From Bacteroidales bacterium (GTDB lineage Bacteria > Bacteroidota > Bacteroidia > Bacteroidales > WRLA01): a stretch of DNA of 64,000 nucleotides. The DNA is taken from positions 1,282,497-1,346,496 of the forward strand of contig OY781097.1 in the NCBI GenBank assembly GCA_963676415.1, written 5' to 3'. The translations under genes were made by a program, and so were the position numbers. How positions within the stretch are numbered: the stretch's first letter is position 1; every line of letters starts with the position of its first letter. Positions 1-64,000 of this stretch are shown here, piece after piece. The notes under the pieces were generated by a model. The model was not told the origin of the DNA, did not search any database, and worked only from the letters and a program-made list of their open reading frames with translations.

Positions 1-1624
1 AATTTTTTTCCGAAACGATATTGGATTTGCCATTGCCATTCACAGATACGCGCTCGAGTGTTAGCGAAGCTCCGTTGACAACAAACATGCCGTCGGCTTC
101 AATTTGATCGTAAATTTCACTGTCGGTGATATTGGCCTCGGAAGCATCAATACGCACGCCTGTTCCCTTGTTTTTGAAAATCTTGCATTTGCTCATACGC
201 ATCCCGCTTTCGTCCTTTAAGCGCACACCCGAGCGTTCATTTTCAAATACCTGGCAGCCCTCAACACTGAAAAACGGCCCGGATTTCTTTTCGATAGACA
301 AACCTTCGTGCTTGTTTTGGTAGAGCTGGCAGTTGATTACTTTGCCCTTGCCGTTATCATACACATAAATCCCGGCCTGCTCCGAATTGTAAATTTTACA
401 ATCTTCAAGGGTTGGGCTCGCATTATCGTGGATGAGGATATTGGAAATTTTTGCAGAATGGATTTCACAGCCCATTATATGCGGATTGCTGTTTTCGCCA
501 ATTCCTAAGGCTGTTTTCCCGGAATTATAAAGTTTACAGTATTTTACACCCGGAAAAGCCCCGCTCTGTATGCGTATATTATTGTAGGCATTGTCATGGA
601 TGTTGCAATCGGCAATAAGACCCATAGCATTCGTCTGATAACAAACCCCATCGCCTTCATTGTTGTGAATATGGCAAGCAGTAACTGTGACCGATCCCGA
701 ATCCGTTACGTTTACCCCATCATTTCCGCAGCCATGGATATGGCAATTGTTGAGCGTTCCTCCGCCCTGATGGTAAAAATAAACACCCGATTGACGGGCA
801 TCATATATTTCGCAGTTGATCATCTCAACTTTTGATCCTTTATTATAAACGCCAACCGCCGAAAGGGCATTGCTGCTTACTTTGCAGTTAATCAGTTTAA
901 GGCTTCCTTTGGCCACACCAATAGCAAAAACTTTTGCTTCAGAGCCCGCAAGACCCTGTATATGAATGTTTTTCAAACTCGAATCGCCGCCATCGGCATA
1001 GATTGCCGATTTTTCAAATTCTTTAAAGATTACATCTCCTTCTCCGATGATGTTTAGGTTTTTATCCAAATAGACCCTACCGGTATAAGTCCCTTCCTTC
1101 ACCAAAATCGTATTGCCTGAACGGGCGTTTTTTACCGCTTCGGGCACAGAAATGTATTGCCCACGGCCATCCAGGCTGACCACAATATCGGCTTTAATAT
1201 TTTCCTTTGGAGCTGTTGAACTCTTGCCGCTTTCCTGAAAGGAACCAAAAAAGTCCTTGAATACATCTTCAATGGGAGGATTCGGTTTTTCTTCCTCTTC
1301 ACCGAAACTTCCGAGGATATCAATTTCCTCTTCCTCTTCACCGCTGAGTTTGGCTGCACATTGGTCGCGCCGCGCCTGCACCAGAAAATCATCATCAATG
1401 CGCAAAGCCTGATCGTACTTTTCCAGGGCTTCGGAATAGTTTTTATAATTCTGGAGTTCATCGGCTTCCTGCACGAGTTTTTCAAAGGCATACATCCTTT
1501 TGCACTGAAGGTACTCGTGCTTCAGGTCTTCATCATCAGGCTCTTGCTGATGCAATTCGAGAAATATTTTATAAGCCTCTTCATACTGGCCTTCCTGAAA
1601 CAGGCTTCTGGCTTTTTCGATCAT
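1..1624 (-). CDS. TPR-like N-terminus plus right-handed parallel beta-helix repeat protein (3' end runs off the window)
   Basis: Not in the ORF track; translated by hand from the ATG at 1624 and open to position 1. It starts MIEKARSLFQEGQYEEAYKIF (TPR-like), has an acidic linker, then DIVVSLDGRGQYISVPEAVKNARSGNTILVKEGTY and repeated xxCxIxxNxxxG units. No signal peptide. Confidence 0.8.
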   Translation of the reverse strand, partial: MIEKARSLFQEGQYEEAYKIFLELHQQEPDDEDLKHEYLQCKRMYAFEKLVQEADELQNYKNYSEALEKYDQALRIDDDFLVQARRDQCAAKLSGEEEEEIDILGSFGEEEEKPNPPIEDVFKDFFGSFQESGKSSTAPKENIKADIVVSLDGRGQYISVPEAVKNARSGNTILVKEGTYTGRVYLDKNLNIIGEGDVIFKEFEKSAIYADGGDSSLKNIHIQGLAGSEAKVFAIGVAKGSLKLINCKVSSNALSAVGVYNKGSKVEMINCEIYDARQSGVYFYHQGGGTLNNCHIHGCGNDGVNVTDSGSVTVTACHIHNNEGDGVCYQTNAMGLIADCNIHDNAYNNIRIQSGAFPGVKYCKLYNSGKTALGIGENSNPHIMGCEIHSAKISNILIHDNASPTLEDCKIYNSEQAGIYVYDNGKGKVINCQLYQNKHEGLSIEKKSGPFFSVEGCQVFENERSGVRLKDESGMRMSKCKIFKNKGTGVRIDASEANITDSEIYDQIEADGMFVVNGASLTLERVSVNGNGKSNIVSEKN

Positions 1625-1741
1625 AGCGCTTGGGGTTTATTAATTGTAATCGTTTATGCTTCAAATTTAAGGAAAATCCATTTGATGCGGATAAAATATC
1701 CAATAAAGAGTGATTGGGGTATCCTTCGGTACAAAAAAGAA

Positions 1742-2506
1742 TCAGATATTAAAAACACCGGCTGTTTTTAATATTGTTAGCAAAACAACGCCGGCAACAA
1801 TCCAGCGCACAAATGATGCTCCTTTTTTTACGGCAATGCGGGCGCTGAACCATCCGCCAACAATTGTTCCCAAACCCAGCACCAGACCGTACCACCAGTT
1901 TACGTCATTGTTAAGCGCAAAAATCAGCAAAGCAACAGGCGTATAAACAAATACGATAAAAACCTTTAAAGCATTGGCGCGCACCAAATCATAACCGGCA
2001 TTGAGCACCAAACCCGCCAGGAGCAGGTAACCAATGCCCATCTGGATAAAACCGCCCCAAATGCCAATCAGGAAAAAAATCAGGATTTGTTTCCACCCCA
2101 CCGGACGGTTAATCAGTTCATCCTGTCCTTTGAGCCATCGGTTGGGTTTATAAAACATCATCACCACCATCAAAACCATTACGCAGGCAAAAGCAATTTC
2201 AATGGCCTTTTTGGGCACATCAACGGCAATTAAAGCACCAACAATGCTGCCGAACAATGCCGGTAATGCCAATTTGATGCCTTTGCGGAAATCCAGGACT
2301 TTCTCCCGTTTAAAACTGCTTACCGCACCGATATTCTGCATCAGAATGGCCACGCGGTTGGTGCCGTTGGCGATATCTGGCGGAAGCCCCAGGAATAACA
2401 GAAGGCTAACGGATATTACCGAACCGCCTCCGGCAAGGGTATTTAAAAATCCAACCAAAAGGCCGGAAATTGCAAGGATAATTCCTTCTGCTATGCTCAT
2501 AATCAA
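1742..2506 (-). CDS. Sulfite exporter TauE/SafE family membrane protein
   Basis: GFLNTLAGGGSVI and ANGTNRVAIL motifs; about 8 TM segments; overlaps the upstream antiporter stop by 4 nt. Confidence 0.85.
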   Translation of the reverse strand: MIMSIAEGIILAISGLLVGFLNTLAGGGSVISVSLLLFLGLPPDIANGTNRVAILMQNIGAVSSFKREKVLDFRKGIKLALPALFGSIVGALIAVDVPKKAIEIAFACVMVLMVVMMFYKPNRWLKGQDELINRPVGWKQILIFFLIGIWGGFIQMGIGYLLLAGLVLNAGYDLVRANALKVFIVFVYTPVALLIFALNNDVNWWYGLVLGLGTIVGGWFSARIAVKKGASFVRWIVAGVVLLTILKTAGVFNI

Positions 2507-4443
2507 TTTGTTTTACAAGAATTTGCGTTTTCTTTTTTGCCCAAAAGCGAGATCGCAAAATAAAGCAAAATTATTCCTGCCGGGAACAAAATCCAGGAAT
2601 GGATACCAAATGCCGAGGGCAAAGTTCCTGCCAGAAGGGAAATGGCTCCAACCGTCAAAGCGTAAGGTATTTGCGTGCGCACATGCGCGAGGTGGTTGCA
2701 TCCGCTGGCCAAAGAACTGAGAATGGTCGTATCCGAAATCGGGCTGCAATGATCGCCCAGGACCGAACCGGCCAAAACCGTTGAAACCACATTATAAAAA
2801 ATGGCCATGGAGGCATCATAATCCAAACCGGCATTTTTGGAAATCAGCCAGGTGGCAGGTAAAATCAACGGATACAAAATCGCCATGGTACCCCATGATG
2901 AGCCGGTACTGAACGCGACCAAAGCAGCCAGGATAAAAGTGAAAAACGGGATCAGCCAGGGCGAAGCATTCATATTTATCAATATATTGCTGATGTAGGA
3001 TGCAGTGTGCATATGCTCCGTAAGCAAAGCCACCGACCAGGCCAGCACCAAAATTACAATGGCCGTAAGCATGGTACGGAATCCGTCAATCATGCTTTCC
3101 ATGCACTGGCTGAGGTTCATCAGTTTCTGCCCGATACTCAGTCCCACAGCGGTAATTACTCCGCCCAGCGATGACCAGAGCAAAGCTTTATATGAGTCGG
3201 CTTCACCGATAATAATGGAAATTTTCCGAAAACAGGAAATACTATCATCATGCCACACATTGCTGTCCCAACCCGTATAAAGAAGCCCGGCCAATGTGCC
3301 AAAAATGATGACCAATACAGGAATCAATGCATTAAACCAGCGGGCTTTTGCACCTTTGGCCATGCTGAATTCCGATTCTGCCGATACTTTGTTTTCCTCA
3401 TCTTTCTGGTTTTTTCCTGCACGTGCGAGGAGTTCTGCCTTGCGCATGGGTCCAAAATCACGTTTGCGCCAAATCAGCATCAGCATAAAAGCCAGCGTAA
3501 AAATGGGGTAGAAACTGTATGCCAAGCTATTGAAAAACACACTATAGGCATTTTCATCGATGCCAATAGCTTCTGTTCCGCTTTGGATGTAGCTGAGTTC
3601 GGCACCAATCCATGTGGTTACAAAAGCGATGGCAGCAATAGGAGCTGCTGTGGAATCAACAACATAAGCCAGTTTTTCACGCGAAATGCGCAGCTTATCG
3701 GCAACCGGACGCATGGTATTGCCCACAACGAGTGTGTTGGCATAATCATCAAAAAAAATGGCCACGCCAAGCAACCAGGTAACCAATTGCCCGGAACGCG
3801 GCGAGCGGGCATAGCGCGAAAGCTTATCCACAACGCCCTTCATGCCTCCGTTTTTGGTGATGATATGCACCATCCCGCCAATCAGCATCGAAAAAACAAT
3901 AATGGAAATATGGCCTTCATCCAGCATGGATTGTGCAATATATGTGTCCACAATGCGGAACATGCCTTCAAAAACAGCCACCAGCAAATGCGTGCCCCCG
4001 TACCAGGCAATCAGTGCCGTACCGAAAAGCAAGCCAATAAAAAGAGCGGAGAAAACCTCACGCAGCAAAAGCGCGAAAAGAATAGCAATAATGGGTGGTA
4101 TAATGCTGAACCATAATGGAATAGGATTTACCGGAACTTCCGCGTGAAATCCTCCTGCACTAATGCGGAGATTTTCTTTTGCAGGAAAACTGTGGGTGAA
4201 AACATATGCCTGGCCTTGCCGAAAAGCAAAGGCATTTTTGCCGTTAACCTGAATGATTATGCTGTCCTGATTGATTTCGGTATCTGCCGGCAAAGCAATT
4301 TCCACATCATATTCGATGTGCTGCATGATAATTTCCGGGAGGATGATCTGGAATTCTTGATGAGGCAGCTTTTCAGCATGGAGACCTTCAAAAGCAAACA
4401 GAAGGGAGAGAAGAAGAACAAGTCGGGTGTAGTATGATGGCAT
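2503..4443 (-). CDS. Na+/H+ antiporter NhaC family protein with an N-terminal exported domain
   Basis: FFDDYANTLVVG, VDSTAAP, FSTGSSWGTMAIL and GDHCSPISDTTILSS motifs; signal-peptide-like start and ~100 aa soluble extension. Confidence 0.85.
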   Translation of the reverse strand: MPSYYTRLVLLLSLLFAFEGLHAEKLPHQEFQIILPEIIMQHIEYDVEIALPADTEINQDSIIIQVNGKNAFAFRQGQAYVFTHSFPAKENLRISAGGFHAEVPVNPIPLWFSIIPPIIAILFALLLREVFSALFIGLLFGTALIAWYGGTHLLVAVFEGMFRIVDTYIAQSMLDEGHISIIVFSMLIGGMVHIITKNGGMKGVVDKLSRYARSPRSGQLVTWLLGVAIFFDDYANTLVVGNTMRPVADKLRISREKLAYVVDSTAAPIAAIAFVTTWIGAELSYIQSGTEAIGIDENAYSVFFNSLAYSFYPIFTLAFMLMLIWRKRDFGPMRKAELLARAGKNQKDEENKVSAESEFSMAKGAKARWFNALIPVLVIIFGTLAGLLYTGWDSNVWHDDSISCFRKISIIIGEADSYKALLWSSLGGVITAVGLSIGQKLMNLSQCMESMIDGFRTMLTAIVILVLAWSVALLTEHMHTASYISNILINMNASPWLIPFFTFILAALVAFSTGSSWGTMAILYPLILPATWLISKNAGLDYDASMAIFYNVVSTVLAGSVLGDHCSPISDTTILSSLASGCNHLAHVRTQIPYALTVGAISLLAGTLPSAFGIHSWILFPAGIILLYFAISLLGKKENANSCKTN

Positions 4444-4622
4444 AATGCTATTTCAGGGATTATGCGCTAAATTATTCATTTTTCTGAATAATGATACCCC
4501 TGATGGAAAATCGCAGAATGGAAATTAGATCATTTCGTGGATTGCTTTTTACAGTCGAGAGTGTAGAAAAATATTCTATTAATCAGAACGGTAGCTAAAT
4601 TTTGTTTTGCCCTGTATTATTC

Positions 4623-5007
4623 TCAAAGCGAATTGATAATTTCCAGATTGTCAATACGTTGAAAATGTTTTATATTAAAGGTTGCAATGGGCAGATTGTA
4701 TTCTAAAGCAGTAGCTCCAATTAAAATATCTGCAATATCTATAATCTTATTGCTTGTTTGAAGGTTCTTTATAAATACCTACAGCTTTTTGAGAACACTC
4801 CGCAGTAAATGGCAGGCAGTGCAAATTCCTAAGCAGCTTGCTCCAAAAATCATAGTGTATTTCACGATTGCCAATACCAATCTCATAATGGGTGATAACC
4901 GAAATAGCTAATTCGTAATTATTTTCCGACAATTGGTAGAACAGGGTTTTTGATTTATTCCTCTTGCGAAAAAAGTCAATTAAAACAGACGAGTCAACCA
5001 ATATCAT
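4623..5007 (-). pseudogene. vapC: Frameshifted PIN-domain (VapC-like) toxin
   Basis: N-half MILVDSSVLIDFFR...SVITHYEI stops at 4747. The C-half (NKIIDIADILIGATALEYNLPIATFNIKHFQRIDNLEII) continues in the shifted frame to TGA at 4623. Span is 3n+1. Confidence 0.8.
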
Positions 5008-5239
5008 GCTATCCTGGATTTATTTAGTTGATCTCTGGCGTTTTGAAAATTCAATACATCATCCTCACTCCAGATTGGCGCATTAAGCAGCAGTTCCTGA
5101 AAATCAGCATCCTTTTTTTTGAAGCTATTTTTGATTGTAAGGACTTTACAAGCCTTTTGATATCATTTTCAGGTAACTGGTGAACAATTTCCAGAATTTG
5201 TTCGTATTCAAGGTTCAATTTTAATTCCATGGAATCCAT
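5004..5239 (-). pseudogene. Frameshifted putative antitoxin
   Basis: The frame breaks at an A8 run (T8 at 5113-5120). The -1 frame reads KKDADFQELLLNAPIWSEDDVLNFQNARDQLNKSRIA and ends in a TGA overlapping the vapC ATG (ATGA), typical TA coupling. Confidence 0.65.
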
Positions 5240-5330
5240 TTTCTACAAAAAAAATACATATACATCCAAAAAGGAATTTTTATGAAGGATTTTTCAAGCT
5301 TTAACCTGTGTTTCGTTTCAGGCTCCTCGA

Positions 5331-7232
5331 TTATTTCGCTAAAAAATCTTGTATCGCTTTCACAATCCCTTCCGCGTCAAAACCACATTCTTTATAAAGC
5401 TCTGCCGGGCTGCCTTGCTCAATGAACTGATCGGGGACTCCCAAACGCTTCACCTCAGCTGTATAGCCGTGATCTGCCATAAATTCCAAAACGGCACTGC
5501 CCAAGCCTCCATGAATTGTTCCATCTTCCACTGTGATAATCTTTTTGTGGTTTTTCATGGCATCGTGGAGCAAACCTTCATCCAGCGGGCGCAAAAAACG
5601 AATGTCGTAATGCGATGCAGAAACCTTGCCTTGAAGAGATTCCAAGGCTTCAGCCACAAAATTACCGGGATGGCCGATACTGATGATGGCCACATCTTTT
5701 CCTTCGGAGAGTTTGCGGCCTTTGCCTATTTCCATTTTCTCAAAAGGTTTTTTCCAGTCGGGCATTACGCCACGTCCACGCGGATAGCGAATGGAAAATG
5801 TACCTGCGCCATCCAATTGGGCGGTGTACATCATATTGCGCAGTTCCACCTCGTTCATCGGTGCCGCAATGGTGATGCCGGGAACAGCACGGAAATAGGC
5901 CAGATCAAACACGCCGTGATGTGTCGGGCCATCTTCGCCAACCAATCCGCCACGGTCGAGGCAAAAAACCACGTGGAGTTTCTGTAAAGCAACATCATGG
6001 ATCACCTGATCGTAAGCACGTTGCATAAAAGAGCTGTAGATATTGCAAAAAGGGATCAAACCCTCGGCAGCAAGTCCGGCCGAAAAAGTAACGGCATGTT
6101 GCTCGGCAATGCCCACATCAAAAGCGCGTTCGGGCATTACTTTCATCATCATATTAAGCGAGCAGCCCGTAGGCATTGCAGGAGTAATACCCACAATTTT
6201 TTCATTTTTTTCGGCCAGCTCAATAATCGATTTTCCAAAAACATTCTGATATTTAGGTGCTTGGGGCGTATCGCATTCCTTTTTGATGATCTGTCCGGTT
6301 TTTTTATCGAAAGTTCCGGGGGCATGATAGGTTGTCGGGTCTTTCTCTGCCGAGGCCAGTCCCTTGCCTTTTTTGGTAATCACATGCAGCAATTTCGGAC
6401 CTTTAATGTGCTTCAGGTCGCGGAGGATCTTGGTAAGCTTGGCGATATCGTTGCCATCAACCGGGCCGAAATAACGGAAATTCAGGGATTCAAAGAAATT
6501 GCTTTTATCGAGGATTGTAGATTTAACCGCATTGGAAAGCTGGCGGACAATAGCCCTGGAATTTCCTCCGTATTTGGTGCCGCCGCCCATCATAAACCAC
6601 ACCTTATTACGCAGCCGGTTATAAAAACGCGAAGCAACCATTTCACCCAGATATTCCTTAAGGGCGCCCACATTTTTATCGATGGCGATACCGTTGTCGT
6701 TCAGCACCACCAGCATATCAGCGCCGGTTCCTCCGGCATGGTTCATGGCTTCAAATGCCATGCCCGCTGTCATGCTCCCATCGCCGATTACCGCAATGTG
6801 CCTGCGGTCGGTTTCGCCTTTAAGTTTTGAAGCTGTGGCCATGCCCAAAATGGCAGAAACAGATGTGGAGGAATGTCCGGTTCCAAAAGCATCGTATTCA
6901 CTTTCCTTCATTTTCGGGAAACCACTGATGCCCTTATGCTTGCGGTTGGTATAAAAATCATCTTTTCGTCCAGTGAGGATTTTATGCGGATATGCCTGAT
7001 GGCCTACGTCCCAAACCAGCTTGTCGTAAGGCGTATTGTACACATAGTGCATTGCCACAGCAAGCTCTACTGCACCCAAACTGGCACCTAGATGCCCCGG
7101 ATTTGTTGATGTCAGGTCAATGATGTATTTACGTAAATCGGCACACAATTGCTCCAGGTCTTCTTCCTTCAGATTCCGCAAATCTTCGGGATTATTGACT
7201 TTGGCAAGTATTTTATATTCCTCCTCGGACAT
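5331..7232 (-). CDS. dxs: 1-deoxy-D-xylulose-5-phosphate synthase
   Basis: GHLGASLG, WDVGHQAYPHKILTGR, GDGSMTAGMAFEAMN and DVGIAEQHAVT motifs. Start placed at MSEEE, downstream of a TATATTTG box at 7252-7259. Confidence 0.97.
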   Translation of the reverse strand: MSEEEYKILAKVNNPEDLRNLKEEDLEQLCADLRKYIIDLTSTNPGHLGASLGAVELAVAMHYVYNTPYDKLVWDVGHQAYPHKILTGRKDDFYTNRKHKGISGFPKMKESEYDAFGTGHSSTSVSAILGMATASKLKGETDRRHIAVIGDGSMTAGMAFEAMNHAGGTGADMLVVLNDNGIAIDKNVGALKEYLGEMVASRFYNRLRNKVWFMMGGGTKYGGNSRAIVRQLSNAVKSTILDKSNFFESLNFRYFGPVDGNDIAKLTKILRDLKHIKGPKLLHVITKKGKGLASAEKDPTTYHAPGTFDKKTGQIIKKECDTPQAPKYQNVFGKSIIELAEKNEKIVGITPAMPTGCSLNMMMKVMPERAFDVGIAEQHAVTFSAGLAAEGLIPFCNIYSSFMQRAYDQVIHDVALQKLHVVFCLDRGGLVGEDGPTHHGVFDLAYFRAVPGITIAAPMNEVELRNMMYTAQLDGAGTFSIRYPRGRGVMPDWKKPFEKMEIGKGRKLSEGKDVAIISIGHPGNFVAEALESLQGKVSASHYDIRFLRPLDEGLLHDAMKNHKKIITVEDGTIHGGLGSAVLEFMADHGYTAEVKRLGVPDQFIEQGSPAELYKECGFDAEGIVKAIQDFLAK

Positions 7233-7322
7233 AATTTTCTTAATCAGTTTGCAAATATACTTGTTTTTCAAAACTGATCGGGACAGGAAAGAGGAGAAAA
7301 GCAAGGCCGGAAACTGCCGCGA

Positions 7323-9017
7323 TTAATGCAAAACAAGCTTTTTGTGAACCGATTTGTTATTGGTTTCGACACAAAGCACGTACAAACCAGCAGGATAGCT
7401 TCCATAGTGGATGCTTTCGAAATTGCCGCTGCAGTTTTTGCTAAAGACTTCCTTGCCGGATAATGCGATGAGGCGGATTTCTTTCAGCTCTTGTCCCTTT
7501 CCTGAAACCACATGAATATTCTTCCCTGAAATACTGATGCTGATATCACTTATCGCCAGTTCGTTTGTGGATGTTATGTCGCAGGCGGCTTTTACCAGAT
7601 CCAGTGTTTCGCAATCACCGCTGTTTCGCTTTATTGTAGCAGGGTGTCCTCTGTCAATATAGCTACAAAGCCATTCGTATTTACAATTATTTAATTTTGG
7701 ATTGTCTGTAATTATCATTCTGAAATTATTGTCCAAATTAATATTGTTCCAGTCGGGCAGTGTTTCAAGATTTTCATTTGAACTTATTCCGACCATAAAG
7801 CTCATATACTCAATACTATTGAGTGGGTTCAGCTCAATGAGGCTGTTACACCCTTTTATTTCAAGACTGGATTCACAATATTTTAAAGAAGAGAGGAATT
7901 CCACATCGCGCAGCATTGGGTTTTGTTTAATAATCAGGCCTGCAAATTCCTTTTGCTGAATAATAGTATCCAATTTTCCAAATATTTCCACCTTCTCCAG
8001 TCTTTCATTATCTGAAAGCAACAGTTCATTGATTTTACGAGTATTATTAACGCCCTGAATATAGTTTAACGAACTGTTTCCAGAAACATTTAGCATATTT
8101 AATGATTCTAAAGCAGGAAAAACACATAGGCTATCAATTGCTGTATTTCCCAAGAAACTAAAGCTTTCAAGGCTTTTTAAAGAATCAAAAGAATTAACAC
8201 AGATCAATTCTTCATTGCTCAGGATATTGATTATTCCTGCCGATATAAGACTATCAAAACCACTAATGGACCTGAGGCCTTTGTTACGGCGTACACTTAA
8301 AAAACCAATATAGTCAACACTCCCGATACCAATCAAAGAATCTATGCCATCATTATCGCTAAAATCTAACTGCCCCAACGAGTCAAGAGAGCTGTTTTTT
8401 GCAATGTCAATTCTTTCTGAGCACCCGACAATGCTTAGTAAAGCAAGCTTTTGTATATCATTAAGACCCTCTGTACTAAATTCCTGGCACAATCCGTTAA
8501 ACTTGAGTTGTTCTAATGATCGCAGTCTATCCAAGCCCTTAAGATTATTGAAACCATTGCCCAATTCTCCAAAAATTTCCAACACATTGATTGATTCAAT
8601 ATTACCTAAACCATAAAGGCTTCTTAATCTGGGAAGCGCGGTTAAATAGAAGGATTTTACACTTTTTAAACCAAGAAGTGAGCTAATACTTTGAAGGTTT
8701 TTAAGATTTTCAAGGCTAATCCACTCCGTTATTACTTCTAAGCTATCAAGGCCTTTTAGCTTAATCAGAGCCGGACAATAGCTTATTTCAAGACATTGGA
8801 CCGTATCTATATTCGATAATCCCATAAGGTTTGTAATGGAATCCCCAACTATAGAAACCCACCCATCAATATGATGGCACTCAGGATACATTATAGGAAA
8901 ACTATCGATTTGCGATTGTCGCTGGAAATGAAAATAACCGGATAAAACCTCCTGAGCTTTTGCTGAGATAGCGACAGTAAAGCATAAAGCCAGCAGGGCA
9001 ATTGTTCTTTTTATCAT
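7323..9017 (-). CDS. Secreted leucine-rich/receptor-L-like repeat protein with T9SS type A sorting domain
   Basis: Signal peptide; repeated LxxLxGLxxL units; C-terminal YPAGLYVLCVETNNKSVHKKLVLH; AT-rich core. Confidence 0.75.
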   Translation of the reverse strand: MIKRTIALLALCFTVAISAKAQEVLSGYFHFQRQSQIDSFPIMYPECHHIDGWVSIVGDSITNLMGLSNIDTVQCLEISYCPALIKLKGLDSLEVITEWISLENLKNLQSISSLLGLKSVKSFYLTALPRLRSLYGLGNIESINVLEIFGELGNGFNNLKGLDRLRSLEQLKFNGLCQEFSTEGLNDIQKLALLSIVGCSERIDIAKNSSLDSLGQLDFSDNDGIDSLIGIGSVDYIGFLSVRRNKGLRSISGFDSLISAGIINILSNEELICVNSFDSLKSLESFSFLGNTAIDSLCVFPALESLNMLNVSGNSSLNYIQGVNNTRKINELLLSDNERLEKVEIFGKLDTIIQQKEFAGLIIKQNPMLRDVEFLSSLKYCESSLEIKGCNSLIELNPLNSIEYMSFMVGISSNENLETLPDWNNINLDNNFRMIITDNPKLNNCKYEWLCSYIDRGHPATIKRNSGDCETLDLVKAACDITSTNELAISDISISISGKNIHVVSGKGQELKEIRLIALSGKEVFSKNCSGNFESIHYGSYPAGLYVLCVETNNKSVHKKLVLH

Positions 9018-9417
9018 GGGTTCAAACTTCTATTGGTTATGAATTTTCAAAAGTAATATAATTTCTGATATTGATAAATGATTAGCTTGAAAAAAAATAA
9101 TATTAAACTTTAACTAATGCTCTAATTATTCAGTCAAATCTTATATCAAGGAAGATATATTTAAATAGATGAATATTAAATATAGCCGTTGAATTGTGGA
9201 ATAATTTGTTTCATTCAGTTTCTCCCAAAATAATCATACTACTATCAATCTATAACACAAAAATAATCGTAATATTATCAAGTTATTGCTTAAAATCAGA
9301 TATAAAAATTAAATTAATAAGAAATGAAGACTTTAACAAAAAGCTTGTGCCAGAACAGCAGCAGTTTTGTTCTAAAAACTAAACTATTGTTATAATTTAA
9401 AATACAAGATGATCCGA

Positions 9418-11532
9418 TTACGCCCCAAACACCAAACGGAAACAACTGCCTTTGCCTTCGGTGCTGTCGATTTCAATTTGCCCGCCCATTTTTTGTGCAA
9501 ACTCAAAACAAATCTTGATCCCTAATCCGGTTCCATTTTCCCCTTCTGTCCCTGTTTGTGATTCCATCTCACCCAGGTTTTTAATTTGGTTTAGCTGATC
9601 ATCAGACATCCCGATTCCGTTATCCTGCACACTGATTGAAATCCGGTTGTCTTTCTCACTTGCTTCCAATTGAATTTCGCCACCTTTGTGCGTAAACTTA
9701 ATCGCATTTGAAATCAGGTTTCTCAGTACAGTGGAAAGCAAATGCTCGTCCAGCTTTGCAGTTATATGCTGACCGCTTGATATTTTGAGTTTTATCTTTT
9801 TAAGCTCTGCTGAAGTCAGCATTTGTTCGCGGATATTGCTCAAAGTATCTCCAATATTCAAATCCTGCAGGTATAGAGCTATTTTACCACTTTGAAAACG
9901 CGACCATTCGAGCAGGTTGAGCACCAAATTGTAATTTTCTGAGGAGGTTTTGTTAATGAGAATAATCATATCGCGACGTTCCTCTTCTGAAAGGCTGTTC
10001 CAGTCGGTCATCAATATATCAGAAAATCCAAGCAAGGAATTAAACGGGCCTTTTAGGTCATGTGCAATAATGGAATATAAGCGGTCGCGCGTACTGTTGA
10101 TTTCCTGAAGCTCGCGGGCATATGCTTCAATTTCATCGCGTTGCGTAGCCAGCTCTTCATTGCGCTGCTGGATGGATTTGTTTGAAATAATAAGTGATTT
10201 ATTGGCTTTTTTTCGCTGCCGGTTCAAACGCTCCATTAAAAAAATGAGGGCCAAAAAAATACCGACAAAAAGAATAGAAAGGTACAGTGCTCTCTTCTGA
10301 TATCTTATAACCTTATCAGCCTGCTGTTTATCTGAACTGAGCTTATTGATTTGCCTCAACTGTTGCTGAAACTGGTACCGGGCTTCCAGCTGATTGATCT
10401 CCTGTATCTTATCTTTACTCATTAAGCTGTCATTCAGTTCAAAAAGCAAAAGTGAAGCATCAAGAGCATTTTCATATTCTCCGAGCATTTTATATGCCTG
10501 GGTTTTATGCTTCATAGCCATAACCTGAGCAGACAAAACATCGGTATTCTTTGCCAAGATATAAGCCGAATCCAGATATGCTATCGATTCTTTAAGTAAC
10601 TTTTCCCGTTCGGCCCTGTCCTCAGTACTCTTCGCTTCTTCAATCAAAAGCCGGCCATAATTTTTATAGGAAATGGATGCGCTTTTGGGCTTGTTTTTCT
10701 TGATGTTTGCCAGTGCATATTGAAAGAAATAGGCTGCGGAATCCAAATTTCCCTGATCCAGATACAATTCACCCATATTGGTCATGGCTATGCCAATGTT
10801 TTTTGAGTTATCGGACAGTGCGCAAAGTTCAATGGCTTTTGTCAGATATTGCTTTGCTTTCTCACGCTCATCAGTAAGATCCAAAAAAATACTGGCCAAA
10901 TTAATATAAACACTGATCAATCCATTGGTGTCCTGCAACTCTGAATCAATGTACAAGGCCCTTTTTTGATATTGAAAAGCAAGTTCCTGGTTTTTCTGTT
11001 TTTTGTGGATGATGCCAATATTGGTGAGGCATGCACTGTAAAGCTTTAGGTCTCTGGTCGTATCCAGTGCATCAATGGCCTGATGAAAATACTCGAGAGC
11101 AACCGGATATTCTCCTTTGATTCCGTATATGGCTGCAATCCCAATAAGGCTATTGCCCATAAGCCGACCGTTTCCCAAATCCATAAATAAATTGGCGGCC
11201 TTTTTAAAATTATCAAGAGCCAAAGTGTAATCACCACTTTGCCAATAAACAGATGCAAGCTTTTGATAGGAGTTTGCTTCAATGCTCCTGAAGTTTTTGA
11301 CCCTTGATTCTTTAATAATACCGTTAATCATTTCTATGGCACTATCTTTATAGTCTCTGGACATCTGATACGTCAGGTTATATCTGTACACCAGGCTGAG
11401 GCTATCATTGTCCGTTTTGTTTAACAGCTGTTTGATACTGTCTTCTGATCCGTTTTGAGCTACAATATTTATTTCGCCCACAAAAGTGATCAGCAGTAAA
11501 AAACACAATGCTATTAACCTGGAATTTTGCAT
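9418..11532 (-). CDS. TPR-containing sensor histidine kinase (orphan)
   Basis: TPR repeats, a TM segment, H-box IIAHDLKGPF, N-box NLISNAIKFT and G-boxes DNGIG and GTGLG. Confidence 0.92.
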   Translation of the reverse strand: MQNSRLIALCFLLLITFVGEINIVAQNGSEDSIKQLLNKTDNDSLSLVYRYNLTYQMSRDYKDSAIEMINGIIKESRVKNFRSIEANSYQKLASVYWQSGDYTLALDNFKKAANLFMDLGNGRLMGNSLIGIAAIYGIKGEYPVALEYFHQAIDALDTTRDLKLYSACLTNIGIIHKKQKNQELAFQYQKRALYIDSELQDTNGLISVYINLASIFLDLTDEREKAKQYLTKAIELCALSDNSKNIGIAMTNMGELYLDQGNLDSAAYFFQYALANIKKNKPKSASISYKNYGRLLIEEAKSTEDRAEREKLLKESIAYLDSAYILAKNTDVLSAQVMAMKHKTQAYKMLGEYENALDASLLLFELNDSLMSKDKIQEINQLEARYQFQQQLRQINKLSSDKQQADKVIRYQKRALYLSILFVGIFLALIFLMERLNRQRKKANKSLIISNKSIQQRNEELATQRDEIEAYARELQEINSTRDRLYSIIAHDLKGPFNSLLGFSDILMTDWNSLSEEERRDMIILINKTSSENYNLVLNLLEWSRFQSGKIALYLQDLNIGDTLSNIREQMLTSAELKKIKLKISSGQHITAKLDEHLLSTVLRNLISNAIKFTHKGGEIQLEASEKDNRISISVQDNGIGMSDDQLNQIKNLGEMESQTGTEGENGTGLGIKICFEFAQKMGGQIEIDSTEGKGSCFRLVFGA

Positions 11533-11643
11533 TTTCAAATATATGTAAATTGTTCCGAATTAGACAAGCTATATTTATTTATAAATTTGATTCGGGCAAT
11601 ATCCATGCGGTCAAATTTGTATTTTTGCACAAAATTGATCGTT

Positions 11644-12351
11644 ATGGCTTTGATTTTAAGCATAGAAACAGCTACACCGGTTTGTTCGGCGGCTTTGCTC
11701 AATAATGAGGGGTGCATCCTGGAGCATTTTACAACTGAGGAAAACGCCCACAGCCGTCAGCTTACGGTTTTCCTTGAAGAAATTATGAAAGAAACAGCGC
11801 ATTCTTTTGCTCAGCTTGATGCTGTTGCTGTGAGCGAAGGCCCGGGCTCCTATACCGGTTTGCGTATTGGCGTTTCGGCAGCCAAAGGTATTTGTTATGC
11901 GCAGGATATTCCACTCATCGGCATAAGCTCTTTGCAATCAATGGCCGCCGGGATGCTGCAGCTTGATACCGATTCGGATTACAACAGCCTCTATCTGCCC
12001 ATGATGGATGCCCGCAGGATGGAAGTTTATGCCGCGGTATTTGACCATAAAAACCGATTAATGCGCAATGTCAAAGCAGATATCCTGGATGATCTGACCT
12101 ATATCGAATACCTCGAAGGAGGTTACCGCATGGTTTTGGCAGGAAACGGAGCCGGTAAATCAAAGGAATTGTACGCAGAACGAAAAAATATGGTTTATCT
12201 CGATGATTTCCGAGTTTCTGCAAAGCATGCCCACCAAATTGCTTTTAAAAAATTTCTTGTGCAGGATTTTGTTGATACTGCTTATTTCGAGCCATTTTAT
12301 CTGAAAGCATTTATTGCCGGTAAACCCAAAGTGAAAGGACTTTACGCTTAA
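11644..12351 (+). CDS. tsaB: tRNA threonylcarbamoyladenosine biosynthesis protein TsaB
   Basis: ILSIETATPVCSAAL, GPGSYTGLRIG, DARRMEVY and AYFEPFYLK motifs. Confidence 0.95.
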   Translation: MALILSIETATPVCSAALLNNEGCILEHFTTEENAHSRQLTVFLEEIMKETAHSFAQLDAVAVSEGPGSYTGLRIGVSAAKGICYAQDIPLIGISSLQSMAAGMLQLDTDSDYNSLYLPMMDARRMEVYAAVFDHKNRLMRNVKADILDDLTYIEYLEGGYRMVLAGNGAGKSKELYAERKNMVYLDDFRVSAKHAHQIAFKKFLVQDFVDTAYFEPFYLKAFIAGKPKVKGLYA

Positions 12352-12354
12352 ATT

Positions 12355-12924
12355 ATGAAGAAAATTGTTATACTGGCTTCGGGCAGCGGCACTAATGCCC
12401 AACGGATAATAGAATATTTCAAAGAAAAAAAAACAGCGGAAGTCGAAGCGGTTTTTTCCAATCGCAAAGAAGCTTTTGTGCTGCAAAGGGCTAAAAAATT
12501 CGGCGTGCCGGCAAAGCATTTCAGCCGTGCTGATTTTTATGAAAACAACAGCCTTTTTGAGGAAATCAAAACCTTGCAGCCCGATTTGATCATCCTGGCC
12601 GGTTTCCTTTGGCTGATACCGAACAATATCCTGAAAAACTGGCACGATCGAATCCTTAATATTCATCCGGCTTTGCTGCCAAATTATGGCGGAAAAGGCA
12701 TGTACGGCCATCATGTGCACGAAGCGGTGATCAAAAACAAAGAAAAAGAATCGGGGATTACCATTCATCTGGTGAACGAACGTTACGATGAAGGCCAACG
12801 GCTTTTTCAGGCAACATGTCCGGTGCTGCCCGATGATACTGCCGACAGTCTGGCCGGGCGCATTCACACGCTGGAACACAAGCATTTTCCCGAAGTAATT
12901 GATTCTTACCTTCAAAAAATATGA
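12355..12924 (+). CDS. purN: Phosphoribosylglycinamide formyltransferase
   Basis: ILASGSGTNA, LAGFL, NIHPALLP and GITIHLVNERYDEG motifs. Confidence 0.96.
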   Translation: MKKIVILASGSGTNAQRIIEYFKEKKTAEVEAVFSNRKEAFVLQRAKKFGVPAKHFSRADFYENNSLFEEIKTLQPDLIILAGFLWLIPNNILKNWHDRILNIHPALLPNYGGKGMYGHHVHEAVIKNKEKESGITIHLVNERYDEGQRLFQATCPVLPDDTADSLAGRIHTLEHKHFPEVIDSYLQKI

Positions 12925-13934
12925 GTGTCCACCATTTCAATATTCCCATTTTTATTCCAGAAAAAGCCTGTCCGTTCCGTTGTGTTTTTTGCGATCAGCA
13001 CAAAATCACGGATCAAAAGCAAATGCCTACGGATGAGGAAATTACAAGCATTATTGAAAAACGCCTGAAAACCATTCCCGACGATCATCATTCCGTAATT
13101 GAGATTGCTTTTTTTGGCGGGAATTTTACCGGTATTCCTCTGATAGAACAGGAACACCTTTTGCAATTGGTGCAGCCCTGGCTGGATGGTGGAAGGGTGC
13201 GCGGAATCCGGATTTCAACGCGCCCGGATTATATCAACAAGGAAGTTTTGCAGCTTTTGAAGCAGTATCGGGTTAAAGTAATCGAGCTGGGCGCACAATC
13301 TTTTGATGATGAGGTTTTAATCAAAGCCGGACGTGGCCATACTGCTGCCGACACCGAAGAAGCAGCACAAATGATTCGCCGTGAAGGCTTTAGCCTTGGC
13401 TTGCAAATGATGACCGGTTTGCCGGGCGATTCTTTTGCTTCCATCATGAAAACCGCAAAAAGAATTGTGGCACTGGGAGCCGGCAATACACGCATTTATC
13501 CGGTGCTGGTGATTGAAGGCACCCAACTCGCCGAAATGTACAAAGCAGGAACATTTAATCCTCCGGACATAGCCCAAACGATTCAGTTCTTGCGCTGGCT
13601 GCTACCCTATTTCAGTGAAAGCAAGGTAGATGTAATTCGTGTGGGCCTGCATCCTTCCGAAAGCCTTTTATGTGGCGACGGACTGCTGGCCGGCCCTTTT
13701 CATCCGGCATTGAAACAAATGGCATTGTCAGCGGTGTGGCAGGATGCATTCTGGAATTATCAATTCGATACACGCCATGATGCCATTGATGTGTTTGTGC
13801 CTAAAGGACAAAGAGCCAATGCCATTGGTTATCAAGCGAAAAACAAAACAGCTTTGCTGAAAAACTTCAAAGAGGTAAAATTTTATATCGATCCCTTTTT
13901 GAGAGGCTATAATTTCTATGTTAATTATCGCTGA
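12921..13934 (+). CDS. Radical SAM protein (Elp3-like radical SAM domain without a KAT domain)
   Basis: CPFRCVFC (CxxxCxxC), FFGGNFT, ISTRPD, IELGAQS, MTGLPGD and GPFHPA motifs. Confidence 0.85.
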   Translation: MSVHHFNIPIFIPEKACPFRCVFCDQHKITDQKQMPTDEEITSIIEKRLKTIPDDHHSVIEIAFFGGNFTGIPLIEQEHLLQLVQPWLDGGRVRGIRISTRPDYINKEVLQLLKQYRVKVIELGAQSFDDEVLIKAGRGHTAADTEEAAQMIRREGFSLGLQMMTGLPGDSFASIMKTAKRIVALGAGNTRIYPVLVIEGTQLAEMYKAGTFNPPDIAQTIQFLRWLLPYFSESKVDVIRVGLHPSESLLCGDGLLAGPFHPALKQMALSAVWQDAFWNYQFDTRHDAIDVFVPKGQRANAIGYQAKNKTALLKNFKEVKFYIDPFLRGYNFYVNYR

Positions 13935-14607
13935 TCACCGGCTGCCTGAACAAGCACGGCAAAAACTGGCTGCTTTGGGCGATTTTTATCCTTTCGCAGC
14001 AAGTGCTGCCTACGAAGCCATCCGTTCACATCCCGATGTTTATATGTGCCCATTGCCCGATGGAAGCTTGATTGTGGCGCCCAATGCCCCACAAGCGCTT
14101 TTTCAAAAACTGAGGGAAAATCAAATTCGCTGGAAAACCGGGAAGAAAGCCGTCGGCACTGGTTTTCCGGATACGGCTTTGTATAATGCCGTGATGACGG
14201 AAAATTTCCGGATATTTCATAAAAAAATCACAGATCAAAGCATTACAGAATGGAAGTCCGGGGCGCAAAAAGTCGCAGTAAAGCAGGCGTATATTCGTTG
14301 TAACTTATTGATGTTAAATAATAGATCCGCCATATGCTCCGATGAGGGCATCTCATCAAAGCTGCAGGAAGCCGGAATAAATGTACTCCAAATAAATCCC
14401 CGGGGCATCCAATTGCCGGGTTTTGATTACGGATTTATTGGCGGATGTTTGGGATTATACGATAAGCGTGTATTTGTGAGCGGCAGCCTGGATTTTCATC
14501 CACAGGGCAAACAAATGGAAGCATTTATTCTGGAATCCGGCTTTCAGCTTGTAGAATTATTCAAGGAACCTTTGCTGGATGTAGGTGGCTTGTTTTTTCT
14601 GAAATAA
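13918..14607 (+). CDS. DUF6873-like amidinotransferase-fold (GME) protein
   Basis: AIRSHPD, TALYN, KQAYIRCN, LPGFDYGFIGGC and LLDVGG pattern, recognised from memory; 17 nt overlap with the radical SAM gene. Confidence 0.6.
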   Translation: MLIIADHRLPEQARQKLAALGDFYPFAASAAYEAIRSHPDVYMCPLPDGSLIVAPNAPQALFQKLRENQIRWKTGKKAVGTGFPDTALYNAVMTENFRIFHKKITDQSITEWKSGAQKVAVKQAYIRCNLLMLNNRSAICSDEGISSKLQEAGINVLQINPRGIQLPGFDYGFIGGCLGLYDKRVFVSGSLDFHPQGKQMEAFILESGFQLVELFKEPLLDVGGLFFLK

Positions 14608-14656
14608 AAAAACAAAATCAAAAGGCCACTGTTGTTAATTTATTTTTTATATTCGT

Positions 14657-14673
14657 TGTTCGTGCAAGAACTA
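14657..14673 (+). promoter_or_regulatory. Putative MarR operator 1 (GTTC-N6-GAAC)
   Basis: TGTTCGTGCAAGAACTA lies just downstream of a TATATTCG -7-like box and 4 nt before the marR ATG; matches the site at 15240. Confidence 0.6.
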
Positions 14674-14677
14674 ATTT

Positions 14678-15166
14678 ATGGACTACACAGAAATCATTAT
14701 CAAAATACGCAAAATCATCCGCTCGCTCAATATCGAGTCCCGAAATATTCAATCGGAATTTGGGATCAGTATTCCGCAATTCCTGGTATTGCGGTTTTTA
14801 TCTGAGCAAGAAGATTTTAAATCAACTCATGCCAATATAAGCCAAAACCTGGAATTGAATAAAAGTACGATCAGTGGCATTCTCAGCCGCCTAGAAAAGA
14901 AAAATTATATCGCCCGTTTGCCCAAAGCCGGCGATAAACGGGTAACACTTGTATCACTGACCTCTGTCGGATATAAAATTGTGCAGAACAGCCCTACCTT
15001 GCTGCACGATCACCTATCGCTTAAACTGAAGCAGCTTCCTGAAAATGATCTGAAAGGAATAAATTATTCCCTTGACCTTTTGCTTAAATGCTTTGATATT
15101 GAAGATATTCACGCCTCACCAATGCTCACCTTGGAAGATCCGATTGCTTCTGCAGAAGGCGAATAA
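14678..15166 (+). CDS. MarR family transcriptional regulator (EctR-like C-terminal tail)
   Basis: GISIPQFLVL, wHTH LNKSTISGILSRLEKK, DKRVTLVSLT and C-terminal IHASPML. Confidence 0.88.
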   Translation: MDYTEIIIKIRKIIRSLNIESRNIQSEFGISIPQFLVLRFLSEQEDFKSTHANISQNLELNKSTISGILSRLEKKNYIARLPKAGDKRVTLVSLTSVGYKIVQNSPTLLHDHLSLKLKQLPENDLKGINYSLDLLLKCFDIEDIHASPMLTLEDPIASAEGE

Positions 15167-15233
15167 TTCAATCTATAATTTGCAGGCATTGCCGTTTATC
15201 TCACATCCTATTCGGAAAGTTTGAGGATTTTTG

Positions 15234-15256
15234 TATTTTTGTTCGCATACGAACTA
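15234..15256 (+). promoter_or_regulatory. -7 promoter box overlapped by putative MarR operator 2
   Basis: TATTTTTG at 15234-15241 runs into the palindrome GTTCGCATACGAAC at 15241-15254. Confidence 0.65.
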
Positions 15257-15284
15257 TTAATGAACAAAAACGCACGTCAATTTT

Positions 15285-15641
15285 ATGCCAGAAATTTGTA
15301 TTACTTATGATGAAATGCTAAAGGAAGCAATAAAAGTACTTGAAGATGAAGGATATACGGAAATAAAAGCCAAGTCCAGCAAAGAATACAATGAACCGGA
15401 TAAAATCCGTAAGTCCCTTTTAGGCCCGTCCTACCAACCCGATATTACGGCAGTGCAAAATGACACAACATTTGTTTTCAGCATCATTACAGAGCCTTTT
15501 CCTGCAAGCCGTGGGCTGGAAGTTTTTGATTCCTATACCCGTAAACATGATGCCTGTCTGGTTTTTATCACCCGGCCTGCAATACGCAATGTTGTTGAAA
15601 GCCGCCTGGTATCACGTGGAATTACAGCAACAGTAATTTAG
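15285..15641 (+). CDS. Hypothetical protein (possible degenerate PD-(D/E)xK-like fold)
   Basis: 118 aa ORF leading the operon; GYTEIKA...QPDITA pattern with no following ExK. Confidence 0.6.
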   Translation: MPEICITYDEMLKEAIKVLEDEGYTEIKAKSSKEYNEPDKIRKSLLGPSYQPDITAVQNDTTFVFSIITEPFPASRGLEVFDSYTRKHDACLVFITRPAIRNVVESRLVSRGITATVI

Positions 15642-15651
15642 TCAGATTTTT

Positions 15652-17094
15652 ATGCAAACAATTGATATACTAATTTTTGGAGTATATTTTCTGATGGTTT
15701 TGGCCGTAGGTTTTTATTTTATGCGGCGGAACAAAAACGAAGAAGACTACTATGTCGGAGGCCGGGATATGGGCCGTTGGCATCTGGGATTAAGTGTTGT
15801 GGCCACAGATGTGGGCGGAGGATTCTCTATCGGCCTTGGAGGCTTAGGGTTTATTATGGGCGTTTCGGGAAGCTGGCTGCTGTTTACAGGACTAATTGGA
15901 GCCTGGATCAGCGCTGTTGTCCTCATTCCTAAAGCCTACGACATTGCATTGAAAAACAGGTTTTTAACTTTCCCCCAGCTGCTGGGATATTTCTATAATC
16001 CCAAAGTGGCTTTAATTGCCGGTTTAATCAGTTTAGTGGGCTATACAGGATTTACAAGTGCACAGATTCTGGCCGGAGCCAAACTGGCTACCGCTGCTTT
16101 TCCCGAAGTTTCTTTGCATACCAATCTTATAATCATGGGTTTGGTTATTGTAGTCTATACTTCGGTGGGTGGCATAAAAGCTGTGATTTATACGGATACC
16201 ATTCAGTGGGCTATATTGATGATCGGTCTGATTTTCATAGGAATACCTATGGCATACCATATGATTGGCGGTTATGAAGTCATCCGTCAAACACTGCAAC
16301 CGGAAATGCTTTCACTACGAAATGTTCGCTGGCAAACTATTTTAAACTGGGGCATTACCATTATTCCGGTTTGGTTTGTAGGCATGACGCTTTATCAAAG
16401 GATATTTGCAGCAAGGAGCAAAAAAGAAGCGCAGAAAGCCTGGTTTATCGCCGGAATTTTCGAATATCCTTTTATGGCCTTCATGGGTGTAATTCTGGGG
16501 CTTTTTGCACGTATTGCTGCAGAGCAAAGTGCTTTTGCCCATCTTGGTTTTGAATCTGCCGAAGCTATGGATCCCGAATCGGGCTTGCCCATATTACTTA
16601 CACAGGCATTGCCTGCAGGCTTTATCGGGCTGATGATTGCTGCTTATTTTTCCGCGATAATGTCCACAGCCGACAGTTGCCTAATGGCGGCAAGTGGAAA
16701 TATGATGAGCGACATCCTGCCATCCTGCAAAGGGCGATTTTGCCAATGGATGCGCCGAAACACCAAGCTGATGACTTTGCTGATCGGAGCTTTTTCGCTT
16801 ACTGTGGCATGGCGTATGGAAAATGTCCTGGAGCTGATGCTCTACTCTTATTCCGTGCTGATCAGCGGGCTGTTTGTCCCGGTAATCGGTGGCCTCTTTG
16901 CCCAAAGAAAAAGCAGTACGGCAGCATTGGCAGCCATGATCGGCGGTGGCCTAACAACTGTAATTCTGGAAGCCCTGGAATTGCCCCTGCCCTTTGATCT
17001 TAATGCCAACTTATTTGGAATATCTGCTTCGGCACTGCTTTATATATGCTTCTACAAAATCACAGCAAACAACATCAAGTCAGGAAAAATATGA
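15652..17094 (+). CDS. Sodium:solute symporter (SSS) family protein
   Basis: DYYVGGR, YTSVGGIKAVIYTDTIQ, YQRIFAA and AIMSTADS motifs; about 13 TM segments. Confidence 0.93.
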   Translation: MQTIDILIFGVYFLMVLAVGFYFMRRNKNEEDYYVGGRDMGRWHLGLSVVATDVGGGFSIGLGGLGFIMGVSGSWLLFTGLIGAWISAVVLIPKAYDIALKNRFLTFPQLLGYFYNPKVALIAGLISLVGYTGFTSAQILAGAKLATAAFPEVSLHTNLIIMGLVIVVYTSVGGIKAVIYTDTIQWAILMIGLIFIGIPMAYHMIGGYEVIRQTLQPEMLSLRNVRWQTILNWGITIIPVWFVGMTLYQRIFAARSKKEAQKAWFIAGIFEYPFMAFMGVILGLFARIAAEQSAFAHLGFESAEAMDPESGLPILLTQALPAGFIGLMIAAYFSAIMSTADSCLMAASGNMMSDILPSCKGRFCQWMRRNTKLMTLLIGAFSLTVAWRMENVLELMLYSYSVLISGLFVPVIGGLFAQRKSSTAALAAMIGGGLTTVILEALELPLPFDLNANLFGISASALLYICFYKITANNIKSGKI

Positions 17095-17573
17095 ATATGA
17101 TGAATGCCCCCGGGAAGAAAATCACTGTTTTCAATGCAATATCTATTATGTCGAGCCTAGAAATGTCACGAACTGTACGTTTTCTGAAAAAGCACCTTGG
17201 CGCGCATGAAAAATCAAAAGAAAACATACTTGCTGCGGTGGAATACGCGCTATCGCCGGTATTGACACAAGGTGGTTTTGTTATAAATTATTTTGAAGAA
17301 GATAATCTTTTGGGAAGCCTGGTGCTCAACCAAACAGGAATGTCGGGCTATATGTCGGAGAGCCTGCTGGTTTATATTGCCGTTCATACGGATCACCGCC
17401 GCAAAGGCATTGGAAGGAAGCTTATGGAAAGGGCACTGAAATTGTCTAAAGGAGATATCAGTTTGCATATGACCCGCGACAATCCCGCACAGGGGTTTTT
17501 CAAAAAATTGGAATTTGAAATTCCCGCCGTGGAAATGAAACTCAAACGAAACTTAAGCGATAAGGATGAATAG
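17091..17573 (+). CDS. GNAT family N-acetyltransferase
   Basis: Motif A YIAVHTDHRRKGIGRKLM and NPAQGFFKKLEF; ATGA overlap with the symporter stop. Confidence 0.85.
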   Translation: MNMMNAPGKKITVFNAISIMSSLEMSRTVRFLKKHLGAHEKSKENILAAVEYALSPVLTQGGFVINYFEEDNLLGSLVLNQTGMSGYMSESLLVYIAVHTDHRRKGIGRKLMERALKLSKGDISLHMTRDNPAQGFFKKLEFEIPAVEMKLKRNLSDKDE

Positions 17574-18717
17574 CACTTCATACATAGAACTGAGCCGTGG
17601 GGCATTGGAAAACAATTTTGAATTTTTAAAATCACTTTATGGCGAAAGCATAGAGATCTGCTCCGTGATCAAAGCAAATGCCTATGGCCATGGAGCCCGC
17701 CAATATGTGCCTATGGCAGAACAGGCCGGTGTGCATATTTTTGCTGTATTTAGCTCGGAAGAAGCACGTGTGGTGATGCAAGTAAAACAAAAAGGCAGCC
17801 GCTTGATCATTCTCGGCTCCATCAATGATGATGAACTGGGCTGGGCAATCCGCAATGGCATCGAGTTTTATGTTTTCAGTCTCGATCGGCTAAAAAAAGC
17901 CAAAGATGCTTCCGACGAGTTGAACATGCCTGCAGCGATCCATTTGGAACTGGAAACCGGCATGAACCGCACAGGGCTCAGTTATCCCGAATTACGGAAA
18001 TGCGTAAATTTTCTTTCAGAGAATATGGAGTCCTTCCGCATCAAAGGTATTTGCACACATTTTGCGGGAGCAGAGAGTATTGCCAATTATACCCGATTGA
18101 GCCGACAAACACGCCTTTTTCGTGGGCGTTTGGCATGGCTGAAAGAAAAAGGCATAGAAGCCGAACAAGTACATGCCGCATGTTCAGCAGCTTCCCTGGC
18201 ATACCCCCGAACCCGCTTTGATATGGTCCGTGTCGGGATTTTGCAGTATGGTTTCTGGCCATCAAAAGAAATTTATATCCAGTATATGACCCGGATGAAA
18301 ATTCAATCAGATCCACTGCGCCGGATTATTTCCTGGAAAAGCAAAATCATGGATATCAAAAAGGTAAAAACCGGAGAATTTGTATCCTATGGCATGGCGT
18401 ATCAGGCAACAGAAGATAAATTGATTGCTATTGTGCCCGTAGGCTATTCCAACGGTTATTCCCGGTCGCTGAGCAATCAGGGCAGGGTTTTGATCCATGG
18501 AGAAAGAATTCCGGTAATTGGTATGGTAAACATGAACATGCTTATTGCCGATGTCAGTTTGCTCAATAATCCAAAACAGGGCGATGAAGTAAGCCTGATC
18601 GGACATCAAAACGGCGCTGAAATAACAGTGGCATCCTTTTCTGATTTTACCAATCAGCTGAATTATGAAATGCTTACCCGCTTGCCATCATCAATTCCCC
18701 GTAATATTGTTGAATAA
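17566..18717 (+). CDS. alr: Alanine racemase family PLP enzyme
   Basis: VIKANAYGHG (PLP lysine), HLELETGMNRTG, THFAGA, VSYG, GYSNGY and NYEMLTRL motifs. Confidence 0.9.
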   Translation: MNSTSYIELSRGALENNFEFLKSLYGESIEICSVIKANAYGHGARQYVPMAEQAGVHIFAVFSSEEARVVMQVKQKGSRLIILGSINDDELGWAIRNGIEFYVFSLDRLKKAKDASDELNMPAAIHLELETGMNRTGLSYPELRKCVNFLSENMESFRIKGICTHFAGAESIANYTRLSRQTRLFRGRLAWLKEKGIEAEQVHAACSAASLAYPRTRFDMVRVGILQYGFWPSKEIYIQYMTRMKIQSDPLRRIISWKSKIMDIKKVKTGEFVSYGMAYQATEDKLIAIVPVGYSNGYSRSLSNQGRVLIHGERIPVIGMVNMNMLIADVSLLNNPKQGDEVSLIGHQNGAEITVASFSDFTNQLNYEMLTRLPSSIPRNIVE

Positions 18718-18739
18718 TGGTGTTTCGTTGATTTTCAAT

Positions 18740-18770
18740 AAAAAAGGGAAGCGCTTTTGGCAACTTCCCT
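18740..18770 (-). terminator. Intrinsic terminator between convergent genes
   Basis: AGGGAAG/CTTCCCT stem with an A-run on its left, giving a U-tract on the minus strand. Confidence 0.55.
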
Positions 18771-18968
18771 CAAAATGCTGAATTTGTGCAGGGTTCGTAG
18801 TGTACGTTCTTATGGTATTCTTTTTAACTTAAATCCCTGAAGCATTTTGCTATTGCATCATAAAAAAACTGTTTCATTAATTATTTTTGTGGTATGCGGG
18901 CTCTATTTATCGAGCCCGCATGAACAATCAACCAGTATAATCAAATTCCACTTGTAACCGGATTCCGG

Positions 18969-21239
18969 TTATTTAACAAGCAGTTTTTTCACAGCACTTT
19001 GCCCTTCGCCTGCAAAACGGAGCATATAAACTCCTTGTGCATAATCACTAAGGTCGAGTTTTAGTTGTTTGTTGCCTGTAGTATGATAGGCAACAATACG
19101 GCCTGTATTGTCCATTATGCTGATTTCCAGATTTCCATTTCCTTCCGGTAGTTCTATAGTCAATTCGTTTTGCACAGGATTAGGATACATTTTGATGGCG
19201 CCGGCAAATACTTCATTGATGCCGATGCTGTTGTAAACATTGATATAGTCTTCCATCTCTTTCGTAACCTCTTCTGTTCCGTTTCCTACTGTCAGAGACA
19301 CATCATATTTGCCAATATCACTGTAGGTAACTGTGGGGTTTTGTTCGTTTGATGTAGCCGGATCGCCACCTTCAAATTCCCATGCCCATGTAATTGCTCC
19401 ACCTGTTGAAAGGTCGGTAAATTCTGTCGCGTCGCTGAAGTTCAAGTCAATAACGGTTGCGCTGGCTTTAAAATTAGGCACTAATGGTTCAGGTCCTGCC
19501 TGGATGGTGAAATCATCATCAGTAAAGGAGAAATCCTGAATATAATAGAACTGAACAGGATCGCCCGGATCGCCAACGGTCATATCCTCATAGGTTATCG
19601 GAAGGGTGTAAACACCATCTTCGTCAATCACATAACGGCTCATTGTGGCAAAATATGCCTGCCACATTGCTGCTGAACCAAAAGTGGCGTTTGTAGGAAG
19701 GTCTGCACCATCTAATCCGGCGGTGAGTTTGTTTGCTATTGGATCAAATCCTCGTACCCATACATCGGGGCTGGTGTTTTCGTCAGGGTCCACCTCAGGA
19801 TCGGTATCAACCCAACTAAAAAACACCTTGGTTCCATCCCAGTTGGTTGCATTGCACACACGGCTGTCTTCTGGATAGCTGTCGTTTCCTCCGGCTACAC
19901 CGTATTCGCCGCGCATAATTTCAGGACGGCCCAGCTCCACGCCCCTCCATGTTTCGCCACCATCAGGCGACCAAATATCAAATATAGCATACCAGGGGTG
20001 TCCAGAAAGGATGGAGTAATCATCGCTGCCCTGAACACCAATACCTACTGCAATGTGCGGGTTTCCATTGGCATCAACAACAAGGTCGCAATCAAAAGCG
20101 GTAGTAAAAGGAATTTCATCGCGAGCCGGATCCGGATCAACAAATAAGCTGTCGATTTCTGCATCCGACATATAATTCAGTACGCCGTCAATACCATCAG
20201 GGCCATCGAGCTGAACATTGATAACTTCGCTCCATGTTTGGCCACCGTCTTCTGTTTTCCAAAGCATTGGATAATAGCTTTTCTGATCCTCATAAACCAG
20301 CTCGTTTTCTCCATTATTGCCCAGCATCACTATATATCCAGTTTGACCATCAGGCCCAAATGCTGCCCTGATACAGGCCGGACGGAAAACAACGTCAACA
20401 TCAATAATAGGCGCGTCCAGCAAGCTTTTTTCATAAACAATATCCTGCTCCTCTTCACTCCAGGTTCCCCTGTTCAGGATAAGGTTCTGATAATAAACGG
20501 GCTCTTCATTATAATTGATATCAACAGTAAGAAGTGCGTTGCCACGGGCATAAGCGTATCCTTGAGGCAGGTACTGGTGGTATTCACCTTCGCTGGGGCG
20601 CAGGTTTTTGGTAGTATCAACATTGGAAGCAGCACCAATTTTTTGAACACCAAAGCTATAACCGCCCCATTCAGCTCCACCTGCTGCATTAGAACCGTCA
20701 AGGTTGGGCGCAAAGAAAGCCATGTAAGCTTTTGTTGGATCAGTATTGCCAGCCGGATTCCAGATAGCAGCTTGCGGGTAACGGGCCGCATCGGCGAAAT
20801 ACTGCCCTGATGGTTCTGTTGCTACATAGCACTCAACCATATTATTCCAGATCATACCGCCATCGGTGGAGATATCATAACCCATATCGCCACTGTAACC
20901 ACCTGGATCAAGCTCGCCGCCCATACGGTGGAAGTTGGTAACTGTATTCAGGTCGCCATCGTACCATACAATGGTTCTTTGTCCGCCACTATATCCGTAA
21001 CTATAGGCATTGGCCGAACTCCCGATACTTATAACCGAAACGGCATTGGGAGCCAGGTTTTGGTTTTTGAGCGGTTGTGCATGTGTTGCAGAACCATAAT
21101 TAACAGGCTCGGCAGAAACAAATTCTTTATAGGTTGCTTTTTGTGATTTTAGTCCGGGACGCAGTTTGGGTGCCTGCGACTGAGCAAAAAGCGACATTCC
21201 CATCAGGGAAACAAAAATCAGGGTAAATAATTTTTTCAT
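18969..21239 (-). CDS. Secreted acidic protein with BNR/Asp-box motifs, a PKD domain and a T9SS type A sorting domain
   Basis: Signal peptide; STDGGMIW, TEDGGQTW and SPDGGETW Asp-boxes; PKD FTDLSTGGAITWAWEFEGG; C-terminal MYPNPVQNEL...GVYMLR...KKLLVK. Confidence 0.88.
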   Translation of the reverse strand: MKKLFTLIFVSLMGMSLFAQSQAPKLRPGLKSQKATYKEFVSAEPVNYGSATHAQPLKNQNLAPNAVSVISIGSSANAYSYGYSGGQRTIVWYDGDLNTVTNFHRMGGELDPGGYSGDMGYDISTDGGMIWNNMVECYVATEPSGQYFADAARYPQAAIWNPAGNTDPTKAYMAFFAPNLDGSNAAGGAEWGGYSFGVQKIGAASNVDTTKNLRPSEGEYHQYLPQGYAYARGNALLTVDINYNEEPVYYQNLILNRGTWSEEEQDIVYEKSLLDAPIIDVDVVFRPACIRAAFGPDGQTGYIVMLGNNGENELVYEDQKSYYPMLWKTEDGGQTWSEVINVQLDGPDGIDGVLNYMSDAEIDSLFVDPDPARDEIPFTTAFDCDLVVDANGNPHIAVGIGVQGSDDYSILSGHPWYAIFDIWSPDGGETWRGVELGRPEIMRGEYGVAGGNDSYPEDSRVCNATNWDGTKVFFSWVDTDPEVDPDENTSPDVWVRGFDPIANKLTAGLDGADLPTNATFGSAAMWQAYFATMSRYVIDEDGVYTLPITYEDMTVGDPGDPVQFYYIQDFSFTDDDFTIQAGPEPLVPNFKASATVIDLNFSDATEFTDLSTGGAITWAWEFEGGDPATSNEQNPTVTYSDIGKYDVSLTVGNGTEEVTKEMEDYINVYNSIGINEVFAGAIKMYPNPVQNELTIELPEGNGNLEISIMDNTGRIVAYHTTGNKQLKLDLSDYAQGVYMLRFAGEGQSAVKKLLVK

Positions 21240-21528
21240 AAGTCTTGCATTTAAATGTTTTTACGTTTTTTTATGAAGCCGTTAATTGTGTTTGACTATA
21301 TCCAAAAAAAATTTTCTGACGAAATTCCTGATTTAGTTTGTACAGATCAAGTATTTTCGACCTTCGTTCTTTTGTTTTAGATAAACAGCACCACAAGTTG
21401 TATAAAAAGCATTGGTAGAAAAAATCCGTACGTTTATAGAAAAAAACCATGCTTTTGAAGAAAACAAAGATGGTCTTCCTGCAATTAAGCATGCAAAGCC
21501 TATATTTGCAGTGAGGAGATACACAAGG

Positions 21529-22590
21529 ATGCAAGTACTTATTAAAGAACAAAAAACCGGTCGCAGGCTGCTGCAACACACAATTTTCTGGATTGTTTTA
21601 CTGCTGTTTAATGTGTCGCGTTTCCAGCGAAGTTTTGTAGGCTACAGCTTTGGGCTTTTTAAAGAAAACCTGATAACTGAACTGCTCGAATTGCCCATTT
21701 TGATGATGGCCGGTTATTTCACGGCCTACTACTTGCTGGAGCATTATTTTATTCCACGCAAATATTTTAGCTTTTTTTCACTACTGCTCCTTTCGTCTTT
21801 GGTTTTTGCCATCATAATGAGGATACACATAATTTATATTGAAGTGCCCCTTTTGTATCCAGAGATGGGGAAAGACAGCCTAAATTTCTTCCATTTCAAT
21901 ATTATCCAATATGTATTCTACATATATTCGGCAGCAGGAATCCTGTTTATGTTGCGTTTGGTGAAACATTTGTACCAGGTACAAGAGGCTAAAAGACGTG
22001 CCGATGAGGAAAAGACAAAAAGCGAGCTTGCACTTCTGAGGGCTCAGGTTAACCCACATTTTCTGTTCAACACATTAAACAACATACACAGTCAAATCCG
22101 GCAAGACGCTGATGCGGCTTCCAAAGCAGTAATCAAATTATCAGACATCATGCGCTTTATGTTTGAAGATGCCCGAAATGAACGTATTCCGCTTTCGCGC
22201 GAGGCCAGTCATATCCGCGATTATATTGATTTGCAAAAACTGAGGTTAAACCGCCCTGATATTGTTGATTTTCAAACTTCAGGACCGCTTTCTTCTGCTT
22301 TGGTCCCGCCCTTGCTGATGGTGCCTTTTGTTGAAAACGCCTTTAAGCACGGACATAAAAATCCGGATGTACAAGGAATTTATATCCGCTTGGAATTGAA
22401 TAAAAATGAAATAATATTCGAATGCAAAAATCAGATAAAAGACGGCAGCAGTACCATTGAAAAACATGGGAATGGCTTTGGAATAATGAATGTCCGCAAA
22501 AGGCTGGCCCTGATATACCGCGAAAAATATTCTATAAGCATACGAGAAGAAAATCAAATTTTTACAGTACTTTTAAGAATTCAAAGATAA
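21529..22590 (+). CDS. LytS/YehU-type sensor histidine kinase
   Basis: N-terminal TM segments; LRAQVNPHFLFNTLNNI, PFVENAFKHG and GFGIMNVRKRL motifs; TATATTTG box at 21501-21508. Confidence 0.93.
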   Translation: MQVLIKEQKTGRRLLQHTIFWIVLLLFNVSRFQRSFVGYSFGLFKENLITELLELPILMMAGYFTAYYLLEHYFIPRKYFSFFSLLLLSSLVFAIIMRIHIIYIEVPLLYPEMGKDSLNFFHFNIIQYVFYIYSAAGILFMLRLVKHLYQVQEAKRRADEEKTKSELALLRAQVNPHFLFNTLNNIHSQIRQDADAASKAVIKLSDIMRFMFEDARNERIPLSREASHIRDYIDLQKLRLNRPDIVDFQTSGPLSSALVPPLLMVPFVENAFKHGHKNPDVQGIYIRLELNKNEIIFECKNQIKDGSSTIEKHGNGFGIMNVRKRLALIYREKYSISIREENQIFTVLLRIQR

Positions 22591-22610
22591 TATGCTGCTT
22601 TAATCAACCC

Positions 22611-23336
22611 ATGAAACAAATTGACTGCATAGCGATTGATGATGAACCTCTTGCACTGGAGCAAATGCGCAATTATATTTCAAAAGTGCCCTATCTGAAC
22701 CTGCTGGATACTTTTACAGGCGGTTTGGATGCGCTCAGCTTCATGCAGGGACATCATATTGACCTGATTTTTCTGGACATTCAAATGGATGATATCAGCG
22801 GGATACAGCTTTTGGAGAGCCTGCCCTATAAGCCAAAGGTAATACTTACAACCGCATACGGGGAATTTGCGCTCAAAGCCTATGACCTGAATGTGGCTGA
22901 TTACCTGCTCAAACCGATTTCTTTCGAACGTTTCCTCAAAGCGGTGAACCATTGCTGTGGCGATTTGAACAAAGTCAGGCCGGCAGACCCGTCCCCTGCT
23001 CCACAGGCAGAACAGGATGATTATATTTTCGTTCGTGCAGAACATAAAATCATTAAAATTTCCTTTGCAGATATCCTTTATGTGGAAGGGCTGAAAGACT
23101 ACCTACGTATTGTATGCCGCAACCGCAAAGTAATCACACATATGAGTTTCAGTAGTTTGGGAAAAGTTTTACCTGAAGGTAATTTTATCCGTATTCATAA
23201 ATCATTCCTGGTTTCCCTGAGCGGCATCGACAGCATCGGGCGAAATGCCGTATTTATTGGCGACCAAAGCATTCCGATAGGAGTTTATTACAAAAAGGCT
23301 TTTTTTGATTTGATTTCCAGCAAGGGGATTTTATAG
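22611..23336 (+). CDS. LytTR family response regulator
   Basis: IDDEPLA, FLDIQM and DYLLKP motifs; LytTR domain YVEGLKDY and FIRIHKSF. Confidence 0.95.
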   Translation: MKQIDCIAIDDEPLALEQMRNYISKVPYLNLLDTFTGGLDALSFMQGHHIDLIFLDIQMDDISGIQLLESLPYKPKVILTTAYGEFALKAYDLNVADYLLKPISFERFLKAVNHCCGDLNKVRPADPSPAPQAEQDDYIFVRAEHKIIKISFADILYVEGLKDYLRIVCRNRKVITHMSFSSLGKVLPEGNFIRIHKSFLVSLSGIDSIGRNAVFIGDQSIPIGVYYKKAFFDLISSKGIL

Positions 23337-23360
23337 GAGCCGCTGCCCCACTTTTAAAAA

Positions 23361-23399
23361 TAAGAAGGAGATACCTGATCAACAGATACCTCCTTCTTA
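23361..23399. terminator. Hairpin between convergent genes
   Basis: 10-bp stem TAAGAAGGAG/CTCCTTCTTA. Confidence 0.5.
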
Positions 23400-23472
23400 G
23401 AATGTAAAACTTGCCATTTGAACAAATTTTACTAAGAAAACATTTTTCCTTCAAGAAAAAACACCTAAGAAA

Positions 23473-23661
23473 TTATTGGTTTTCGCCAAAGGGGGATCGG
23501 TTTGTGACCGTTCCGTCGGGCATTTCGTAGTATATTTTTCCATTTCGGGAATAAACCAGGGGCACCCCCAGTTTCTTGTTTTCAGCTTTGACCTTATTAA
23601 TGGCTCTTTGCCCGATTTCAGAGATTTCGCTACCGATCCGGTAGAGCTCAAGGTCATTCAT
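23473..23661 (-). CDS. Small hypothetical protein, probable partner of the upstream zeta-like ATPase
   Basis: MNDLELY...IGQRAINKVKAENKKLGVPLVYSRNGKIYYEMPDG; starts 20 nt after the ATPase stop. Confidence 0.65.
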   Translation of the reverse strand: MNDLELYRIGSEISEIGQRAINKVKAENKKLGVPLVYSRNGKIYYEMPDGTVTNRSPFGENQ

Positions 23662-23680
23662 CCAATCAACTTTCATACCT

Positions 23681-24265
23681 CTATTTTTCAAGATAACCCT
23701 CAAAGATAACAAAAAATTCTTCTTGGGTGATCACATAATCGTCTTTTCTTCCAAATGCTATTTCCGTAAAATGATCATCGGAGTTAAAATACAAAAACCA
23801 ACTGTCCACCAAATATTTATAATCATACCAGAAGTTGTCCCTGCTGCGATAAAACCGTCGCACAACCGCCTCATCAGGAACATGATGCCCTCCTTTGGAA
23901 ACCCGCTCCTTGATCCTTTCCAGGCAGTGACCTGGATGTTCAAGAAACACATAAAACATGGTAATCCGGTAACCTGCTGCACGGAATTCAGGGATCAACC
24001 TTTTGATGTATTTGCCGCTCAAAGTGCTTTCGATCAAAATGCTCTGACCATCTTCCAAAGCCTCGCGAACCCTTTGAAAAAAGATCTTCCCGGCTGTTAG
24101 CTGCACTTTCTTCGGATCGGACGGGTTAAGCTGGTGGGCAATCTCATCAGTATTTATAAAAACATAGGGATGACGCTCCAAAAAAGCCTTGGCAAAAGTC
24201 GTTTTACCTGAACCATTGGCGCCACCCGTGATGAATATATGCTTTTGGATTTTCTTTATCTCCAC
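23681..24265 (-). CDS. Zeta-toxin-like P-loop kinase/ATPase
   Basis: Walker A GGANGSGKTT; FINTDEIA, ESTLSG and RVSKGGHHVP motifs; GTG start 4 nt after a TACCTTTG box. Confidence 0.85.
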   Translation of the reverse strand: MEIKKIQKHIFITGGANGSGKTTFAKAFLERHPYVFINTDEIAHQLNPSDPKKVQLTAGKIFFQRVREALEDGQSILIESTLSGKYIKRLIPEFRAAGYRITMFYVFLEHPGHCLERIKERVSKGGHHVPDEAVVRRFYRSRDNFWYDYKYLVDSWFLYFNSDDHFTEIAFGRKDDYVITQEEFFVIFEGYLEK

Positions 24266-24301
24266 GCGGCAAAGGTATGAAAAAGACGGTCAGCTCGTTT
24301 T

Positions 24302-26728
24302 TTATTGGTTCATCGGGAACACAATACTGATTTTAAAAGCAAAGTTATCCATTGTTTCATCAAAGCTGTAGGGGCCATAGCGGTAAAATGCGCCCAACCC
24401 CAGATTATACATCTTCAGGTCGAGGAGGTTGTTGATCAACAAACCGGATTCGTAATAGCCTTTGTCCATGGTATTCACGCTTACGCCCTTGTGGTTGCTC
24501 AGAAGCTGTCCGTCCAAATCGCCCCAGCCTATATTTGTGGCAATCAGGAATTCCGGTTCAAAACCATTGGTACGCAGCAGCAATTTTCCAAAATTATGCG
24601 TGAAATAGAGCGCAGCATAACGGCTCGATACAAACTCGTTCATGCGCATGGTGGCAAAACTGTTGGGCGCAAAAAGAGTGAATGAACGATAGCTTCCGTT
24701 GCCGTTAAAAAGCTTGCTGTAGGGAACTTCGCTGTCGATATAGCCGGCACGGACAACAAAACTGCTTTTTCCGAGATATTTGATAAAGAACGACTTCCGG
24801 AGCTGAAGCTCGAATTTATTGTAATCATAGCCTCCGTCCAGCACATCATCCAGCCCACGGCTGTAATTGAACCATAGCACAGGAAATTTTGTGCCCATAC
24901 TGACCAATCCGCGTGTGGTGGATATAAATTTCTCGCGGAAAGCATAGCGGAAGCCCAGATTAAGTTCCGTAAAATCAAATTTATTGACCCATTGATTTTC
25001 AGCTGTATTGAAATAAGCATAATCGTACATGGGTTCCTGGTTTTGCATGCGCAATCCTGCTTCGGCCTGCATATAGCGCAATGTGCGGAATGTGAATGCG
25101 CCATAAGCTTCACGCTTGAGATCGAAACGTTTCAGGAGAAATTCGCGCAGATAGGAATCATCAAAAAAGTTCTGCTTTGAGAAAGGAAATTCAGCACCTC
25201 CCGTTTCCGAAAGGTCGTAGCGGTAGTGGCCTTTAAGCTTAACCTGATGTCGTTTATGAAGGAGCACTTCGGCATTGCCACCATATTTCCACCGCGAATC
25301 TTTTAGTCCGTAAGCGGCATAGCCTCCAAAGCTGAAATGCTGCGAAAACTCACGGTTGGTTTGTAAAGCCATTCCCAAACGGAGCCCTTCATATTCATTA
25401 TAGCCAATCATTTTTTGCAGCGGAATATCAAATTTTCCCCATTTGATATTGCCACGGAAGAGGCTTTCGAATGTAGTCGCAATTTTATCAAAATCCTCTG
25501 CTTTTCCCAAACTGTCCATAAACTCATAAGTCCGTTCTTCTTTTGCATTGAGGCTGTCGTTGCGCTTTGCATCCCAATAGGCTTTGTCTTTGTGTATGGC
25601 ATCGGGCGCCACTTCCACTTCAATGTGGCTGAACATGGATTTGACCAGCTCCGGGTTCAGAACGATATCCTTGAGGTAGGAACGTCCTTCGCCCAAAATT
25701 TTATAACTGCCGTTTACATCCAGGTTATTAAAATAAATATCGGTATTGAGCTGCACAGGAAACCAGCGCTTGCCGTTGATGCGTTCATACATTTGCTGTA
25801 TGTTGATGCTGATACCGCTTTTGTCGTTAAACGGCATGGCGCGCACGTTTTGTATGGCCCAACCGTCATCGTTTATGGATAGGACACCCTGCATCCCATC
25901 AAAATTTTTGCCTTTTCGTGGCTTAAAGCTGATGATGAAAACCGAATCATTTTGCTCGGTATAAGTCGTGTCTTCAATGGAGAAAAAATATTTTGACGTA
26001 CTGCCCTTGCTGATGGGGTTTACGTAGTTTTTGTCGGCAATATGGATAATCTCTTCATAGAAGGAAGTGGATTGCATCTGGCTGAGCAGGAATACAAAAA
26101 TAGGGTCTTTAAAACCGCTTACCCTTGTGGCCGTGACATTTTCATAGTTTCTGTCCGGTGCCATAAATTTGCGTTCCGTCACATTTTCCATCATGAAGAT
26201 TTCCTGCTTGCTGATAAATTCCCGCAAATGGATATGGCCCGAATCCACATCCAGGCTGTCCGGTTTTTTGTATTCCGAGGTGTCGATACGCAGCACAAAT
26301 TTATCATATGCCGTATAGCTAAAGGTATTGAGTTTTTTTGGGTCGTTGGCATCGCGATTTGCCACAGCATTGCGGATGATGCGGTGCGCAGGGTTTTCCC
26401 CGGCTTCGATCAGCACCTCTTCCAGTTCAAATTCTTTGGGCTCAAGATAAATGTTCAGCTTCTTGCGGCCTTCAGGCATAATCGTTTTTGGTTCATAGCC
26501 CACATAGCTCAGCTTTAGCTTCTCGATGGGAGATGCCGAGCGGAAAGAAAATTTGCCGTCAATATCACTGGTGCCGCCATGCGGACTGTCGTTAATGACG
26601 ATATTGACGAATGCAAGAGGCTCCAGCGTTTCTTTATCATAAACAAAGCCTTCGACCTGATGCTGGGCAAAAGCCGGGATGCAGAATAATAAGATTAATC
26701 CTGCTAAGAGAAAAGAACGGATATTCAT
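24302..26728 (-). CDS. Outer-membrane protein with CarboxypepD_reg-like N-domain and DUF5686-like domain
   Basis: Signal peptide; GFVYDKETLEPLAFVNI...SYVGY; ENPAHRIIR; YNEYEGLRLG; barrel-like C-terminus. Confidence 0.8.
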   Translation of the reverse strand: MNIRSFLLAGLILLFCIPAFAQHQVEGFVYDKETLEPLAFVNIVINDSPHGGTSDIDGKFSFRSASPIEKLKLSYVGYEPKTIMPEGRKKLNIYLEPKEFELEEVLIEAGENPAHRIIRNAVANRDANDPKKLNTFSYTAYDKFVLRIDTSEYKKPDSLDVDSGHIHLREFISKQEIFMMENVTERKFMAPDRNYENVTATRVSGFKDPIFVFLLSQMQSTSFYEEIIHIADKNYVNPISKGSTSKYFFSIEDTTYTEQNDSVFIISFKPRKGKNFDGMQGVLSINDDGWAIQNVRAMPFNDKSGISINIQQMYERINGKRWFPVQLNTDIYFNNLDVNGSYKILGEGRSYLKDIVLNPELVKSMFSHIEVEVAPDAIHKDKAYWDAKRNDSLNAKEERTYEFMDSLGKAEDFDKIATTFESLFRGNIKWGKFDIPLQKMIGYNEYEGLRLGMALQTNREFSQHFSFGGYAAYGLKDSRWKYGGNAEVLLHKRHQVKLKGHYRYDLSETGGAEFPFSKQNFFDDSYLREFLLKRFDLKREAYGAFTFRTLRYMQAEAGLRMQNQEPMYDYAYFNTAENQWVNKFDFTELNLGFRYAFREKFISTTRGLVSMGTKFPVLWFNYSRGLDDVLDGGYDYNKFELQLRKSFFIKYLGKSSFVVRAGYIDSEVPYSKLFNGNGSYRSFTLFAPNSFATMRMNEFVSSRYAALYFTHNFGKLLLRTNGFEPEFLIATNIGWGDLDGQLLSNHKGVSVNTMDKGYYESGLLINNLLDLKMYNLGLGAFYRYGPYSFDETMDNFAFKISIVFPMNQ

Positions 26729-26762
26729 GGAATGGGGTTTTTATCGTCCTGAATGCTTTATT

Positions 26763-27461
26763 TTAAACAGCAAAGTATTCTTCCAGCTGTTTCAAAGTAT
26801 CTTCGGTTTTTATAATGTCGTGGGTTACTTTGCCTTCGCTCAGCACCACAATGCGGTTGCAGACTTCAGTAACATGTTTGAGGTCGTGACTGGAAACGAG
26901 CATGGTCATTTTTTCCTTCTCATTTAGCTCGATAAGCAGGTTTTTCAGTCGGATTTGTGTTGAAGGATCGAGGCCGTTAAAAGGTTCGTCCAGCACCAAA
27001 AGTTTGGTATCGCCCATAAATGCGGCAGCAATTCCGGTTTTCTGGCGGTTTCCCATCGAAAGGTCGCGAATGTACTTTTTCTTGCCTATGATTTCGCCAT
27101 TAAAAAACTCTTCGAAATCCTTCAGGAACGCATCCAGATCGCCTTTGGACAAGCCTTTGATTTTGGCTGTAAAACCGAAGAATTCTTCGGGAGTAAGGAA
27201 ATCAATAAGGAAGCCTTTATCGAGATAGCTGCCGGTAAATTCTTTCCAGTGTTCGCTGCCTGCCACTTTTTGGCCCATCAGCTGCACTTCACCGCTGTCG
27301 GCACGGATCAAATCGAGGATAAGGCGGAAAAAAGTTGTTTTTCCTGCACCATTGTTGCCTACCAGCCCAAAACTTTGTCCTTCGGGGATCTCCAGGTTGG
27401 GGATATCGAGAACCGTAACACTATTATATACTTTCCTGAGGTTGATTGCTTGTAACATCAT
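26763..27461 (-). CDS. ABC transporter ATP-binding protein
   Basis: GNNGAGKTT, LSMGNRQK, LVLDEP and SSH motifs. Confidence 0.95.
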   Translation of the reverse strand: MMLQAINLRKVYNSVTVLDIPNLEIPEGQSFGLVGNNGAGKTTFFRLILDLIRADSGEVQLMGQKVAGSEHWKEFTGSYLDKGFLIDFLTPEEFFGFTAKIKGLSKGDLDAFLKDFEEFFNGEIIGKKKYIRDLSMGNRQKTGIAAAFMGDTKLLVLDEPFNGLDPSTQIRLKNLLIELNEKEKMTMLVSSHDLKHVTEVCNRIVVLSEGKVTHDIIKTEDTLKQLEEYFAV

Positions 27462-27491
27462 TTTATATTGGTTTTTTATTTTGCAAATAAT

Positions 27492-28979
27492 TTAGTTGTT
27501 CCTGAAACTGTCCGCCATGATATACCTTCGCGAAACCAGCTGCTTTTCTATTAAGCCAAGTAATGGCTTATTGAGCAGCAGCGCAATGATACCGAGAATG
27601 CCGATAAACATCATACCGGCATAGGGATATCCCGCTAAGCTAAAGGGCGTATAAATAATTACCGGCAACAAAAAAGCAGGAACCATCGCCAGCCAGTTTG
27701 CCGCACCAACTCCCTGATAATTAAATGCTGCCCCTTTGGCCAAATCCATGCGTTTTTTATTGTAGGTAGCCATATAAAGCAGCACAACCGACAGGAAACC
27801 GATATTGAACAGCCAGGTCATGGCATTGATCAAAAGTACATGCCAGCCAAAATACACATAAGGTATGGTAATGATAAAGCAGAAAGTGCTTAAAATCATT
27901 CCGATATAAAGTTTAACTTTCAGATAATCACGCAATTTGATGCGGCTCGAAAGGATGTAATCGAAATAATTGCTTTCGTAGCCAAAGCTGTAGTTCAGGT
28001 AATTGATCATCAACCCGCCGGACATAAAAATACCGACAAAAATCAGGAAGCCCCACATGTTTTCATATTGGGGGTTTGGATAGAAAATAAGTCCGTAGAG
28101 CACAAAAAGCGGCATCATATACAACATGCTTTTGGTGCGTTTATGGCGTAGCCAGAGTTTCATTTCCAGACCAATAATCGTTCCGGTCAGGCCCAATTCC
28201 TGCAGGTAACGCATTTCACTGATATTTTCTACTTTGTCTTTTTTCTTGCGAACAAGCTCTTCAGGATACATACTGCGGCGCAGGAAGGCGTAATTGAGCC
28301 GATAACTGATTATCGCCAAAGCAAAGATGGCCAATATGCTGTATGGGTCTTTCAAAATAAAGGCAAATAAATTCGTGCTCACCGCGGATAAGGAGAAGAG
28401 TTCAAAGTAATCAGCAACAAAAACGGCAAGCAGGATGCCGGCGGCCCAGGCAACGATGGATGTTTTGCCTACCAATTGGCGTTTGATCCATGTGGCCAGG
28501 AGGTTATTGTTGAAAATCAGTATCAGTATGCTGAGCAAATAGATCCAGATGTTGGTGTTGCTGTAATCGGCCGGCAGTACTTTAAAAGCAAAAGGCACAA
28601 AAACCAGCAGCGGAAGGAAGTTGAGCAGGCTGGTAAAGGATCGTATAATGAGGAAATGTACCAGAAAACTCTTTTTTACAGGCAAGTGCAGGAATGATTC
28701 CACAGCGAATGTAGGCAGGCTCTGCATCATATACCGGAAAAATAAATCAAAACCAAAATAGTAGAGCAAGGCCCCATTAAAAACATCCACCGGATTGCGC
28801 CCGGGAAACAGTTCCAAAAGGATTTTATCGATAAAAAGGCCAAATGCCAACAGATATAAAAAAAGGATGAAAACAATGAAGCCAATCAGGATATTAGTAG
28901 CAACATTTTTTTGCCAGAAAGTGGAGCGCATGGATTCTTTCCAGCTGAGTTGAATAAATTGTCTAATCATTTGATTCAA
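27492..28979 (-). CDS. DUF5687-like ABC permease
   Basis: About 12 TM segments; EMKLWLRHKRTK; lies directly upstream of the ABC ATPase. Confidence 0.75.
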   Translation of the reverse strand: MNQMIRQFIQLSWKESMRSTFWQKNVATNILIGFIVFILFLYLLAFGLFIDKILLELFPGRNPVDVFNGALLYYFGFDLFFRYMMQSLPTFAVESFLHLPVKKSFLVHFLIIRSFTSLLNFLPLLVFVPFAFKVLPADYSNTNIWIYLLSILILIFNNNLLATWIKRQLVGKTSIVAWAAGILLAVFVADYFELFSLSAVSTNLFAFILKDPYSILAIFALAIISYRLNYAFLRRSMYPEELVRKKKDKVENISEMRYLQELGLTGTIIGLEMKLWLRHKRTKSMLYMMPLFVLYGLIFYPNPQYENMWGFLIFVGIFMSGGLMINYLNYSFGYESNYFDYILSSRIKLRDYLKVKLYIGMILSTFCFIITIPYVYFGWHVLLINAMTWLFNIGFLSVVLLYMATYNKKRMDLAKGAAFNYQGVGAANWLAMVPAFLLPVIIYTPFSLAGYPYAGMMFIGILGIIALLLNKPLLGLIEKQLVSRRYIMADSFRNN

Positions 28980-29092
28980 TTTTTGCGCAATTTAAGCAAA
29001 AATCATGCAAAAAATTTAAACGCTTGACAATTTGCATATTAGGAAAAAAGGCTGTGAAAACTTAACCTCATGCTGTACGTTTTCGGACAGCC

Positions 29093-29419
29093 TTATTTTA
29101 GCTTGGGATTGTTCTTGTGCCGCCCGGCATCGCGCCTGGTTTTTTTCTCCAGGTTCTTGAGCAATGCTTCGTTCAGGTCAATACCGCATTGGTTGGCCAG
29201 GCAGATCAGCACGAAAAGCACATCGGCCATTTCATCGGCAAGGTTTACTTCTTCATCTGATTTTTTAAAAGACTGTTCGCCATAGCTGCGCGCCATGATA
29301 CGGGCCACCTCGCCCACTTCTTCCATGAGTATGGCCGTGTTGGTCAGTTCATTGAAATATCGGATACCGGTGGTGTTGATCCATTCATCCACTATTTTTT
29401 GTGCTTCTTCTATGCTCAT
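29093..29419 (-). CDS. MazG-like nucleotide pyrophosphohydrolase
   Basis: EEVGEVAR and DEMADVLFVLICLANQ motifs. Confidence 0.9.
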   Translation of the reverse strand: MSIEEAQKIVDEWINTTGIRYFNELTNTAILMEEVGEVARIMARSYGEQSFKKSDEEVNLADEMADVLFVLICLANQCGIDLNEALLKNLEKKTRRDAGRHKNNPKLK

Positions 29420-29482
29420 TTTATTTTTCGTTTGGACTACAAAAATTAGTATTTTAGACCTCAATTCCAAACACAAGCCATC

Positions 29483-30595
29483 GTGAGCCCGACAATTGAC
29501 CCGAAATTACTCAAATTAACACTCATTCTGCTGTTTGCAGTTTTGCTTGTTTATATCCTTTCTGCAGCCAAAGCTTTTTTAAGCCCCATTGCGCTGGGCG
29601 CGCTTTTTGCCTATATGGTTTTTCCCGTAGTCCATTTTTTTGAACGGAAAAAAGTACCGCAAAACCTGTCCATTCTGCTTGGTATTTTCCTGATATTGGT
29701 TTTGATTGCAGCCGGCGGCTTCCTGATGTTCCGACAGCTGGAGCATATGCTGGGCGATATCCACAGCCTGAAACGCCAGGCAATGCTCAATGTGGATCAT
29801 TTCGAGCAGTTTATCGAAGATACTTTTGGGGTTTCGGCCATAAAACAAAATGTTTGGATCAAAAATAAAATCAACGAGCTCTTTCAAAGCGGGAGCAATT
29901 TTGCAAACCTTACGCTCAATGCCACTGCCGGAACGCTTTTTAAAATGGGCATGCTGCCGGTATTTATTTTTTATTTGCTGCGCTACCGCGAACGCCTGGG
30001 AAGTTTCCTTTTAAAAATTGTTCCAACATACCGCATGAAGGAAACACAGCGATTTATCAAAACATCATCGCTTATAGCACAACGCTATATGTTTGGTGTT
30101 TTCAGTGTGGTGCTCATCCTGTCGGTTATTAATTCTGCCGGTTTGTACATCATTGGCCTGAAATACGCCATTGCTTTTGGGATTATCTCTGCGGCTTTTA
30201 ATTTTATTCCCTATTTCGGGACCTGGATCGGGGCATTTTTCCCCATCACTTTTGCGCTTATCAGTTCGCCCGATCCCAATACCGCACTTTATGTATTTTT
30301 GTTTTTTGCGCTCATCCAGTTTACCGAAAACAATATTCTTACGCCCAATATCACCGGGGCCTATGTGCGGCTCAATCCGCTTTTCACTATTCTTGGCCTC
30401 ATTGCGGGCGGAATGCTCTGGGGCGTTACCGGAATGTTTGTGGTCATTCCCATCCTGGCTGTGCTGCGCAATGTGATGGAACATTTCGAAGAGCTGAAAC
30501 CCTATGCCTACCTCATGGGCATCGAAAGCAATCGTGAGAATTATGTCCGCTGGCTGAGGCTCAAAGCGTTTTTCAGTTTCCGCCGGAAGAGGTAG
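29483..30595 (+). CDS. AI-2E family transporter
   Basis: FNFIPYFG, QFTENNILTP, LNPL and GGMLWGVTGMFVVIP motifs. Confidence 0.92.
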   Translation: MSPTIDPKLLKLTLILLFAVLLVYILSAAKAFLSPIALGALFAYMVFPVVHFFERKKVPQNLSILLGIFLILVLIAAGGFLMFRQLEHMLGDIHSLKRQAMLNVDHFEQFIEDTFGVSAIKQNVWIKNKINELFQSGSNFANLTLNATAGTLFKMGMLPVFIFYLLRYRERLGSFLLKIVPTYRMKETQRFIKTSSLIAQRYMFGVFSVVLILSVINSAGLYIIGLKYAIAFGIISAAFNFIPYFGTWIGAFFPITFALISSPDPNTALYVFLFFALIQFTENNILTPNITGAYVRLNPLFTILGLIAGGMLWGVTGMFVVIPILAVLRNVMEHFEELKPYAYLMGIESNRENYVRWLRLKAFFSFRRKR

Positions 30596-30599
30596 TTCC

Positions 30600-30632
30600 A
30601 TTCATCGGATGACTTTGAGTCATCCGATGAAT
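30600..30632. repeat. Perfect 15-bp inverted repeat (REP-like or bidirectional terminator)
   Basis: ATTCATCGGATGACT-TTG-AGTCATCCGATGAAT between convergent genes. Confidence 0.75.
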
Positions 30633-30643
30633 AAAACCAATGT

Positions 30644-32278
30644 TCAATCATGAAAAATCAACAAAGGGTCAGGCTTACTATGCTCCACAGCCTGGGTGGT
30701 ATCCGAATTCTTGCAGCCCTGCACATCCGTTACTTCCACAATTACTCTCAGCGTGGTATCCGCATAAAAGCTGGTATCCGTTGAGCCGTTTTGCCAGAGA
30801 TAGGATTGAAAATCCCCCGGCCAGAGGTCAACTCCGTAGCCTTCGCAAAAGCCTGTGTCTGTAGGCAAAAGTGGTGTGGGCAGGGGATGGATGAGAATTT
30901 CCTGCACGGTGGTGTCGTTCAAGCTGTTATTATAGCCAATTACACTGACCTGATAAGCTCCGGTATCTTCATAAACATGAAAGGGGAAAAAGGAATCCGA
31001 ATAATTGGCCGCACCACTGGCCGGATCGCCAAAATCCCAGAAAACAGAATCCTGGGAGGCAGTATCAGTAATGGCAAAGAAGGTGGTGTCCCCAATACAA
31101 TGGCCTTCCCAGCTGAAATTGGCGGGGTTGAAGAAGGATTGGATGAAGGCGGGGAGGCCTGACCTTGCTACATGTTGACCAGAACCGTCATCCAGAAATA
31201 CAGCAGAATCAATAAAAACACAGTCTGAACCTGTTTTATTCGGATATTCAATAATGCTTAAATAAGGATAATAACCTCTACTAATATAAATTCGATTATC
31301 CGGGCCAATTTGCATGGCTGCAAAAATATGATTAGAGCCTGATACACTGATTACAGAGCCTGAATTTATGACAGCTAATGAATCATAGGAGCTTAAGTCG
31401 TACTGTATTATTTTTGTGCTATTCGAGTAATCACAAAATCCTTGATATATCTTTTTTTCATTTGGTGAGAACTCAATGCCATAAGCATCATAGTTTTGGA
31501 AAGAAGGAAATGTTATAGGGTTAGACAAAAGAGCTGATTCATTATCGAATTTAAAGATTTGAAATGATTCGTCATTACATACGGCACAACATAAGTAATG
31601 ACCTTGCATAGACGCCTTCATATAACCGGTAATAGAACCAGTTGCGCCATGATGCCTTAAGCCGATGCTGCATGATACCGGTATTGTATGTATGGAATCC
31701 TGATCAACAAGATAGGAAATAAAGGTATTGGTGTTCCACAAATGACTAACCACCCAAAAAGATACTCCATCTGCATGTTGCACAGAAGTAACCATCTCGT
31801 GAACAGGGCCTGCTAAATAATGATTTACCGTTTCGGCTACCGCGCCCCTGCCTGAATCAAGTGCCATATTTACAATGGAATAGCGTAAGCCATTTTCTTC
31901 TGCCCGCCTGGCAACAGTAAACACATAAAACAAACTGTCATTTCCCGGCCAGGGCACAATAATTGCCGACATTGATGAGGAAGGATGCCCAGCAAGGTTA
32001 CTTCCATTGATCATAATATTATGCTCCCTGTTCCATATCTTTGAACCTTCCGTATAGAACAGGAGGTTGCCAGCTGTATCGGATATGCTCGCACAGCCTT
32101 CTTCCTGATAGATTTGCCCGTCAAACACTGCCTGAGGACTGCCATCGGGTGTGTTGAAAGTTATACCTGCATTATTACCAAAATACCAATTGTTGGCCTG
32201 TTTGTTCTGGGCATACAAAACACCTGTCCAAAAAAATGAACTTACAATAAGCAACAACAGGTGTTTCCGGCATAACAT
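30644..32278 (-). CDS. Secreted beta-propeller plus PKD-domain protein (no visible sorting domain)
   Basis: QANNWYFGNNAGITF, EGCASISDTAGNLLFYT, YGIEFSPN, MQIGPDNRIYI, GLPAFIQSFF and PKD WDFGDPASG motifs. Confidence 0.8.
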   Translation of the reverse strand: MLCRKHLLLLIVSSFFWTGVLYAQNKQANNWYFGNNAGITFNTPDGSPQAVFDGQIYQEEGCASISDTAGNLLFYTEGSKIWNREHNIMINGSNLAGHPSSSMSAIIVPWPGNDSLFYVFTVARRAEENGLRYSIVNMALDSGRGAVAETVNHYLAGPVHEMVTSVQHADGVSFWVVSHLWNTNTFISYLVDQDSIHTIPVSCSIGLRHHGATGSITGYMKASMQGHYLCCAVCNDESFQIFKFDNESALLSNPITFPSFQNYDAYGIEFSPNEKKIYQGFCDYSNSTKIIQYDLSSYDSLAVINSGSVISVSGSNHIFAAMQIGPDNRIYISRGYYPYLSIIEYPNKTGSDCVFIDSAVFLDDGSGQHVARSGLPAFIQSFFNPANFSWEGHCIGDTTFFAITDTASQDSVFWDFGDPASGAANYSDSFFPFHVYEDTGAYQVSVIGYNNSLNDTTVQEILIHPLPTPLLPTDTGFCEGYGVDLWPGDFQSYLWQNGSTDTSFYADTTLRVIVEVTDVQGCKNSDTTQAVEHSKPDPLLIFHD

Positions 32279-32329
32279 AATACAAAATTAGGGCTTTATT
32301 CGTATAAAACGTAAAGCCACGACAAAACT

Positions 32330-32770
32330 TTATTGTTTAATAATTTTCCACTCTCGCCGCAAACTACCCGATTTAATGCGCAGCAGGTAAATGCCTGCAG
32401 GTTGATCGCTCAGGTCAATTTGCTGGCGGTTTTCTGTGGATTTGATGCGTTGAAGCAGGCTGCCGCTAAGGGTATAAACCTCAAATTGCGGCAGTACATC
32501 ATTTTCAAACCCCTGGCTTTCCAATATAAGCAAGCCTTGTGTTGGGTTTGGATAAATTTTAACGGTAGCTTCTCCAAGCGTTTCCTGCAAAGGTTTGGGC
32601 AGCTCAGACTCCCCTTGCAAGCTGTCGTTGAAGTTGGCTGTGGCCTCCAGGTCCTTGCCCAAATCTACGATACGGGCGGTGCGGTTGCCGTTTTCGTCGT
32701 ATTGGTAGGTGGTTTGGGCGAAAGAATAATAGCTACAAAGCAATAGTCCTATTAAGTATATAATTCTCAT
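32330..32770 (-). CDS. Small T9SS type A sorting-domain protein with a single YD-like motif
   Basis: Signal peptide; TTYQYDENGNRTAR; IYPNPTQG...GIYLLRI...EWKIIKQ. Confidence 0.85.
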   Translation of the reverse strand: MRIIYLIGLLLCSYYSFAQTTYQYDENGNRTARIVDLGKDLEATANFNDSLQGESELPKPLQETLGEATVKIYPNPTQGLLILESQGFENDVLPQFEVYTLSGSLLQRIKSTENRQQIDLSDQPAGIYLLRIKSGSLRREWKIIKQ

Positions 32771-32776
32771 GATAAA

Positions 32777-33262
32777 TTATTTAGGGTAACTAAATTTATA
32801 ATTGTCGGTTTTGATTTTATGAAACAGGCCAAATGGGTTTATAACTAGGCCAACGTTATATAAACTCGTTTTTGAATCTAACTTGCCAACTTCAATTGGT
32901 TTATTATTTATTTCCCATATGTACCATCTGTCTGATATCTCTTTTTTCACAAAACCATAATCCTCAGTATGTCTAAACATGATTTTTTCATCCCGATCTA
33001 ATATTGCTCCTTTGCCGGCTGGATCCCACAATTTATGGAATAATCCGCCCCTAATCATTGTATGTGCGTAAAAATCAATATCATCTGAAGTTATTTCACT
33101 CGTAACTGGATTATACTTTATTTCATAGCTTCGCTTAAATACTGCTACAACTTGGCTATTTAATTGTGTTGTGTCTTTCGTAATATATTGAAAGTATCTC
33201 TTATTGTTGGAGTTGAGTTTTACTTCAAACACCCCCCCTGGTTTAATTAATATTCGTTTCAT
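32777..33262 (-). CDS. Putative immunity protein (Imm26-like)
   Basis: KPGGVFEVKL...KRYFQYI...QLNSQVVAVF pattern; AT-rich; located in the RHS locus. Confidence 0.55.
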   Translation of the reverse strand: MKRILIKPGGVFEVKLNSNNKRYFQYITKDTTQLNSQVVAVFKRSYEIKYNPVTSEITSDDIDFYAHTMIRGGLFHKLWDPAGKGAILDRDEKIMFRHTEDYGFVKKEISDRWYIWEINNKPIEVGKLDSKTSLYNVGLVINPFGLFHKIKTDNYKFSYPK

Positions 33263-33372
33263 AAGCTATCATTGCCTTATTATTAAACATGAAATTCTTC
33301 AATATTTTGTCGTCTTTAAAAGCATCTTCAGGCGACCAATCAAGACTACTATCAGCCGAATCAACACTAAAA

Positions 33373-33525
33373 TCATAACTCACCTAACAGTCTATGATTG
33401 GCCGGTATTTTAATGGCTCCGATTCGAAAGGACATATCGAAAAAATCTTCCTGTGCTGTGAGAATCTGCACACAGCTAAGCAGAAAGAGCAATGCGATCA
33501 GGTATATATTTTTTATAAACAGCAT
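33373..33525 (-). pseudogene. 50-aa signal-peptide stub, probable 5' remnant of a secreted protein gene
   Basis: Hand translation MLFIKNIYLIALLFLLSCVQILTAQEDFFDMSFRIGAIKIPANHRLLGEL; ATG is 15 nt after the upstream stop. Confidence 0.45.
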
Positions 33526-33540
33526 TTTATTAAACCAAAG

Positions 33541-33894
33541 TTATTCAAAAATCAAATAGCTGGTATCTTTATCGGCAACAAGTATAATTGTGTCACTGTT
33601 TTTCCTTTTTTTTACAAAAAAAGGCAAAGGGTACCTAGATACCTCGGCTAAATTTTCATTTTTATCAATACAAGAAATACATCCAGAGCACAATATAATG
33701 GAATCATTCAAAACCCATTGTCCTCGATTATAATACGATTTTGTTATTTTAATATTTATTGCATCGTTTTTTGAAATCTCCAGTAATTTTTCATCTGATC
33801 TGCTTAAAACAAACCTGTCTATTACAATTATTAAGGCAAATGCACAGATTGTTACCAGAGAGTATTTTACACTAAATTTATTATTTAACTTCAT
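33541..33894 (-). CDS. Putative cognate immunity protein (single N-terminal TM)
   Basis: Directly downstream of the RHS toxin; very AT-rich; N-terminal hydrophobic anchor. Confidence 0.55.
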   Translation of the reverse strand: MKLNNKFSVKYSLVTICAFALIIVIDRFVLSRSDEKLLEISKNDAINIKITKSYYNRGQWVLNDSIILCSGCISCIDKNENLAEVSRYPLPFFVKKRKNSDTIILVADKDTSYLIFE

Positions 33895-33906
33895 TGTTTA
33901 AATTCA

Positions 33907-35358
33907 TTATTTTCTCATATCGCTTATTATCTTATGAATATCCTTTGGATTTTTACCAGTCACACCATAATTAACATTAAAAAACCCAATAGGGCTTACT
34001 CCAATCCCTACACCAAACCCGTAGCCAACCACATATTCGTTATCCCTCATAGGGGCATAAACAGCAGTAATACCTAAAGCTAGTATGTTTGCAAAACCAA
34101 CATTCATCTCAAACCTAGGTCCAGTAAACACCTCCGGCGTTAATTTCTTTAAAGGACCCGAATAGTATAAATCCATTAATTCTGCAGTAAGAGTAACTTC
34201 TAATCCTCCAACACCAACTGATACATCTGTGAGAGGAACTGTTTCCCCGGCATGTTTTCCTTGCAAAATTTTAACACCACCTGCTTCTACCCCAACATTT
34301 AATCCCGCTGAACCGTTGGCTGAAATTGTACCTGCCACTGCGTCACCTGATATTAAATGCCTAGTTCTTCCTGTTATGGACGCCATCATTAATCCCCGCC
34401 CAAAAAATCCAGCATGAATTCCATGATTTAGCCCTGCACTAATTGCTCCGTTTCTTGCTCCATCCCAAAATTTGCCACCAGCAATTTCAGCACCAACACC
34501 TCTGGCTAAGGCACCACTTGCAGTAGTTCCAAAGGCCTGTGTAAATTTGTTTTCAGTACCAGACAATAAGCTGCCAGTCCCTGTTGCGGCAAGAGAGCCA
34601 AATGCTCCTGACAAAAATCCAGAAGAGAAATCGCCTCCGCTAGCATCAGACATAAGCCCCCCTAATGTTCCATGCGATAAAGTTTGAAAAGCAACTCTCC
34701 CAAATCCTGTTATTTGATTAGCTAATTGGCCTATTCCAAAGGACAAGCCTCCTCCGATACCACCAAGAAGGGCGGACTTAAATGCACCATCAAAGAACGA
34801 TTTATTATTGGCAAGGTTTGAAATGCCATTTGTTGTTATGCCAATGGCTGCACCTATAAGCATGGGTATTATAAACTCCCCACTCGGATCCGAATACTTC
34901 AAAGGGTTATTCAAACAGTAGGCATAGCGGTTCAGGTTCTGTGGCATATCCGGAGCTTGCACATAAGGATCAGGGCTCAGGAAAGCGCCCACAAGGGGAT
35001 CATAAGCCCTGCCGTTCATATTGATCAGATCAAAAGCATCGATATGCTCATGTCCGGTATAGCCACGGCTGGTTATATAATCGGCAGGGTCGGAGAAGAG
35101 CGGTGCCGTAAGGCTGCCGTCATAGGCTTGCAGCTCGCGGCGTTCGCCCCAGGCATTAAAGCTGTAATAGAGTGCATCATCCGTGCTTTGGGCACCATCA
35201 TCCACCAAAGCGTATATAGTCCCCAGGTAATCGGTGAGCACATACTTCATTTCATCGCGGCCGTCATCATCACTGATGTGCATTGCCACCAGCGCGTCGG
35301 GTGAAGAAATGTAGGAAAGGTAATGGGTTTCGCTGCCCCTTTGTATGCGTTCTACCAT
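33907..35358 (-). CDS. N-terminally truncated RHS repeat-associated core protein with a Gly-rich C-terminal toxin region
   Basis: TDYLGT, YSFNAWG, RGYTGHEH, LINMNGRAYDP and NRYAYCLNNPLKYSDPSG motifs; in-frame TAG 14 codons upstream of the ATG. Confidence 0.88.
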   Translation of the reverse strand: MVERIQRGSETHYLSYISSPDALVAMHISDDDGRDEMKYVLTDYLGTIYALVDDGAQSTDDALYYSFNAWGERRELQAYDGSLTAPLFSDPADYITSRGYTGHEHIDAFDLINMNGRAYDPLVGAFLSPDPYVQAPDMPQNLNRYAYCLNNPLKYSDPSGEFIIPMLIGAAIGITTNGISNLANNKSFFDGAFKSALLGGIGGGLSFGIGQLANQITGFGRVAFQTLSHGTLGGLMSDASGGDFSSGFLSGAFGSLAATGTGSLLSGTENKFTQAFGTTASGALARGVGAEIAGGKFWDGARNGAISAGLNHGIHAGFFGRGLMMASITGRTRHLISGDAVAGTISANGSAGLNVGVEAGGVKILQGKHAGETVPLTDVSVGVGGLEVTLTAELMDLYYSGPLKKLTPEVFTGPRFEMNVGFANILALGITAVYAPMRDNEYVVGYGFGVGIGVSPIGFFNVNYGVTGKNPKDIHKIISDMRK

Positions 35359-35558
35359 ACCGCCAAAGATAGTTTTATTTTTTATTTGTGATGAATACTA
35401 TTTGTGATTATTTATCGGATAGCCCTGATATTTATTAAATTTTGATATTGAAGCCAGTAATACATGATGAATTTAATTTTGAAATAATTTTTGAATATAC
35501 TTTTATGCTAAGATGTTTTTTTAACTTTGCATTTTCTAATCAAAGTCTTTATTCAATT

Positions 35559-37555
35559 ATGAAAACCAATATTCTTGCAATTATTTTAGTAGCATTGATA
35601 ACATTTGGGTCAAAAGCCCAAACCGTATTTTTAGAAGACTTCAACGAAAGTTCAATTTTCCCGGAAGGGTGGGAACTTAAAGCCATTCCAGAGGATGAGA
35701 ATGTAGTGGATTATAGTTTAGTTGGATCAAGCTGGTGCTTAGATGAGGGCAGGGAATTCAGGCTATTCTTTAACCATTTTTTAAACGGGGAAAGGCGCCG
35801 AGCAGTAGGATGGAATTAATTTCACCACAATTAGACATGTCAGATTTTGACCAATTGAATTTTTCTATGGATTTCTATCGTCTGGAGTTTGACCTTTTGG
35901 CTGGAGAATGGCGTATATATTTGTATGCCAATAATAACCAAATGGATGATTGGGTGAAAATCTATACACATGATTATACCAGGGGTACGGGTTGGATGGA
36001 ATTTAAAAGGAGTGTTCCTTTTATTTGCTCTCTTGATTCAAGTATTTTCCGCCGGGAAGGATTCCAGTTTATGTTTATGTTAGATGAGAACATTGGACCA
36101 CTCAGTAACGGTAACCATTGGTTCAATATTGATAATATTAAAATCGAAGTACCGCAACAGATAGATTTGGCTCTTTTTGATCGTTATCCGGATCAGCATA
36201 TAGCTAATGACAGCCTTTATATTCCTAAAGCACGCATAATAAATAAAGGTATTGATCTGGCGGGAGGAAAAGTGCATTGTACTATCAGGGAGCATCTCAG
36301 TAATGAGCTGGTTTATGAAGAAACTATAGATGTTCAGGAAATGGCGCGTATGGATACCTTAAGTTTGGATTTTCCTGGTTTTTATTTACCCTATACAAAC
36401 CATTTATTCCATCTTGACTTTGACCTGGAATGTGAGGGGGATATTGTGTTGGATAATAATAATGTCAGCTTTAACATAGATACTTACGCGGCCCCGTTCC
36501 ATAACTGGATTGGATTGAACCTGTTTTACTCTACAGAATATAGCCTGGGTATTTGTGAAAGAGATTGTTATAGGCAATTACTCAGAAATTTGGATACACT
36601 GGATCAAATAAAACAGTTATTACCAAAGGCCAGTATTGTTAATTATGTATATGATGATGTGCCAGACTCGTTAAGTTGTCAGACGACAGTCTCTTTTATG
36701 ACCGACCTTGGGATTGCCTATGCCCCCTCAGTATTAATTCCAATGACGGAAGAAGCTTATATTCCCAGGTTTAGCCTTTACCCACGACGGGTTTTTAGGT
36801 CTTTTGAGTATGCATGGGAGTTTGGCGACTTAGATTTGTTTAATTATTATAAGCAAATAGCAGATTACCGGTCCCCCTTTACACTGGATATCTACGGCAC
36901 CCATACAGGTCTGGATTATAGTGTCATGGTAGAACTCACACCCAAAGCCCCGATCGTAAATGACCGCTTAAAGCTGCGCACTGTAATCACCCGCTCCCAT
37001 GTGCCGTCTAATGCCAATCCGGAAATACCAGACCAATACCGTGTCGAGTATTTCGACGATGCAGTCCAAATGGCCCTGCCCGATACCAACGGCATTGCCT
37101 TTGCCATGGACGGATCGGAGACCAGCGCCAAGCAATGGGAAATGTCTTTCAGTTTAAAGGATTTCTGGGATCCGGAGCAGGTGAAGATCGTAACTTATGT
37201 GCAGGATACATTCACCTACGACATCCTGCAATGCCGTGCTGTGCCCCTGCAAAACCTTTGGGGCGTGGGCATGGAAGAAGAAGCGCAAACGCCTGCAGAA
37301 AGCGTCCTTATCAGTCCCAATCCGGCAAAAGACATGCTTTATGCGCAGCTCATGCTGGAAATGCCGGCCAATGTGGATTTCCGCCTCTTCGATATCAATG
37401 GCCGCGACCTGGGCATCCTGAAAAGAAGCTTCCTGGGTGCTGGAAACCACAAAGTACAGATCAACATACCGGAGCACATAAAAACAGGCATCTACATCCT
37501 GCAAACCGAAACAGATCGTGAGCTTTATTCGCAGAAACTGAATATTGTGCGCTAA
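35559..37555 (+). pseudogene. Frameshift-split secreted protein (adhesin-like N-domain, Omp28-like region, T9SS type A sorting domain)
   Basis: ORF1 (signal peptide, FLEDFN...FPEGW) stops at 35819. The -1 frame is open from 35774 (SSRMELISPQLDMS) to ISPNPAKD...GIYIL...KLNIVR. Confidence 0.75.
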
Positions 37556-37576
37556 TGCTTTGACATAATGATAATC

Positions 37577-37604
37577 ATAGAGTCGTGGTACAATGCGGCT
37601 CTAC
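37577..37604 (-). repeat. GTAG-type REP-like palindrome
   Basis: Minus strand reads GTAGAGCCGCATTGTACCACGACTCTAT. Confidence 0.5.
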
Positions 37605-37827
37605 GATTCCACTCTCTCCTCATCCATTCCTACACCTTCAAAATTTTGGTGCTAAGCGGTATCCAAGTCATTCCAGTATGTCCCGCCTTATTATCCTGTA
37701 CCTTTGTACTATTTTTATTATCAGTATTTTATGATGTTTGCACGGAAGCCTGCAAATTCCTGCGGGCTTTTACCGACATTCTTTGTATTTTCGTCCTTAA
37801 GAAAGGAAACACACAAAATACACGCAG

Positions 37828-39030
37828 ATGCAATATCTGGAAGAGATTCAAAAATATGTGGAGCTGCTGTACCGGCAATCCGAAACAAAAGATTTTAAGC
37901 TGCATAATTTGCAGCGCACCCGCGAAATTGTACATTATGCCGGTTTGCTGGGGCAGCGCAACGGGCTGTCGAAAGAGGATATGCTGAACCTGGAGATTTG
38001 TGCCTGGTTCAGCGAAACGGGTTTTTTGCGTGACTACCGCAGGAATGAGGAAAAATCCATGGAGCTTATGTCGGAATATCTTGCCGAAACCGATATGGAC
38101 CCGCAGCGGATTGAAGTCCTGAAACAGGCCATTGCTGCTACCCGCATTCCACACAGTCCCAAAAACCTGATGGAAGAAAGCCTCTGTGATGCCATCACTT
38201 ACGAGCTGGGCAGTGAAGGTTTTGAGGAAAAACTGGATTTGTACCGCGAAGAAGTCAACCGCCTGTGGAATACAGAAATGGAGGCACTCGATTTTTATGA
38301 TGTAATCCTGGGCATCCTGAATTCTCATAAATATTTTACTTCGGCGGCAAAAGAGCTTTTCGATGAAAACCTGAACAATAACCGTAAGATCATCCGCAAA
38401 CGAATAAAAAAGAAAGCCCGGAAGCTGGAAGAAAAACTGGATGACCAAAACGAAAAGGTAAAGAAGCTAAATAAGAAATACGAAGAAATGAAAGCGCCGG
38501 CACGGGGCATCGAAACCATGTTCAAGGTTACTTCGCGCAATCAGATTACCTTAAGCCAGATTGCTGATAATAAGGCAAATATCCTGATTACGGTTTGTTC
38601 GATCATTCTCTCTGTCATGGTGACCATGGTGATCCGTAAAATCAACGAATATCCGCATATGGCTTTGCCTTCGCTGGGCCTGATCCTGACCAGTCTGGTT
38701 ACCATTATTTTTGCCATTTTGGCCACACGTCCCAAGGTTTCGCAGGGAACTTTTACCAAAGAGGATATCCGCGAGAAACGCACCAACCTTTTGTTTTTCG
38801 GTAATTTCTATAAAATGTCGTTCAAAGATTACGAATGGGGCGTGCGCGAAATGATGCGCGATTATGATGGCTTATACCATAATATGATTCTGGATCAATA
38901 TACGCTGGGTGTGGTGCTGGCACGCAAATACCGATTGCTGCGCAAGGCTTTTAATATTTTTATGTTTGGCCTCAGCGGTTCTATTCTGATGGTGATTTTG
39001 ATTGAAATTTTCAGGGATTATACGGTTTAA
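37828..39030 (+). CDS. Degenerate HD domain fused to a Pycsar-effector-like (DUF5706) membrane domain
   Basis: C-terminal RGIETMFKVTSRNQITLSQIADNKANILITV, ILATRP, NLLFFGNF and LGVVLARKYRLLRKAFNIFMFG with 3 TM segments; N-terminal HD-like scaffold. Confidence 0.82.
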   Translation: MQYLEEIQKYVELLYRQSETKDFKLHNLQRTREIVHYAGLLGQRNGLSKEDMLNLEICAWFSETGFLRDYRRNEEKSMELMSEYLAETDMDPQRIEVLKQAIAATRIPHSPKNLMEESLCDAITYELGSEGFEEKLDLYREEVNRLWNTEMEALDFYDVILGILNSHKYFTSAAKELFDENLNNNRKIIRKRIKKKARKLEEKLDDQNEKVKKLNKKYEEMKAPARGIETMFKVTSRNQITLSQIADNKANILITVCSIILSVMVTMVIRKINEYPHMALPSLGLILTSLVTIIFAILATRPKVSQGTFTKEDIREKRTNLLFFGNFYKMSFKDYEWGVREMMRDYDGLYHNMILDQYTLGVVLARKYRLLRKAFNIFMFGLSGSILMVILIEIFRDYTV

Positions 39031-39860
39031 AACTGATAAATCATCGATAAGCCCATACCGGTGGATGCGGGCACGAAACCTATTTTGCTGTCTTTATTCC
39101 TTTTGATGCGGTGCAGTTCGGGGATCAGGATTCCACAGAGCGCGCCCACTGCTGTTCCGGTGATGATGTCGGTAGGAAAATGCTTGCCTGCCTGATAGCG
39201 GAATATCCCGGTGATGGCCGGAGGCACCAGTGCAGCGGCATAAACCAGCAGTTTTTTACCGTCACTGAATTCGGGATGGTAATCACAAAATACTTTTGCC
39301 GTGAAGAAAGAGCTTGTTGCCGTGGTGGATGTATGTCCGCTGAAAAACGAATCGGTTGTTCCGCCTCCGGTTTTTTTGCCAATGGGCACATCGGGATTAT
39401 AGATATAGGGCCGGATGCGGTTGGTGAAGCGTGGGCCGCCCCAGGTATATAAATTGGCGTTGATGGCATGTGTTTCCAGATAAAGCAGGAGCAAATCGGG
39501 CCAGTCGTGGCGGATTTTTTCATCAAACATGAGCAGGGCTGGCAGCAAAATGGAAATTTGCATCGTCCTGTCACTAATAACTTGGGCGTCACCACTATAC
39601 GGATCGTGATAGGTGGCGCCGCGATCAAAGGCCCAGATGTCCATGCGGTCGAGCCCCATGATTTCTTCTTCGCTTAAAGAAGGTTTTTCGCGCAAAGAAA
39701 TCAACCCCAGAAAATTGGAAATATAGCCCGCAGCTGTTATGGGAATATCCCATTTATAATTCATTTTGTAAACACTGCTGTCTTGTTTTTGTGCTTTCAG
39801 CGATGCGCTCAAAATTAACGCACACAGCAAAAGCATCATTTTGCTTTTTCGTTTGTTCAT
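39027..39860 (-). CDS. PAP2 family phosphatase with signal peptide
   Basis: RIRPY, SFFSGHTS and RYQAGKHFPTD motifs (PAP2 C1-C3). Confidence 0.88.
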   Translation of the reverse strand: MNKRKSKMMLLLCALILSASLKAQKQDSSVYKMNYKWDIPITAAGYISNFLGLISLREKPSLSEEEIMGLDRMDIWAFDRGATYHDPYSGDAQVISDRTMQISILLPALLMFDEKIRHDWPDLLLLYLETHAINANLYTWGGPRFTNRIRPYIYNPDVPIGKKTGGGTTDSFFSGHTSTTATSSFFTAKVFCDYHPEFSDGKKLLVYAAALVPPAITGIFRYQAGKHFPTDIITGTAVGALCGILIPELHRIKRNKDSKIGFVPASTGMGLSMIYQF

Positions 39861-39897
39861 GTTTTACCTGTCCTTTTTTCAGCGGCTCAATGCTGAA

Positions 39898-42800
39898 TTA
39901 ATACTGGAAGCTAAATTTCAGAGAAAATATATCCGCCTCCGAAGAATGTTCATATACTGCGTTTATAGCCAGGAATTTATAGGGTGCTGCCCAAATCCCT
40001 CCGCCATATCCATGATGCCATTGATCCGATTTTTCATCTGCATACCAAACCCTGCCACAATCATAAAATCCTAAAATCCCAACATCTCCGTTGAGCAAAT
40101 AATTGTGCAAACGGAAAATCCGTACGCGTAATTCCGTATTTTGGTACAGAGCTTCATCTCCGGTAAAACGGTTGCCCCTGTACCCGCGCAAATTGGTGTT
40201 TCCGCCCAAAGCAGATGCAAAATAAAAAGGATAGTCTCCAAAAGTTTTGGAATATCCGGCGCGCAAAGCCAAAACCGTTCCCGGATCGCGGTGAAAGCTT
40301 ATATAATAGCGCGCATCGGCCTGCAGGCGACTGAAATAATTGCCTGCCGTAAAATTGCGGAACAGATCATAGTTCAGCTTTGCAAACAATCCCCTTGATG
40401 GCAAAACATCATTATTTCGCTTGTCTATTTTGCCTTCGAGTGCCAAACCAACAAAATGATTTCGTGTGAACCACTGCTTCCAATAAGGTGGGAGCAAATC
40501 GGGGTCCAGAATGCGTTTTTTGTTCTTTTCTACTTCAACCGTAAGGTATTGCGGCCCAAAACTCAAATTGTACTCTTTACCGAAATTTAATCGCAAAGCC
40601 GGACGCACCGAAGCCATTTCATAGCGAACACGATAAAAATCTTTATCCGAACTGTCATTTGTAGTTTCGTTTCCAAAACCATAGAAATTATTCACGTATT
40701 CGGGTACGGATAAATCAGCTTTTATCAGGAAATCCAGTTGCCCGACCTTATTGGAAAAGGCCGCTTTGTAGTGGATGTTATATGCTCCTGTGGCCAAAGC
40801 CGCGCTGGCCGTGATGCTTTGCGCGCTGCTGTCGCGCCAGTTGAAATTGCGGAAAAGCGCACCGCCTCCGATAAAAACCCCATCATCAGGATTATAACCA
40901 CCATTGACCAAAGGCATAACCACATCGTACTCATACAACAGCCGGTCGTATTTATTAATGCCTTTTCGATTGCTCAGGCGGTCAGAAGTTTCCCTTCCTG
41001 CATGTAAAAGCGTGTTTTTCTTTTTGTCGTAAACACGCGTTTTGCGGCATAAACCGCCAACATGGCTTGAATCTGTGATCACATCATCTCCTTTGCCTCC
41101 AATAATACGCACCAGTGGGCTTTTCTTCACATTTCCGCGCACAATAAATTCATCGTCTCCTTTGCGTCCGTAGAGGTTGATTTCTTTGGTTGTTTTATTT
41201 TCAAAAGTGCGGTCGTAGAGCGTATTCTTTTTCCTTCCTTTTTTATCGCTGAGCGCGATGACCTCAACCCGTGTGCTGTCGTCACTGATGCGGTCCACGA
41301 TAAAAAGCTCGCGCCTTTTGGTTCCGGGAATATCCACTTCGCGGGAGAGGAATTCGTAATACTCTTCAAAATATTCGGGGAGATGCTCGCGGCGGGCTTT
41401 CATCTTTGTGATTAATTCTTCACCTCTCGATGCATCAATGGATGCCGGCAGTGAATTTTTCACTGAATTTTCAATCAGGCTGTCGGTAAGGCAGGCGATA
41501 AATTCCCTGGCTGTTTTTTCCCAAAGGTTTCGGTCGGCTTCATTCAGGAAGCTACGGTCGAAATGACGTGCATTGTATTCCAGCCCGGCAATATCGCGGA
41601 TTGTAGCATCAAATCCCTGGAATTTCGGCAGCATCCATTTGCGTGACGCGACCCACAGCAAGGGCCCCTGTCCTTTAAAAAATGCGTTGTCGCGATCGCG
41701 TGGCACCGGTTTGTAGGTGGTGAAACCATCCCCTTCAAAAACCGACCAGCGCCATTGGTCGTCGTGCCGGTCCCAGTCGCCTATAAAAATATCGAGCATA
41801 CGCGAGCGCAGCACCTGTTGCTGATCAATGCGGCTTTTGTGTTTTTCGCTGGTTTTTTTCAAAACTTTTGAAGTGCTTTCCATGTCCTCGGGACGGCCAA
41901 AACCTGCTACATCTGTCCTGTTGCCTGCCGGACGTTCTTCAAAAAGGAAGAGTTTGTTTTTCATTTCATTGCGGTAAATGCCCAAAGCAGGATCATCGGG
42001 CATATACACATAGCGCGGATTGGTATGATAAACGCCCGTGGCTTCTGCCAATGGCGGCACAACCAGAGCGCCGTAAGGGAAGGAAGCGGAAATCATGTCC
42101 TGAAGGACATCCTGAGCTACAGTTCCTGCAAATTCTTCGGTCATTACTTTGTCCACCGATTTATCTACCGAGCGCAAAACATATTGCCGTCCGTCCGGAG
42201 CCTGCAAGCGGTAGGAGCTGGTCTGGAAACCGCCGCCTCTCTGAAGGATCACCAGGCCGTCTTTTTCTTTCAGGATGTCGAAATACGCGAATGTGTCGGG
42301 CAAAGCCCATTCTTTGCGGTAATTGTCGCCCAGCCAGAAACGGTGCCATCCACCGGCTTCATATTCTTTTCCCGCCGGGCAAACAGCGGTGCTGTCGGTA
42401 TAATCGTAATTGCGGTGCGTATCCGGAAGGGCTTGAAAATCAGGTGCAGGAATAAGGAGGGTTTCTTTTTGATTGTCTGGATTTTCTGTTTTGATAATCA
42501 AATTGATGCTGCCATTTTTTTGAATATCGAGCAGGACAAAACCGGCATCCGGACTGGAAAAGCGTTTTTCTTTATCCACAGAAGCATTTATTGCCGGAGC
42601 ACCGTTTAGGCTTCCGCTTTGCACCTGAGCGAGATTCCTTGTATCAAATTCCAGCATATGGTCGTGCCCGGAAATATAAGCGGTTTGTTTGCTTTTTGAG
42701 AGGAAATCCATGAAACGTTTGCGGAAATCACGGTATTCGGGATGCGCCAAATCCTGCGGTTCGCCTAAGCTTGCGCGATAACCGGTGTACAAAAATCCCG

Positions 42801-43530
42801 GCAGGGGGACCCAAAGGGATTTATTGGCCAGCCGCAAGGGGAACAGTTGTGCATAAAGCGGAAAACCACCGCCATGAATGCCCCGGCTTTGCAGTGGGTG
42901 ATGCCCGAAAATCAGCACATTGCGGTGCGGATTGCGGGCAATGATATCGTGCAGGGCAGAGAGGATGTTGTTTTCCACTTCATTGGGCGCCCCGGTTTCC
43001 GATTTGATGTAGGGACATTCGTTGGAAACATCCGTTTTTCGTTCGCCATGCAGCCACCACTGAGTATCCAGAAAAACGAGCATGGTATTAGTGCCAAAAG
43101 GGATTTCATAAGGCCCCGGACAAGATCCTTCGGGCACAATGCGGGCTTCGGGGAAGTGTTCGGCAAGAAGCCCGGAAAATTCGTCCAGATTGTCAAAACC
43201 ATTGTGATGGCCTTTGAGCCAGTTCATTTCATCGGGTAAAATCAAGACCTCACCGGCAAAATTTTGAGCAATTTCTTTTAATTCTCTGATCCGTAGAAGC
43301 GATTTTTCATAGCAGGATGTTTTGTCTTCATCATAAGCGCAGGCAGGGAGAAAATCGCCGGTAATGACCCATGCGGAAGTTTCAGGCATAGAAGAAAGTT
43401 GTTTTTTCAGCTTATACACCATGCTTTTGTTGTCGAAATCACCATCGCTGACCAATATCTGCCGCGAACCCTGTGCCATCAAAAGGCACGGAAATATGAT
43501 TAGTGCAAGAAAGATTAAAATCCGCTTCAT
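39898..43530 (-). CDS. Metallophosphoesterase-like, kinase-like and Omp85/BamA beta-barrel fusion
   Basis: Signal peptide; TGD, LDTQWW, GHHP and SGHDH; central GGGFQT...DWDRHDDQW...RDRD; C-terminal LRGY loop-6 motif and terminal FSFQY. Confidence 0.85.
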   Translation of the reverse strand: MKRILIFLALIIFPCLLMAQGSRQILVSDGDFDNKSMVYKLKKQLSSMPETSAWVITGDFLPACAYDEDKTSCYEKSLLRIRELKEIAQNFAGEVLILPDEMNWLKGHHNGFDNLDEFSGLLAEHFPEARIVPEGSCPGPYEIPFGTNTMLVFLDTQWWLHGERKTDVSNECPYIKSETGAPNEVENNILSALHDIIARNPHRNVLIFGHHPLQSRGIHGGGFPLYAQLFPLRLANKSLWVPLPGFLYTGYRASLGEPQDLAHPEYRDFRKRFMDFLSKSKQTAYISGHDHMLEFDTRNLAQVQSGSLNGAPAINASVDKEKRFSSPDAGFVLLDIQKNGSINLIIKTENPDNQKETLLIPAPDFQALPDTHRNYDYTDSTAVCPAGKEYEAGGWHRFWLGDNYRKEWALPDTFAYFDILKEKDGLVILQRGGGFQTSSYRLQAPDGRQYVLRSVDKSVDKVMTEEFAGTVAQDVLQDMISASFPYGALVVPPLAEATGVYHTNPRYVYMPDDPALGIYRNEMKNKLFLFEERPAGNRTDVAGFGRPEDMESTSKVLKKTSEKHKSRIDQQQVLRSRMLDIFIGDWDRHDDQWRWSVFEGDGFTTYKPVPRDRDNAFFKGQGPLLWVASRKWMLPKFQGFDATIRDIAGLEYNARHFDRSFLNEADRNLWEKTAREFIACLTDSLIENSVKNSLPASIDASRGEELITKMKARREHLPEYFEEYYEFLSREVDIPGTKRRELFIVDRISDDSTRVEVIALSDKKGRKKNTLYDRTFENKTTKEINLYGRKGDDEFIVRGNVKKSPLVRIIGGKGDDVITDSSHVGGLCRKTRVYDKKKNTLLHAGRETSDRLSNRKGINKYDRLLYEYDVVMPLVNGGYNPDDGVFIGGGALFRNFNWRDSSAQSITASAALATGAYNIHYKAAFSNKVGQLDFLIKADLSVPEYVNNFYGFGNETTNDSSDKDFYRVRYEMASVRPALRLNFGKEYNLSFGPQYLTVEVEKNKKRILDPDLLPPYWKQWFTRNHFVGLALEGKIDKRNNDVLPSRGLFAKLNYDLFRNFTAGNYFSRLQADARYYISFHRDPGTVLALRAGYSKTFGDYPFYFASALGGNTNLRGYRGNRFTGDEALYQNTELRVRIFRLHNYLLNGDVGILGFYDCGRVWYADEKSDQWHHGYGGGIWAAPYKFLAINAVYEHSSEADIFSLKFSFQY

Positions 43531-43552
43531 CTGTATTTTCTTTGATAGGATG

Positions 43553-44497
43553 CTAATCACTTAGATAATTAAAAATCAATATACTGGCAACGCGACTATT
43601 GGCCTCATTGGAAATATACAATTTGCCTTCACGGTCAAAACAGATGCCTTCGGCCTGCTGGAAACTGTCTTTTGATAGTTTTACGAACTTTTTGATCCTG
43701 CCTACACGGTCTATGATCAGGATTCCGTAGCTGTTGGCAGAAAGCAAGTAAATATCCTGTGTAAAAGGATGAACGGCAATACCGGAGGGTTGAAAACGTA
43801 TATCGCCCGATTCATGCAGAAAGGAGGCAATTTGAACGGAAATCCGGTCGAAAAAACTCTCATTTTCTTCATTTTGCACTGAATCGAGATGGATTTTCAT
43901 AAAGGGTTCTTTGATCAGCTTTTCTTTTACGAGGTCATAACGGTACACCGAACGGACATCGGCCCCCTCATCTCCGGGTTCCAGCCCGCCATAGGCTTTG
44001 CAGGCTATTAAAAGGCTGTGCGTTAATGGATCGTAGCATAAACCTTCTGTATCATTATATGAACTCAGCTTTGTTTTATGCTTTTTGGAGTCCACATCCT
44101 CCTTTTTGTCTTTTTTCTTTTTTTTCAGTTCATCAATTTCAAATATAGTTCCATCGCTGCGCAGGACAAAGAAATGACCGCCGGCTATTGTTATGTCCTC
44201 ATAATCGTCATTTTTACCAAAATCATATTTTGTTTTGATTTCACCGTGCATATTCAGTTTGTAGATATGGGCTTTTTCATCCTGAATGGCGTAAATATGA
44301 TCGTCATGCACTGCGATACCGCTGATTTCTTCCAGTTCATCATCGAGCAAAATAATATTGGCAGGATTGGAAATATCGTATGGAAAGAGGAGGGAATTTT
44401 GCGCATTGATTTGGCTGAAAACAAAGCACATAAAGAGCAACAGCAGGGGGAGAAAAAATTTATTCAGGCGGAAAAAAAGTTTCATATCAGGCGCCAT
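43553..44497 (-). CDS. SdiA-regulated (YjiK-like) beta-propeller protein
   Basis: LEEISGI, IQDEKA, DYEDI, DTEGLCYD, FQPSGIAVHP and QAEGICFD...YISNE motifs; signal peptide. Confidence 0.8.
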   Translation of the reverse strand: MAPDMKLFFRLNKFFLPLLLLFMCFVFSQINAQNSLLFPYDISNPANIILLDDELEEISGIAVHDDHIYAIQDEKAHIYKLNMHGEIKTKYDFGKNDDYEDITIAGGHFFVLRSDGTIFEIDELKKKKKDKKEDVDSKKHKTKLSSYNDTEGLCYDPLTHSLLIACKAYGGLEPGDEGADVRSVYRYDLVKEKLIKEPFMKIHLDSVQNEENESFFDRISVQIASFLHESGDIRFQPSGIAVHPFTQDIYLLSANSYGILIIDRVGRIKKFVKLSKDSFQQAEGICFDREGKLYISNEANSRVASILIFNYLSD

Positions 44498-45629
44498 TTT
44501 GCTTTAAAGATATATTTTTTTTTGGGCTTAATGCGGCTAAAGCCTGGCTGCCCGGAATGCCCCGGAGCTTTATATTGCCCTGAGGATGAACATCGAATTC
44601 TTTCAGCGGGTGTTTTTCGGTGAGCTTGAGGGTGGTCATTAAAGGAAATCCAAGATGTTTGGCTTCCTCCATCATCCGTGATGTAAGGTTGAGTACCTGC
44701 CCGTGGTATGCAATTTCAATTTTTACTTCCCCACCCACTTCGGCCACAGTAACATAGCCCTGACCCACTGCGCCCGTAAAGGAAGGTTCAATACCGTATT
44801 TCGCCCAAAATTGCCCGTAACCGCCAGAGAGGGATTCGCTGAAATCAAAAAACAAACGTACGGCATCTTTATAAGCTTCTTTTCGCTTTTTCCTTATACG
44901 CCAAGTGATTACAACTTCATCGCCAACAAACTGGTATATTTCTCCATCATATTTTTCAACAAAACCGGCCAGCATTTTATAGCATTCCTGAATCATTTTG
45001 CTGTAGCGCACATGTCCCAGCTTGGCATTGGTCAGTGTACTGTTGTCCAGATCCATAAACAGGAATACACGTTCTTCTTCTCTTGGCCTGTAATAGCGTC
45101 CGGTAAGCATGGCAAAAAACTGTGCATGGCCGAATTTCCGGCTCATCAGGCGCAGAAAGTTGCCCGAAAGCGTGATGATCAAACCCCAAAGGAAAAAATA
45201 GTAGAAAAGGGATGAATGGATGTATTCGGCAATTTGTTGCGGATATTCCGATATTGGAACTTCATCATGAAAAATAAGCACATAAAAAAAGAGCGCCATA
45301 ATAGAGACAAAAAACATCGTGGCTACAAAAACCAGTGTTTTGATAAAAAGCACACGGCGCAGGCTTTTGTTGCGGAACCAGCGCGGAAAAAGATAAAGCT
45401 CAACCATACCAACAAGTACGCCAATGATCAGCCCCGCGATGGTGGCAAAATACATATTGTCGCGCAGCAATACCATGGCCTTGTCTTCAAAAAAGGATTT
45501 TGATTCTTCATGCAGGCTCAGATAGCGTAGAAAAATAATAATACGCAGGGAGAAAACCCACCATAAAATCAGGAAAATATATTCCCTTAGGCGTATTTTA
45601 TTTGATATGTTATGTTTACACTTTCGCAT
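44487..45629 (-). CDS. Membrane-anchored class III adenylate/guanylate cyclase-family protein
   Basis: 4 N-terminal TM segments; FLFMDLDNST, YQFVGDE and IAYHGQVLNLTSR motifs. Confidence 0.9.
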   Translation of the reverse strand: MRKCKHNISNKIRLREYIFLILWWVFSLRIIIFLRYLSLHEESKSFFEDKAMVLLRDNMYFATIAGLIIGVLVGMVELYLFPRWFRNKSLRRVLFIKTLVFVATMFFVSIMALFFYVLIFHDEVPISEYPQQIAEYIHSSLFYYFFLWGLIITLSGNFLRLMSRKFGHAQFFAMLTGRYYRPREEERVFLFMDLDNSTLTNAKLGHVRYSKMIQECYKMLAGFVEKYDGEIYQFVGDEVVITWRIRKKRKEAYKDAVRLFFDFSESLSGGYGQFWAKYGIEPSFTGAVGQGYVTVAEVGGEVKIEIAYHGQVLNLTSRMMEEAKHLGFPLMTTLKLTEKHPLKEFDVHPQGNIKLRGIPGSQALAALSPKKNISLKQNGA

Positions 45630-45650
45630 TGCAGCTTCCAGGCTTTAGGA

Positions 45651-45658
45651 CAAAGATA
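45651..45658 (-). promoter_or_regulatory. Bacteroidota -7 promoter box for the cyclase operon
   Basis: TATCTTTG on the minus strand, 21 nt upstream of the cyclase ATG. Confidence 0.55.
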
Positions 45659-45831
45659 CAAAATGAGCTTTGCCCTGTATTAAGAATTATGTCCGTAATC
45701 CGTTTCAGGCGTTCTGTATCATCGGATTGCACACGCAAAATTCATAATATGAATTAGTTAAAGCATAAGGATTTCAGCGTATAAGCTTTGTGAAAATTTG
45801 AGAAAGGGCTAATCTATTTAAACGGGTTTGA

Positions 45832-46299
45832 TCAATCTACATTGATGTCCGCAATAAATTCTTTATAATCGATAAAAACTTCTTCGAAAACAATCATAGA
45901 TTTATAGAGGAAACGGTAAATAGGATACCAGTCGTCGCGGCGGTAAATATTAACGTTTTCGAGATGGCAGAAAATGCGCGAAAACTCTTTGGTAAACTCA
46001 TCGGAATGCACTAAATCCCAATGGATGGGAAAAGGGCATTTCTCGGAGATGATGGTTTTCAGGCTTTCAAATTTTTCATAGTACTCCATGCGTTTTTGCT
46101 CATTGGAGGTTTTGATGTCGATGGAGCTGAGGGCATAATCGCGGTCCACCTCAAATTTGAGGTTTACGGGTTTTATGCCGGTCCTGTCGAGCATCCATTT
46201 CTTCGGAAAACCGAGCTTCCGCCTGCGGCTGCCCGAATATCGTTTGAAACCGTCCCAGAATTCTTCCCTTATTTGTTTTGCTTCCTCTTTGCTGTACAT
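45832..46299 (-). CDS. DUF4268-like protein
   Basis: MYSKEEAKQIREEFW, KWMLDRTGIK and NVNIYRRDDW pattern. Confidence 0.7.
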   Translation of the reverse strand: MYSKEEAKQIREEFWDGFKRYSGSRRRKLGFPKKWMLDRTGIKPVNLKFEVDRDYALSSIDIKTSNEQKRMEYYEKFESLKTIISEKCPFPIHWDLVHSDEFTKEFSRIFCHLENVNIYRRDDWYPIYRFLYKSMIVFEEVFIDYKEFIADINVD

Positions 46300-46568
46300 G
46301 ATGATGTTTTGCGGCAAAAATACATAATTAGTTTTTGTCCATAATGTCTCCCGAAGCTAAGGCTTTTGTTTTGCGCGATGATATTGAGTTTGGGTACAAA
46401 AACACCATACCTCTCTGGCTGTTTGGCTTTACTTATTAATGGGTTATTGTGATGATCGCCTTGCCAAACGAAAAGCATTATTGCTGACAAATAACACATT
46501 TGCGGTTTTCAAAAACCAAATGGCAAACTTTTTGTTCTGCTATTTTAAGGATTAAAATCAATGAAATT

Positions 46569-47249
46569 ATGGCAGGAATCTGGATAATATTTTTCATCTT
46601 TATGGGCATCAGCTGGCTGGTGAGTCAGCGTTTAAAGTCCAAATTCAACACATATTCAAAAGTACCGCTCAGCAATGGAATGACAGGGCGCGATGTTGCG
46701 CAGAAAATGCTGCGTGACAACGGCATTTATGATGTGCGGGTTGTCAGTGTTCCGGGAGAACTCACGGATCATTACAATCCGCAAAAGAAAACGGTGAACC
46801 TGAGCCAGTCGGTTTACGGCTCGAATTCTGTGGCTGCGGCAGCTGTGGCTGCGCACGAATGCGGCCACGCAGTGCAGCATGCACGGGCATATAGCTGGCT
46901 CGAAATGCGTTCCGCATTGGTCCCGATTGTGAGTTTTGCTTCGCAATGGGTGCAATGGGTTTTGCTTGCCGGTGTTCTTTTGGTACATGCTTTTCCTCAG
47001 CTTCTGCTGATCGGAATTGTACTTTTTGCCATCACAACTTTATTTAGTTTTATCACATTACCAGTTGAGATCGATGCCAGCCGTAGAGCCTTGCAATGGC
47101 TCAATGGCAGTGGGATTACATCTTACGGAACACACGAAAAAGCCGAAGATGCCCTGAGATGGGCTGCCTACACCTATGTTGTGGCTGCTTTGGGTTCCCT
47201 GGCAACTTTGCTCTATTATATCATGATTTTCATGGGGCGAAGGGATTAG
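46569..47249 (+). CDS. YugP-like zinc metallopeptidase
   Basis: LTDHYNP, AAHECGHA (HExxH), TLPVEIDASRRA and AAYTYV motifs. Confidence 0.92.
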   Translation: MAGIWIIFFIFMGISWLVSQRLKSKFNTYSKVPLSNGMTGRDVAQKMLRDNGIYDVRVVSVPGELTDHYNPQKKTVNLSQSVYGSNSVAAAAVAAHECGHAVQHARAYSWLEMRSALVPIVSFASQWVQWVLLAGVLLVHAFPQLLLIGIVLFAITTLFSFITLPVEIDASRRALQWLNGSGITSYGTHEKAEDALRWAAYTYVVAALGSLATLLYYIMIFMGRRD

Positions 47250-47253
47250 ATGA

Positions 47254-47288
47254 AAAAGGCGGACAGTTTGTCGCTTGCTCCGTCTTTT
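47254..47288 (+). terminator. Intrinsic terminator
   Basis: AAAAGGCGGA/TCCGTCTTTT stem just after the stop codon. Confidence 0.5.
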
Positions 47289-47396
47289 CTGCAGATATCC
47301 CCAAAACAGAAAGAATAAGCGTTAATTTTTAATGAATTATGAAATCATTTGAAGCAAAATTGTATTTTTGCTTCGTGAAATTTAATTAAAAGTCAT

Positions 47397-48740
47397 TTGG
47401 AAACCCCTGACCCTGACCCTCATCAACAGATCGCTTCATTTGTTTTTACGGCGATTTTTCAATCTGCCGAACCCGATGAAATCATCGGAATACTTGTAAT
47501 GGCATTATTGCTTTTTTTGTCTGCCTTGGTTTCAGGCAGCGAAATCGCTTATTTTTCCTTAAGCCCTGTAAAACTGGATCAGTTACGGAAAGACAATAAT
47601 TCTGTAAGCAAGCTGATTTTAAAACATCTCGACAATCCCAGGATGTTACTGGCTACGATATTGATTTCCAATAATTTTATCAATGTGGGAATTGTGATCC
47701 TTTCCACTTATGTGATGTCGGGTTTGTTTGATTTCGGAGGTTCGCCGCTAATGGGATTTGTAGTGCAGGTAATTTTAGTCACTGCTTTGATTTTGTTTTT
47801 GGGCGAAATCCTGCCAAAGACCTACGCCACGCAGCGCCCGCTTCGTTTTGCATCCTTTATGGCGCGGCCTTTACAGATTTTGCAAAAGATATTTTATCCC
47901 TTCAGCCTGGTTCTGATGAATGCCACCCACATCATCGATAAGAAAGTATCCAAAAAAGGGCATAACATCAGTATGGACGAGCTTTCGGATGCTATTGACA
48001 TCACCGGAACGGGCGAAGAACAACCGGGCGAAAAGCAAATGCTCAAAGGCATTGTGAAATTTGGTGATATTGAAGTGCGCGATGTGATGCGTGCCCGCGT
48101 GGATGTGGTTGCCGCTGATTTCAAACTGCCTTACGATCAGCTGATTTCCCTGATTTTGGATTCAGGATTTTCGCGAATTCCGGTTTATGAAGATAATCCG
48201 GACAATATAAAAGGGATACTCTACATTAAGGATTTGTTGCCTTACCTTAAGGAAGCCCGCGGTTTTGAATGGAACAAAAAGCTGCGTCCGGTATTTTATG
48301 TACCGGAAAATAAAAAAATCAACGATCTGCTCAAGGAATTTCAAGAAAAGAAAACCCATCTCGCCATGGTCGTGGATGAATACGGCGGCACTTCGGGTAT
48401 CATTACTTTGGAAGATATTATCGAAGAAATCGTTGGGGAAATAACCGATGAATTTGACGACAGCTCGGATGAGGCTAATTATGAGCAGCTCGACAAAAAC
48501 AACTGGATTTTTGATGCCAAAACATCCATCAATGATTTTTGCAAAATTACCGATGTGGACGACCGTGTTTTTTCCGAAGTAAAAGGCGATGCCGATTCCC
48601 TTGCCGGTTTGGTATTGGAAATTACCGGCGACCTTCCCGATATCAAGGAGCATATAAGATTCCGGAATTTTGATTTTGAAATACAGGCAGTTGATGAAAG
48701 GCGCATCAAAAGCATTAAAGTAAAAATTGAGGAAACATAA
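47397..48740 (+). CDS. gldE: Gliding motility-associated CNNM/CBS protein GldE
   Basis: SGSEIAYFSL, GEILPK, CBS pair with VVDEYGGTSGIITLEDIIEEIVG and CorC domain; directly upstream of gldD. Confidence 0.85.
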   Translation: METPDPDPHQQIASFVFTAIFQSAEPDEIIGILVMALLLFLSALVSGSEIAYFSLSPVKLDQLRKDNNSVSKLILKHLDNPRMLLATILISNNFINVGIVILSTYVMSGLFDFGGSPLMGFVVQVILVTALILFLGEILPKTYATQRPLRFASFMARPLQILQKIFYPFSLVLMNATHIIDKKVSKKGHNISMDELSDAIDITGTGEEQPGEKQMLKGIVKFGDIEVRDVMRARVDVVAADFKLPYDQLISLILDSGFSRIPVYEDNPDNIKGILYIKDLLPYLKEARGFEWNKKLRPVFYVPENKKINDLLKEFQEKKTHLAMVVDEYGGTSGIITLEDIIEEIVGEITDEFDDSSDEANYEQLDKNNWIFDAKTSINDFCKITDVDDRVFSEVKGDADSLAGLVLEITGDLPDIKEHIRFRNFDFEIQAVDERRIKSIKVKIEET

Positions 48741-48741
48741 A

Positions 48742-49356
48742 ATGGTTAAAGCCCGGAGAAACAGAGCAGCGCAAACATCAAATTTTTTTATTGCATTATT
48801 CCTGGGAATTATGCTGACATCCTGCGGCGATTCATATACGCCCCGCCCCTGGGGTTACCACCGCATCAGTATGCCGCAGCACGAGTATCAAAAATTTGAT
48901 ACGGCTTTTGTCCCTTGCACTTTTGATTATCCCACTTATGCCAATGTTCGGCTTGAAGATAAGCAGCCCGATTCAGGTTCCTGGTTTACAATAGATTTTC
49001 CTTATTTCAAAGGAAACCTGTACCTGACTTATAATGCCATAGATGGGGATTTGGGCAAACATCTCGAAGACAGCCGTAAGCTGACCATGAAGCATATCCC
49101 AAAGGCATCAGCCATCGACGAAAAAGTTCTGATTGACAAAGAACGCGATGTTTATGGCCTTCTCTACGATATCGGCGGCAGCGAAACGGCCAGTTCCATG
49201 CAGTTTTACCTCACCGACAGCACCCGGCATTTTCTGAGGGGCGCACTATATTTCTATACGGTGCCCAATAACGACAGCCTGGCTCCCGTATTGGATTTCG
49301 TGCGCAGGGATATTTATCATTTACTTGAAAGCTTCGAATGGAAGCCCCTTGAATAA
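48742..49356 (+). CDS. gldD: Gliding motility lipoprotein GldD
   Basis: Lipobox LTSC; YTPRPWGYHRI; QFYLTDSTRHFLRGALYF; PNNDSLAP. Confidence 0.9.
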   Translation: MVKARRNRAAQTSNFFIALFLGIMLTSCGDSYTPRPWGYHRISMPQHEYQKFDTAFVPCTFDYPTYANVRLEDKQPDSGSWFTIDFPYFKGNLYLTYNAIDGDLGKHLEDSRKLTMKHIPKASAIDEKVLIDKERDVYGLLYDIGGSETASSMQFYLTDSTRHFLRGALYFYTVPNNDSLAPVLDFVRRDIYHLLESFEWKPLE

Positions 49357-49505
49357 CAAGACTTTGCACATTTATCCGCTGAATTTGTCAATTTAGTAAT
49401 GCCCTCCGGTTTCTCCATTTAATCAGTTTTCCTTACTTTTGGCGCAGTTTAGAAAAAATATACGCGGGATGTAGAATTCTGATTTTAATAAAAAAGGGAG
49501 GGCTT

Positions 49506-50417
49506 ATGATTGAAACTTTGAAGATAGGTACCATCAAATGGCACCATATTCTCAACCCCACCGAGGATGATTTACAGTATTTGCAGGACAGCTTTCATTT
49601 CCATGCTTTGGATATCGAAGACTGCCGTTCTGTCCTCAATCAAAGGCCAAAGGTTGATGTTTACGACGATTATTATTTCCTGATCCTGCATTTTCCCTAT
49701 TTCGATAAATCAAACAAATTCCTGAGGACCCGTGAAGAGAAAATCTTCTGGGGCGAGGATTTCGTGATTACCATGGGCCGTGAAGACTGGGTCATGTCGG
49801 AGCGATTCCGCCGTCTTAGCGATAAAGTGGCCAATAAAGAAGAACTGGATATCGGTACTTCTGACCAATTGCTTTACCGCATACTGGAATACCACATGAA
49901 AGTTACTTATGGAATAATACGGCGCACCGGCGATTCCGTTGATGAAGCTGGCCGCCAGCTATTCAGTAAGCGCTCCATTTATACCATCGAAAAAATTTCG
50001 ATTACCCGCAAAAATATCATCCTGCTGAATACTATTTTCAAGCCGCAACTGCCGTTGTTTAACCGTTTCGAAAGCGGTGCAATCGAAGGTTTTGCTCATA
50101 ATATGGAAGATTATTGGGGCAACATCCTCGATTATTACCAAAAAATGTGGGACCTTATCGAAGATTATTCAGAGCTTATTGAAGGTTATTCCAAAACCTT
50201 CGACAGTTTGCAGGCCAATAAAACCAACGAAATCATGAAAATCCTCACACTGATTTCGTCGATTATCCTGCCTTTGACTTTTATTACAGGTCTGTACGGA
50301 ATGAATGTATTGCTCCCCATTCAGGAAAACCCAAACGCTTTTTGGTTTGTTATGGTCGTGATGATCGGTTTGGTTATGGGGATGTTTGCCTATTTCAAAC
50401 GACGAAACTGGATGTAA
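49506..50417 (+). CDS. corA: CorA family Mg2+ transporter
   Basis: QRPKVD and NEIMKILT...GLYGMN motifs; two C-terminal TM segments. Confidence 0.92.
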   Translation: MIETLKIGTIKWHHILNPTEDDLQYLQDSFHFHALDIEDCRSVLNQRPKVDVYDDYYFLILHFPYFDKSNKFLRTREEKIFWGEDFVITMGREDWVMSERFRRLSDKVANKEELDIGTSDQLLYRILEYHMKVTYGIIRRTGDSVDEAGRQLFSKRSIYTIEKISITRKNIILLNTIFKPQLPLFNRFESGAIEGFAHNMEDYWGNILDYYQKMWDLIEDYSELIEGYSKTFDSLQANKTNEIMKILTLISSIILPLTFITGLYGMNVLLPIQENPNAFWFVMVVMIGLVMGMFAYFKRRNWM

Positions 50418-50418
50418 G

Positions 50419-51024
50419 TTATTCTTTTACCAAGGCTTTATTTAGGTCAAAAGGCAAAAAATCAAGGTCTTCCTTAAAAGCCAGCCAGCTTACAATGGCC
50501 ATGGCCGCTTTTTTGTCCATTTTGCCAATTTCTTCACAAAGCAGCAAAGTCAGTTTCTGATGCTTGTCTGTGCCGTCTTTCCTCTTGTCGTGACTTCTCA
50601 TGCGTTCGCGCTCCATAAAGCTGTCCTTCAGTTCAATATCTACCATGCCTTCATTTTTTGAGATACTGATAAAAAACAAACGGACATGTTTCACATGAGA
50701 AGGTTTGAGCAAGGAAGATATTTTTCGCAGTGATCGTTTTTTCATACGTGTGCTGCTCGAAAAAATATAGAGTTCATTATCTAATTTGCTTTCTTTTCTT
50801 TTGCCGTCAATTTTGCCAAAATCCTGCCTTTTTTCTAAAGGAAGGCGGTTAATACGATCCAATAGCAACATCATTTCCTCAACGAAACCATCATAATCAA
50901 CTTTGATTTTATCGTAATTTTCACGGATACGGTCTTTTTTAATTTTTATGCGCTCCGTACTGCCGCGGAAACCCGGTTCTGTTCTCCTGACTTCCCTTTC
51001 CGCTTCTTCAAGCCAATTTCCCAT
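50419..51024 (-). CDS. Hypothetical charged cytoplasmic protein
   Basis: 201-aa ORF filling the gap between corA and the response regulator; no recognisable motif. Confidence 0.65.
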   Translation of the reverse strand: MGNWLEEAEREVRRTEPGFRGSTERIKIKKDRIRENYDKIKVDYDGFVEEMMLLLDRINRLPLEKRQDFGKIDGKRKESKLDNELYIFSSSTRMKKRSLRKISSLLKPSHVKHVRLFFISISKNEGMVDIELKDSFMERERMRSHDKRKDGTDKHQKLTLLLCEEIGKMDKKAAMAIVSWLAFKEDLDFLPFDLNKALVKE

Positions 51025-51205
51025 AACGATCGATTAGTTATGTGTCCAAAATTAATAAAAAATATCATAATCATAGTTTTTGAGGGAAATCCGGGCAAAA
51101 GCTTTGTGTTTTTGCGTTTTTGGAACAAAAAATTCCATAATTTACCTTAACTTAACACCTTCGTTTATAAAATTATATAGTTTCGAGCCCGAAAAATAAT
51201 TCAAT

Positions 51206-51892
51206 ATGGACACTGGCAATTTTAAGATTTTACTTGTGGATGACGAACAGGACATCCTTGAATTTTTAAGCTATAACCTCAAGAAAGAAGGATATACGGT
51301 TTTTACCGCTGATAATGGCAAAGAAGCCATCCGGATATCAGAAAAATCGAAACCACATTTGGTTGTGCTTGATGTGATGATGCCCGAGATGGATGGCATT
51401 GAAACCTGCCGCGAAATAAGGCAAATTCCTGCAATGGCCAATTCGATTATCATTTTCCTGACGGCCAGAGGGGAAGATTATTCGCAAATTGCCGGTTTTG
51501 ATGCCGGAGCCGATGATTATGTGACCAAACCCATAAAGCCCAGGGTTTTGGTAAGCCGCGTAAAAGCACTGCTGCGCCGCTACAAAGAAGATATACCGGA
51601 GCAGAATGTGGTGGATGTCAAAGATTTTGTGATCGACAAAGAAAAATATGTTATTATAAAAGACGGAGAAGAAATCAATTTGCCAAAGAAAGAGTTTGAG
51701 ATTTTACTCCTGCTCACCTCTAAGGTTAATAAGGTTTTTAGCCGCGAAGAGATTTTTGCCCGCGTTTGGGGCGATGATGTGATCGTAGGCGACCGCACTA
51801 TTGATGTTCATGTGCGCAAAATCCGTGAGAAGATTGGCCTGAAGAACATTAAGACGGTAAAAGGTGTTGGATATAAATACGAGCTGGCTTAA
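51206..51892 (+). CDS. OmpR/PhoB family response regulator
   Basis: VDDE, LDVMMP, DDYVTKP and RTIDVHVRKIREK...TVKGVGY motifs. Confidence 0.95.
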   Translation: MDTGNFKILLVDDEQDILEFLSYNLKKEGYTVFTADNGKEAIRISEKSKPHLVVLDVMMPEMDGIETCREIRQIPAMANSIIIFLTARGEDYSQIAGFDAGADDYVTKPIKPRVLVSRVKALLRRYKEDIPEQNVVDVKDFVIDKEKYVIIKDGEEINLPKKEFEILLLLTSKVNKVFSREEIFARVWGDDVIVGDRTIDVHVRKIREKIGLKNIKTVKGVGYKYELA

Positions 51893-51895
51893 TTA

Positions 51896-52038
51896 GTTTC
51901 TGTCCATAATGTCCGATCTCAGCGTTATTTCATTTGCTGTAAACAGTCATTTACTCCAGTAAACTCCTCGTTTCCAGCAAATGAAATGCCTCGACCTCGA
52001 ACATTCTGAATCAGAAACCCGACTTTATAGACAGACAC
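51896..52038. mobile_element. MITE-like structured repeat, unit 1
   Basis: Imperfect 18-bp terminal inverted repeats GTTTCTGTCCATAATGTC / GACTTTATAGACAGACAC; TA flanks; nested internal stems. Confidence 0.6.
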
Positions 52039-52044
52039 TAATTA

Positions 52045-52166
52045 GAGTTCGTCTATAAAGTCTCCCGAAGTTTCGGGATTATTCTTGGTATTGAAACCAG
52101 TCATCCCGTAATTACGGGACTCCTTATTTTCAATATCAAGAATGCCTCGACATATTAGACAAAAAC
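52045..52166. mobile_element. MITE-like structured repeat, unit 2
   Basis: Ends GAGTTCGTCTATAAAGTC / GACATATTAGACAAAAAC; same CAGTCAT, ACTCCT and TGCCTCGAC motifs as unit 1. Confidence 0.6.
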
Positions 52167-52200
52167 TAATGAGTCATTTTTTTATGTTTTAAATTATTCT

Positions 52201-53241
52201 ATGCGTTATACAGATAGCCGTAAGGTTGCGATTTATGCAGCATCGTTCCTTACAACTTTTGTGCTGCTTGTTTTTGTTGTCCTGAATGCGCTTCATGAAG
52301 GAATCCGGTTTTCTTATCTGCTGCCCTTTATATTGCTTTTATTTGTGGCAGCTTACTGGATTATCCGCATCATGGTAGAAAAATATATCTACGAAAAAGT
52401 CCGGGTAATTTATAAATCCATTCTCAGTCTTAAAACACAAAAAGGGAAACTGCCAAAAAATGCTTCTTTTTCGCTCGAAAATGTGAACAAAGATGTGCTT
52501 GAATGGACACAAGACAAAACAAAGGAAATCGACAAATTAAAAGAGCTGGAAGCCTATAGGCGCGAGTATATCGGAAATATCTCCCATGAGCTGAAAACGC
52601 CTATTTTTAATATTCAGGGATATATTTTAACCTTGCTCGATGGCGCATTGAACGATCCGGAAATCAATAAAAAGTACCTGATCCGAACAGAAAAATCAAT
52701 TGAACGGCTTATTGCTATTCTGGAGGATTTGGAGACCATTACACTGCTTGAATCGGCCAAGCTTAAAATGAATTTTACACGTTTTGATGTTGTGGACCTG
52801 GTGCGGGACGTAATCGAAGAACTGGACATGAAAGCACGCAAAAAAGAAGCCCGGATATTTATCCCGGACGAGTTTAACCGGAAAATATTTGTTCGCGCCG
52901 ACCGTGATCGTATTCAGCAGGTTTTTACCAATCTGATCGATAATGCAATAAAATACGGCATTAAAAAAGGCTGCGAGATAAAAGTCAGTTTTTTTGATAT
53001 GGATGAAATGCTGCTTGTTGAAGTAAGCGATAATGGCCCCGGAATTGCCCCCGACGACCTACCGCGCATTTTTGAGCGCTTTTTCCGTACCGATAAAGCC
53101 CGAAGCCGCTCACAGGGCGGAACCGGACTGGGGCTTTCCATTGTAAAGCATATCATGGAAGCGCACGGACAAACAATTAATGTGCGTTCGTCTTTGGGCG
53201 TAGGAACTACTTTTGGAATTACAATGGAAAAAAACCGTTAA
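52201..53241 (+). CDS. PhoR-like sensor histidine kinase
   Basis: 2 TM segments; NISHELKTPIF, NLIDNAIKY, DNGPG and FERFFRTDKARSRSQGGTGLGL motifs. Confidence 0.93.
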   Translation: MRYTDSRKVAIYAASFLTTFVLLVFVVLNALHEGIRFSYLLPFILLLFVAAYWIIRIMVEKYIYEKVRVIYKSILSLKTQKGKLPKNASFSLENVNKDVLEWTQDKTKEIDKLKELEAYRREYIGNISHELKTPIFNIQGYILTLLDGALNDPEINKKYLIRTEKSIERLIAILEDLETITLLESAKLKMNFTRFDVVDLVRDVIEELDMKARKKEARIFIPDEFNRKIFVRADRDRIQQVFTNLIDNAIKYGIKKGCEIKVSFFDMDEMLLVEVSDNGPGIAPDDLPRIFERFFRTDKARSRSQGGTGLGLSIVKHIMEAHGQTINVRSSLGVGTTFGITMEKNR

Positions 53242-53247
53242 TTCAGG

Positions 53248-54591
53248 CTACCGAAAAGACGGAACCTGGTTCTTGGGCTGTTCCCGCTCTTTGACCACTT
53301 TTATAAGATAACCGTTTTTGAAAATGGCCTTCCAGGTGAGCTTTCCTCTTTCGTCCCAAGTTGCCCAGCTGCCATCTTTTGCGCCATTTATATAAGAACC
53401 TTCAGCACTTTTTTTGCCGTTAGCATAGAATTGCGCAAAATATCCCGACGGTTGCGATTTATCAAACTCCTGCACACGCAGAATACGCCCGTCTCCATCA
53501 TAAAACGACCACTTTCCCTCCTTGTTTCCGTCCACCAGGTTTCCCTGCTGAAACATGCTCCCGTTCGAATTGTATTCTGTCCAGAAACCATGCCGCACAT
53601 CATCTTTAAAGCCTCCTTTATAAACCCGTCCGCCCTCTTCATTCCAGTATTCTGCTGCACCGTTTTTTCGGTTTTGAGCATAATGGATGCGGTATTTTTG
53701 CCTGCCGTTGGGATAAAAAGCCTGCCAGATGCCACTCATTTTACCACGGATGAAATCACCTTCATAATTTACCCTGCCTCCTTCATAATAATTTACCCAA
53801 TGGCCATGTTCCTTGTCTTCAAGAAAATAACCTTGATGGTGAATATTCCCGCTTTCATAAAAAACAGTCCATAAACTGTCGCGCAAGCCATTTTTAAAAA
53901 ATCCTTGTTTCCAGATTTCACCGCTTTCATAAAAATAAATCCAGCTTCCTTCTTTTTTCCCTTTTTCAAATCGTCCGGAACTGCCCCTGCGGTTTCCCTG
54001 ATAGTAATATTTCCAAACGCTGTCCTGCAGCCCGAAAACAAGTTTTCCTTCCATCTCCGGAGTGCCGTCGGGGAAATACCAATAGCAATATGAATGCAAG
54101 CTGTCGTCAAGATAACACCCGGAAAACGAGACTGTGCTGTCGGGATAAAAGGCTTTTGTGGGTCCGTTGAGTTTCCCTTCTTTGTAAAGAAATTCCTGCA
54201 TTAGGGCGCCATTATCATGATATTCTTTCCATTGTCCTTCTCTTTTGCCGTTTTGCACCGGGCCTTCCAGAATAATATCGCCGAGCAGTGAATAATTTTG
54301 CCACCATCCATTTTTCAGGTCTTTTTTCCACAAAGTGTCGCCTGTGCGGTAAAATTCAAGCCAGGTTCCGCTTGGTTCGCCCTTAATGTAATTGCCGGTT
54401 TCTTTAATGGTTTTCCCGTCTTCATAATAAAAACGCCACGCTCCTTCGCGTATGGAATCAACAAGCATGCCTTCTTCCTGAATACGTCCTTCAAGCGAAT
54501 CGAGGTAGGTGATTTGATAGCTGGTATCCTGAGCCATAAGGCTTTGTGAAAACAGGACAACAAAAAGAAGGAAAGCGCTAAAACGTTGCAT
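53248..54591 (-). CDS. Secreted MORN-variant repeat protein (YwqK-like)
   Basis: Signal peptide; many GxWxxYYxxG repeats. Confidence 0.85.
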   Translation of the reverse strand: MQRFSAFLLFVVLFSQSLMAQDTSYQITYLDSLEGRIQEEGMLVDSIREGAWRFYYEDGKTIKETGNYIKGEPSGTWLEFYRTGDTLWKKDLKNGWWQNYSLLGDIILEGPVQNGKREGQWKEYHDNGALMQEFLYKEGKLNGPTKAFYPDSTVSFSGCYLDDSLHSYCYWYFPDGTPEMEGKLVFGLQDSVWKYYYQGNRRGSSGRFEKGKKEGSWIYFYESGEIWKQGFFKNGLRDSLWTVFYESGNIHHQGYFLEDKEHGHWVNYYEGGRVNYEGDFIRGKMSGIWQAFYPNGRQKYRIHYAQNRKNGAAEYWNEEGGRVYKGGFKDDVRHGFWTEYNSNGSMFQQGNLVDGNKEGKWSFYDGDGRILRVQEFDKSQPSGYFAQFYANGKKSAEGSYINGAKDGSWATWDERGKLTWKAIFKNGYLIKVVKEREQPKNQVPSFR

Positions 54592-54596
54592 GAGGT

Positions 54597-55571
54597 TTAT
54601 TTTTTTCGTTCAACGGTAAAATTTACAAGATCGGTGAGGGATTTTTTTTCATCCGATTGAGGGAATTCGTCCAGCACACCAATCGCCTGGTCGCGGAATT
54701 CCAGCATTTTGTTGTACGCATAATCAATTCCTCCCGTATCTTTAACACATTGAATCAGTTGCGACACACTTTTGTGGTCTGTATTGTGCTTTTTTACTGT
54801 ATTAATGAGTTTGCGCTTGTCGCTTTTGCTCACATTTTTTAATGTATAAATAAGAGGAAGCGTCATTTTTTGCTCTTTGATATCTATACCATTGGGTTTG
54901 CCGGTTTCCATGCTTTTGGAATAATCGAAAAGATCATCTTTGATTTGAAAAGCCATGCCGGTCAATTCTCCGAAGCGGTGCATTTTTTCTACAGTTTCCT
55001 TGTCCTGTCCGGCAGATGATGCCCCGGAAGCGCAGCAGGATGCAATCAGGGATGCTGTTTTTTTTCGGATGATATCGTAATAGATGTTTTCTTCAATATC
55101 AAGCCGACGGGCCTTTTCGATTTGCAGGAGTTCGCCTTCGCTCATTTCACGTGTAGCGTTTGAAACAATTTTCAACAATTCAAATTCATCGTTCGAGAGC
55201 GCATGCAACAGTCCGCGTGAAAGCAGGTAATCGCCCACTAAAACAGCAATTTTGTTTTTCCATAATGCATTGATGGAGAAAAAACCCCGGCGCATATCCG
55301 AATCGTCCACAACATCATCATGCACCAAAGTTGCGGTATGCAATAATTCAATCAGTGTGGCTGCACGGTAAGTTGATTCGTTAATATTATTAAACACTCC
55401 GGCCGAAAGAAAAACGAAAAGGGGCCGCATTTGCTTTCCTTTGCGCTTTATCAGGTAGCGCATTATCGTATCCAGAAGTGCCACTTTACTTTTGATGGCC
55501 TGTCGAAATTCCTTTTCAAATTCCTTCATATGCTGCCCCACCGGAGCCTTGATCTCGTTCAAAGTACGCAT
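54597..55571 (-). CDS. Polyprenyl diphosphate synthase
   Basis: GKQMRP, LVHDDVVD, RRG, KTA and FQIKDD motifs. Confidence 0.95.
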   Translation of the reverse strand: MRTLNEIKAPVGQHMKEFEKEFRQAIKSKVALLDTIMRYLIKRKGKQMRPLFVFLSAGVFNNINESTYRAATLIELLHTATLVHDDVVDDSDMRRGFFSINALWKNKIAVLVGDYLLSRGLLHALSNDEFELLKIVSNATREMSEGELLQIEKARRLDIEENIYYDIIRKKTASLIASCCASGASSAGQDKETVEKMHRFGELTGMAFQIKDDLFDYSKSMETGKPNGIDIKEQKMTLPLIYTLKNVSKSDKRKLINTVKKHNTDHKSVSQLIQCVKDTGGIDYAYNKMLEFRDQAIGVLDEFPQSDEKKSLTDLVNFTVERKK

Positions 55572-55837
55572 AGCAATGTTTTGAGCGTTCAAATTTAATA
55601 ATTAACCACCTCTTGTTAAAACAGATTAAGCTTTTTAATGTTGTTCCAGTGTAAACTAATTTTGTTTTATAATAATACAACAAAATTGTTTTTATTACTT
55701 TAGTTAAATATTATCCAATTGCCGTTATTTTTAAGTATTATGGCAAGAGGCTGGAATAAAGAGTTTTAGATAATTAATTATTGAAAGCATCGGTAATTTG
55801 GATTTAATCCTTAACTTTACCAAACTGAATCTGTGCT

Positions 55838-57601
55838 ATGACAAAACGTTGGGTATTAAAACAAGATGTTGATCCTAAGAAAGTTAAGGAGCTGTCCGAG
55901 GCGTTGAACATAAATAAGACGCTCGCAAAGCTCCTTGTACAGCGCAATATCCACACTTTTGATGAAGCCCGTAACTTTTTTCGCCCTAATCTGGAACAAT
56001 TACACGATCCTTTTCTGATGAAAGATATGGAAAAGGCCGTATCACGAATTGATGAGGCGATAAAAAATAAAGAAAAAATCCTTGTTTATGGTGATTATGA
56101 TGTTGATGGAACTACGGCAGTAGCCTTGGTTTACACCTTCTTCAAGGATTTCCACAATCAAATAGGTTTTTACATTCCCGACCGCTATTCAGAAGGCTAC
56201 GGAATTTCGTATAAAAGCATTGATTTCGCAGCAGAAAATGATTATAAACTGGTTATAGCATTGGATTGCGGCATCAAAGCTGTTGAAAAAGTGCAGCACG
56301 CCAAAGAAAAAGGGCTTGATTTCATTATCTGCGACCATCACCGCCCCGGTGATACAATTCCCCCAGCTGTTGCTGTTCTGGATGCCAAACGCACCGATTG
56401 CAATTATCCTTATGATGAGCTCTCGGGCTGTGGCGTTGGTTTTAAACTTATTCAGGCTTATTCCAAAAAATACGAACTGCCTTTCGAAAACCTGATCCAA
56501 TATCTGGATTTGGTGGTGGTTAGCATTGCATCTGACATTGTGCCTATTACGGGCGAAAACCGCATACTCGCCTATTATGGCCTTAAATTGCTGAATTCAA
56601 ATCCACGGCCGGGTTTGCAGGCAATATTAAACCTGGCCAATTTGGGCAAAACCAATGGCAATACGAATAAAATTACGCGTAATCTTGGTATTTCCGACCT
56701 GGTGTTTATGGTGGGCCCCCGCATTAATGCTGCAGGACGTATTGAAACCGGAAATAATTCCGTGGAACTGCTCATTGCAAATAAATCTGAAGAAGCAGGC
56801 AGAATGGCCGACCTGATCAATGAATGCAATAATGAGCGGCGCAGCCTTGATAGCCTGACAACAACTTCTGCACTCGAAAAAATTGGCGAGAACGAAGATC
56901 TGAGAAAAGGGAAAGCAACCATAGTTTATGACCCTGAATGGCACAAAGGCGTAATCGGGATTGTTGCCAGCAGGCTCACCGAGGTTTATTACAAGCCGAC
57001 CATCGTTTTTTGTAAATCCAACGGGCTAATTACCGGCTCGGCACGTTCTGTAAAGGATTTTGATATTTATGACGCCATTGATGCCTGTAGTGATCTACTC
57101 GAACATTTTGGAGGACACAAATATGCGGCAGGGCTTTCTCTAAAACCGGAGAAGCTCGGGGCTTTCCAAAAACGCTTCATGCAAATTGTTGAAGATACCA
57201 TTACCGAAGAAATGATGATACCGGAGATTGAAATTGATGCCGAAATCAATTTAACGGACATCAGTCCTAAATTCTTCAGGATCCTCAGGCAATTTGCTCC
57301 TTTCGGCCCTGGAAATATGTCGCCGGTTTTCCGTACACGCCGCCTTATTGATACCGGGTTCAGCAGGATTGTGGGCAAAAACCACATCAAACTTTCTGTT
57401 GTCCATCCGCATATTTCCGGATTTCCTGTTTCCGGAATTGCCTTCCAGCTCGGTGATCATTTTGATGTTGTAAAAAGCAACCAGCCGTTTTCGCTCTGTT
57501 ATCATCTCGAAGAAAACGAATGGAACGGAAAAGTCAGCTTACAACTGAATGTAAAAGATATTAAGCCGGATTATGGTGATGAATACGGATATCCGTATTA
57601 A
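55838..57601 (+). CDS. recJ: Single-stranded-DNA-specific exonuclease RecJ
   Basis: YGDYDVDG, DCG, DHH, PRINAAGR, GSARS and GGHKYAAG motifs. Confidence 0.97.
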   Translation: MTKRWVLKQDVDPKKVKELSEALNINKTLAKLLVQRNIHTFDEARNFFRPNLEQLHDPFLMKDMEKAVSRIDEAIKNKEKILVYGDYDVDGTTAVALVYTFFKDFHNQIGFYIPDRYSEGYGISYKSIDFAAENDYKLVIALDCGIKAVEKVQHAKEKGLDFIICDHHRPGDTIPPAVAVLDAKRTDCNYPYDELSGCGVGFKLIQAYSKKYELPFENLIQYLDLVVVSIASDIVPITGENRILAYYGLKLLNSNPRPGLQAILNLANLGKTNGNTNKITRNLGISDLVFMVGPRINAAGRIETGNNSVELLIANKSEEAGRMADLINECNNERRSLDSLTTTSALEKIGENEDLRKGKATIVYDPEWHKGVIGIVASRLTEVYYKPTIVFCKSNGLITGSARSVKDFDIYDAIDACSDLLEHFGGHKYAAGLSLKPEKLGAFQKRFMQIVEDTITEEMMIPEIEIDAEINLTDISPKFFRILRQFAPFGPGNMSPVFRTRRLIDTGFSRIVGKNHIKLSVVHPHISGFPVSGIAFQLGDHFDVVKSNQPFSLCYHLEENEWNGKVSLQLNVKDIKPDYGDEYGYPY

Positions 57602-57607
57602 GCTATT

Positions 57608-58300
57608 TTAACTTCCGCTGCGCAGGCTATCTACTGCTTTTCCTATTTCATCGAGATGCACCATGCTTTCCACATCATAAAAGACATTTAAAATCAGGTA
57701 AGCACCAAAAACCACGAGGATTAAGCCTACGATCCTGTTTATCACAGTTACGATCCTTGGCGTCATCAGCGTTTTAATGCGGTGGGCAATAAAGCATTTC
57801 AATGTGTCGGTTGCCAGCACTGTCAGCAAAGTTCCTGCAAAAAAAGAGGTGACTGCTTTCCAATCGGCCTGATAGGATGAGCTTACGGTTACCATTGCAG
57901 TGAGCCAAACAAACCAAACTCCGGGATTGGCAATGTTCAGAAAGTAGCCTTTGGTGACATAAACCATCGGGTGCTTGGGGCGGTTACCGTTTTTTTCAGC
58001 CTCTTCCTTACTTTGTATGCTTACTTTGCGCGTAAACGTTACTGTGCCAAAAATAATGAGAATAATGCCTCCAATCATTCCAAACCACATGTTTTCACGG
58101 GGATCGTGCCCTAAAACCTGCGATATACCTAAATAGGCCAGGGCCAAAACCGTTACATCACTCAGGAATATCCCTGAAGCAATAAAAAGACCGCTTTTAA
58201 ATCCCCTGTGGATACTGGTTTGAAGCAATACCAACAAAGCCGGGCCAACGATTAGAGCCAAAGTTATACCAACAAAAACACCATTAACTACAGGTAACAT
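57608..58300 (-). CDS. LysE family translocator
   Basis: VGPALLVLLQTSIHRG and LNIANP motifs; about 6 TM segments. Confidence 0.85.
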   Translation of the reverse strand: MLPVVNGVFVGITLALIVGPALLVLLQTSIHRGFKSGLFIASGIFLSDVTVLALAYLGISQVLGHDPRENMWFGMIGGIILIIFGTVTFTRKVSIQSKEEAEKNGNRPKHPMVYVTKGYFLNIANPGVWFVWLTAMVTVSSSYQADWKAVTSFFAGTLLTVLATDTLKCFIAHRIKTLMTPRIVTVINRIVGLILVVFGAYLILNVFYDVESMVHLDEIGKAVDSLRSGS

Positions 58301-58439
58301 AAACAGGGCTTAATACTAAAGCGCACAAAATTAAACGTTTTTATTGAAAAGCTGTTTTAAAACTAAGCTAATTCTGTCCTGCCCCGGCTTTTCCATATTG
58401 GCATTCCTTCGTATTTTTGCCCAACAAACAATTTGCCCG

Positions 58440-64000: not shown

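Follow-up and report, generated by a model that had tools for sequence, protein, structure and literature searches.

The anti-phage systems Pycsar and Pucsar each pair a class III cyclase (PycC or PucC) with a three-transmembrane (3TM) effector, PycTM or PucTM, of the pJV1-spdB3 family. The cyclase product in Pycsar is cCMP or cUMP, and phage protection comes about by abortive infection. In c-di-GMP signalling, the receptor LapD carries an inactive EAL domain. A preprint describes PucTM, a PycTM-family protein, as a hexameric channel of about 15 Å (10.64898/2026.08.12.744502). At the outer membrane, the enzyme domain of the Omp85 protein PlpD has been reported to be periplasmic, and deletion of plpD to change membrane lipids (PMC11116518). 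The main text of a survey of Omp85 subfamilies (PMC4104836) contains none of the words “phosphatase”, “phosphoesterase” and “calcineurin”.

Here we analysed five genes in a 64,000-nucleotide stretch of a Bacteroidales genome, called the window below. There is in our view about an even chance that they are a rearranged local copy, in part pseudo-enzymatic, of a module that is linked to cyclic nucleotides (cNMPs) and conserved in Bacteroidota and Ignavibacteria. We found no published description of this module in the literature.

Results

Organization of the locus

Four of the genes lie on the minus strand. They encode a class III nucleotidyl cyclase that begins with a 4-TM domain (P0003; 44487–45629, 380 aa), a secreted β-propeller of the YjiK/SdiA-regulated type (P0004; 43553–44497, 314 aa), an Omp85 fusion protein of the outer membrane (P0002; 39898–43560, 1220 aa from a GTG) and an integral-membrane phosphatase of the PAP2 family whose N-terminus is signal-like (P0005; 39027–39860, 277 aa). 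The cyclase and propeller ORFs overlap by 11 nt and the propeller and Omp85-fusion ORFs by 8 nt, and a 37-nt gap precedes the PAP2 gene. The fifth gene, on the plus strand, encodes the PycTM-family HD-3TM protein P0001 (37828–39030, 400 aa); it is convergent, its stop overlapping that of the PAP2 gene by 4 nt, and is not co-transcribed with the cyclase gene, from which three genes separate it.

The ORFs, their overlaps and the convergent stops were all where a preliminary description of this DNA had placed them, as was a promoter-like box, TATCTTTG (45651–45658, minus strand), 22 nt upstream of the cyclase ATG. By its sequence, TATCTTTG is a promoter-like box of the Bacteroidetes −7 type. The box alone is weak evidence of a promoter, since the window as a whole shows just a slight enrichment of this class of motif: TANNTTTG occurred 85 times against 69 ± 7.5 in shuffled sequences, and 2 of 100 shuffles reached 85. 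The length of 1210 aa given earlier for P0002 is right for a start at the ATG of codon 11 (43530), which is the probable true start. A Pfam search of the window flanks found no defence or mobile genes.

Cyclase, propeller and PAP2 phosphatase

P0003 has 3–4 hydrophobic segments within its first 180 residues and matched Guanylate_cyc (PF00211; E 9.2e-6, 25.8 bits). Its best PADLOC PycC match (E 1.2e-7, 29.4 bits, residues 187–321) was not above the generic PF00211 level, and P0003 is not clearly a PycC. Residues were assigned by alignment to CyaB and bPAC. The metal-binding residues D193 and D237 were each present in 148/148 sequences of the family alignment, and the transition-state residues R318 and N314 in 148/148 and 137/148, respectively. 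In class III cyclases, the purine is specified by a Lys/Asp-Thr pair for ATP and by Glu/Cys for GTP. This canonical pair is absent from P0003: Gln233 occupies the adenylyl cyclase Lys position (Gln in 142/148) and Ala307 the Asp/Thr position (Ala in 121/148). Because these residues replace the purine-specifying pair, we assigned no base to the product.

The propeller P0004 has a signal-peptide-like N-terminus and matched the SdiA-regulated family (PF06977; E 4.6e-17, 62.5 bits, against a curated cut-off of 21), with weak NHL and phytase-like matches in Pfam. PAP2 phosphatases carry the catalytic motifs SGH and HxxxD; P0005 (PF01569, E 1.2e-15) has FSGH and HFPTD in its translation.

The HD-3TM protein

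P0001 consists of a degenerate HD domain (about residues 1–170), a long helical linker (172–222) and a PycTM-family 3-TM module (226–400). The module matched PycTM in Pfam (PF18967; E 9.3e-32, residues 272–381) and three PADLOC PycTM models (E 6.6e-18, 7.3e-12 and 1.8e-10), so that the proposed Pycsar-effector domain was recovered by both collections; the other labels, namely cyclase, propeller, Omp85 and PAP2, likewise each had a Pfam match. The HD label stands by homology to relatives that have a Pfam HD match, and P0001 itself has none. At the HD sites it reads H-R-S-E-N-E-D-I-E, compared with H-H-H-D-H-E-D-D-H in 80/91 relatives, and the H...HD...D metal-binding signature (PF01966) is absent. 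The domain is homologous to that of its HD relatives and has the HD fold; its catalytic motifs are degenerate in the genus. Intact stand-alone HD paralogues exist in the genus.

In the AF2 model (pLDDT 84.5), the HD fold was nearest to the generic nucleotide or polyphosphate hydrolases 2pq7 and YpgQ, with a weak likeness to the PPX C-terminal domain (E about 0.5). Pfam recognised no cNMP-binding domain in P0001. Like LapD, P0001 is an inner-membrane protein that has retained a dead phosphodiesterase-type domain under selection, and its locus also provides periplasmic and outer-membrane partners; the two differ in fold, EAL versus HD, and in nucleotide class. Since hardly any of the modelled HD-3TM protein is periplasmic, it is unlikely to sequester a periplasmic partner as LapD does.

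The Omp85 fusion protein

P0002 comprises a signal peptide, a metallophosphoesterase-like domain assigned by homology (about residues 30–375; 42436–43473, minus strand), a protein-kinase-like domain assigned by predicted structure and Foldseek (about 380–740; 41341–42423, minus strand), and a β-rich linker (about 741–900) followed by the Omp85 β-barrel region (about 901–1220), which were placed by Pfam and model strands (39901–41340, minus strand). The barrel matched PF01103 (E 1.2e-16, residues 927–1183) and, under the curated cut-off, the NCBIfam family Omp85_fam (NF047779, E 8.3e-27). Ahead of the barrel, where Omp85 proteins carry at least one POTRA domain, the segment at about residues 741–860 is modelled as β-rich with high confidence.

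The “phosphoesterase” of the preliminary description again holds by descent. Pfam Metallophos (PF00149) is present in most relatives and absent from P0002 and the 60%-identical P0247. Motif III is GNHD in 33/35 homologues (alignment A2) and DEMN in the window protein; in this genus the domain is catalytically degenerate.

The “kinase” found support in the predicted fold. The AF2 model of the domain (pLDDT 91.7, pTM 0.90) had 26 PDB matches at E ≤ 0.001 in Foldseek, and the top-ranked matches listed were all kinases, including CtkA (3akj, E 1e-5), PI4KII-alpha, CotH, HipA and Fam20C. In the model, a catalytic loop and a metal-binding Asp are set in a bilobal kinase fold. The domain retains the candidate catalytic residues K, E, DWDRHDDQ and DRD, and the invariant columns are K88, E162, D216, D218-R219, Q223 and D243-R244-D245 in the numbering of alignment A3. 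No Pfam family matched the domain, and the profile match to CtkA had an E of 0.23. Thus the middle domain of P0002 shares with the atypical kinases CtkA, PI4K type II, HipA, CotH and Fam20C a fold (Foldseek probability 1.00, E 1e-5 to 1e-4, TM-score to target 0.33–0.50) and a DxDRHxDQ catalytic-loop-like motif with DRD, at an identity of 10–13%. Like CotH and Fam20C it would be extracytoplasmic, and unlike all of these kinases it is joined to an Omp85 barrel.

The arrangement resembles that of PlpD-type (“type Vd”) Omp85 proteins in having an N-terminal enzyme region and a C-terminal barrel. As passenger, PlpD has a patatin lipase and P0002 has a metallophosphoesterase together with a kinase-like domain. 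Since the PlpD enzyme domain is reported to be periplasmic (PMC11116518), our default model for P0002 is a periplasmic enzyme tethered to the outer membrane, and by this analogy its passenger domains are probably on the periplasmic side.

Co-conservation of the five families

We collected 80 HD-PycTM genes from many genera of Bacteroidota and Ignavibacteria and examined their neighbours within 10 kb. An Omp85-fusion homologue was found at 62/80 loci, a propeller at 53/80 by tblastn (51/80 by clustering), ppk1 at 42/80, a GAF protein at 25/80 and PAP2 at 19/80; 76/80 had the Omp85 fusion, the propeller, ppk1 or more than one of these. A cyclase was found at 17/80, sixteen with 3–5 N-terminal hydrophobic segments and one with a REC domain. 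A SixA-like phosphatase was another recurrent accessory. The five families are therefore co-conserved across orders, as the preliminary description had anticipated. Gene order depended on the lineage. For example, three loci (L045, L063 and L074) have the co-directional order propeller, Omp85 fusion, HD-3TM, ppk1, cyclase, PAP2, and four (L022, L035, L090 and L091) the order cyclase, propeller, Omp85 fusion, HD-3TM. At five others (L011, L012, L017, L065 and L070) the HD-3TM and cyclase genes are convergent with 3′ ends overlapping by 3–12 nt; in relatives outside these five, the cyclase is separated from HD-3TM either by ppk1 or by the propeller together with the Omp85 fusion.

Domain fusions were also found. 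One ORF (L008) joins a cyclase (PF00211, E 1.6e-39) to an HD domain (E 6.8e-10) of the same HD subfamily, and another (L119), adjoining a CotH-like gene, joins a cyclase (PF00211, E 3.4e-9) to PycTM (PF18967, E 5.7e-33). The pairwise fusions cyclase-HD, HD-3TM and cyclase-3TM connect the cyclase with the membrane protein, and together with the recurrent adjacency they support the cyclic-nucleotide link proposed earlier. Among 3TM-only relatives, the Omp85 fusion adjoined in 5/10 loci examined, and the propeller in 3 of those 5. Of 401 genomes sampled from the order, 24 had the cyclase family, 23 had HD-3TM and 19 had the Omp85 fusion. HD-3TM and the Omp85 fusion occurred together in 12, in 10 of them on one contig within 10 kb. 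HD-3TM and the cyclase co-occurred in 10 genomes against about 1.4 expected if independent, an excess that is overstated because related genomes are not independent.

These counts also bear on whether cyclic nucleotides belong to the module at all. Control by cNMPs cannot be universal, given a cyclase near 17/80 HD-3TM genes and in 10/23 HD-3TM genomes. One alternative is a phosphate or polyphosphate envelope module of HD-3TM, propeller, Omp85 fusion, ppk1 and PAP2 that works without cyclic nucleotides, with the 4-TM cyclase an occasional neighbour acting on targets of its own and the PycTM fold simply a pore or transporter in the membrane. The cyclase is missing from 63/80 loci and 13/23 HD-3TM genomes, ppk1 is the commoner neighbour, P0001 lacks a canonical cNMP-binding domain, and its HD fold resembles generic hydrolases. 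However, the cyclase-HD and cyclase-3TM fusions occur in the same subfamilies, 4-TM cyclases recur beside the module in three or more lineage-specific orders, at five loci with the 3′ overlap, the co-occurrence with HD-3TM exceeds expectation, and the GAF protein is a frequent neighbour. We consider this alternative rather unlikely.

A kinase-like domain outside the cytoplasm would need a phosphoryl donor there. In a second alternative, a distinctly unlikely one, the HD-3TM oligomer would be a gated conduit passing a cytoplasmic donor (PPK1 polyphosphate or an NTP) to the periplasm, where phosphate would be added to a lipid or glycan of the envelope by the outer-membrane-tethered kinase-like domain and removed again by the metallophosphoesterase, PAP2 and propeller. 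Consistent with such a supply, the domain has retained its candidate catalytic residues and follows a signal peptide in a protein anchored by an Omp85 barrel, ppk1 is linked in just over half of the loci, a stand-alone CotH-like secreted kinase adjoins the cyclase-3TM fusion, the channel described for PucTM is about 15 Å wide (10.64898/2026.08.12.744502) and plpD deletion is reported to alter membrane lipids (PMC11116518). However, passage of nucleotide or polyphosphate through a PycTM-family channel is conjecture, the scheme assumes the passenger-domain topology, and ppk1 is unlinked in the host genome. Its boldest form, no less improbable, makes HD-3TM the conduit, gated by nucleotide, for a phosphorylation cycle that spans the envelope, and the Pycsar/Pucsar effectors weaponised offshoots of a housekeeping channel; if true, membrane effectors of phage defence would descend from such a channel.

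Distribution and selection

In a phylum-level sample, 186/401 genomes had a match at E ≤ 1e-40, with full-length copies in at least 94 genomes among the 150 matches listed. Matches were found in 28/28 genomes of one family and 7/7 of another. Such a spread disfavours the anti-phage role raised in the preliminary description, where the locus would be a true Pycsar-like system for abortive infection that also includes envelope genes. That idea draws on the PycTM HMM matches and weak PycC matches (best E 1.2e-7), on the sparseness of the family within the order (23–24/401 genomes), and on one congener, G004, which has no cyclase, HD-PycTM or Omp85-fusion gene and no DNA match to the five-gene block. 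Against it also stand the stable synteny with ppk1 and other housekeeping genes, the 4-TM domain of the cyclase, the lack of a PADLOC match for propeller, Omp85 fusion or PAP2, the window flanks free of defence or mobile genes in the Pfam search, and a cyclase dS that is the same as that of core flanking genes. We regard it as very unlikely. Of the earlier suggestion of an undescribed defence or phosphate-sensing system, it is the phosphate part that gains support, from the linkage of ppk1.

All five genes are under purifying selection, with dN/dS of 0.02–0.14 against congeners, and their ORFs are intact in four species. They are hardly likely, then, to be a decaying remnant in this genus, whose dead HD and metallophosphoesterase domains would mean that the genes no longer cooperate. 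Two catalytic motifs have indeed been lost, the HD-3TM gene is inverted here and some 260 kb away from the operon in congener G001, and linkage to ppk1 is gone, both ppk1 genes of the host genome being remote (2.72 and 3.99 Mb, against 1.32 Mb for the locus). However, the same degenerate state is shared with a lineage only 60–65% identical (P0007, P0247), and the 3TM module, the kinase-like and cyclase residues and the PAP2 motifs are intact.

Discussion

Our best reading, held with even confidence, is a housekeeping, cNMP-controlled envelope module for phosphate or polyphosphate that is related to Pycsar effectors. Its core would be the inner-membrane HD-3TM protein of the PycTM family, the periplasmic YjiK-like propeller and the outer-membrane Omp85 fusion, with ppk1, the PAP2 phosphatase, the 4-TM class III cyclase, the GAF protein and the SixA-like phosphatase as recurrent accessories. 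The cyclase would make a cyclic mononucleotide of unspecified base, for which the 3TM module may be a membrane receptor or channel, as in Pycsar/Pucsar effectors. The HD domain may ancestrally have been a phosphodiesterase that ended the signal, presumably dead in this genus. We infer that the output is control of periplasmic and outer-membrane phosphate-ester or polyphosphate chemistry, not abortive infection. The lost HD and metallophosphoesterase motifs, the unlinked ppk1, the convergent P0001 gene and the displaced HD-3TM gene of G001 count against this reading. A signal running from the outer membrane to the cytoplasm, as first proposed, is pure conjecture.

Compared with Pycsar and Pucsar, this cyclase has an N-terminal 4-TM domain and weak PycC similarity, the 3TM module is joined to an HD domain, and the pair is embedded among a propeller, an Omp85 fusion, PAP2 and ppk1; in the window, the adjacent cyclase-effector two-gene operon of Pycsar is absent. 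The distribution is broad and family-wide, whereas that of Pycsar/Pucsar is sporadic, and this wide, vertical-looking spread with ppk1 synteny argues against a defence island. As in those systems, P0001 has the PycTM-family 3TM module, and there is genetic linkage of the 3TM protein with a class III cyclase, the two being fused in relatives. The shared logic is likely to be a cNMP acting on a membrane oligomer.

Gene content and junctions of the locus

All five open reading frames of the preliminary description were found in the window, together with their coordinates, their tight junctions, the overlapping convergent stops and the TATCTTTG box. The HD-PycTM gene (HD-3TM; 37828-39030, plus strand) carries the Pycsar-effector-like domain claimed for it, with a PycTM Pfam match at E = 9.3e-32. 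The minus strand holds the genes for PAP2 (39027-39860; PAP2 Pfam E = 1.2e-15), the Omp85 fusion (39898-43560; 1220 aa, or 1210 aa from the ATG at codon 11; Omp85 Pfam E = 1.2e-16), the propeller (43553-44497; SdiA-regulated Pfam E = 4.6e-17) and the cyclase (44487-45629; Guanylate_cyc Pfam E = 9.2e-6), joined by overlaps of 11 and 8 nt and one gap of 37 nt. As read in the window sequence, PAP2 and HD-PycTM are convergent and their stop codons overlap. The TATCTTTG box lies on the minus strand at 45651-45658, 22 nt before the cyclase ATG; its motif class occurs 85 times in the window versus 69 ± 7.5 by chance, which is a slight excess only. A scan for sigma-70-type promoters and terminators gave no excess of sites over shuffles.

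By Pfam, the flanks of the five genes encode a Por_Secre_tail protein, DUF4268, a Zn-peptidase and a CNNM/CorC transporter. In the left flank (31000-37500), a 483-aa ORF without a Pfam match and the 581-aa Por_Secre_tail protein belong to multi-copy families, and pieces of this flank match many sites in the congeners G001 and G004 at 66-97% DNA identity.

Linkage of the families across the order and the phylum

Among 401 genomes sampled at the level of the order, the 4-TM cyclase family was present in 24, HD-3TM in 23 and the Omp85 fusion in 19; four further HD-3TM matches span the HD part only. HD-3TM occurred together with the cyclase in 10 genomes (about 1.4 expected under independence) and together with the Omp85 fusion in 12, in 10 of them within 10 kb on one contig; these excesses are indicative only, as related genomes are not independent. 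In two genomes (G355 and G268) the cyclase, propeller, Omp85-fusion and HD-3TM genes follow each other in this order on a single strand, and in G370 the cyclase gene is followed by a short Omp85 form and HD-3TM, with PAP2 convergent.

With HD-PycTM as the anchor, at least 600 stretches of the phylum matched the pattern, 579 of the 600 listed encode a relative, and the best 80 loci were kept with 10-kb flanks (Cytophagales, Chitinophagales, Sphingobacteriales, Bacteroidales, Flavobacteriaceae, Ignavibacteria and Kapaibacteria). Neighbours within 10 kb were counted by clustering of all ORFs and by tblastn. The Omp85 fusion was found at 62/80 HD-3TM loci, the propeller at 53/80 (tblastn) or 51/80 (clusters), and the polyphosphate kinase gene ppk1 (four PPK Pfam domains, E down to 3e-70) at 42/80. 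A 791-aa GAF-domain protein was encoded at 25 of the 80 loci, PAP2 at 19 (three sub-clusters, representatives checked), a cyclase of about 350-460 aa at 17 and a SixA-like histidine phosphatase at 11. N-terminal hydrophobic segments, 3-5 in number, were counted in 16 of the 17 neighbouring cyclases; the remaining one has a REC domain. At 4/80 loci, the five window families are all present within 10 kb; three loci have none of the seven neighbour families, and several of the 80 are short contigs.

The gene order varied (> and < give gene direction; Prop, propeller; Omp85f, Omp85 fusion; Cyc, cyclase). HD-3TM>PPK1>Prop>Omp85f>GAF protein is the Pedobacter and Mucilaginibacter type, Omp85f<Prop<HD-3TM>PPK1< or Cyc< are Cytophagales types, and Prop>Omp85f>HD-3TM>PPK1>Cyc>PAP2 was found in loci L045, L063 and L074, L066 being alike with PAP2 not detected. 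In five loci (L011, L012, L017, L065 and L070) the cyclase and HD-3TM genes are convergent, their 3' ends overlapping by 3-12 nt. Linkage that is kept through repeated re-ordering is a classic sign of functional coupling, and co-conservation in several gene orders rules out chance neighbours. The proposal that the five genes belong together is supported by co-conservation across lineages with differing gene orders.

The GAF-domain protein, a conserved protein of ~790 aa with GAF as its only recognised domain, is usually encoded after the Omp85 fusion (L040 13546-15921; L116 6143-8416) and has no homologue in the window's own genome (G000). In four Bacteroidales loci (L035 11172-13040, L022, L091 and L094), a 622-aa pyruvate-kinase-barrel protein adjoins HD-3TM. 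In G018, which belongs to another family of the order, the gene for a cyclase homologue comes after those for a secreted 996-aa propeller protein of the FG-GAP/PQQ type and a YjiK-like propeller fragment (L005 1445-5833); the HD-3TM gene of G018 is on a separate short contig, and the match holds one in-frame TAA.

Conservation and rearrangement within the genus

Three congeners (G001-G003) share all five genes, whose proteins are 93-100% identical, and dN/dS against congeners is 0.02-0.14 for each gene. In the more distant congener G004, protein searches found no orthologue of the cyclase, HD-PycTM or Omp85 fusion, and the five-gene block had no DNA match. In G001, ~260 kb separate HD-PycTM and the operon, and the breakpoint falls precisely on the PAP2/HD-3TM gene junction (window about 39036-39039). 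This separation looks like a recent, repeat-mediated rearrangement, because short dispersed repeats, with 11 to dozens of copies in G000, fill the junction in G001 and G002; the position of the breakpoint and these repeats weaken the separation as evidence against linkage.

The junction is a hotspot (window about 39027-39040; L001 14740-15400; L002 9880-10500; L003 13754-14200). In G002 it holds a ~450 bp insertion with a 200-bp dispersed repeat that has at least 11 copies in G000, and in G001 the breakpoint is flanked by repeats present in dozens of copies. Relative to loci L001-L004, dS was 0.24-0.40 for the cyclase and for the CNNM and Zn-peptidase genes of the right flank, 0.11-0.38 for DUF4268 and 0.01-0.17 for HD-3TM, PAP2 and the Omp85 fusion, which suggests that the left part of the locus was recently exchanged between species.

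Gene fusions and the cyclase

Three pairwise fusions join the same subfamilies. HD-3TM is itself one of them, with more than 5,771 clusters (8,000 candidates scored). The second is a 487-aa cyclase-HD protein in locus L008 (PF00211 E = 1.6e-39; HD E = 6.8e-10), the HD domain of which resembles that of HD-3TM (BLASTP E = 1e-23); similar frames of 460-497 aa are common in the order. The third is a 356-aa cyclase-PycTM ORF in locus L119 (PF00211 E = 3.4e-9; PF18967 E = 5.7e-33). Together with the co-conservation, these fusions support the earlier suggestion that the locus pairs a cNMP writer with a membrane protein of the PycTM type, next to phosphate enzymes of the envelope. In L119 (7983-10315), the gene immediately upstream of the cyclase-PycTM fusion encodes a secreted CotH-like kinase (PF08757 E = 1.5e-5), a parallel to the kinase-like domain in the Omp85 fusion.

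In the family alignment of the cyclase, D193 and D237, which bind metal, are each invariant (148/148 sequences), as is R318 (148/148), and N314 is present in 137/148. Alignment to CyaB and bPAC located the site of the adenine-specifying Lys, which is Gln in 142/148; the second specificity position is Ala in 121/148. With its catalytic residues conserved, the window cyclase is probably active as an enzyme; with Gln and Ala at the specificity positions, its product is not readable from the sequence. A paralogous multi-TM class III cyclase of 27-29% identity is encoded elsewhere in G000 (C1:4264442-4265362; L009 9356-10384).

The HD and phosphoesterase domains are degenerate in this genus

The AF2 model of the window HD-3TM protein (pLDDT 84.5) consists of a helical HD fold (TM-score 0.73 to 2pq7), a 50-residue linker helix, two TM helices, a conserved insert and a third TM helix; the insert is modelled less confidently and carries an invariant NLLFFGNF motif. 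A fold search with this model returned nothing at E ≤ 0.001, the matches being HD folds only and the 3TM part unmatched. The HD signature sites read H-R-S-E-N-E-D-I-E in the window and H-H-H-D-H-E-D-D-H in 80/91 relatives, and the degenerate pattern occurs in only four copies of that comparison, all from the window's genus. Two stand-alone HD-subfamily paralogues in G000 (209 and 224 aa; C1:533362-533907 and 497484-498023) have intact H..HD..D motifs and are possible trans-acting hydrolases.

Most database relatives of the Omp85 fusion, at least 3,785 clusters, carry PF00149 and PF01103 and are named "BamA/TamA family outer membrane protein", "calcineurin-like phosphoesterase" or "hypothetical". 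The metallophosphoesterase motifs are conserved in an alignment of 36 full-length homologues, and motif III is GNHD in 33/35 homologues versus DEMN in the window. Shorter forms of about 850-925 aa do not have the phosphoesterase, and some loci have separate phosphoesterase-only ORFs of about 365-390 aa. A PDB sequence search with the Omp85 fusion gave noise only, and a profile of the mid-domain gave one weak match, to CtkA (E = 0.23), which the later fold search supported: residues 380-900 were modelled (pLDDT 91.7) as a kinase-like domain and a beta-rich segment, with CtkA, PI4KII-alpha, CotH, HipA/HipT and Fam20C as the best Foldseek matches (E = 1e-5 to 4e-4). The candidate catalytic residues of the kinase-like domain are invariant, the window protein included. 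In PlpD, the enzyme domain joined to the Omp85 barrel is periplasmic (PMC11116518); by analogy, the enzyme domains of the Omp85 fusion probably face the periplasm, with the barrel as their outer-membrane tether. When the propeller was modelled in complex with the kinase-like/linker region, the score was 0.01 (mark 0.32).

Both degenerations are common to a lineage only 60-65% identical to the window proteins (P0007 for HD-3TM, P0247 for the Omp85 fusion). Its cyclase, HD-3TM and Omp85-fusion records each report the same longest contig of 1,101,991 bases, so the three proteins probably lie on one contig. The two ppk1 genes of G000 are away from the locus, at 2.72 Mb (with a SixA-like gene) and 3.99 Mb. 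Judged from the degenerate motifs, the dN/dS of 0.02-0.14, the intact HD paralogues and the unlinked ppk1, the window module is a maintained, derived form in which two hydrolase domains have turned into predicted pseudo-enzymes and a PAP2 gene is part of the operon. The genus is a natural experiment, with two catalytic domains apparently dead and the module still under selection.

Distribution, function and relation to Pycsar

The preliminary description left room for a defence system, and to our knowledge the only role known for 3TM proteins of the PycTM type is that of a suicide effector in phage defence. The family profile, however, matched 186/401 genomes of the phylum at E ≤ 1e-40, with matches in 28/28, 7/7 and 10/12 genomes of some families and in 0/17 of others. 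At least 94 genomes have full-length copies (hand count) and more than 50 matches are 3TM-only proteins of about 190-260 aa, both counts covering the 150 matches listed, with 69 further matches outside them. At 5 of 10 fetched 3TM-only loci the Omp85 fusion lies within 10 kb, in 3 of these with the propeller also. This broad distribution and the ppk1 synteny disfavour a phage-defence role, as do the window flanks, in which a Pfam scan found no defence or mobile genes. Because of the family-wide distribution and the ppk1 synteny, the HD-3TM/3TM family fits a vertically inherited physiological gene, not a defence-island gene. The most probable function is that of a cNMP-modulated envelope phosphate or polyphosphate module; we infer the steps of its mechanism beyond co-conservation, fusions, folds and motif states.

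We found no description of the module in the searchable literature, and supplements (Table S1 of preprint 10.64898/2026.08.12.744502 and the tables of PMC4104836) may list related proteins. The module gives a first functional context to thousands of proteins labelled "HD domain-containing", "Pycsar effector family" or "BamA/TamA family"; it also points to a periplasmic kinase-like enzyme and raises the question of its phosphoryl donor.

The PADLOC PycC matches of the window cyclase are weak (best E = 1.2e-7), and the other specificity residues given for pyrimidine cyclases in PMC11224242 do not map simply onto it. The accessible text of the Pucsar preprint (10.64898/2026.08.12.744502) places PycTM in the "pJV1-spdB3" 3TM family and describes EcPucTM as hexameric, with a channel of about 15 Å at its centre; that portion makes no mention of an HD fusion or of an Omp85 or ppk1 context. 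Here, the same 3TM module is widely inherited in a major phylum, apparently housekeeping, and tied to polyphosphate kinase and an undescribed outer-membrane enzyme, which offers a testable account of how a defence effector may have arisen.
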